From IMG/VR virus record IMGVR_UViG_3300020045_009791, positions 1 through 35,781 of that record: a stretch of 35,781 nt of DNA, one strand, 5' to 3'. Under the pieces are notes generated by a model, which did no database searches, was not told the origin of the DNA, and was given only the letters and a program-made list of their open reading frames with translations. The position numbers were made by a program, and so were the translations under genes. Shown here one piece after another: positions 1-35,781 of the stretch (positions are counted from its first letter, which is position 1; each line of letters begins with the position of its first letter). The stretch is from a virus. Taxonomy: Duplodnaviria > Caudoviricetes.

Positions 1-121
1 AAAAGTGCACGGCACCCGGCCCACTGGCGCGTGCCCAGCGCGCCTGCAGGTAGTCTTTGGCCGTATCAGGGCCAATGAACCAGAGCTGTGCGCCCTGCTT
101 TTGAGTTTTGCCACGCCAGGT
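1..121 (-). repeat. Exact inverted copy of terminase-internal segment 2320-2440
   Basis: 1-121 is the reverse complement of 2320-2440. ORFs 5..847 and 2188..2742 share the peptide HGTRPTGACPARLQVVFGRIRANEPELCALLLSFATPG. Confidence 0.95.
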
Positions 122-214
122 TCTGGCGCTGGTGCGGTGCGCTGGCTGGGTGTTTGGGGTGTGGGAGTGGGGCATGTCCTGGTGCTTGGCCGGTTTATGG
201 GTGGGGGGTGCATC

Positions 215-847
215 ATGGCTGTGACCCTTATGTCAAAGGCTGCCTATGCCAGGCACCGGGCGTGCGATGAGAAGGCGGTGCGCAAGGCGATCAATGAAGG
301 GCGTATCAGCCTGATCAATGGCAAGATAGACCCGGATGTGGCCGATATTCAGTGGGCGAAAAATACGCGGGCGCGGGTGTCACAGGGTGGTACATCCGGT
401 GGTACAGGCAGCGGCGGTGCAGCTGGCAGCCAGACTGAGCTGAGCGGGATGGGTGATGTGGGTGGTACGGCGGGTGGTACATCTGGTGCACTAGGTGCTG
501 CGGCCAGCCAGTCTGGCACTGATAAGCCAAACGCCGACCCCAGTTACATGCAGTTCCGCATGCGCCGTGAAGAGGCTGACGCGCAGATCGCCGAAATGAA
601 CGCGGGCAAGATGCGCGGCACGATGCTGATGCGTGATGACGTCGACCGGGCCATGTTTGAAGTGGGCCGTGAGCTGCGCGACACCCTGACGGCGTGTGCC
701 AGGCGCATTGCCTCTGAGGTGGCGTCACTGCCTACCGCCGAGGCCTGCGAAGAAGTGATTGACCGTGAGCACCGCATTGCGCTGCAGCTGCTGGTCACAT
801 CCTACCGTGAGAAGGTAGGCGCGGGTACCAAAGGCCCTGCATCATGA
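215..847 (+). CDS. Terminase small subunit
   Basis: Likely start is ATG 215 (MAVTLMSKAAYARHR...). It has an N-terminal HTH-like segment, a G/T/S-rich linker and a helical C-terminus, and overlaps the terL start (ATGA). Confidence 0.8.
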   Translation: MAVTLMSKAAYARHRACDEKAVRKAINEGRISLINGKIDPDVADIQWAKNTRARVSQGGTSGGTGSGGAAGSQTELSGMGDVGGTAGGTSGALGAAASQSGTDKPNADPSYMQFRMRREEADAQIAEMNAGKMRGTMLMRDDVDRAMFEVGRELRDTLTACARRIASEVASLPTAEACEEVIDREHRIALQLLVTSYREKVGAGTKGPAS

Positions 848-2844
848 GCGCCCTGCATGACGGGTACCAGGTGGTGCTCGACGCGATTGCACGCGGCCTT
901 GAGCCAGATCCCAACTTGACGGTCGACGTGTGGTCTGACGAATACATGCAGATCCCAAAAAGCACCGGCAGCAACGAGGCGGGCAAATACCGCACCAGCC
1001 GCACGCCGCACGCCCGGTCAGTGATGCGCTGGCTGTCTGACGATCACCCCTGCAAACGGGTGGCGCTGATGGGGGCTTCGCAAATGCTCAAGACACAGGT
1101 GGGGCTGAATTGGTTGATGGCCACCATCCACCAGTCGCCCAGCAACTTCCTTTGGCTGGTGCCCACGGGCAAACTGCACAAACGCGCGGCGGCCCGGATC
1201 GACAAGACCATTGCGGCCATTCCCCAGATACGCGACCGCGTGGCCAAGCCCCACAGCCGTGACAGCAACAACAACAACGACATCAAGGAATATGTGGGCG
1301 GGGCCCTGTACCTGGCCACGGCGGGTGCGGCCGCCAACTTGTCAGAGTTGTCGGTGCGCCGGGTGCTGTTTGATGAAATTGACCGGGCCAAAGAAAATGT
1401 GGGCGGGGAGGGCGACCCGTCCGAGCTGGCCGAAACACGCCAGACCACGTTTGAGCGAAACCGCAAGGCGTATTACCCCAGCTCACCCACGATCGAGGGC
1501 GAAAGCCCGATTGAAAACCTGTTCAAACGCGGCACGCAGCGCGAAGCCCTGGCCGAATGCATCCATTGTGGCCATGTCCAGCCGCTGGATTTTTTTGCGC
1601 TGATCCGCAGTGACGATGGCAAGCGCGCCATGTACCCCTGTTGCGAGTGCGGTGGCCTGCATGAAGAGGGTGACAAAACCCGCATGTTTGCCAAAGGCCT
1701 GTGGAGCGACGGCTACCCGGGTGATGGTGAGACCGAAAGCGCCACCATCAGTGGCATGTTTTTGCCCTACGGCTGGATTCCATGGGTGTCACTGATGCGC
1801 CAGTACGACATGGCCAAAGCCAAACTGGATGAAGGCTCTGAAGAAGGCATGATCGTGTTTTACAACACGCGCCTGGCCAAGTGCTGGGCAAGGTCGAAGG
1901 AGTCGACCCGATATGACGCCTTGATGGCACGTGCTGAAGATTACCGCCTTGGCACCGTGCCGGCGGGCGGCCTGATCCTCACCGCAGCGATTGATACCCA
2001 AGCCTATCGGCTTGAAATGAAAGTGGTGGCCTGGGGTGAGGGCATGGAAAGCTGGATTGTGGACTACCAGGTGATCAACACACCCCCCAGCGAAGAAGCC
2101 ACCTGGCAGCGTGCCGACGAATTACTCAAAGGCCGGTACCGCCATGCCAGCGGCGCCATGCTCACAATCAGCGCTGCATTCGTCGACTCAGGCGGATCCA
2201 ACACGCAGGACGTGTACAACTTCACGTCCAGCCGCAAACGCCGCAACATCTTTGCCATCAAAGGCCACAGCCGTGAGAACAAACCCATTCTCAGCAGCAA
2301 GCCCACGCTGGTTGACATCACCTGGCGTGGCAAAACTCAAAAGCAGGGCGCACAGCTCTGGTTCATTGGCCCTGATACGGCCAAAGACTACCTGCAGGCG
2401 CGCTGGGCACGCGCCAGTGGGCCGGGTGCCGTGCACTTTTCTAGCGAGCTGCCTGAAAGCTACTTCAAGGGCCTGACCGCTGAATTTCGCACCTTTGGCT
2501 ACAAACGTGGCCGCAAAGTCAGCTGGTGGGAGAAGAAAAAAGGCGAACCCAATGAGCCACTTGACCTGATGAACTACAACCTTGGCGCTGCGTACTTTCT
2601 TGGGCTGCACAAAAAAAATGAACATGCCTGGCAGACCCTGCGCAACCGTCTGGTGCCTTTGGTGCAAGACATGTTTGACCAGCCCGACCCTAACCCGCCA
2701 GCACTGCCTTCCCCCGCTGCCGCCATACCCGAGCCGATACACACGTCTGCACTACCACCCACCCCCATGCCGCCCCCTCCCCAGCCCCCAGCTGCAAAAG
2801 TCAGCAATGGCCGCATCAGCCTCTCAGGCCTGCGCCGGGGGTAA
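844..2844 (+). CDS. Terminase large subunit (lambda gpA family)
   Basis: 666 aa with gpA-type ATPase motifs (ASQMLKT, LFDEID, SSPT), CxxC pairs, and nuclease motifs (AIDTQ, FVDSGG, NEPLDL). Confidence 0.95.
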   Translation: MSALHDGYQVVLDAIARGLEPDPNLTVDVWSDEYMQIPKSTGSNEAGKYRTSRTPHARSVMRWLSDDHPCKRVALMGASQMLKTQVGLNWLMATIHQSPSNFLWLVPTGKLHKRAAARIDKTIAAIPQIRDRVAKPHSRDSNNNNDIKEYVGGALYLATAGAAANLSELSVRRVLFDEIDRAKENVGGEGDPSELAETRQTTFERNRKAYYPSSPTIEGESPIENLFKRGTQREALAECIHCGHVQPLDFFALIRSDDGKRAMYPCCECGGLHEEGDKTRMFAKGLWSDGYPGDGETESATISGMFLPYGWIPWVSLMRQYDMAKAKLDEGSEEGMIVFYNTRLAKCWARSKESTRYDALMARAEDYRLGTVPAGGLILTAAIDTQAYRLEMKVVAWGEGMESWIVDYQVINTPPSEEATWQRADELLKGRYRHASGAMLTISAAFVDSGGSNTQDVYNFTSSRKRRNIFAIKGHSRENKPILSSKPTLVDITWRGKTQKQGAQLWFIGPDTAKDYLQARWARASGPGAVHFSSELPESYFKGLTAEFRTFGYKRGRKVSWWEKKKGEPNEPLDLMNYNLGAAYFLGLHKKNEHAWQTLRNRLVPLVQDMFDQPDPNPPALPSPAAAIPEPIHTSALPPTPMPPPPQPPAAKVSNGRISLSGLRRG

Positions 2845-2850
2845 GCCACC

Positions 2851-3171
2851 ATGACCCATGTTTTGCCCATGCACAGCAATACTGACCCAGACCCCGACGT
2901 GGTGGCCTATACCCTGCAGGTGGCACTGGCCCTGGTGCCGGGCCTGAGTGCGGACCAGGCTAAGCAGATCGAGGACGAGGTGAAAAACAAGTACGGTGGC
3001 CGCCGCTTTTATATCCCCAAGGGGGCCAAGCGCCCCACGCCAGAGCAGCGTGCGGCGCTTTACAAAGACGGCCTATCCACCATGGCCACGGCTGACATCG
3101 CCAAAAAACACCAAGTCAGCCGGGCCACCATTTACCGCTTGATGAAAGACGGCGGCGGCCGGTTCTCGTGA
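2851..3171 (+). CDS. Mor/C-family transcription activator (putative late-gene activator)
   Basis: YGGRRFYIPK motif followed by a C-terminal HTH (TADIAKKHQVSRATIYRLM), the architecture of Mu Mor/C proteins. Confidence 0.75.
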   Translation: MTHVLPMHSNTDPDPDVVAYTLQVALALVPGLSADQAKQIEDEVKNKYGGRRFYIPKGAKRPTPEQRAALYKDGLSTMATADIAKKHQVSRATIYRLMKDGGGRFS

Positions 3172-3205
3172 CCCATGCGTGCACCCGCTGTCCTGGGTGC
3201 GTGTG

Positions 3206-3252
3206 AGTCGTCTCAATTTGCCCTATTTGAGACAGCCACATTTGGGGATAGT
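3206..3252 (+). promoter_or_regulatory. Putative activator-dependent late promoter, copy 1
   Basis: AGTCGTCTCAATTTGCCCTATTTGAGACA (3206-3234) contains the dyad GTCTCAA-N10-TTGAGAC. A -10-like GATAGT follows 12 nt later. The 29-mer recurs identically at 7910-7938. Confidence 0.7.
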
Positions 3253-3287
3253 CAGGCACCAATACCCCCCTGGAGCCTTCACCCGTC

Positions 3288-3512
3288 ATGGCCGGAATCA
3301 CCCTCGCACAAGCCCAAACCCAGCTCGACGCCTACCTGGCCGCTGAAACCGCCGTTTTAGGGGGCCAACAGTACGAACATGCAGGCCGCATGCTGCGCCG
3401 TGCCGACCTTGCCCAGATCCGCGAAGGCGTCACCACCTGGGATGCCCGCGTGAAATCCTTGAGCGTCAGCGCCCGTGGCCGCAGCCGTGCCCGCACCATC
3501 ATTGCAGGCTAA
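3288..3512 (+). CDS. Head-tail joining protein (gpW-like / DUF6148-like)
   Basis: 74 aa gene just before portal, with the AQLDAYLAAE...GRMLRRADL motif. Confidence 0.8.
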   Translation: MAGITLAQAQTQLDAYLAAETAVLGGQQYEHAGRMLRRADLAQIREGVTTWDARVKSLSVSARGRSRARTIIAG

Positions 3513-3518
3513 CCCCCC

Positions 3519-5135
3519 ATGTCAAACCCTCAAAACCCGCTTGTGCAGCAAAACATGCTGGACAAGCTCATCACCTACGTGGCACCGGGCCTGGCTGTCC
3601 GGCGCATGACCCAGCGTGGCCAGCTCGCCTTGTCTGGCGGCTACACCGGCGCCCGCATTGACCGTGCCCAGCTCAGCCGCTACACCCCCACCGCGGGAAG
3701 CCCTAACACCGACACCATCCGCGATTTGCCCATGCTGCGCGCCCGCAGCCGTGACCAAATGCGCAACGCCCCCGTAGCGCTGGGCGCACTCAACACACAG
3801 GTGAGCCACGTGGTGGGCACCGGCCTGACCTACACCCCGGCCATCGATGCCAAGTTTTTGCGCCTGACGCCTGAGCAAGCCGCCGACTGGGCCGCCGACT
3901 CCAAACGCCGTTTTGAAGCCTGGGCCGAGTCGCCCGACTGTGATCTGGCCCGTGAGCTGGACTTTTATGGCATCCAGGAGCTGGGTTTTCGGTCGTTTCT
4001 GGAATCTGGCGACAGCTTTGTCATCACCCCACGCGTGCCTCGCGCAGGCCGTGGCATACAACTGGCCCTACAGCTGCTGGAAGCCGACCACATTTGCAAC
4101 CCTGACCGCAAGCCAGACACTGACATCCTGGTCAACGGGGTGGAAATTAACCCAAATACAGGTGAAAAAACCGCCGTGCATGTGGCAAAAAAGCACCCCG
4201 GCGCCTATGGCATCACCGGCAACACCTGGCAGCGTGTGGCCATGCGTGGCGCTGGTACCGGGCGGCGCAATGTGCTGCACATTTTCAAACCGTTGCGCCC
4301 TGGCCAGGTGCGCGGAATACCGCTGATTGCCCCCATTCTTGAGCCCCTCAAGCAGCTGGGTACCTGGTCAGACGCTGAGCTTAATGCCGCCGTGACCAGT
4401 GCCCTGATGTCAGTGTTTGTCAAGATGGACCCCGAAGCCTTTGACACCTTGTACGACGAAGACGCTCAGGGAAAAATTGTGGAGACTGCCAGCAAGTGGT
4501 CGGGCGCCATGGAATCCGGCAAGGCCATCAACCTGCTGCCTGGTGAAAGCATTGAAAGCCCCACACCTGGCCGCCCAAACCCCGCCTTTGACCCGTTCTG
4601 GACCGCCATGGTGCGCCAGATCGGCATGGCCCTTGAGATGCCATTTGAGGTGCTGGTGATGCACTTCCAAAGCAGCTACAGCGCCGCCCGTGCCGCGCTG
4701 CTGATGGCCTGGAAAGCCTTCCGTGCCAAGCGTGATTTGCTGGCCAAAACCCTGTGCCAGCCCGTGCTTGAGCTGTGGCTGGCCGACGAAGTGGCCGCCG
4801 GGCGCATCAACTGCCCCGGCTTTTTTGTTGACCCGATCGTGCGCGCTGCCTGGTGCAGCGCCATCTGGACGGGTGACGGCCCCGGCTCCATCGACCCCGG
4901 TAAAGAAGTGGACGCCGCACAGAAGCGGGTCGACCTTGGCATCAGCACCAAGCAGGCCGAATCCATTGCCTTTGACGGTGTGGACTGGCAGCAAAAGCAC
5001 GACCAGCGCGTCAAAGAAATCAACGCTGAAAAGCGCGACGGCATCTATGTGCTGCCCGCTGGCAGCCCGGCGCCACTTCCCGAACAAGACCAACCCGATC
5101 AACCTGATCAACCAGACCAAACGGACAAACCCTAG
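3519..5135 (+). CDS. Portal protein, lambda family
   Basis: 538 aa with LRARSRD, RPGQVRGIP, SSYSAARAAL and IDPGKE motifs typical of lambda gpB-type portals. Confidence 0.95.
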   Translation: MSNPQNPLVQQNMLDKLITYVAPGLAVRRMTQRGQLALSGGYTGARIDRAQLSRYTPTAGSPNTDTIRDLPMLRARSRDQMRNAPVALGALNTQVSHVVGTGLTYTPAIDAKFLRLTPEQAADWAADSKRRFEAWAESPDCDLARELDFYGIQELGFRSFLESGDSFVITPRVPRAGRGIQLALQLLEADHICNPDRKPDTDILVNGVEINPNTGEKTAVHVAKKHPGAYGITGNTWQRVAMRGAGTGRRNVLHIFKPLRPGQVRGIPLIAPILEPLKQLGTWSDAELNAAVTSALMSVFVKMDPEAFDTLYDEDAQGKIVETASKWSGAMESGKAINLLPGESIESPTPGRPNPAFDPFWTAMVRQIGMALEMPFEVLVMHFQSSYSAARAALLMAWKAFRAKRDLLAKTLCQPVLELWLADEVAAGRINCPGFFVDPIVRAAWCSAIWTGDGPGSIDPGKEVDAAQKRVDLGISTKQAESIAFDGVDWQQKHDQRVKEINAEKRDGIYVLPAGSPAPLPEQDQPDQPDQPDQTDKP

Positions 5136-5146
5136 GAGTAAACCCC

Positions 5147-6781
5147 ATGGCATCTAACGCAACCTCACTACTCACGCAGGGCATCATCGCGCAAGCGGCC
5201 ATTGCCAAAAATCAACCGATTACAAAGACCGGCACAGTGGCCGCTGCAGGCGGCACCTGCATTGGCTTTTCGCAAACGTCCGCCGCCATTGGCGAGCGCG
5301 TCGGCGTCACGGTGTTGGGCTCAGGTATCGGTGTGGCGGGTGGCACCATTGCGGCCAATGCAGCGCTGCAAGTGGGCGCCAATGGCACGGTCATCACGCA
5401 GTCAACTGGCGCCATCATCGGGCGGGCCATGAATGCCGCGGTGATTGGTGATCACGTCGAAGTGTTCATTGCGCCGCACGGCAATGTGTCGTCTGGGGAG
5501 AATCCCGTCACCGGGGGGAATGATTTTTCTGGAGATGTAAGCACGCTCAAATTGCCAGCGGGGGTAACGGATTTGACTGCTGGAGTTGGCGGTGGTAGCG
5601 GGCGTACTCAGATCGGACTTGTGATATTCGGCCAATCAAACGAGCGCGGAAACAGCGAGCTTGTGAGTAGCACCGCAGTCAACCAGATGACGGCATACCC
5701 GCAGGCTTTCCGAAGCCTTGTAAATTCCAACATCACATCCTATTTTCCAGGTGTGAATCAGCTTACAAAGCTCGCTGCGGATAGCCAGCTCTACCCGCTT
5801 GGGTCTGCTTGGTGCAAGGTATACGATGACCTTTATGCCGCAGGCTACGAGGCACACATTTACAACGCATCCATTGGTTCGTTGTCGTTTTTCAAAGATG
5901 CAGTAGGCTTCCCACGCCCACGGCTTAATAGCAGCACTGATTTCCGTCAGCGCCGCGCTGCTGGCACTTTTGGCCCTACCGACCTTGGATGCCAAGGGAC
6001 TGTAACAATCCAGAACAGCTACGCTTTTGAATGCACAACTGGAAGCGACTTTATCGCCGTACTGAGGAATCAAGGCGCAAAGATTGTAAATTCGTCTGGA
6101 GACACGATACCCGATGCACTGGATTACATTCGCACCCCAACCCTGGCAAAGAAGGCGCTTGCCGCAGTTGCTCCAGACTTTACGGCAGCAACAGCACTAG
6201 GTTCCACCGTAACCGATGGCGCGTGTGTCTGGACAAATATCGGCCTCGCTTCGACGCTGGGCTATACCAGTGCGATTCCGTTTCAGCCAAAATCATTACT
6301 CGGGGATGTGGCTGGGTTTGATCCATACGGTATTGCTCGTCGAGCAGCTCAAGCGGCACAAGAAATGCGGATGCGTGGTGTGTCTAAAATCATTGTTTAT
6401 ATCTGCAATGGGCAATCCGATGCCGCCTCCACGTCACAGTCAAATTACGCCTTTTGCCTTCAATATTTGGCGCAGTTTTTCCGGTCGCAGGGATTTGAGG
6501 TGTGCATCGGGCTTTCGACTTACACACGTACAGACGCCACAGCCGGGTGGGATGCACTTGTGGCCGCTAGAACTTCGGCATTGGCTGCACTTTCTTCCGA
6601 CACTGGGGTGCACGTAGGTGCTGATCTTTACACGCTCATGGGGAACATAGAAGGCGCAAATGGTTTGACGTACAACACCGCCGGGGCGGTGGGCGACAAC
6701 AACGCGCACATCAATGCACAGGCTCAGATTGTGGCGGGCGGGCATCATTCGGAAGCGATTTTGGCAGCACTGGCGACATAA
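5147..6781 (+). CDS. Fusion: DUF2190-like capsid decoration domain + SGNH/sialate O-acetylesterase-like domain
   Basis: The first ~110 aa are paralogous to 9299..9640 (GFSQT..AIG.RV.VTV.G, IGRA..AA..GD..EV). The remainder has GQSN, NGQSD and DNNAH SGNH-type blocks. RBS is AGGAG. Confidence 0.8.
   Translation: MASNATSLLTQGIIAQAAIAKNQPITKTGTVAAAGGTCIGFSQTSAAIGERVGVTVLGSGIGVAGGTIAANAALQVGANGTVITQSTGAIIGRAMNAAVIGDHVEVFIAPHGNVSSGENPVTGGNDFSGDVSTLKLPAGVTDLTAGVGGGSGRTQIGLVIFGQSNERGNSELVSSTAVNQMTAYPQAFRSLVNSNITSYFPGVNQLTKLAADSQLYPLGSAWCKVYDDLYAAGYEAHIYNASIGSLSFFKDAVGFPRPRLNSSTDFRQRRAAGTFGPTDLGCQGTVTIQNSYAFECTTGSDFIAVLRNQGAKIVNSSGDTIPDALDYIRTPTLAKKALAAVAPDFTAATALGSTVTDGACVWTNIGLASTLGYTSAIPFQPKSLLGDVAGFDPYGIARRAAQAAQEMRMRGVSKIIVYICNGQSDAASTSQSNYAFCLQYLAQFFRSQGFEVCIGLSTYTRTDATAGWDALVAARTSALAALSSDTGVHVGADLYTLMGNIEGANGLTYNTAGAVGDNNAHINAQAQIVAGGHHSEAILAALAT
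5501..5533 (+). other. Putative recombination site, left end of cassette (inside the decoration-fusion ORF, encodes NPVTGGNDFSG)
   Basis: AATCCCG-TCACCGG-GGGGAATGATTTTTCTGGA sits at the domain and composition boundary and is related to the site at 6938-6963. Confidence 0.6.
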
Positions 6782-6937
6782 AGATGGTAATCAGAACCGA
6801 ACTAGGCCAAGGCAAAACTAGGCCCGTGCTACTGAGTGTAGGTAGGGTCAAAAAAGTCAGGCTGCTGATTTTGGGCAGCAGCAATGAACGGTGGTGGAAT
6901 TTAGGCGACGAAGATCGCAAGCTCCAGCCTCCGCAAA

Positions 6938-6963
6938 TCAAGAAAACCTAATCCCCTCATCAC
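6938..6963 (+). other. Putative recombination site, right end of cassette
   Basis: TCAAGAAAACCTAATCCCC-TCATCAC. The arm is an imperfect inverted repeat of 5515-5533 (14/19). AATCCCCTCA is a 9/10 direct repeat of AATCCCGTCA at 5501. Confidence 0.6.
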
Positions 6964-6976
6964 GCGGCACGCCCCT

Positions 6977-7882
6977 ATGTCCCTGCTGTCACACACTCTG
7001 GGGCGGATCATGCCCCGCTACCGGACACTGCGGCAGTGGGGTGATGTGTACAGCCAGATCATTGGTGGCAGGCCGATCAGCGACAAGACCAAAGCCAACC
7101 GTCGCAGCGCCCTGGTGCATGTGATGGATGGCCTGGGCAGTAAGACCATTTCTGCCATTCGCCCGCATGAGGTGGCCAGTCTGATCAACGGCATTGCGTT
7201 GGCGCACCCCAGCACGGCCAAGCGGGTGCTGTTTGAGGCCCGTGATGTGTTTGACCAAGCCATCAATTACGGCTGGATTGACAGAAACCCAGCCAGCGCC
7301 GTGAAGCCGCCCGTGGTGCGTGTGCAGCGCAAGCGTTTGACCCTTGAGCAATGGCAGGCAATCCACGCCCAGGCCATGGCCACCATGCCGCCTTGGGTCG
7401 CCCACATGATGACCCTGGCGCTGGTGACCGGGCAACGGCGCAGCGACTTGGTAAAAATGAAATTCAGTGACGTGTGGGATGACCACCTGCACATTGAGCA
7501 GCTCAAGACTGGCGCCCGCCTGGCCTTGCCCCTTACCCTGAAGCTGGATGCTTTGGACCTGACGCTGCAGGCAGCCATTGCCGCCTGCAGCGATTACGCC
7601 GTGGGCAAAGACTACCTGCTGCGTAAACACAATGGCCAGCAGCTGGTGGACGCCAGTCTGTCAGCCCGGTTTGAAGAAGCGCGGGATGCCGCCTTGCCCG
7701 CCAGCCGCACCGGCCACCCGCCATCTTTGCATGAGTGCCGCTCACTGGCCGAGCGCCTTTACCGCATGCAGGGCATCAACACCATGGTGCTGCTTGGCCA
7801 CAAACACCAATCCATGACCGACATGTACCACGACGACCGGGGCCTGACCAAGGGCGAATGGAAAACGCTTTCACTTGCCTGA
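6977..7882 (+). CDS. Tyrosine recombinase, lambda-Int-like core-binding + catalytic domains, no arm-binding domain
   Basis: Catalytic set looks intact: TGQRRSD (R), QLKTG (K), HECRSL (HxxR), LLGHK (H), DMYHDDRG (Y). These resemble lambda Int HELRSL...LLGHK...YRDDRG. Only 301 aa. Confidence 0.93.
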   Translation: MSLLSHTLGRIMPRYRTLRQWGDVYSQIIGGRPISDKTKANRRSALVHVMDGLGSKTISAIRPHEVASLINGIALAHPSTAKRVLFEARDVFDQAINYGWIDRNPASAVKPPVVRVQRKRLTLEQWQAIHAQAMATMPPWVAHMMTLALVTGQRRSDLVKMKFSDVWDDHLHIEQLKTGARLALPLTLKLDALDLTLQAAIAACSDYAVGKDYLLRKHNGQQLVDASLSARFEEARDAALPASRTGHPPSLHECRSLAERLYRMQGINTMVLLGHKHQSMTDMYHDDRGLTKGEWKTLSLA

Positions 7883-7909
7883 TGCACACGTGTGCACAGC
7901 ATTTTTAAA

Positions 7910-7956
7910 AGTCGTCTCAATTTGCCCTATTTGAGACACTGACTTTTTGGGACATT
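7910..7956 (+). promoter_or_regulatory. Putative activator-dependent late promoter, copy 2
   Basis: Identical 29-mer to 3206-3234, then a -10-like GACATT at the same 12-nt spacing, 7 nt before the protease ATG. Confidence 0.7.
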
Positions 7957-7963
7957 CACTCCC

Positions 7964-9295
7964 ATGAAACTTCTTGATGTCCTCACCGCGCCATGGGCCA
8001 TAGAGCCAGCTAAGCTGCTGGAGATCCAGGCCATTTACGCCACGCACCTGCGCGGCGACAAGATCGACATCTCTGCGGTAGAGGCCAAGCTGGGCCGCCC
8101 GCTGGCCAATGAGCCAGCACCCTACCAGGTGCAAGATGGCGTGGCCATCATTGCGCTTGACGGTGTGATTGCCAAGCGTGCCAACCTGTTCATGCAAATC
8201 AGCGGTGGCACCAGCTCTGAGCTGATTGGGCGCGACTTTAAAACTGCGCTCTCTGACCCCGATGTGCACAGCATCATTTTGGCCATTGACAGCCCCGGCG
8301 GCACGGTCGACGGCACCATCAGCCTGGCTGACCTGGTGGTGGCATCCACCAAGCCCGTGGTGGCCCTGGCCAGCGGCACCATGGCCAGCGCTGCCTACTG
8401 GATTGGCTCTGCTGCCAATGCCGTCTACATCACCGATGCCACCACCGTGGTGGGCTCCATTGGCGTGGTAGCTACGCACACTGATGTGTCGCAGTCGCAA
8501 GCCACCCAGGGCATCAAAACCACCGAGATTGCCGCCGGTAAATACAAGCGCATTGCCAGCAGCTACGAGCCGCTGAGTATCGAAGGCCGCCAGACCATTC
8601 AAGACCAGGTGGACTACACCTACGCCTTGTTTGTGGATGCCGTGGCCAAGCAGCGCGGCACCAGCACCGACAAGGTGCTTACCGACATGGCCGACGGCCG
8701 CATTTTCATTGGGCAGCAAGCCATCGACGCGGGGCTGGTGGACGGTGTATCCACCCTTGACGCGCTGGTGCAGCAGCTCAACGCAAACCGCGCAAGCGGC
8801 AGCACAGGCTACCGGGCAAGTAAAAACCACGCGCCAGGTAGCCGTCACCCTCGCGCCGGTGTTGCGCAACCCCAAACCCAACCCAAAGGAGCAGCAATGC
8901 CCATTACCCGTGAACAACTCGCGGCCGAAGCACCTGACGTGCTCGCGGCCATCCGCCAAGAGGGTGCTGCCGATGAGCGCGCCCGCATCCAGGCCATTGA
9001 GTCTGTGGCCGTGCCCGGCCATGACGCGCTGATTGCCAGCCTGAAATTTGACGGCAAATCAACCGCTGGCGATGCCGCCCTGGCTGTGCTGTCTGCTGAA
9101 AAGCAAACGCGCAGCGCAGCCGCCACCGCGCTTGCCAATGACGCACCAGCCCCTGTGGCCGTGGTGCCTGGCGCCCCGGTCGAGGCCAAAGCGCTTAGCC
9201 GCACTGAGGTAGACCTGCAGGCCAAAGCCCACATGGCTGCCCACCCTGGCACCGACTACGTTGCCGCTGTCAAACACGTCCAAAAAGGAGCCTAA
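7964..9295 (+). CDS. S49-family prohead protease (lambda gpC-like) with C-terminal scaffold region
   Basis: IDSPGG, MASAAYWIGS and VGSIGV S49 motifs. C-terminal Ala-rich ERARI helical region. Confidence 0.93.
   Translation: MKLLDVLTAPWAIEPAKLLEIQAIYATHLRGDKIDISAVEAKLGRPLANEPAPYQVQDGVAIIALDGVIAKRANLFMQISGGTSSELIGRDFKTALSDPDVHSIILAIDSPGGTVDGTISLADLVVASTKPVVALASGTMASAAYWIGSAANAVYITDATTVVGSIGVVATHTDVSQSQATQGIKTTEIAAGKYKRIASSYEPLSIEGRQTIQDQVDYTYALFVDAVAKQRGTSTDKVLTDMADGRIFIGQQAIDAGLVDGVSTLDALVQQLNANRASGSTGYRASKNHAPGSRHPRAGVAQPQTQPKGAAMPITREQLAAEAPDVLAAIRQEGAADERARIQAIESVAVPGHDALIASLKFDGKSTAGDAALAVLSAEKQTRSAAATALANDAPAPVAVVPGAPVEAKALSRTEVDLQAKAHMAAHPGTDYVAAVKHVQKGA
8897..9295 (+). CDS. Nested in-frame scaffolding protein (Nu3-like)
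   Basis: Internal AAAGGAG Shine-Dalgarno just upstream of in-frame ATG 8897 (MPITREQL...), as in lambda C/Nu3. Confidence 0.65.
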   Translation: MPITREQLAAEAPDVLAAIRQEGAADERARIQAIESVAVPGHDALIASLKFDGKSTAGDAALAVLSAEKQTRSAAATALANDAPAPVAVVPGAPVEAKALSRTEVDLQAKAHMAAHPGTDYVAAVKHVQKGA

Positions 9296-9298
9296 ATC

Positions 9299-9640
9299 AT
9301 GGCCGCATCTGCTATTGCAACCCTCACGGTCGGCGTAACCGCTGCCGTTGCCCTTACCCAATACCGTGCTGTGACCGCCGCCGGTGCCATTCCTGCAGCT
9401 GCAGCCAATGCCGTTGGCTTTAGCCAAACTGCGGGTGCCATCGGTGACCGCGTGCCGGTCACTGTGGGCGGTACTGCCCTGGCCACTGCAGGCGCCGCCA
9501 TTGCGGTGGGCGCTGCTGTAGAGGTGACGGGCGCCGTGGGCAAGGTAGCCACCAAGTCTGCTGGTGTGGCCATTGGCCGCGCGCTCACTGCTGCAGCTGC
9601 AGACGGTGACCTGATCGAAGTGTTGGTGCTCTCCAACTAA
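9299..9640 (+). CDS. Capsid decoration/cement protein (DUF2190-like)
   Basis: 113 aa, Ala/Gly/Val-rich, ends IGRALTAAAADGDLIEVL, located between protease and major capsid. Confidence 0.85.
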   Translation: MAASAIATLTVGVTAAVALTQYRAVTAAGAIPAAAANAVGFSQTAGAIGDRVPVTVGGTALATAGAAIAVGAAVEVTGAVGKVATKSAGVAIGRALTAAAADGDLIEVLVLSN

Positions 9641-9671
9641 CCCACCCCCCCCGAAATTCAAGGAAATCATC

Positions 9672-10616
9672 ATGCCTCAAATGACCGCCTCTGACGCCCG
9701 CGTCGTCGACCCCGTTTTGTCCACCGTAGCCCAGGGCTACAAAAATGGCAACATGATTGCCAGCACGCTTTTCCCGGCTGTGCCTGTGATGCAGCGTGCG
9801 GGCAAGATCATCACCTTTGGCAAAGAAGACTTCATGCTGTACGCCACGGCGCGTGCGCCTGGTGAAAATACCAAACGCATCCAGATTGGCTACGCAGGCT
9901 CAAACTTTGCGCTGGTCGATTACAGCCTTGAAGGACAAGCCCCCATTGAGCTGATCCAGGAAGCCCAGGCAGGCCCCGGCCTTGACCTTGGTGCATCTAC
10001 TGTGCGCAAGGTGGGCAACATCATGGATTTGCGCCTTGAAAAGCAGTCTGCCGACATTGCTCGCAACGCTGCCAGCTACGCTGCCGCCAACAAGGTCACG
10101 CTGAGCGGCACTGGCCAGTGGAGCGACTTCACCGGCACCAGCGACCCCATTGCCAACGTCGAAGCTGGAAAAGACGCCGTGCGCGCCGCCACCGGTCGCC
10201 TGCCCAACACCATGACCATGGGTGCGGCTGTGTTCAAAAGCCTGCGCCAACACCCCAAGATTGTGGACCGCCTGAAATACACCGGCCGCGATGTGGCGAC
10301 GGTCGAAATTTTGGCTGCACTTTTTGGCTTGGCCCGCGTGGTGGTGGGCAATGCCATCTACAGCAACGATGCAGGCACTGCCTTCACGGACGTGTGGGGC
10401 AAAGACGTGGTGCTGGCCTATACCGAAGTTGGCAGCGTGGCAGACATGGGCGAGCCCAGCTACGGCTACACCTACACCCTTGAGGGCTACCCGCAAGTTG
10501 AAGAGCCCTACTTTGACCGCAACAGCAAGAGCTGGGTCTACCCTGTGACCCGTGCTGAAGCCCCAGTGCTGGCGTCTGCTGCTGCAGGCTACCTGATCAC
10601 CAACGCGGTCGCGTAA
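9672..10616 (+). CDS. Major capsid protein
   Basis: 314 aa with DPVLSTVAQGY, W.D..SDPI and PSYGYTY motifs, a strong RBS, and the expected position. Confidence 0.88.
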   Translation: MPQMTASDARVVDPVLSTVAQGYKNGNMIASTLFPAVPVMQRAGKIITFGKEDFMLYATARAPGENTKRIQIGYAGSNFALVDYSLEGQAPIELIQEAQAGPGLDLGASTVRKVGNIMDLRLEKQSADIARNAASYAAANKVTLSGTGQWSDFTGTSDPIANVEAGKDAVRAATGRLPNTMTMGAAVFKSLRQHPKIVDRLKYTGRDVATVEILAALFGLARVVVGNAIYSNDAGTAFTDVWGKDVVLAYTEVGSVADMGEPSYGYTYTLEGYPQVEEPYFDRNSKSWVYPVTRAEAPVLASAAAGYLITNAVA

Positions 10617-10630
10617 GCCGGGAGCGCATC

Positions 10631-10885
10631 ATGCCTAAATTGATCGCGCTCACGCCCATCAACCATGATGGCAAGGATTATGCAGAGGGTGACACCTTTG
10701 ACGTGTCCGACAAGGCCCAGGTGGCCCAGCTGGTGGACTCTGGCGCAGCGGTTGTCAAGGGTCAAAAGCCCAAGGCTGAAGTTGCTGCTGAAGCCGCTGC
10801 AGTTGCCCAGGCTGAGGCTGAGGCTGGCGATGCTCAGGCCGTGCTGGACGCGGCTGCTGCTGCCAACACTGCGCCTGAGCTGTAA
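10631..10885 (+). CDS. Small head-associated protein
   Basis: 84 aa after MCP, with a PINHDGKDYAEGD motif and an Ala/Glu-rich tail. Confidence 0.65.
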   Translation: MPKLIALTPINHDGKDYAEGDTFDVSDKAQVAQLVDSGAAVVKGQKPKAEVAAEAAAVAQAEAEAGDAQAVLDAAAAANTAPEL

Positions 10886-10888
10886 CCC

Positions 10889-11185
10889 ATGTTTGCCGAA
10901 GACATGAGCGTGTTTTACGACCTGGACGGTTTCGCCAAGGCCGCCACCTACACCACCCGCGCCGGGGTCTCCACCCCGGTGGTGGTGCTTGTGGACACCA
11001 ACCTCACGTCTTACGGCCAAACTGCTCAGGCCCAAGTGGGCACCGCTGTGATTTCTGTGCGCACGTCTGAGGTGCCTGAGGCACCCCGGCGCGGCGACAC
11101 CTTTACGCTGGCCACGGGCCGTGTTTACACGGTAGACAGCCAGCAGACTGGTGACGACATGGAGCACAAGGTGTTTGCCGCATGA
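10889..11185 (+). CDS. Head-tail joining protein (gpFII-like)
   Basis: 98 aa, beta-rich, PRRGDTF motif, synteny. Confidence 0.7.
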   Translation: MFAEDMSVFYDLDGFAKAATYTTRAGVSTPVVVLVDTNLTSYGQTAQAQVGTAVISVRTSEVPEAPRRGDTFTLATGRVYTVDSQQTGDDMEHKVFAA

Positions 11186-11814
11186 GCGCCCATTACGAGA
11201 TCACTGCCGACACCGCCTCGATTGCTGAGGCGGTGGCTCTGTTTGAATTTGTGGGTGGCAACACCTCAGACGCCCTGCGCATTGCCATCAACAAGACCTC
11301 ACCCAAGATCAAGACCGCTGCCAGCAAAGCCATTCGCACCCAGGTGCGCCTGAGTGCCAGCTACGTGGGTGAGCGCCTGACAGTGCGCAAGGCCACGCGG
11401 GCTAAGCTGTCTGGGGCTATTGGCACCCCGTCACGCGGGCTGCTGCTGAGTCGCTTCAGCACCGACAGTTTGATTGCCGGTGACAAGGTGGGCTGGTCCC
11501 GCCCGCCACTCATTCCTGCAGGTGGTATCAAGGTCAAGATCAAGCCCACGGGCGCGGCCAAGGGTGCACCTGGTGTGGGTGTCAACAAGCCGTTTTACAT
11601 CGTGCTCAATGGCGGCCAAAACGTGGGCATTGCCGCGCGTATTGGCACCGGCCGCAAGGGTTTGAAGATGTTCAGCGGCCCGTCTCTGAGCCAAGTGTTT
11701 GACACCGTGCGCACCGATGTGCTGCCCGTGGCCAGCGCCGAGTACCAAGCCCAGCTGATTGACGCCATGCGTTACATCCTGGTCAAGCAACACCCACCGG
11801 AGCCGGTGCTGTGA
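11182..11814 (+). CDS. Tail completion protein (gpZ-like)
   Basis: Basic 210 aa protein with AINKT and GPSLSQVF motifs, synteny. Confidence 0.75.
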   Translation: MSAHYEITADTASIAEAVALFEFVGGNTSDALRIAINKTSPKIKTAASKAIRTQVRLSASYVGERLTVRKATRAKLSGAIGTPSRGLLLSRFSTDSLIAGDKVGWSRPPLIPAGGIKVKIKPTGAAKGAPGVGVNKPFYIVLNGGQNVGIAARIGTGRKGLKMFSGPSLSQVFDTVRTDVLPVASAEYQAQLIDAMRYILVKQHPPEPVL

Positions 11815-12224
11815 CCGCCCCAGTGCGTGAGCGGCTGCTGGCTGCCATCCTGACCGCCACCGGCGGTGTCTATGGCGTGACCAGCCCTGAGGATGTGCGC
11901 GACCTGCCTGTGACCTTGGTGGTGGATGGCACCGATACCGCCAGCGCCAATTACGACCACACCGCCTGTGCCATGCCCCTCAATGTGGGCCGGGCTGAAG
12001 CGGCTGTGGGCACCACCCGCGATGCCTTGCGCGCCCAAGCGCATGACGCGCTGGCGGCCATCATCACCGCCATGCACGCTGACGACACCTTTGGTGGCCT
12101 GGCCGTGGGGGTGGATTACACCGGCGGCGGCATACAGGCCGAGGTGGGCAAGTATGTGTTTGCCGAGGCCACGTTTGTGGTGCGTTACCAGCATTTGCGC
12201 GGCCAGCCTGCCGTGCAGGACTGA
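11811..12224 (+). CDS. Tail terminator protein (gpU-like)
   Basis: 137 aa, VRERLLAAI...D.TFGGLA, lies before the tail tube gene. Confidence 0.65.
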   Translation: MTAPVRERLLAAILTATGGVYGVTSPEDVRDLPVTLVVDGTDTASANYDHTACAMPLNVGRAEAAVGTTRDALRAQAHDALAAIITAMHADDTFGGLAVGVDYTGGGIQAEVGKYVFAEATFVVRYQHLRGQPAVQD

Positions 12225-12269
12225 GCCAGTTTTTTTCACGTTGATTGCTTATTTTTTAAGGAGCACCCC

Positions 12270-13265
12270 ATGGGCCAACCCATCATCCGCTACGAGGCCG
12301 GTCAAACTGCCTACCCCTTTGAGGCCGCTGTAAACGCAGGCGCTGCCACCGTGTTCAGCGCCTCTTTTGCGCCCATCTCCAATGCTGCAGGCTCTGAGCC
12401 CGTGGTGGCGCCCTACGGCCTGTTGACTGGCGGGGCCATCACACCCAATGCCACCATCAACGTGGTGACGGTGGCGGCTCTCACAGCCAGCATGGCCGCT
12501 GCCACGGGTGCCGACGCCACTGGCGTGCTGTCTGTGGCCACCGGCCCGGTCACCATCACCCGGCCTACCACGGCGGTGTCCAAGGTCAACAGCATCACCG
12601 TGACCGCTGCCGGTGCGCTGGCCGCTGTGGCTGGTACCGATGGCGCCACCACCTCATTCAGCGAAACACGCGGCGCCGCCGGTGGCCCGCCCTTGATCCC
12701 TGTGGGCAGCATTGAGATTGCCCAGGTGCGCGTGACAAGCAACACCGCTGCGGTCATCACCACCGGGCAGATTTTTGCAGTGCCTGGCCTGCACGTGGAG
12801 CGCTCTGACTACCCCGTGTATTCGCTGGACTACGCCACCGGCAAAATTGCATTTGCTGACGCGCTGCCACTGATCCACACCGCCAACGTGCCCAAGCTGG
12901 TCTACATCAAAGGCGCTGTGCCGCTGTTTGCCCCCATTGCCAACACCGCTGATTGGGTGCCTGCTGAGTCCACTTACTCCATCAGCTCCACCAGTACTTA
13001 TGACGGCCCGGTCGGCTCTGCCAGCTCAAGCCTGGGGCAGGCCAGCTTTACCGCACTCATGAAAGACGGCATCACCGACAGTGCGCTGGCTGCCAAGGGC
13101 AAAAACATCTGGTTTGAGTTCCGGCCTGACCGCGACAAGCTGCTGCCCAAGCAACTCACCCAGGGCATCTTTGGCGTGAGCCGCACGTTCCCGGCGGGTG
13201 GTGGCAGCTTCAGTGCGGCGTGCACTGTGACGCCATCTACTGAGTCGATCGACATCAAGGCTTAA
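12270..13265 (+). CDS. Major tail (tube) protein
   Basis: 331 aa, T/A/G/S-rich, strong RBS TAAGGAG, directly upstream of the chaperone and tape measure genes. Confidence 0.7.
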   Translation: MGQPIIRYEAGQTAYPFEAAVNAGAATVFSASFAPISNAAGSEPVVAPYGLLTGGAITPNATINVVTVAALTASMAAATGADATGVLSVATGPVTITRPTTAVSKVNSITVTAAGALAAVAGTDGATTSFSETRGAAGGPPLIPVGSIEIAQVRVTSNTAAVITTGQIFAVPGLHVERSDYPVYSLDYATGKIAFADALPLIHTANVPKLVYIKGAVPLFAPIANTADWVPAESTYSISSTSTYDGPVGSASSSLGQASFTALMKDGITDSALAAKGKNIWFEFRPDRDKLLPKQLTQGIFGVSRTFPAGGGSFSAACTVTPSTESIDIKA

Positions 13266-13271
13266 ACCCCC

Positions 13272-13736
13272 ATGGACTTGCAAAAGTTTTTGAACGCTGC
13301 ACTGGCCCCGCGCCAGGCGGTGGTCGATGTGCCCGAGCTGGCCGCGTGGTTTGGGCCTGATGTGCCCGCCACCTGGACCGTGCGCGGCCTCACCGCTGCC
13401 GAGCTGAGCCGGGCCAATGAGACCGGGCAGGGCGGGCTTGACAAAGCCCGGGCCATGGTGGCTGCATTGGCGGGTGACGGTAACAAAGCCGCCAGCATCC
13501 GCGCCGCCCTGGGCCTGAGCAATGAGGATGTGCCTGCCGATGTAAGCCGCCGTATTGACATGCTGGCCACCGGCAGCGTGAGCCCTGCGCTGGGCCTGGA
13601 TGGGCGCGACGTGGCGGTGAAGCTGTCTGAGGCGTACCCCACCACGTTTTACCAGCTCACCAACAGCATCATCAACCTGACCGGTCAAGGGGCTGAGCCG
13701 GGAAAAGCGCTGCGCTCTGGGCAGACCCCAGCGTAA
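13272..13736 (+). CDS. Tail assembly chaperone (gpG-like)
   Basis: 154 aa between tube and tape measure, with a slippery G GGA AAA near its end. Confidence 0.8.
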   Translation: MDLQKFLNAALAPRQAVVDVPELAAWFGPDVPATWTVRGLTAAELSRANETGQGGLDKARAMVAALAGDGNKAASIRAALGLSNEDVPADVSRRIDMLATGSVSPALGLDGRDVAVKLSEAYPTTFYQLTNSIINLTGQGAEPGKALRSGQTPA

Positions 13737-13888
13737 GGGCCGCGCTGGCCTTGTGCGCAGAGCGCGGACGGTTTTTGTTTGAGGTGCGGCCTGATGTCTT
13801 CCCTGATGGCTGCTTGACAGATTTGGAAACCCATTTATGGGTGCGCTGGTACCAGGAGCGGGACGACCGCCAAAAGCAACACAAGTAA
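13700..13888 (+). CDS. -1 frameshift extension of the tail chaperone (gpGT-like)
   Basis: Slippery GGGAAAA at 13700-13706. The -1 frame is open (SAALWADPSVRAALALCAERGRFLFEVRPDVFPDG...HK) to TAA 13886-13888 and fills the gap to the tape measure gene. Confidence 0.8.
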   Translation, partial: GKSAALWADPSVRAALALCAERGRFLFEVRPDVFPDGCLTDLETHLWVRWYQERDDRQKQHK

Positions 13889-13897
13889 AGGCCTACC

Positions 13898-16522
13898 GTG
13901 GCAGACGCGCAAAAAACGATTGACCTGATTTTTAACGGTGTGGACAGAACCGGCGCGGCAACCCAGGCCGCGCTTGGCAATGCGCAAAAGTTCACCGGCT
14001 CGCTTAAAAACATCACCCAGCCCATCTCTGACTTCACCCTGGGTGCGGGCAAGCTTGAGGCCGGGTTGCTGGGTGCCGGGCTGGCCATGACGGTGTTTGC
14101 CGCCAAGACGGCGGGCGACTTTGACACCTCTTTTCGCCAGATCACCACCCTGGTGGATGCCAGCGCTGAGGACATGGGCCGCTTCAAACAGGCCATTTTG
14201 GACTATGCCGAAGGCAGCACCCAGCCGCTGGACAAAATCACTGGCTCACTTGCTGCCGCCATTGGCTCTGGTGTGGACTGGAGCAAATCGCTTGACCTGA
14301 TTGGCGTGGCCGAGAAGCTGGCCGTGTCTACCCGTGCGGATTTGCAGAGCACCACCGAAGTGCTGGTGAGCACGCTCAACGCCTACGGTATGAAAACCGA
14401 AGACGCTGGCAAGGTGAGTGATCTATTTTTTCAGATCATCAAAGACGGCAAGATTGAGATGAATGACCTGGCGCACAGCCTGGCCATGGTGACGCCCACC
14501 GCTGCGGCTGCGGGCATCAGTCTGGAAGAAATTGGCGCTGCCGTAGCCACCCTGACGGCCAGCGGTATCCAGCCCGCCACGGCCATTGAGTATTTGCGCA
14601 GCGCCATTGTCAACATCATCAAGCCCACCAAGCAGGCCAGTGACATGGCTGACGAGCTGGGCATTGAATTTGATGCCAACGCCCTCAAGAGCAAGGGCCT
14701 GGCTGCCGTGCTGAACGATGTGGCCAAAGCCACCGGCGGCAACACCGGCCAGATGGCGCAGCTCATTGGCGATGTGGGCGGCCTCACCGCGGCCATGGTG
14801 CTCACCGGCCCGCAGGCGCAAAAGTTCAAGGATGCGATTGAATCCATGGGCAACAGTGCTGGCAGTGTGGACGCCGCCTTTGCCAAGATGGGGGGCAACC
14901 TGGACGAGTCTTTGGGCAAGGTGGCCAACGCGTTCAAGGTGCTGCTGATCAACATTGGCTCACCGCTGCTGGACGAATTTGGCGGCATTGCCAACGCCAT
15001 TGCCAACATCTTCAGCGCTTTGGCAGGCAGCGTGAAAAGCGGTGCCCTGAAAGACCTGGTGGGCTACATCGAAAGCGTGTTTGGCGACATTCAGGGCGCA
15101 CTTGAAACCGTGGCCAAGAACCTGCCCGCCGCGCTGGAAGGCGCAGACTTCAGCGGCTTCAAGGGTGGCATTGAAAGTGTGCTGACTGCCGTGAAGGGCC
15201 TGTTTGGCAACATTGATTTAACCAGCGTGGAAGGCCTGCGCATAGCCATTGAAACCATGGGCGCGGCGTTTTTGGGCCTGAGCAAATACACCGCCGGGGT
15301 GATTGAGGCGTTTGAGCCGCTGTTTGCCGTGCTGATTGACGTGGGCAAGGGTGCCAGTGATGTGGATCTGAGCTTTCTGGAATTTGCGGGCAACCTGGGC
15401 GGCATTGCCACACAGCTCAATGTGGTGCTGCCACTGTTTGGCGGGCTGCTGGCGATACTGACCGTCAAAAGCGGCATGGGCCTGCTGAGCGAAATGAAGG
15501 GGCTGGTGACCGTGATACCGCTGGTGGCCGCCGTGCTTGGCCAGGCCGGGCTGGCGGGTGCGGCAGGTGCGGCGGGTTATGCCGTGGGCAGTGTGCTCAA
15601 TGACGGCATCAGTGCGCTGCTGAGCAAGATCACCGGCTCTGAGACCTCGCTGGGCGGCTGGATTTATGACCTGACCCACGCGGGCGATGCAGCCACCACC
15701 GCTGGCGAAAAAACAGCGGGTGCGGCCAAAGGCGTGGGTGAGTTGGGCAAGGCGGCAGACAGCTCTGTGAGTTCGTTCGAGAAGTCAAACGACGCCATGC
15801 TGAAAAACTTTGCCGCCAGCGAGAAGGCTGCCACCGGCACGGGCAAGCTGGCAGACGCACAAAAAAGCGTGGTGAAGTACGCGCTTGAAACGGTCCCCAT
15901 TTTTGACGCCCTCACCGGCAAGATCACCGGCTACGAGCAGCGCCTGGTCGCCAGTGCCAAAGGTACTGTCGATCTGGGTACTGCCACCGGCAACACCGCC
16001 AAGGGCCTTGGCAAGATTGGCGAAGAGACCGACAAAGCCAAGGAAGCCACGCGCAAGTGGAACGAAGAAGTGGCCAAGATGAAGTTTGACGAAAAGCTCA
16101 AACTCATTGACAGCCAAACCAAAATCACCGTGGCCAACATCGAGGCCGATGCCAAAAAGGCCGTGGCCGCGTTTGAGTCTATCAGCGGCTCCATCAAAAG
16201 CACGGGTGACCTGTTGGGCACACTTTTTGGCACCCTGAAAGACGAAAACTCGTTGTCTTGGAGCAGCCTGAAAAAAATCAATGACCAGATTGACAAAGAA
16301 AACAAGCTGCGCCAGGACTCATTTGACCTGCAAAAGCGCCTGACCAACGCCACCATCAAACAAATGGAAGCGCAGACCAACGCGCTGGCCAAAGGCGACG
16401 GCTTGATCAAGATTGACGGTGCGGGCCTTAAACCCCACCTGGAGGCTTTCATGTGGGAAATTTTGCGGACCATACAGGTGCGTGTGAATGCCGACGGCCT
16501 GAAGCTGCTGTTGGGGAAATGA
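13898..16522 (+). CDS. Tail tape measure protein
   Basis: 874 aa, helical and Ala/Gly-rich, with a TP901-type core region, after G/GT. Confidence 0.93.
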   Translation: MADAQKTIDLIFNGVDRTGAATQAALGNAQKFTGSLKNITQPISDFTLGAGKLEAGLLGAGLAMTVFAAKTAGDFDTSFRQITTLVDASAEDMGRFKQAILDYAEGSTQPLDKITGSLAAAIGSGVDWSKSLDLIGVAEKLAVSTRADLQSTTEVLVSTLNAYGMKTEDAGKVSDLFFQIIKDGKIEMNDLAHSLAMVTPTAAAAGISLEEIGAAVATLTASGIQPATAIEYLRSAIVNIIKPTKQASDMADELGIEFDANALKSKGLAAVLNDVAKATGGNTGQMAQLIGDVGGLTAAMVLTGPQAQKFKDAIESMGNSAGSVDAAFAKMGGNLDESLGKVANAFKVLLINIGSPLLDEFGGIANAIANIFSALAGSVKSGALKDLVGYIESVFGDIQGALETVAKNLPAALEGADFSGFKGGIESVLTAVKGLFGNIDLTSVEGLRIAIETMGAAFLGLSKYTAGVIEAFEPLFAVLIDVGKGASDVDLSFLEFAGNLGGIATQLNVVLPLFGGLLAILTVKSGMGLLSEMKGLVTVIPLVAAVLGQAGLAGAAGAAGYAVGSVLNDGISALLSKITGSETSLGGWIYDLTHAGDAATTAGEKTAGAAKGVGELGKAADSSVSSFEKSNDAMLKNFAASEKAATGTGKLADAQKSVVKYALETVPIFDALTGKITGYEQRLVASAKGTVDLGTATGNTAKGLGKIGEETDKAKEATRKWNEEVAKMKFDEKLKLIDSQTKITVANIEADAKKAVAAFESISGSIKSTGDLLGTLFGTLKDENSLSWSSLKKINDQIDKENKLRQDSFDLQKRLTNATIKQMEAQTNALAKGDGLIKIDGAGLKPHLEAFMWEILRTIQVRVNADGLKLLLGK

Positions 16523-16523
16523 C

Positions 16524-16874
16524 ATGCGCGTAACCCTGACCACCCTTACTTTTGACCCAGCCGGCGTGGTGCCGCTTGACGTGGTGCCAAGCCAGCAGTT
16601 TGGCGAAACCCGCCGTCGCATGAACCGCATTGCCACGCTGGATGGTGGCGCGGTATTCAACGACTTTGGATTTTCTGAAGCAGACCGCACCATCACCCTG
16701 CAGTGGCGCACCACCAGCGCCGCACAAGAGGCCGCCGTGGCACGGCTGGTGCTAATGTATGCACAAGCGCACCTGGCCACGCCTGAGGGTGTGTTTTTGG
16801 TGGCGCTTGAGGCCTACACACCCGGCGCCACCGAAAGCAGCCTGACGCTGCTGGTGGCCGCCAAATTAACCTGA
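16524..16874 (+). CDS. Distal tail-like protein
   Basis: 116 aa directly after TMP, RRMNRIATLDGG motif. Confidence 0.6.
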   Translation: MRVTLTTLTFDPAGVVPLDVVPSQQFGETRRRMNRIATLDGGAVFNDFGFSEADRTITLQWRTTSAAQEAAVARLVLMYAQAHLATPEGVFLVALEAYTPGATESSLTLLVAAKLT

Positions 16875-16895
16875 TTTTTACCGGAGCTTTTCCCC

Positions 16896-17288
16896 ATGCC
16901 AGCACCTACCGTTGCCACCTATTCAGCCGCCGCCCTGGTGGCCGCCAACACCGCTTTTAAAAACCTGATTGACGCGGGCACCGGTGCGGGCAGCATCAAG
17001 ATTCGTAGTGCCAGTGATGTGCTTCTGGCCCAAGTGCCGCTGGTGGACCCGTGCGGCACGGTCAACGGCACCACCGGCCAGCTCACCTTTGCCATTGCCG
17101 GGCCTGATGCCAGTGCAGATGCCGGTGGCACGGCAGCCTATGCCGAGTTTTGCGACAGCGCCGGGCTGGTGCACCTGGCCTTGCCCGCGCAGGCGGGCAG
17201 TGTGGCGGTGAGCGGCTACCTGGTAGTCAATACGCTGGCCGTGGTGAGCGGATCCTCGTTTGAGGTACTGAGCGCCGTGGTGGGGTAA
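16896..17288 (+). CDS. Virion structural (tail) protein
   Basis: 130 aa, Ala/Gly/Thr-rich beta protein in the tail module, RBS GGAG. Confidence 0.6.
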   Translation: MPAPTVATYSAAALVAANTAFKNLIDAGTGAGSIKIRSASDVLLAQVPLVDPCGTVNGTTGQLTFAIAGPDASADAGGTAAYAEFCDSAGLVHLALPAQAGSVAVSGYLVVNTLAVVSGSSFEVLSAVVG

Positions 17289-17292
17289 GAGC

Positions 17293-18606
17293 ATGACAGT
17301 GCATTTAAGCGATGCGTTTGAGGCAAGCGGCGGCGGGCTTAATAACCGCGTGCCCCCGCTCAACCTCAACAGCCCCGGCGTGTGGAGCAATACCGATGGC
17401 CGGTTGGCTCAAGATGCCGATGGGCGCCTGGTGTGCACCTATGGCACCGACCCCACGGGTTCGGGTGATGCGCAATGCCCTGTAGGCAACCCGGCTGGGG
17501 TGTATTCGGCGTCTAGCCTCAGCACGGGTGAGGTGTCCATGGTGCTGCGGCGTGATGCCAGCAGCTGGACCGGCTATTACACCGGCGCACGCCTGGGTGT
17601 GCGGCGTGAAAACGAGGGTGGTTACATGTCAACCACCTCCGTGATTTTGTCAGTGGCAACGCTGCCCAACTGGTCGCTGAAGCTGTATGACAACTCACAG
17701 GGCAACTTTGCCACTTGGGATGTGACGTTTGATGCAGACACAGACTACACGCTCAAGCTGGCATTTTCAGACACGGTATTGACCGCGACTTTTGGCGGGC
17801 AAACCTACACCGCAAACACCCCGGTGTTCAATGGCGCGGGCTTGAGGGTAGATGCGCTGGCCATCACGGTGGGCAACACCCTGCGCATTGATAGCGTGGA
17901 AATGACAGACGGTGTGGCCGTGCCACCCAGCACAGCCCGTGCGTGGGCGCCTGCAGCGCTTGGGGCGCCAAAAGTATTGGCAGACACAGTGGTGCCGCTG
18001 CCTGTAGCCCATGCCAGCGCAGCATCACCCCTGCAGGCTGCCCACGTGGTGGCCCACACAGACTTTACCGGCCTGCTGGGCAACGCACTGAGCGTGTACG
18101 TGATGGACCTGATCACCCCCACCGGCACGGTGCGTGTGCCCATGAGCAGTTGGCAGGCCACACTGCAAACCGGCGCAAGCAATTACGTGCAGTGTGTGGT
18201 ACCGGCGTGCACCATGTGGGTGGCCGCGCTGGCAGCCGCCACCGAATTTGTGATTTACCGCCGTGCCGTGCTGCCCAGTGGCGAGGCCATTGAGCAAGAG
18301 ATGGCCCGCGCCCCGGCCAGCACGGCGCAATATGACCGTGGCCCCGCACGCCACACCTGCACGCTCAGCGGTTACAGCACCGCGTTTGTGGCCAATGCCG
18401 AACCTGATGCAGCCTATGACCGCACCCTGACCGGTGTGCGCAGTGTGTCAAGCGGTAGCAGCATGCGTGTGCGCTGCGCGGTGGACTGGCTGCTGCGCCC
18501 TGGCCAGCGTGCCTTTGTGGACGGCACGCCCCTGCTGGTGGGCTACATCAACTACTACGCGCCAAGCGGCTTTGACAGCTACATGGACGTGGGGGAGCAG
18601 GCATAA
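17293..18606 (+). CDS. Tail protein, possible receptor-binding N-terminal beta-sandwich + conserved-looking C-terminal domain
   Basis: 437 aa. The N-terminal half is T/S/G/W-rich, followed by Pro/Ala linker repeats. Confidence 0.55.
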   Translation: MTVHLSDAFEASGGGLNNRVPPLNLNSPGVWSNTDGRLAQDADGRLVCTYGTDPTGSGDAQCPVGNPAGVYSASSLSTGEVSMVLRRDASSWTGYYTGARLGVRRENEGGYMSTTSVILSVATLPNWSLKLYDNSQGNFATWDVTFDADTDYTLKLAFSDTVLTATFGGQTYTANTPVFNGAGLRVDALAITVGNTLRIDSVEMTDGVAVPPSTARAWAPAALGAPKVLADTVVPLPVAHASAASPLQAAHVVAHTDFTGLLGNALSVYVMDLITPTGTVRVPMSSWQATLQTGASNYVQCVVPACTMWVAALAAATEFVIYRRAVLPSGEAIEQEMARAPASTAQYDRGPARHTCTLSGYSTAFVANAEPDAAYDRTLTGVRSVSSGSSMRVRCAVDWLLRPGQRAFVDGTPLLVGYINYYAPSGFDSYMDVGEQA

Positions 18607-21300
18607 ATGGGCAAGGCCACTATTTTGAGCGGCGGCCCCGAGGGCAGCTACAGCATCAAGCTCGACACCGGTGAGGCCGCCCGCACCGCCAAGGTCACCG
18701 CGCTGGACAAGCAGCTGGCCGACCTGTTGGACAAGATCGTGACGGCGCAGACTAAATTCAACGCGCAAAAGGTGCTTGAGGATGCCAAGCAGGTGGCGGT
18801 AGAGGCGGCTATTGCAGCCTATGCGGCGGCGGGTAGGGCAGCCCCAGTGGTTGAGGCCACTTTAAAAGCTGCTTTAGCCAGCTACACAAAAACCGCCACT
18901 GAGCTGCACGAGCTGCGCCTGAAAACAGCGCCTTTGCGCCTGACGCTTGAGGGCCTGCAGGCCACCCAAACCCAGGCGCAAAAAGACCGCACGTATTGGG
19001 CCGGGCTGGTGCTGAGCGAGACGCGCCAGGCCTGGTGTGCCGACCTGACCGAAGATGCCACGGGCACGGTGGCCACGCTTGAGATACCGGGCGAGAGTGC
19101 CCTGGTGCTGATTGAGCCTGCCGCCCCGGTGCCCACCCCCGCGCATGGCCTGCTGGTGGCGCGCGAAGTGCAAAGCGGGCCGCAAGTGTTTTGGAATGCA
19201 GCCGTATTGCCGGGCTGGCAAAAGTTTAAGCCCACGTACCGGCGCGGCACCATCACGGCCATCCATGCCGGCACCGACACGGCCGACGTGCTGCTGACCG
19301 ATGACCGCTCAAGCGCGCAAAAGCTGGGCATAAACCAAACCCCAACCCTTGAAAAAGTGCCAGTGCAATACATGACGTGTCACGCCGGAGCCTTTGCCGT
19401 GGGTGACAAGTGCGTGGTGAAATTTAAAGATCAAGACTGGGCGCAGCCGCGTGTGGTGGGCTTTGTGGACCACCCTAAAAGCTGTGGGCTGGTGCTGAGT
19501 GGCATTGTGCGTGATGGCCTGGTGATTGACCTGCCCATACCAGAGGGCTCACCGTCCGGCACACTGGCCCAAAAGGCACTGCAAAGCTACAAGCCGACCG
19601 AGCAGGCGTGGCAATACGCGCTGCGCAGCGACCCCACCAAAAGCCCCAGCACGTTTACCAATGAGCCCACGCTGGCCAACGCTGGCACGCAGTATGCAGA
19701 CCTGTGCGCAAGCATGTACAGCGGGCGCATGGCCGCTGCCGTGCAGATTTGGCTGGGGCAGGGTGTGGTGGTGCCCCATGACTACATGTGGGACCGGTGC
19801 CACGGTATCGCGGCGGGTGCTGACGGCAAACTCTGGGTGCTAGAGGTGAGCGCTGACAACGGCGTGATTGCGCAGCGCCTGGGTGTGAGCCCCACCAGTG
19901 CCAGCAGCCCACAAGATGTGATGAGTGCGGCGCATGCGCTGTTTGGTGGGCTGCCCATTGCCAGTGCCATGCCCACGGGTGCCGCGCTGGATCTGGCGCT
20001 GACGGAAGGCTCTGTCATCCGGCTGGCCACGGCTGCTGATCTGGCGGCGTATTTTGACAAAACCGCCTTTGTGCCTGAGATGGGCTGGTCTTTTAACCAG
20101 GCGGGCAGTGAGGCGCACAACACCTGCTGGGCACACGGCACGGTGGACGCCACGCAGGTGTTTAGCTACCACTACAAACTGGCCATCAGCATTGGCGCCG
20201 AGGTGGCCAGCCCACGTGCGGCGGGTGTACCGCTGGCGGTGGGCAGTGCGGTGCTGACTGAGATGCAAACGGGGGAGCTGACTGTGCGTACTGCAGGCCC
20301 CGGTGTCTCGCCCAACTTTATCCCGTTTGTTTTTTACGATGCAGCAGGCCAGCCACAGTACCCGCCTGCCAAGCAGCTCACAGAGGACGGGCCTGACGAG
20401 CTGGCCATGGATGCCCCGCTGGTGGTTTTTTTTGCGGGCGATGTGCTTGAGGTGATTCGGGTGGTGTACGAGGATGCTGAGCTGACCGAGCGGGTGTGGG
20501 GAGGTCCGCCCACGAGCGCTTATGAAAACTGGGAAGTGTTCATTGACCCGGCCACAGGGGAGGAGACAGGCCGGGTGCTGATCGACTCTACCCCCTACAG
20601 CATGGGCAGCGGCAATATGACCACACAAACTGGCGGCATCAATGGCCGGGTGGCCAAAGGCCAACGCATTCGCATGTACAGATTCCAGGAAGAGACGGTA
20701 AGGGACTACACGGCGGTGGCAACGGGGTATGACGCCGCCACCGACCAGTCTTTAACTGGTTTCCGGATGGACAGAATTGACCGCACGCTGACCGGTGGGT
20801 TTATGTTTTGGACACTGTTTTGCCGTGACAGCGTGTCAAATTCTGTAGACAGCTACGACGTGATAGAGACCGTGGATTACAACATCATCCATAGCCTTGA
20901 CCCTGAGGGACAGGGCTATAACGGTGGCGTGGTTTATACGGCTGAGGCCGACCCAGACCCCGAAATTACCCGGCTAATTGTGACGGCCACCGTGAATTTG
21001 GGTGAGGACGCCTATGCGTTTGTCATCCCCTACATTGAGCCCGGCAGGCGACCAGGCTACGTCGCCACGCTGTGGCCCGATGGCACGCTGAGCAATTACA
21101 CCGACGAAACCAATGTGACAGGTGGCACCTGGCAATACGGCTGGGCTGGCCGCACCCGCATGGTGTGCAGCATGCTGGGCGCAGAGCCTGAGCGGGCCAT
21201 CAATTATTTTCGCTACCCGCTGCTCAAAGGTCCGCACATTGCGCCTGAGGCGGCCACGCCGCTGCCACCCCGTGATTACAACTTTTTAGGCTACGTGTAG
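18607..21300 (+). CDS. Large tail-tip/central fibre protein
   Basis: 897 aa, last tail gene. N-terminal coiled coil, an OB-like PTYRRGTI...VVGFVDHPK segment, and an acidic beta-rich C-terminus. Confidence 0.65.
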   Translation: MGKATILSGGPEGSYSIKLDTGEAARTAKVTALDKQLADLLDKIVTAQTKFNAQKVLEDAKQVAVEAAIAAYAAAGRAAPVVEATLKAALASYTKTATELHELRLKTAPLRLTLEGLQATQTQAQKDRTYWAGLVLSETRQAWCADLTEDATGTVATLEIPGESALVLIEPAAPVPTPAHGLLVAREVQSGPQVFWNAAVLPGWQKFKPTYRRGTITAIHAGTDTADVLLTDDRSSAQKLGINQTPTLEKVPVQYMTCHAGAFAVGDKCVVKFKDQDWAQPRVVGFVDHPKSCGLVLSGIVRDGLVIDLPIPEGSPSGTLAQKALQSYKPTEQAWQYALRSDPTKSPSTFTNEPTLANAGTQYADLCASMYSGRMAAAVQIWLGQGVVVPHDYMWDRCHGIAAGADGKLWVLEVSADNGVIAQRLGVSPTSASSPQDVMSAAHALFGGLPIASAMPTGAALDLALTEGSVIRLATAADLAAYFDKTAFVPEMGWSFNQAGSEAHNTCWAHGTVDATQVFSYHYKLAISIGAEVASPRAAGVPLAVGSAVLTEMQTGELTVRTAGPGVSPNFIPFVFYDAAGQPQYPPAKQLTEDGPDELAMDAPLVVFFAGDVLEVIRVVYEDAELTERVWGGPPTSAYENWEVFIDPATGEETGRVLIDSTPYSMGSGNMTTQTGGINGRVAKGQRIRMYRFQEETVRDYTAVATGYDAATDQSLTGFRMDRIDRTLTGGFMFWTLFCRDSVSNSVDSYDVIETVDYNIIHSLDPEGQGYNGGVVYTAEADPDPEITRLIVTATVNLGEDAYAFVIPYIEPGRRPGYVATLWPDGTLSNYTDETNVTGGTWQYGWAGRTRMVCSMLGAEPERAINYFRYPLLKGPHIAPEAATPLPPRDYNFLGYV

Positions 21301-21328
21301 CCCCCAATAAATCCAAGGAACCTACCTC

Positions 21329-21640
21329 ATGACCGACATCAAACATACCCCACCCGACCAACGGCGCCGCGAGCGCGGCAGCCAAGACCCTGAGGCCATT
21401 GAACAGCGATTTGAAGCAGGCAGCGCCCGCATGGGCCGTATTGAGGTTACCCAGCAGGCCATGAAAGTCGAGCAGAGTGAGATGCGCGCGGAGGTGAGCG
21501 AGGTGCTGGAAATACTGCGCCTGGGCAAGAGCTTTTTTAAAGTCATTGGCCACCTGGGCAGCTTGATCAAATGGGCCGCGGCGGTGGGCGCGCCGGTGGT
21601 GGCGTTTTATTACGCGCTCAAGGCTGGGGGCAAGTCATGA
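21329..21640 (+). CDS. Holin/antiholin-like single-TM protein
   Basis: 103 aa with a coiled region and C-terminal hydrophobic helix, overlaps the endolysin start. Confidence 0.55.
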   Translation: MTDIKHTPPDQRRRERGSQDPEAIEQRFEAGSARMGRIEVTQQAMKVEQSEMRAEVSEVLEILRLGKSFFKVIGHLGSLIKWAAAVGAPVVAFYYALKAGGKS

Positions 21641-22107
21641 ATTTTGACCAAGCATTTGACAAGCTGATGGGCCACGAAGGCGCCTACTCTGACCATCCTG
21701 CCGACAAGGGTGGCGCCACCATGTACGGCATCACTGTGGCAGTGGCGCGGGCGCAGGGCTACCAGGGTGACATGCGCATGCTGCCCATGGCCTTTGCAAA
21801 AGGTGTCTACAAACGCGCCTATTGGGACGTGTGCCGCTGCGATGACCTGCCGGAGGCTGTGCGGTTTGATGTGTTTGACGCTGCCGTCAACAGTGGCGGC
21901 GCCCAGGCTGCCAAGTGGCTGCAGCGCGCCCTGAAAGTAGTTGATGATGGCGTGATTGGCCCGCAAACCATTGCAGCAGCCAACGCCAGCCCCGCCATTT
22001 CCAGCAAATTCAACGGCCAGCGCCTGCTCTATATGACCTCTTTGGCCAACTGGCCGCAATTTGGCAAGGGCTGGGCGATTCGCGTGGCCAAAAACCTGAT
22101 GGCCTGA
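21637..22107 (+). CDS. Endolysin, glycoside hydrolase family 108 + peptidoglycan-binding domain
   Basis: Start ATG 21637 (MNFDQAFDKLMGHEGAYSDHPADKGGATMYGIT), with FDAAVNSG, DGVIGPQT and FGKGW motifs. Confidence 0.93.
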   Translation: MNFDQAFDKLMGHEGAYSDHPADKGGATMYGITVAVARAQGYQGDMRMLPMAFAKGVYKRAYWDVCRCDDLPEAVRFDVFDAAVNSGGAQAAKWLQRALKVVDDGVIGPQTIAAANASPAISSKFNGQRLLYMTSLANWPQFGKGWAIRVAKNLMA

Positions 22108-22127
22108 CCCACACAAAAGGACTCCTT

Positions 22128-22640
22128 ATGGATTGGCTTGACACCCTTAAAAAACTCGCCCCCACTGTGGCCACTGCATTTCTTGGACCGCTGGGTGGTG
22201 TGGCCGTATCCGCCATTGGCGATGTGCTTGGCATAAGTGAGGCCACGCAAGACAAGATCGCCCAAGTGATCCAGCAGGGCCAACTGACCCCCGAACAAAT
22301 CACCGCCATCAAACAACTTGAACTGCAGTATCAGGACCATGAAAAAGAGCGCCAATTCAAATACAGTGAGTTGGCTTTCAAAGATCGTGATTCTGCCCGT
22401 GCCAACAACACGGCGGGCGGCACCCAGCGCATGCTGTTTGGCCTGAGCCTGGTGCTGCTGCTAGTTACGCTGGGCAGCGAGGTGTGGGTGCTGTTCAACG
22501 GCGTACCACCTGGCGCGCCAGAAATCATCATTGGGCGGGTGCTGGGCCTGATGGACAGCGTGGCGCTGATGGTGCTGGCGTACCATTACGGCTCAAGCAG
22601 TGGCAGTGCGCAAAAGAGTGAGCTATTGGCGGCGAAGTAG
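22128..22640 (+). CDS. Holin-like membrane protein
   Basis: LAPTVATAFLGPLGG N-terminus, DRDSAR, two TM helices, YHYGSSSGS ending. Confidence 0.65.
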   Translation: MDWLDTLKKLAPTVATAFLGPLGGVAVSAIGDVLGISEATQDKIAQVIQQGQLTPEQITAIKQLELQYQDHEKERQFKYSELAFKDRDSARANNTAGGTQRMLFGLSLVLLLVTLGSEVWVLFNGVPPGAPEIIIGRVLGLMDSVALMVLAYHYGSSSGSAQKSELLAAK

Positions 22641-22676
22641 GGTAAAAATATATTTTCAAGAAAGTGTGAAAAGGTA

Positions 22677-22704
22677 TTGACTAGCACGTTAAACGTGCCA
22701 CAAT
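22677..22704 (+). promoter_or_regulatory. Sigma70 promoter with palindromic operator
   Basis: TTGACT-16 bp-CACAAT. The spacer holds the perfect dyad GCACGTT-A-AACGTGC (22684-22698). An AT-rich UP-like tract lies upstream. Confidence 0.8.
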
Positions 22705-22776
22705 ACAGCCCATGGACAGGCGATGAAGCAGGTCCACCGCCCCGGCGGCTTCCGGGTCTCAATCAGGAGAATCAAA

Positions 22777-22983
22777 ATGTCAACATCACGCACTCAGCAC
22801 AAATCTTTCGCTGTCAATGTTCTTGGCGTTTCTAGCCAGTCTTATGACTCTATGAATGCAAAGAATGAAGAGCGCAACGCAGTCATTCGCCAAGAGCGCG
22901 ATGCCCATACGCAAAAGTGCCTTGACTGGGCTGCAGGCCTTGGCACCCACCCTGGTGAGCTTCGCTTTAGCTTTGAAAAATGA
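22777..22983 (+). CDS. Small hypothetical protein, candidate anti-CRISPR/anti-defence protein 1
   Basis: 68 aa from ATG 22777 with RBS AGGAGA, first gene of the operator-controlled operon. Function is inferred from context only. Confidence 0.6.
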   Translation: MSTSRTQHKSFAVNVLGVSSQSYDSMNAKNEERNAVIRQERDAHTQKCLDWAAGLGTHPGELRFSFEK

Positions 22984-23249
22984 TTTACCGAATCTATCTG
23001 CGTGACTCGTCACAGCGAGTCAGCGATAAAACAAACACCAGCGACAGGGCTGCGGCCCTGGCTGCTTTTGCATCGCTGGTCAATCGCACCGACCTTGATG
23101 GCACACCCATGCTGGCTGTCATGAATCAAAATGGCCGCCCTGTGGCGCACCATGACTTCAGGACGCGGCCCGATGGCACACCCCAAGACCCAGCAAAATA
23201 CTGGCGCGGCAAGCTTGATGCAATTCAGTGGCCACCTATGACGTCATGA
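22980..23249 (+). CDS. Small hypothetical protein, candidate anti-CRISPR/anti-defence protein 2
   Basis: 89 aa with ATGA overlaps on both sides. Function is inferred from context only. Confidence 0.65.
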   Translation: MIYRIYLRDSSQRVSDKTNTSDRAAALAAFASLVNRTDLDGTPMLAVMNQNGRPVAHHDFRTRPDGTPQDPAKYWRGKLDAIQWPPMTS

Positions 23250-23473
23250 TCAATCTGCTTGACCCCACCCCGACCACACCCGCCGACATTGCCAGCACAC
23301 GGGGCAATGCCAAGCTCAGCCAGCAAGCCGCCGCCGATTTGATTGGCTACAGCAGGCGTGGCTGGCAAGATGCTGAGGCTGGCAAGACAAAGATGCACCC
23401 GGCAGCCTGGGCGCTGTTTTTGCTGGCTACGGGGCAGCATGCGGCGTATGTGGCGGTGGCTGTCAAGCCCTAA
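23246..23473 (+). CDS. Small XRE-type HTH repressor, Aca/KorC-like
   Basis: 75 aa from ATG 23246: TPADIASTRGNAKLSQQAAADLIGYSRRGWQDAEAGKTKMHPAAWALF. Confidence 0.85.
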   Translation: MINLLDPTPTTPADIASTRGNAKLSQQAAADLIGYSRRGWQDAEAGKTKMHPAAWALFLLATGQHAAYVAVAVKP

Positions 23474-24539
23474 CCATCTTCACCCCAAGCGCCTCAAACC
23501 ACGCCCCGGCTTCGTATTTGTCACCCGCCTGGCGCAAGTGGGTGTAGCGCTGCAGCGACTTCCACGACCGGTGGCCACTGACACACGCGGCGCGCGGGAT
23601 GCTCCAGCCCAGCTCAAACAGGCGGCTGATACCGTCATGCCGCAAGTCATGAAAATGCAAGTCCTCAATGCCCAAAAAAGTACAGGCGCGGGTGAATGAT
23701 GCGCTGACAGACTCGGCGTTGTAGGGCCAAATGCGCTCACTGGTGCGTGGCTGCGCGTTGATCAGCGCCAGGGCTTCGGGGGTGAGGGTGGTGGTGACAT
23801 CATTGCCAATTTTCTCGCCTGGGTTTTTCATGTCGCGCACCACTAGTTCCAGGTGCTCAGCGCTCAAATCGGCCCATGTGACGCGGGTGATTTCTTCTTG
23901 TCGGCGGGTACTGAAAATGGCAAACGCGATGATGGCGCGCATGGGTGTGGCGCTGGGGCGCTTGAGTTCGCTCACCGCGTAGTGGCGCATCAGGCGCTCC
24001 AGCTCGGGCAGGGTGGGGCGGCGTGTGCGCTCTTTTGATCTGCCGATGATGCCCATTTTGTCAAGCACCACGCGCGCGTCTGCCATGGCCTGCGCGTCCA
24101 GCGGGTAGCCCCAGGCGGGCTTGGCCACGGTCATGACAGCCGATAAGTGAGACATGTAATTTGCCACAGTTTGGGGCTGTGCCTTGATCGACTTGGCATA
24201 AGCCACCAAGGCTTGACTGGTGACCTCTGAGCAGCGCAGCGCACCAAGGCTTGAGAGCTTGATGGTGTTGAGCACCTGGTCTTTGGTCTTGCCGTGCGGC
24301 CGCAAGGTGTCGGCGTTGTATTGGTTGATGACCTCAAGCAGGGTGGGGTCGCTGGGCTTGTCAAGAGCGCCAGGCACAGCCAATTCAGCCCGCCGCTTGG
24401 CACGCCAGGCGGTAGCGGCTGGCTTCCGGTCGAATGTTTTAGACTCGGTGTAGATGACTTTGCCCCCGCGCTTGAGGCGTATTTGCGCCGTGTGGCCCAT
24501 GGTGCCGTCACTGCGCTTGCGTGATGTGATGCCTGCCAA
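23463..24539 (-). CDS. int: Phage integrase (tyrosine recombinase, dusA-associated type)
   Basis: Likely TTG start at 24539 after GGAGA. Motifs STRRQEEI, DMKNP, FHDLRH, SGHRSW and RYTH. Adjacent to a dusA-like attP. Confidence 0.93.
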   Translation of the reverse strand: MAGITSRKRSDGTMGHTAQIRLKRGGKVIYTESKTFDRKPAATAWRAKRRAELAVPGALDKPSDPTLLEVINQYNADTLRPHGKTKDQVLNTIKLSSLGALRCSEVTSQALVAYAKSIKAQPQTVANYMSHLSAVMTVAKPAWGYPLDAQAMADARVVLDKMGIIGRSKERTRRPTLPELERLMRHYAVSELKRPSATPMRAIIAFAIFSTRRQEEITRVTWADLSAEHLELVVRDMKNPGEKIGNDVTTTLTPEALALINAQPRTSERIWPYNAESVSASFTRACTFLGIEDLHFHDLRHDGISRLFELGWSIPRAACVSGHRSWKSLQRYTHLRQAGDKYEAGAWFEALGVKMVRA

Positions 24540-24552
24540 AATGAGGTCTCCA

Positions 24553-24799
24553 GTGCTACGCGGGTTTTCGCGTAGCACCGAATGTAGCACTTAGTATTAA
24601 GAAATAGCACCAAATGACCGTAAACGAGATAGAACGAGACACGCAAAAACCAGAACGGCTCATTGGTAAAAGTGCGTTTGAGAGGGGGCATAGGGTTTGT
24701 GTGGCCCCTATGCTCGATTGGACTGATAAATAAAAAAAACCTAATCAAATCAATTACTTGTCTGATTAGGTTTTTAGCGTGTAGCACGCTGCGTAGCAC
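24553..24799. mobile_element. attP region
   Basis: GTAGCAC arm-type repeats at 24553 (inverted), 24572, 24584, 24781 and 24793. IHF consensus AATCAATTACTTG at 24748-24760 inside a 13-bp dyad. dusA-like core near 24698-24727. Lies between int and the xis-like gene. Confidence 0.85.
24614..24733 (+). pseudogene. dusA: Replacement 5' end of host dusA carried in attP
   Basis: 39-aa ORF MTVNEIERDTQKPERLIGKSAFERGHRVCVAPMLDWTDK*, ending in the DusA N-terminal signature VAPMLDWTD. Confidence 0.85.
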
Positions 24800-24803
24800 T
24801 TTT

Positions 24804-25067
24804 TTAGTGATTGAGCTGCGCAGCTTCCTTGGCTGCAGCCTCTTGCCGGGTGTCGATGTAGGCGGCTAAGTCGGTCAGGTGCACGCCGCGTGCGGTCTTT
24901 TGTGAGCCTGATTCAATGCGAAGCAGGGGGATATTGATGTCTCCCAAAGCCACTTTGCGCAGGAATTTATCAACGCTCAGGTGGGGAAAATAATCGCGTA
25001 CCACCACCCCCACGGGGATGACAGCCTGGGCGTTGTATTGGGCCATGAGCAAAAAGGCGGTGTTCAT
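24804..25067 (-). CDS. Pyocin activator PrtN-family protein (probable excisionase/RDF)
   Basis: MNTAFLLMAQY...SQKTARGVHLTDLAAYID, located next to attP. Confidence 0.88.
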   Translation of the reverse strand: MNTAFLLMAQYNAQAVIPVGVVVRDYFPHLSVDKFLRKVALGDINIPLLRIESGSQKTARGVHLTDLAAYIDTRQEAAAKEAAQLNH

Positions 25068-25636
25068 GCGGCACTCCAGTCGGTGGGTGCAAATCGGTGG
25101 TCATCACGGTCTTTGGCTGTAAGTTCTTTGAACCGCGCTAAAAACATGTGACGGGCAATGTAGGGCTGCATGGGGACGATATTAAGTGGGTGCGGCTCGA
25201 CCCCCTCGATGCATGCCCACGGGGTATCGTCATGCGGGGGCATTAGGTCGCGCTGCTCGGTGGCAAGTGCTCTCAGGTCAGCATAGTGCACAGCACGGGG
25301 TAGCGTAGCGGGTAAGCCAAAGCGTGTAAGCACGGCGGCTTCTACGCGTGACTCGATGGCCTTGTAGTCAGGCAGCAGTGACTTGAGCGGGCTGGCTACG
25401 TCACCAATGTAGGCTTCAGCGGCGTCATGCAGCAGGCCAGCCAGCTCATACCCTCTCGGAACCAGGTGGCTCACCATGACGCTGTGCTGTGCCACACTGT
25501 AAAAGCTGCTGGTGTGGCCAGTGAAGCGGCAAAGGTGTGACAGCGCATGCGCAATGGTGTCGATGTCGATGTGGCTGGTCTCAGGGGCCATTAAGTCAAA
25601 ATAGTGGCCGGCACGGGTGAGGATCGTAGGAGTCAT
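25064..25636 (-). CDS. HD-domain phosphohydrolase (YfbR/5'-deoxynucleotidase-like)
   Basis: Start 25636. Motifs IAHALSHLCRFTGH, YSVAQHS, LLHDAAEAYIGD and ADL.ALATEQRDL. Confidence 0.9.
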   Translation of the reverse strand: MTPTILTRAGHYFDLMAPETSHIDIDTIAHALSHLCRFTGHTSSFYSVAQHSVMVSHLVPRGYELAGLLHDAAEAYIGDVASPLKSLLPDYKAIESRVEAAVLTRFGLPATLPRAVHYADLRALATEQRDLMPPHDDTPWACIEGVEPHPLNIVPMQPYIARHMFLARFKELTAKDRDDHRFAPTDWSAA

Positions 25637-26127
25637 GCTGTGGCCTCTTGGGCTTGGCTGCCGTACAGCACCACGCCGGTGGCGCCAATGACGCCACGGG
25701 CAGACCTGACGGCGCGCAGGTATTCGGACCGGCTTAATTGGCGGCACTGGAAGGTGTGCAGCGTGACAAATTCAGCCAGCGCGGTGACCTCTTGGTGATG
25801 CAGGCCGGTGCTGCCCCAGGTGCCGTGCTGTGTGATGCGGTCCCAGATGGCATCAAGCGCGGTGTCTGCGGCAGTGATGACGCTGGTGAGGCCGCGCACC
25901 ACGCGTTGGCGCTCAATCATTTGGGCGGTGGTGATGGCGCCTTTGAGGATGCTGAATTGCAGCTCTGTGATGGTGCCGGTGCGCAGGGCTGCAAATGATG
26001 TCTGCAGGACGTGGACCACGGTGTCCATGTCGGCAGTGGGTGGCTTAGCGGCGCGGTGCATGGCAATGGCCATGGTGTCGGCAGTGGGTTGCCAGCGGGG
26101 TTTGCGGGGGATGCGGGCGCCGTTCAT
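25633..26127 (-). CDS. Hypothetical phage early protein
   Basis: 164 aa, coupled by overlaps to both neighbours. Confidence 0.7.
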   Translation of the reverse strand: MNGARIPRKPRWQPTADTMAIAMHRAAKPPTADMDTVVHVLQTSFAALRTGTITELQFSILKGAITTAQMIERQRVVRGLTSVITAADTALDAIWDRITQHGTWGSTGLHHQEVTALAEFVTLHTFQCRQLSRSEYLRAVRSARGVIGATGVVLYGSQAQEATA

Positions 26128-28352
26128 GGGGTGGCCTCAGGCACTTCAGACAAATCAGCTGCATCAAATGCGCACATGCCGCCGGTGCGGCCACGGAAGG
26201 TGACCATCCAGCGGTTTTCGCCGTCGATTTGCTGGGTGATGGTGCCTACTTTGCCGCAGTATTTGTGCTGGGTGAGGGGCAAACGGGCATGGTCGGGGGT
26301 GATGACTACGCGCATGTCCACAGCCAGAGCCGCACCCGCACCGCCCAGAGCGCAAGCGTCGGGTGGGGTGGACGTGGCTACTGGCTGGCTACAGGCGTTA
26401 CCTTCGTCGCTCTGCGCGGTAGCGCCTGGATTGGTATCCTGGGCTTGCAACGCGGCGGCTATTTGGGCCTGCGCCTGCGCAGCGGTGGTTTTTGTTTTTG
26501 GGCCTTTTGGCCCCCGCACCCCACCAGCTTGCGCAGCAGAGGGAAGGGGTAGAAGCGGTTTTGCAGGGGTGGATGGGGTGATTTTGAAGGCTTCTTTGTC
26601 CTGGCCGTCTGCCACCAGTGCGGCCAGCCAGCGGGGCATCAGGCCGCGACCGCTCCAGGTCTCGCCGTTGGGGCCGCGATAGCCGGTGGCGGTGATGTCG
26701 GTGCCTTTGAGCTGGGCTTTGAGGGCCTTGAGTTCGTCGGCATAGGTGTCACGCACGGCCGCAGCGGCTTCAGCTTCGACGCAATCCAGATCCACATTCA
26801 CCTCAAAAGCCAGCGCCTCGATCAGCGTGGGGTCTTCGATGTCGCCATAAAAATAGTCGGGGCAGTCGTCCAGCACCAGGTACAAGGCTAGCGCCTGATA
26901 CAACCTGCTGGAATCACACCGCTGCACATGCAGGCGCACCTGGGTGGTATGCATGTCGCTCAATTCACCGGCGTTCTTACTCTCTGGCTTGAGCAGGTCA
27001 AGGCCAAATACACGCGCCAGGTCAGTGTTTGACAATTCATCCACCTGACGCAGCCACCAGGCACGCAGCATATTGGCAGACAGCAGCTCACGCGCCACCT
27101 CCACTTTGTCCAGGTCATGCACTGCATCCGCCAGCGCCTCAAACGCATCAGCACGAAAACGCTTGGTGATGTCTTTTTGCGCTTTGTCCTGCAGGCGCTT
27201 GATGTCGGCCTCGATGTCGTTGGCGGGCTTTTGTTTGGCTTGCACGGCTTTGACCAGGCCGCGTGCCAGCAGCATGGCTTCGGCCTCTGCGGTGGGTACG
27301 GCGGCAATGAGTTCTTTGGTCCAGGGGTTTTCGATGAGGACGGCGGCGCCCAGGTCTTTGCCCAGCAGCTGGCCCAGGGTGGCGGGCTGGTCGGTGGTGG
27401 TGTCGGTGCGCTCTTGGGTGAGGGGGCTGTAGCCGTCGAGGTAGTTGCTGTGCTGGCTGCAGATGTCGCCAGCTTCGTCGCCGTCGATCAGGCGCATGCC
27501 GCGCTTGGCGGCGGTGTCGAGCACGCTACAGCGGTGGGCGGCTTCCTTTTCATGGAAGCAAACGGGGTCGGTGCAGATGTCTGCACCTTGCACGTCAGCA
27601 AACAGGTCGGGGTTGGCGCCGGTGCGTTTGGGGCAGGTGGTGCAGTTGCCCACGCCGATCACCAGGGTGGAGTCGGCGGGGTTGAAGGTGGCACGGTCCA
27701 GGCGCAGCATGACATTGGCTTGGAGCCAGTTTTGCAGGGCACGCACGCTGCAGGGTTGGCCGCCAAAGTCTGGGCGGGTGGCTTCTGCCAGGGCTTTGGT
27801 TTGCAGGGTGGTGTCTGGGATGCGGGCAATGAGCAGGGCACGGCTGGCGTCGATCTGGCCTTCGCGCAGGGCGTGTTTGCACTCTACGGACAGGTCAAGC
27901 AGTTTGAGGCGGCCATAGACGTAACTGCGGCTTTTGCCGATCTTGCTGCCCACGGCTTCGGCGGTGAGCTGGCTGGCTTGCATGAGGGTGTCATAGCCTT
28001 CGGCTTCTTCAAGTTCAGTGAGGTCGTCACGCTGCAAGTTTTCAACGAGCTGGATTTCAAGCACCTGGTGGTCGTCAAGGTCGCGCACCAGGGCGGGGAT
28101 GGTGGCCAGGCCTGCGAGTTGGCTGGCACGGTAGCGGCGCTCACCGGCGACGATCTCATGGGTGGTGCCACGGCTGGTATCGGCCACGCGGCTGCCGGGC
28201 AGGGGGCGCACCAGAATGGGCTGGTGCACGCCACTGGCTTTGATGGACTCGGCCAGCTCGGACAGCTTGACCGGGTTGAAGGTTTTGCGTGGGTTGGTGG
28301 TGCTGCTGACGATGGCAGACAGGGGCAGGGTGGCGAAGGTGTTGGTGGTCAT
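26124..28352 (-). CDS. ParB/Spo0J-family protein with Cys cluster, H-NS-type DNA-binding domain and C-terminal SH3/KOW-like domain
   Basis: Start 28352 after AGGAG. Motifs NPRKTF, GVHQPILVR, AGERRYRA, ENLQRDDL, CTTCPKRT..CTDPVC and YRGPNGETWSGRGLMPRWL. Confidence 0.88.
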   Translation of the reverse strand: MTTNTFATLPLSAIVSSTTNPRKTFNPVKLSELAESIKASGVHQPILVRPLPGSRVADTSRGTTHEIVAGERRYRASQLAGLATIPALVRDLDDHQVLEIQLVENLQRDDLTELEEAEGYDTLMQASQLTAEAVGSKIGKSRSYVYGRLKLLDLSVECKHALREGQIDASRALLIARIPDTTLQTKALAEATRPDFGGQPCSVRALQNWLQANVMLRLDRATFNPADSTLVIGVGNCTTCPKRTGANPDLFADVQGADICTDPVCFHEKEAAHRCSVLDTAAKRGMRLIDGDEAGDICSQHSNYLDGYSPLTQERTDTTTDQPATLGQLLGKDLGAAVLIENPWTKELIAAVPTAEAEAMLLARGLVKAVQAKQKPANDIEADIKRLQDKAQKDITKRFRADAFEALADAVHDLDKVEVARELLSANMLRAWWLRQVDELSNTDLARVFGLDLLKPESKNAGELSDMHTTQVRLHVQRCDSSRLYQALALYLVLDDCPDYFYGDIEDPTLIEALAFEVNVDLDCVEAEAAAAVRDTYADELKALKAQLKGTDITATGYRGPNGETWSGRGLMPRWLAALVADGQDKEAFKITPSTPAKPLLPLPSAAQAGGVRGPKGPKTKTTAAQAQAQIAAALQAQDTNPGATAQSDEGNACSQPVATSTPPDACALGGAGAALAVDMRVVITPDHARLPLTQHKYCGKVGTITQQIDGENRWMVTFRGRTGGMCAFDAADLSEVPEATP

Positions 28353-28371
28353 GGTGGTGGGCTCCTGGTGG

Positions 28372-28983
28372 CTAGGCCACGCGCCAGACGCGCACGGTGG
28401 CCGTGTCTGGGTAGCAGCGGGTCTTAAAGGTGCCGGTTTTGGCAGCGTGGGCACCGGTGACGCATTTGGACAGGGTGGCTTTGGCGCGGATGGGGAGCTG
28501 GGCGCTTTGGCCGGGCTTGAGCTTGGCAAGCAATGGCGTCCAGTCGGTGCGGCCGGTGCCGCGCTCGGGCAGGGGGATGTTGTCTTCAATCACGATGTCG
28601 TCAATGCCGGGCAACGGGGGCAGGGTGGCCCCGGCTTGGGTCAGGATGGCTTGCGGCTTTGTGGTGGCGGTTTTGCGGGGCCTGAGGGTGTTGGCGCGGT
28701 CGATGTCAATGCCGCCTGCACGGTCTGGGTCTGCACCAATGGCATTGAGGGTGGGCAGATTGGGGCCACGGCAGTAGATGTATTCGCCCTCGGATTGCAC
28801 GCGGCTGAGCAGGCCACTTTCAATGCAGCGGGACAGCAGGGTGTGCACGTTGCCGCGCACGGTGTCAAATTTGTCGGTGATGTCGTCCAGCCCCAGGGTT
28901 TCATCGGGGTTGTTGGTGAAAAAACCGCACATGTTGGATGCGAGGCTGCCAGCTTGGGGGGTGTAGGGTTTGTCATAGGCCAT
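28372..28983 (-). CDS. Hypothetical, probable DNA-binding protein
   Basis: 203 aa with RBS AGGAG, a winged-helix-like N-terminus and an IEDNIPLP...VRVWRV C-terminal domain. Confidence 0.7.
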   Translation of the reverse strand: MAYDKPYTPQAGSLASNMCGFFTNNPDETLGLDDITDKFDTVRGNVHTLLSRCIESGLLSRVQSEGEYIYCRGPNLPTLNAIGADPDRAGGIDIDRANTLRPRKTATTKPQAILTQAGATLPPLPGIDDIVIEDNIPLPERGTGRTDWTPLLAKLKPGQSAQLPIRAKATLSKCVTGAHAAKTGTFKTRCYPDTATVRVWRVA

Positions 28984-29007
28984 GGTGGGCTCCTGGTATG
29001 GGGTGGG

Positions 29008-29277
29008 TCAGCAGTGCACGCCGGGGTTGGTGATGTGGCGGTGGCCTGTGTTGCGCTGGTACACGTTGGTGGGTGGGGTGTAGGGGTCGCGCTTGAAGAG
29101 GTTGTCGGTGCTGGCTTGGGCGGTGGCCGGGGTGGTGGGCGTGGCGTAGGTGATGCGGTCTTGCTGGCGGCGCTGCACTTCGTCAAACGGTAAGCTGGCC
29201 TGCAGGGTGTGCTGGGCTTTGCGTGGGTTGATGGTGATGCCCACCTGGGGCTTTGGGGTGGCTTTGCGGGCGGTCAT
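29008..29277 (-). CDS. Hypothetical protein
   Basis: 89 aa, overlapping-start coupling in the early operon. Confidence 0.6.
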   Translation of the reverse strand: MTARKATPKPQVGITINPRKAQHTLQASLPFDEVQRRQQDRITYATPTTPATAQASTDNLFKRDPYTPPTNVYQRNTGHRHITNPGVHC

Positions 29278-29471
29278 GAGGACACCTTAGGAGATTTGCA
29301 GTCGATGCCCAGCTTGGCTTTGATGCCCCATTCGCGGTTGGTGCGCAGCATGATTTCAAGGGCTGCGAGTTGCGCGGGGCTCAAGGGGTGACCTACGGCG
29401 GGGACAAAGCTGCTGTGAATGGCCACGGTGTGGTCGGGCGTGTCGGTGAGGGTGAGGGTGATGCTTGGCAT
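29274..29471 (-). CDS. Hypothetical protein
   Basis: 65 aa, ITLTLTDT...SPAQ.AAL, coupled to the next gene. Confidence 0.6.
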   Translation of the reverse strand: MPSITLTLTDTPDHTVAIHSSFVPAVGHPLSPAQLAALEIMLRTNREWGIKAKLGIDCKSPKVSS

Positions 29472-29501
29472 GGGGTGTGCAGGTGGGTGATTTAGGTGTG
29501 A

Positions 29502-29840
29502 TCAGGGGAGCAGGGCGGCGGACAGGTAGGCCATGAGGGATGGCCCCCATGCTTTCCAGCTGTAGCCGCTGAAGGCGGAAATGAGGGCGATCCAGGCCAG
29601 CACAAACACACCGACAAAGCTGTAAAGCTTGATTTCATCGATTGGGCTGAGGGGCAGCCAGTCGTCGGCGTCCTTCAAAAGGGTGATGCACCCAGCCTCA
29701 GGGGGCACGGGGTTGCTGGCCAGCTCTTCAGGGGGGCTTAGTTCTGAGTCGACAAACCAGACGCTGCCGGTGGGGTTGGTGCTGCGGGCGGCACAGTTGG
29801 GGCCTTGCACGCAGCAGCCGTAGGCGTTGCAGCAGTTCAT
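29502..29840 (-). CDS. Hypothetical membrane protein with Cys-rich N-terminus
   Basis: MNCCNAYGCCVQGPNCAAR and a C-terminal TM helix. Confidence 0.65.
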   Translation of the reverse strand: MNCCNAYGCCVQGPNCAARSTNPTGSVWFVDSELSPPEELASNPVPPEAGCITLLKDADDWLPLSPIDEIKLYSFVGVFVLAWIALISAFSGYSWKAWGPSLMAYLSAALLP

Positions 29841-30130
29841 AAGGTGACCTTTGCGATGGTGATTGCTTTGGCGTCACTGCCGGTGCACTGGATGCTGTTG
29901 TCAGGCAGCACCTCGGCCGTGCCGTGGCCAGCACAGGCTTTTTGGGCGGCGCGTTGGAAGCGGGCCTGGTGGCGGGCTTCGCGGGTGGCGTCTTCGGCAG
30001 ACTGGACGGTGGCGGTGCGTGCCTGGGTGTCGGTGGGGCCATCAAGCAGGTGGCTGGCAGACAGCACGGCGGCAAAGACTGCGGCGCCAAGTGCGGCCAG
30101 CAGGGCGTTGAGGAGGCGGTGCGGGGTCAT
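29837..30130 (-). CDS. Hypothetical membrane-anchored protein
   Basis: 97 aa with an N-terminal hydrophobic helix, LDGP motif and a Cys pair. Confidence 0.65.
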   Translation of the reverse strand: MTPHRLLNALLAALGAAVFAAVLSASHLLDGPTDTQARTATVQSAEDATREARHQARFQRAAQKACAGHGTAEVLPDNSIQCTGSDAKAITIAKVTL

Positions 30131-30690
30131 GCCATGCTCCCTTCTTCTTGCTCAAACAGCGCTTTGTGGATGGCGCACAGGTGGGTGGCCTGGTAGATGG
30201 CGTCATCGAGGGCGTTGTGGTGGTGGCCTTCGCGCTCTACCTTGACAACGCGGGCGCCGGGCAGATTTTTATAGGTGCGGTAGCAGCGGGCGGCGTAGGG
30301 CTTCCACGGGGGCAACATGCCGCATTGCTTGTATGCATGGTTGAGCATGGGCAGATCAAAGTCGGCCCCATTGCTCCAGACGTTTGGCCTGCTGCCGGGC
30401 ATGGGGTCAATCCAGGCATACAGACCAACTAAAGCCACATTAAGCGTGCAGTTGTCACCGATAAAAACATCCTGAGCTTCTTTGCTTTGTTTCATCCACC
30501 AGGCTATGGTGTCGCCACTGATATGGCGATTTACCTGATGGTCAATGGTGATGACTTGGTAAAAAGTGTTATCAAGGTCATCAAAAACGCTGCCGCTTTC
30601 CAAATTGAACCGAACGGCGCCAATGCTGAGGATGACGCTGTCGGCAGTGGTGCCAAGGGTCTCCAGGTCAATCATGATGTCGTGGCTCAT
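30127..30690 (-). CDS. DEDDh 3'-5' exonuclease (DUF5051/ExoVIII N-terminal-like)
   Basis: Motifs IMIDLETLG, LSIGAV, WSNGADFD and HNALDDA. Confidence 0.92.
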   Translation of the reverse strand: MSHDIMIDLETLGTTADSVILSIGAVRFNLESGSVFDDLDNTFYQVITIDHQVNRHISGDTIAWWMKQSKEAQDVFIGDNCTLNVALVGLYAWIDPMPGSRPNVWSNGADFDLPMLNHAYKQCGMLPPWKPYAARCYRTYKNLPGARVVKVEREGHHHNALDDAIYQATHLCAIHKALFEQEEGSMA

Positions 30691-30932
30691 GCTGGCCACC
30701 CATATGGTTGCAGCGCCTGGATTGCATCGGCAATCAAGTGATCTGGCAGGTAGCTGTGTGAGCTGTGGGGCTTGACTTTGGGGTTATCGCACACCTCAAG
30801 CAGGATGGCGGCAAGGGCTGCGAGCAGGCGGCGCTCGCGCTCTGTTGTGGTGGCTGCGGTTGGTATTACGCAACGGCCACCGGTTTCGTCAGGGTTTGCG
30901 GCTGGTGGCGGCCAAGTTGGGGTAGTTTGCAC
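30687..30932 (-). CDS. Hypothetical protein, first gene of leftward early operon
   Basis: 81 aa, GTG start after AGGAG, HSSHSYLP motif. Confidence 0.6.
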   Translation of the reverse strand: MQTTPTWPPPAANPDETGGRCVIPTAATTTERERRLLAALAAILLEVCDNPKVKPHSSHSYLPDHLIADAIQALQPYGWPA

Positions 30933-30978
30933 TTTTCACTCCTGTGACCGCCTGAGGGTGGCGGGTTGGAGTAACGAT

Positions 30979-31016
30979 AACACATTACGTGTTAATGTGT
31001 AAACACAAATCGTGTC
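30979..31016 (-). promoter_or_regulatory. OL/PL-like operators
   Basis: AACAC-ATTAC-GTGTT (30979-30993) and AACAC-AAATC-GTGTC (31002-31016), the same dyad as in the cI-cro intergenic region. Confidence 0.8.
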
Positions 31017-31182
31017 TGTGTTGCAGAAATTTAGATTTCACCCACGTTTTGTTTTTTAGTGGCAGTGATATTCGGCAATTTAAGGGTGTGGGTAGAGTCG
31101 TAAAACCGTTGAAAATGGGAGTGCCCAAGATGTACACAGCGCAAGGTGACGGTGGGTAAAAAATGCAAAAAAAAGGGAGTGA

Positions 31183-31506
31183 GTGATGCGGTTTGTTTGT
31201 TTGCCTTTGATGGTGGCGGTGTTTGGGCTGATTTCGTGTGGCGGTGGCGGCGGTGACCCAGGGCAGTGCACGGGCAGCCCTGAGTGGTGTGCGCAAACGG
31301 GTGGCACGGGGTCTGGGCCGTCACTGGCGCCTGCGGTGCCTGCTTTGCCGCCTGTGTCTGCGCCAGTAGGTGTAGTGAGTGTGTTGACGGCAGTGTGTGC
31401 CGACATGACAAGCCTGGATATGGCTTTGCTGTACCTGCGGCTGGGTGCGGCTCAGCTGGACGCGGACAGCGATGGCAAGCCGTGCGAGAACGAATTTCCG
31501 CAGTAG
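31183..31506 (+). CDS. Lipoprotein with Excalibur calcium-binding domain
   Basis: Signal peptide with lipobox LISC, poly-Gly linker, and a C-terminal C.D...LDADSDGKPCE motif. Confidence 0.8.
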   Translation: MMRFVCLPLMVAVFGLISCGGGGGDPGQCTGSPEWCAQTGGTGSGPSLAPAVPALPPVSAPVGVVSVLTAVCADMTSLDMALLYLRLGAAQLDADSDGKPCENEFPQ

Positions 31507-31526
31507 CCCGCCAAGGGGTTGGCGGG
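31507..31526. terminator. Hairpin between convergent genes
   Basis: CCCGCCAA-GGGG-TTGGCGGG with no strong U-tract. Confidence 0.5.
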
Positions 31527-31544
31527 TGTACCTAGCGGTGTTGC

Positions 31545-32030
31545 TTACTCAAATTTGGTGACGGGTTGGTTTGAGCAGCGGCCCACACTTGGGGCGTGCT
31601 TGACGGTGTGGATGCTTGCGTTGGCCTGATGGTATTCAACCAGGACGCCAATGCTTGGGTAGGTGGCCGATTGGATGCATTGCCCACGCACTTGAAATAG
31701 GCTTGTTTTAAAAAGTTCGCTTACCCGAGTTTGGAATTTGGCGTCTGGGTGGGAGTAGGGGTGTGTGATGGTGTTGTTGATCATCATCATGTTGGCCTGT
31801 TGCCCGACCTCGCTTTGTTTCATGCACAGTGGATCGTCAAAAACTAGCGTTGCTGTTTTGTTGGGCGATGTTTGAAAGTATTGGACGCGCTGCTCGGTGG
31901 TTTGGGTGTACCAGCATTTACCACCCCGGTCGTTTTGGATGTAGCCCTTGGGTTGGCCTAGGGGTAGCCCTTGGGCCGCGCTCAACTGGGTAAAAAAACA
32001 AATGAATACGGCAGCGATTAATATTTTCAT
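31545..32030 (-). CDS. Secreted/periplasmic hypothetical protein (moron)
   Basis: 161 aa with a Sec signal peptide (MKILIAAVFICFFTQLSAA) and four Cys in the mature part. Downstream of cI. Confidence 0.75.
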   Translation of the reverse strand: MKILIAAVFICFFTQLSAAQGLPLGQPKGYIQNDRGGKCWYTQTTEQRVQYFQTSPNKTATLVFDDPLCMKQSEVGQQANMMMINNTITHPYSHPDAKFQTRVSELFKTSLFQVRGQCIQSATYPSIGVLVEYHQANASIHTVKHAPSVGRCSNQPVTKFE

Positions 32031-32140
32031 ATCAGTCTTTGGTGATTTTGACCAAGGTCAAGGTATTTAAGATTAACGCGGAATTTCCCCCACATGGGGG
32101 ATTCAAGCAATTGGTGTTACCAGATAGAGTGAGGTGCGGG

Positions 32141-32581
32141 CTAGGTTCCGCTTCGCATTTTCCGGGCACGCAGGATTGCCCCGGCAATAAGATTTTCAAA
32201 TTCTTCGCGGTCTTTGGTGCCAAGCAGCATCCAGTCGGCATGGTCAAAAAGTTCAAATGGCCAGATTGTCTGGGTATTGACTGAATAAAGCGGGCTGCCT
32301 TGTGGCTCTGCGGTGTTTGATTTGCCTTGAGCGCGAGTTACGTCAATTTGTTGGGGCAAAAACGGTACTTGGTCGGTGTCTGGGCCGTTCATGAGCCAAT
32401 CAACTGACACACTGAGGATGCGCGCGATTTCGCCTATTTTGTTGCCACCACTACCACCCACACGGTTTTCAAGATTACCGATTGCAGATTGATTTTTGTA
32501 ACCAGCGGCCAGCGCCAGTGTTTCCGCAGACCAGTGTTTGGCGTTGCGCGCTTGTTTGATGCGTTCACCAATTGTTTTCAT
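32141..32581 (-). CDS. cI: CI-like repressor (XRE HTH) without S24 peptidase domain
   Basis: MKTIGERIKQAR...QSAIGNLEN...SVDWLMNG, divergent from cro, 146 aa. Confidence 0.88.
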   Translation of the reverse strand: MKTIGERIKQARNAKHWSAETLALAAGYKNQSAIGNLENRVGGSGGNKIGEIARILSVSVDWLMNGPDTDQVPFLPQQIDVTRAQGKSNTAEPQGSPLYSVNTQTIWPFELFDHADWMLLGTKDREEFENLIAGAILRARKMRSGT

Positions 32582-32593
32582 AGCGCCCTATTG

Positions 32594-32649
32594 AACACAA
32601 AAAGTGTCAACACGTGGTGTTGATCTGTTAACACGAATCGTGTTATGCT
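32594..32649. promoter_or_regulatory. OR/PR-PRM-like switch region
   Basis: AACAC-N5-GTGTY at 32594-32608 and 32630-32644, with a variant at 32609-32621. TTGATC...TGTTATGCT promoter just before the cro ATG. Confidence 0.8.
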
Positions 32650-32655
32650 GACGGC

Positions 32656-32955
32656 ATGAAAAAAACTGAAGTACCAGACGTTGACAGTGTTCACCCACTT
32701 GATACGGTATGCAAGATGGTGGGTGGACGCGCAATTTTGGCTAAAAGCCTTGATGTTTCCGTGGCTGCCGTTGGCAACTGGAAGCACCGAGGTGTACCGA
32801 TTGAAAAATGCCCAGCCATCGAGCGTATGGGTCAGCCTATCGTGACGCGGCGTGAACTGCGGCCCGACGACTGGCAAGTAATCTGGCCCGAGCTGGCTCA
32901 AGCCACCGCCAATCAAGCGCAGGCAGCTACTCAAAACACAGCTCAGGGGGTCTAA
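32656..32955 (+). CDS. cro: Cro-like protein (YdaS family)
   Basis: GGRAILAKSLDVSVAAVGNWK...CPAIE...ELRPDDWQVIWPEL. Confidence 0.88.
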   Translation: MKKTEVPDVDSVHPLDTVCKMVGGRAILAKSLDVSVAAVGNWKHRGVPIEKCPAIERMGQPIVTRRELRPDDWQVIWPELAQATANQAQAATQNTAQGV

Positions 32956-33239
32956 ATGCAGGCCTCTCCATTGCGTGAGTTGTTGAAAAGTCGTCGCGCC
33001 ATTGTGCGCGCCCGCATCCAAACCCTTATCGCTTCTACCCCCCACCGCACACGCCAGGCCCGTCTGGTTGGCTGTATCTCTCCCGCAGTCTGTGGTGTGG
33101 CCCGCAAGGGTCATAGCGGTTTGCCTGATGGCAGGGTGGGGGGTGGTTTTTTTGATGGTGGCGGTATGCATGTTGCGTATCGTCGTTTTTTTTGTGCGCT
33201 TGAGCTACTCAACAGCTCTCAACAATGTTGTGAGGCTCC

Positions 33240-33611
33240 ATGAACCAAGTCGCTTTACCTGTGGATGTGCGCCCCGAAGAGATTGCTCGCAAGGGGAGCC
33301 TGGGTGCATCGATTGAGCTTTGCGCAGAGTTGGCTGGGTTTGCGCTTGACAAGGAATTGTCGGGCGCCCTGGGGGTAGATAAGGCCCAGTTCAGCCGATG
33401 GACTTCAGGCACCGAGGGCATCGTGTGGCCCAAGTTTGTCAAGCTGATGGATGCTTGCGGCAATGATGCCCCGCTGCTGTGGATGCTGGCTCAGCGTGGG
33501 TATGACTTGCATAGCCTTCGCAAGCTGGAAAGCGAGACTGAGCAGCAAAACAGGCTGCTGCGCGAAGAGGTTGCCGCACTGCGCCGCGTGCTGCTGGCGA
33601 CACCCAAATAA
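33240..33611 (+). CDS. CII-like regulatory protein
   Basis: HTH (DKELSGALGVDKAQFSRW), CGNDAPLLW and a C-terminal coiled coil. Lies between cro and the replication gene. Confidence 0.7.
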   Translation: MNQVALPVDVRPEEIARKGSLGASIELCAELAGFALDKELSGALGVDKAQFSRWTSGTEGIVWPKFVKLMDACGNDAPLLWMLAQRGYDLHSLRKLESETEQQNRLLREEVAALRRVLLATPK

Positions 33612-33629
33612 CCCTGAGCCTGTTTGTCG

Positions 33630-35781
33630 ATGTCTGACCATAAGGCTTTGCCGCCGATTAAATTTGAGGCGCTGGCTGCAGCGCTGTTGGGGCGTGTAGA
33701 GCAGCTGGTGCCGCAATGGTTGCCGGGTGGTACGCGCCGGGGGCATGAATATGTGTGTGGGTCGCTGTCAGGGGGCACGGGTGCCAGCTGCTCAGTGAAC
33801 ATGGTGACTGGCCGTTGGGCTGACTTTGCCGATGATGTGCGGGGCAATGATTTGATCAGCCTGTACGCGGCGATTCATGACTTGGGCATGGGCCATGCCG
33901 CCGTGGCGGTGGCGCGTGAAGAGGGGCTAGAGGATGTGGCCGATGTGCAGCCAGCGCGCGGTGACGCACCCGCAGCGCCACGCCCACCCCGGCCTGCCCC
34001 AGTGGCGGTGCCTGCCACCCCCCGACAAGATGAAGGCTGGGTGACGGTGCTGCCGGTGCCGGGCAATGCGCCTGCGCCTACGTTCAAACACCATTACCGG
34101 TTGGCTTGCGACATCACACACACGGCTGAATACCGGCGTGATGGTGATTTGCTGGGCTATGTGATTCGGTTTCAAACGTCTGATGGTGGCAAAGACACGT
34201 TGCCTTACACCTGGTGCACGAGTGCGCGTGATGGTGGCAGCCGCTGGCACTGGAAGACGTGGGATGAGCCCCGGCCGCTGTTTTTCCCCGCTGGTGTGTC
34301 GCCGCTGGCGGCTGGTGCTGCTGACGGCACGCTGCCCACGGTGATTTTGGTGGAGGGGGAAAAGAAGGCGATGGTGCTGCAGGATGTGCTGGTCGCGACT
34401 GCCCCCGGCATTTACCTGGTGGCGAGCTGGCCGGGTGGCAGCAAGGCGTGGAAGAAGGCTGATTGGTCTTGGCTGGCTGGCAACACGGTGTTGTTGTGGC
34501 CGGATTGTGATGGCAAGCGTGAGGCGCTGAGCAAGAGAGAGCGTGAGTCTTGTCTGGATGATGCAGCGCTGCACATTGCGCAGGCGCTGAAGCCGCTGCT
34601 GGTGGTTGAAAAGCAGCCGGGCATGGCGGCTATGTTGGGCATTGGCGCGCTGTTGCGTGATGCACACGCTTGTACGGTTTCCATGCTGCCGATTCCCGCG
34701 CCGCTGGAAGTGGTGGACGGTTGGGATTGTGCCGACGCGATTTTGGTGGACGGTTGGGATGGCGAGCGCGTTTTAGCGTTTTTTGGCCGTGCCCAGCCGT
34801 TGGTGTCACCCGAGGCTGATTCAGCGAGCCTGGGTGATTCTGGCAAGCCTGTGGGCCGTTTGGCGGTGGTGCTGGATGATGATTTTTCGCGCGCGTCCGC
34901 TAACGCAGCGGGGGCGGGGGCAGGCGGTGAGGATGATGCGTTTGCTGATCATTTGATGTTCATGGTGGATTCGCTGAAGCTCAAGGGTGTGCATGAGTTG
35001 GGTGTGAACCGCAAGCTGTTGATCACGGCGCTGCGTAAGGCGCCTGCGCTGCAGGGGTGCCTGGGCTTCAATGAGTTGACGGGTTCACCAGGTACACGCA
35101 CGCCATGGCCTTTTAGGGCTGTGGCTGGGCCGCTGAAGGATACCGATGATTTGGCGCTGGGTGATTACTTGTGCGGTAAGTACAAGGGGCTCAAGCCTGC
35201 GTCACGGGCGAGCCTGAGCGAGGCGATTGAGACGGTGGCAGACCAGAACCGTTATCACCCGGTGCGGGATTATTTGCATACCCAGGCGCACGATGGCACA
35301 CCCCGGCTGGATAAGTGGCTGATTTATGTGCTGGGCATGGATGTGGCCACGTTGGCCCCCAGGCGCAAGCGTTACCTTGAGCTGGTGGGCAGGTATCTGC
35401 TGATTGGCTTGGTGGCACGTGTGATGGAGCCGGGCTGCAAGTTTGACTATTCGCCGGTGTTTGAGGGTTTGCCTGGGGTGGGTAAATCTACTTTTGTGAA
35501 GACGTTGGTGGGTGCTGAGTTTTTCAGTGACACGCACTTTGACATTGGCAATGGCAAGGATGGGTTTGAGCAGCTGGAAGGGCTGTGGGGCTATGAGCTG
35601 AGCGAGTTGACGGCTTTGCGTAAGGCGGACTCTGAGCAGGTCAAACAGTTCTTTTCATCCACTGTGGACCGTTTCCGTGGGGCCTATGGCAAGTATGTGC
35701 AGGCGCATCCACGCCAGTGCGTGATTTTTTGCAGCACGAACAAGAAGCAGTATTTGTATGACTTGACGGGTAACCGCCGGT
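33630..35781 (+). CDS. Primase-helicase (TOPRIM + VapE-family P-loop), truncated by window end
   Basis: Not in the ORF track, translated by hand from ATG 33630 (MSDHKALPPIKFEALA...WLPGG...TGRWADF). Has TOPRIM VEGEKKA, WPDCD and GWDCAD, and an in-frame Walker A EGLPGVGKST at ~35463. Confidence 0.9.
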   Translation, partial: MSDHKALPPIKFEALAAALLGRVEQLVPQWLPGGTRRGHEYVCGSLSGGTGASCSVNMVTGRWADFADDVRGNDLISLYAAIHDLGMGHAAVAVAREEGLEDVADVQPARGDAPAAPRPPRPAPVAVPATPRQDEGWVTVLPVPGNAPAPTFKHHYRLACDITHTAEYRRDGDLLGYVIRFQTSDGGKDTLPYTWCTSARDGGSRWHWKTWDEPRPLFFPAGVSPLAAGAADGTLPTVILVEGEKKAMVLQDVLVATAPGIYLVASWPGGSKAWKKADWSWLAGNTVLLWPDCDGKREALSKRERESCLDDAALHIAQALKPLLVVEKQPGMAAMLGIGALLRDAHACTVSMLPIPAPLEVVDGWDCADAILVDGWDGERVLAFFGRAQPLVSPEADSASLGDSGKPVGRLAVVLDDDFSRASANAAGAGAGGEDDAFADHLMFMVDSLKLKGVHELGVNRKLLITALRKAPALQGCLGFNELTGSPGTRTPWPFRAVAGPLKDTDDLALGDYLCGKYKGLKPASRASLSEAIETVADQNRYHPVRDYLHTQAHDGTPRLDKWLIYVLGMDVATLAPRRKRYLELVGRYLLIGLVARVMEPGCKFDYSPVFEGLPGVGKSTFVKTLVGAEFFSDTHFDIGNGKDGFEQLEGLWGYELSELTALRKADSEQVKQFFSSTVDRFRGAYGKYVQAHPRQCVIFCSTNKKQYLYDLTGNRR

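Follow-up and report, generated by a model that had tools for sequence, protein, structure and literature searches.

Organization of the locus

The window, by which we mean the entire 35.8-kb stretch of DNA analysed here, is that of a lambda-like phage. Its portal gene (3519-5135) and S49 protease gene (7964-9295) flank two open reading frames, one of 544 aa (5147-6781) and one of 301 aa (6977-7882). The coordinates of the features at this locus are collected in Table 1.

Table 1. Features of the cassette region and its partners in the window.
Feature	Position	Strand	Remarks
Constant anchor, capsid cement (PF09956/DUF2190) domain	5147..5500	+	Paralogue of 9299-9640
Site L	5501..5521	+	Outer arm AATCCCG 5501-5507; spacer TCACCGG 5508-5514; inner arm GGGGAAT 5515-5521
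Payload, SGNH-fold esterase-like domain, GQSN motif (predicted)	5515..6781	+	Fused in frame to anchor; lower GC3
55-codon ORF	6784..6951	+	Fills gap to site R; stop codon inside inner arm of site R
Site R	6943..6970	+	Inner arm AAAACCT-AATCCCC 6943-6956; spacer TCATCAC 6957-6963; degenerate outer arm 6964-6970
Arm-less lambda/HK022-Int-type tyrosine recombinase, 301 aa	6977..7882	+	Catalytic R-K-H-R-H-Y intact
TCAACAC, R-like pseudo-spacer inside recombinase gene	7776..7782	+	Locus L336 joins R to recombinase tail here
Ordinary cement gene, adjoins major capsid gene	9299..9640	+	Full-copy partner of anchor

The longer ORF begins with a 118-aa domain, the anchor, which shares 45% identity with the separate cement gene of the same phage (E 8e-14) and matches PHROG 673 (E 8.5e-14). 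In the ESM Atlas the anchor led to PF09956/DUF2190 clusters (features 0.95, TM 0.97). By profile and fold it belongs to this cement family, with a score against Pfam PF09956 that is below the cut-off (E 0.0024), and the constant DUF2190-like domain described in the initial annotation therefore stands. An AlphaFold model of the anchor was poor (pLDDT 48), and a PDB sequence search returned nothing useful. The junction between the anchor and the remainder of the ORF, the payload, reads ENPVTGG in frame, and the payload runs to a stop at 6781. The anchor has a GC3 of 0.68 and the payload one of 0.52, compared with 0.59-0.77 in six other genes, in agreement with the change of codon style noted earlier at this point.

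The structure model of the payload (pLDDT 73) adopts an SGNH fold; its closest structural matches are CE6-like and NanS esterases, with VIA-align Z scores of 19.2 for 2apj (rmsd 3.7, 218 aligned), 18.9 for 1zmb and 18.8 for NanS (3pt5). The model also resembles a domain of the G7C tail fibre (Z 14.3), and Foldseek alone gave a best E of about 0.01. The alpha/beta fold, the block-I Ser and the C-terminal His that define SGNH hydrolases are all present, the two residues being invariant in 16/16 sequences, and on the strength of the model we regard the payload as a predicted SGNH-fold, esterase-like domain. A search of viral contigs found no close relative of it; on other anchors it occurs at 72% and 49% (P0003, P0010). 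The 55-codon ORF yielded neither a family nor a homolog and may not be a gene. A sigma-70 promoter scan of 5000-8050 found none. In this phage the capsid would incorporate the fusion as a minor cement subunit, which would display an esterase predicted to act on host surface polysaccharide. We infer from this that the payload is displayed on the phage head.

A family of arm-less recombinases

The 301-aa protein consists of core-binding and catalytic domains only (PF22022 and PF00589), over which it is 38-41% identical to the lambda and HK022 integrases. With these two domains and all six catalytic residues, which are invariant in 68/68 close homologs, it is a member of the lambda-Int family. 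It is not a lambda-type att integrase, since about 60 N-terminal residues of HK022 Int are missing. The second integrase ORF of the phage (23463-24590) is unrelated to it (best E 0.13), which bears out the earlier description of an intact arm-less tyrosine recombinase separate from the phage integrase.

Four scans gave 182 non-redundant recombinase matches, which were sorted by eye into 68 close arm-less loci (group A, the window included), 34 more distant arm-less loci (group B), and a remainder of arm-bearing integrases or fragments. In a quick tree the arm-less and arm-bearing sets separate at SH-aLRT 100. The carrier phages are diverse, with lambda-type, HK97-type, Mu-type and P22-type portals and a sheath among them, and the 14 matches in named genomes are from Comamonadaceae, Azonexaceae, Zoogloeaceae and similar groups or are unrelated weak ones; Dechloromonas and Rhodoferax isolates are among the carriers. 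GenBank phages had neither the L region nor any arm-less enzyme of more than 41% identity.

In 51/68 group A loci, the enzyme gene is preceded by site R at a distance of no more than 170 nt, compared with 6/1190 control windows. Farther upstream, 29 of the 80 loci with enough sequence carry a second site, whose translation is (V/L)TG(G/R)I (controls 2/74, 0/70 and 0/74), and many of the 51 loci missing it are from clades with other spacers. A site after the recombinase stop was found in 0/36. Two candidate features of the family were set aside. An Int-h-like basic residue at position 174 is present in 48/68 members, yet also in 13/16 arm-bearing integrases, and is thus no special adaptation. 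A deletion fusing anchor and recombinase would keep the frame in this phage, but other loci do not preserve the required spacing.

Sites L and R share a layout and differ in their spacers

A repeat finder run on 4500-8600 missed the site pair, which emerged from the homolog alignments. In the window, 5501-5521 and 6950-6970 match directly at 14/21 bases, and the inner arms of L and R match at 14/19 positions as inverted repeats. A profile scan of the whole window scored L at 33.2 and R at 27.5 bits, with the next best matches at 12.3 and 8.4, so that the related second site of the initial annotation is confirmed, as is its foreign-looking cassette of about 1.43 kb (1442 bp from spacer to spacer, 5515-6956). 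Site L reads in frame as NPVTGGN, and conservation of its inner arm extends to about 5526.

Across loci, both sites have an arm-7-arm layout, with L as AATCCYN-TCACCGG-GGGGATT and R as AATCCCC-TCWKCAC-RAWGAT. The outer arm of R is visible mainly where no enzyme lies downstream, and it is degenerate where the enzyme adjoins, the window included. Dyad symmetry peaks exactly on the 7-bp centre, at 0.70 for L (at most 0.38 for shifted centres) and 0.55 for R (at most 0.41). The same 7+7+7 layout is described for HK022 attB (PMC7736782).

The spacers of L and R are unlike in either orientation. They have T1, C2 and C5 in common, bases that are not kept in other clades, and variation in the R spacer is confined to positions 3-4. 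The L spacer is TCACCGG in 82/86 cassettes with no R-type spacer at L, counts that are biased by the picking of L with a profile. L is conserved at the DNA level: the three codons of its tripeptide end in C,C,G in 44/46 L sites, as against 0/53 other (V/L)TG tripeptides, the former count being biased upward for the same reason. Other enzyme clades have other spacer pairs in the quick tree, CGGGTGG-like with CTCGCGC-like in one case and GGTGTCA with TGCCGGT in another. In one locus, L336, R is joined to the enzyme gene at an internal TC-NN-CAC sequence that resembles its spacer.

Cassettes are widespread and mostly lack the enzyme

We assembled 86 non-redundant L-R cassettes of 842-3283 bp from lambda-, HK97-, Mu- and P22-like phages, 28 of them with the enzyme; ambiguous truncations in L071 and L207 were left out of the counts. 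Exactly one L and one R are present in 73/86, and in 54/86 no more than 20 nt separate the stop of the fused ORF from the R spacer. The exact R pattern was found at 96 viral loci. L lies 0.8-3.2 kb upstream in 40/57 of these (controls 0/57, 0/63 and 1/63), leaving 17/57 R loci without L. Only one of the 72 R-pattern loci with enough downstream DNA has the enzyme adjoining R, which gives no support to a recombinase that is necessarily next door. Searching with the L pattern gave 30 loci, with R downstream in 18/22 and the enzyme in 2/22. A member of the recombinase family elsewhere in the genome was found in 0/30 enzyme-less records, 14 of which are at least 90% complete, and 3/30 contain distant integrases only. 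In L081, L173 and L277, tandem R sites enclose passenger genes.

The payloads and their anchors are varied. Of 72 payloads long enough, 70 were scanned, giving 19 GDSL/SGNH domains, 4 polysaccharide deacetylases, 4 other families and 43 without a Pfam family, and clustering of 73 payloads at 40% identity gave 67 clusters. Among 46 anchors scanned of 60, only 4 matched PF09956 and 1 weakly matched DUF7302, so the system is not specific to decoration proteins, contrary to the reading first made from the window.

Payloads differ between phages with matching flanks

Where both flanks of two cassettes are at least 75% alike, the payloads were unrelated in 13/13 pairs. These pairs come from four phage groups, two of them without an adjacent enzyme, and are not 13 independent events. 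Identity in these pairs drops from 0.80 to 0.31 across L and rises from 0.26 to about 0.76 across R. The same pattern of flanks and payload was found in another clade for the pair L101/L188.

The window itself behaves in the same manner. Contigs of its relatives, most of them 95-99% alike, leave the window at 5515-5523 and continue into 7 different sequences. This divergence was found in 4/4 runs from 2 studies, with two or three continuations each in two of the runs, and the window's payload was absent from every sequencing run examined. The window's anchor also occurs with four other proteins that are unlike it after NP(V/L)TG (P0017, P0019, P0021, P0022) and was found once without the NP(V/L)TG site. 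These results answer the homolog comparison proposed in the initial annotation: the same anchor precedes unrelated C-termini, near-identical phages diverge exactly at this site, and its proposal of a recombinase-linked exchange of C-terminal domains at NP(V/L)TG is upheld.

On the R side, identical payload ends are followed by unrelated downstream DNA, with the break at the R spacer or 2 bases past it, as in the Mu-like L168/L169 compared with L170/L171, and also in L172, L173 and L174. For L168 and L171, which have 36 nt of left flank in common up to the contig end, only the R break is visible, and breaks of this type could possibly be assembly chimeras. Among the 86 cassettes there were 0 pairs of DNA-similar payloads with both flanks unrelated. 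No cointegrates or rearranged forms were found, and there were no joints in the relatives' contigs. Together, the sequence comparisons give strong support for site-bounded payload swapping.

A model for payload exchange and its alternatives

We propose that payloads are probably swapped by a natural form of RMCE, in which two phage genomes in one cell exchange by L x L and R x R crossovers by way of a cointegrate, often with the enzyme supplied in trans. The arm-less recombinase would cut both L and R. Because strand exchange in the lambda family needs matching spacers, L would pair only with L and R only with R. A first crossover would produce a cointegrate of two phage genomes, and a second crossover at the other site pair would resolve it with the payloads exchanged. 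With such a two-step exchange a payload would therefore be neither deleted nor inverted, and the reading frame would always be restored. For phages that lack the enzyme, a prophage in the same cell or a co-infecting phage would be the source. We infer this role for the enzyme and the two-step route, as we do capsid display; L x L and R x R exchange is suggested by analogy, because site pairs with unlike spacers are the arrangement of engineered RMCE and of pdif modules.

Several details fit the proposed exchange. These are the restriction of R variation to spacer positions 3-4, the joint in L336, and a metagenome bin (G035, one of 5 host genomes checked) that contains two prophages with the same spacers, only one of which carries the enzyme. 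In the quick tree, spacer pairs change with the recombinase clade. The enzyme gene lies outside the L-R interval, and its own spread across phage types is not accounted for by cassette exchange. The model likewise leaves unaccounted for the weak R outer arm beside the enzyme.

An unlikely alternative is that L x R recombination excises the payload as a circle despite the unlike spacers and that another circle fills the empty site, either through a heteroduplex as in Tn916 or CTnDOT or through an integron-like single exchange resolved by replication. The inner arms would suit such a reaction, being the best conserved parts and mutual inverted repeats, as would the bases T1, C2 and C5 common to both spacers, but these bases fail in other clades. 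The tandem R loci point the same way, since circles may arise from R x R recombination as a by-product. Against excision, TCACCGG is kept at L and an R-type spacer is never found there, a count subject to the profile bias described above. When the hybrid empty site was searched for, there was 1 match, outside the anchor context, where the L-spacer version of the pattern recovers 24/86 cassettes, and the integron-like mechanism of the initial annotation is thus left with no credible empty site. The empty-site scan is weakened if empty phages are non-viable.

We give slightly less credence to relaxed homologous recombination of the RecT/Red-beta type at conserved boundary sequences, with the recombinase as a bystander or an autoregulated passenger. 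Rad52-like phage proteins are described as recombining short, diverged homologies (PMC3945230), which favors this explanation, as do the rarity of the enzyme beside R and its absence from the 30 enzyme-less records. However, conservation covers a core of about 20 bp in which dyad arms surround a 7-bp centre, the enzyme always directly follows R although the phage types are unrelated, spacer pairs vary along with the enzyme clades, and the deletion in L336 occurred at a spacer look-alike with only 5/7 bases matching.

Highly improbable is a shufflon or on/off switch in which the enzyme flips the L-R segment: the constant N-terminus, variable C-terminus and adjacent arm-less enzyme resemble those of Rin (PMC6109161) and the inner arms are inverted repeats, but an opposite-strand site was found in 0/86 loci, a single L and a single R being the rule, the reversed reading would give a stub with a median of 24 aa (8 aa in the window, at least 150 aa in 1/86), and the L and R spacers mismatch when inverted, so that the shufflon mechanism suggested for this locus is not supported.

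If the RMCE model is extended, the window would be one member of a community-wide plug-and-socket exchange, in which a minority of phages keeps the recombinase as a public good and spacer pairs define trading pools among freshwater and wastewater phages of Betaproteobacteria. We lean towards this broader reading by a small measure.

Relation to known systems

The closest natural parallel is the pdif (xrs) module of Acinetobacter plasmids. In the accounts cited here, such modules undergo no excision, form cointegrates between matching sites and are replaced as modules (PMC11705084, PMC13141974), and the two-step cointegrate route has experimental support (PMC11705084). As in our cassettes, variable DNA lies between tyrosine-recombinase sites with unlike centres, and, as our model would have it, the replicons are co-resident and the recombinase, XerCD, acts in trans (PMC11705084, PMC13141974). 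Flanking sites with unlike centres and replacement of modules between matching spacers are thus found in both. The pdif exchange differs in using the host XerC/XerD pair and 11-6-11 dif sites to move whole genes between plasmids. Here, in contrast, one phage-borne derivative of lambda Int would act on 7-7-7 sites, a domain is swapped in frame via a translated site, and one fixed spacer pair is common to unrelated phages. The arms are AATCCCN around a 7-bp centre rather than XerC/XerD arms around a 6-bp centre, and the window enzyme scores far below the XerC/XerD cut-offs.

Engineered RMCE with HK022 Int, or with heterospecific Cre/Flp pairs, follows the same logic, and the HK022 version is described with the same enzyme family and the same 7-bp overlap (PMC7736782). 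Those are laboratory constructs with full-length Int and attP arms, whereas the system here is natural and its enzyme arm-less. The lambda and HK022 integrases are alike in sequence and in catalytic residues. Unlike them, the present enzyme has no arm-binding domain and sits inside virion gene modules, in a phage with a separate, unrelated integrase.

Like integrons (IntI, attI/attC), the system has a shared cassette pool, a recombinase beside a site and many cassettes without an integrase. IntI integrases carry an insert; the window enzyme is colinear with HK022 Int with no large insert, and no integron-integrase NCBIfam model was among its matches. There are no attC hairpins (an Rfam scan of 5000-8100 gave no match) and no arrays, most cassettes being single, and tandem R in a few loci is the sole array-like trace. 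Replacement rather than stacking is seen, and the payload is a partial ORF completed by fusion.

R64 pilV/Rci is a shufflon with a constant N-terminus and a variable C-terminus. In common with shufflons and related switches (Rin, Min, Gin, Cin), the window has a constant 5′ part, a crossover site within the gene, a second site after it and an adjacent recombinase, which in Rin is likewise arm-less (PMC6109161). Shufflons invert among silent cassettes held in cis, with identical spacers. Here there is one cassette with unlike spacers (TCACCGG at L, TCWKCAC at R), no inverted site copies or silent cassettes were found in the 86 loci, and it is the phage community as a whole that carries the repertoire. 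The system works like pdif exchange and has an outcome like that of a shufflon, yet it belongs to neither of these classes nor to integrons. A search of the PMC open-access and bioRxiv literature found no description of such a system.

Known phage switches either have their variants stored in cis, as with Gin, Cin, Min and Rin, or generate them by mutation, as with DGRs. In the present system other phages appear to carry the variants, with exchange taking place at fixed sites. This would provide a dedicated mechanism for part of the phage mosaicism that is usually ascribed to relaxed or illegitimate recombination, and it predicts surface enzymes common to lambda-, Mu-, HK97- and P22-like phages. 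For genome engineering, the family is a source of compact lambda-type recombinases that consist of the core only and come with naturally orthogonal site pairs, and the L/R sites are a DNA tag for a large pool of uncharacterised enzymes. Under the community-wide reading, a single heterospecific site pair would have been adopted by unrelated phages, with L written into a protein linker and surface-enzyme domains traded in frame.

Cassettes without a recombinase and cassettes of split layout

At L336, a locus with a match to site R, the final 31 codons of the recombinase lie directly 3′ of site R, and the joint falls at a TC-NN-CAC look-alike that was found in 21 of the 29 enzyme genes scored. 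Joining of site R to the recombinase tail in this manner is a possible route to cassettes without the enzyme. A complete enzyme-less cassette is present in an HK97-type prophage (L375, contig C21) of metagenome bin G035, as is a cassette accompanied by the enzyme in a Mu-like prophage of the same bin (L156, contig C32), and the spacers of the two are identical. Five further cassettes (P0022, which shares the window's anchor, L004, L083, L153 and L309) comprise two genes, where the anchor is joined only to a short PF24243-like peptide and the payload enzyme is encoded by a separate downstream gene, suggesting that a non-covalent adaptor is involved.

Variation at site R

Small passenger genes flanked by tandem R sites suggest a side reaction in which R x R recombination captures or excises such genes. 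L277 combines spacer types from two clades of recombinase. L168 and L169 share the same phage and payload end, however, position 3 of the R spacer is A in the former and T in the latter, a difference that may have been left by a heteroduplex or may come from mixed assembly. Site R was not detectable at eight close arm-less homologs (L095, L098, L105, L177, L178, L179, L186 and L197), several of which are in a non-virion context; these recombinases may have a different job. The Bifidobacterium Rin crossover repeat, as given in PMC6109161, loosely resembles the inner arm of site R, perhaps by chance.

Coordinates of features in the window and at related loci
Feature	Location	Strand	Remark
TC-NN-CAC look-alike	window 7776-7782		counterpart of L336 joint
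14-bp perfect palindrome	window 7883-7896		immediately 3′ of recombinase stop
Short inverted-repeat motif	window 7913-7938		downstream of palindrome, upstream of protease gene
821-aa protein	window 26124-28589	(-)	ParB N-terminal, ParB HTH and H-NS C-terminal domains
Tandem R pair around small passenger gene	L081:7066-7343		
Tandem R pair around small passenger gene	L173:7291-7978		
Tandem R pair around small passenger gene	L277		

The stretch with the palindrome and inverted repeat is common to related phages.
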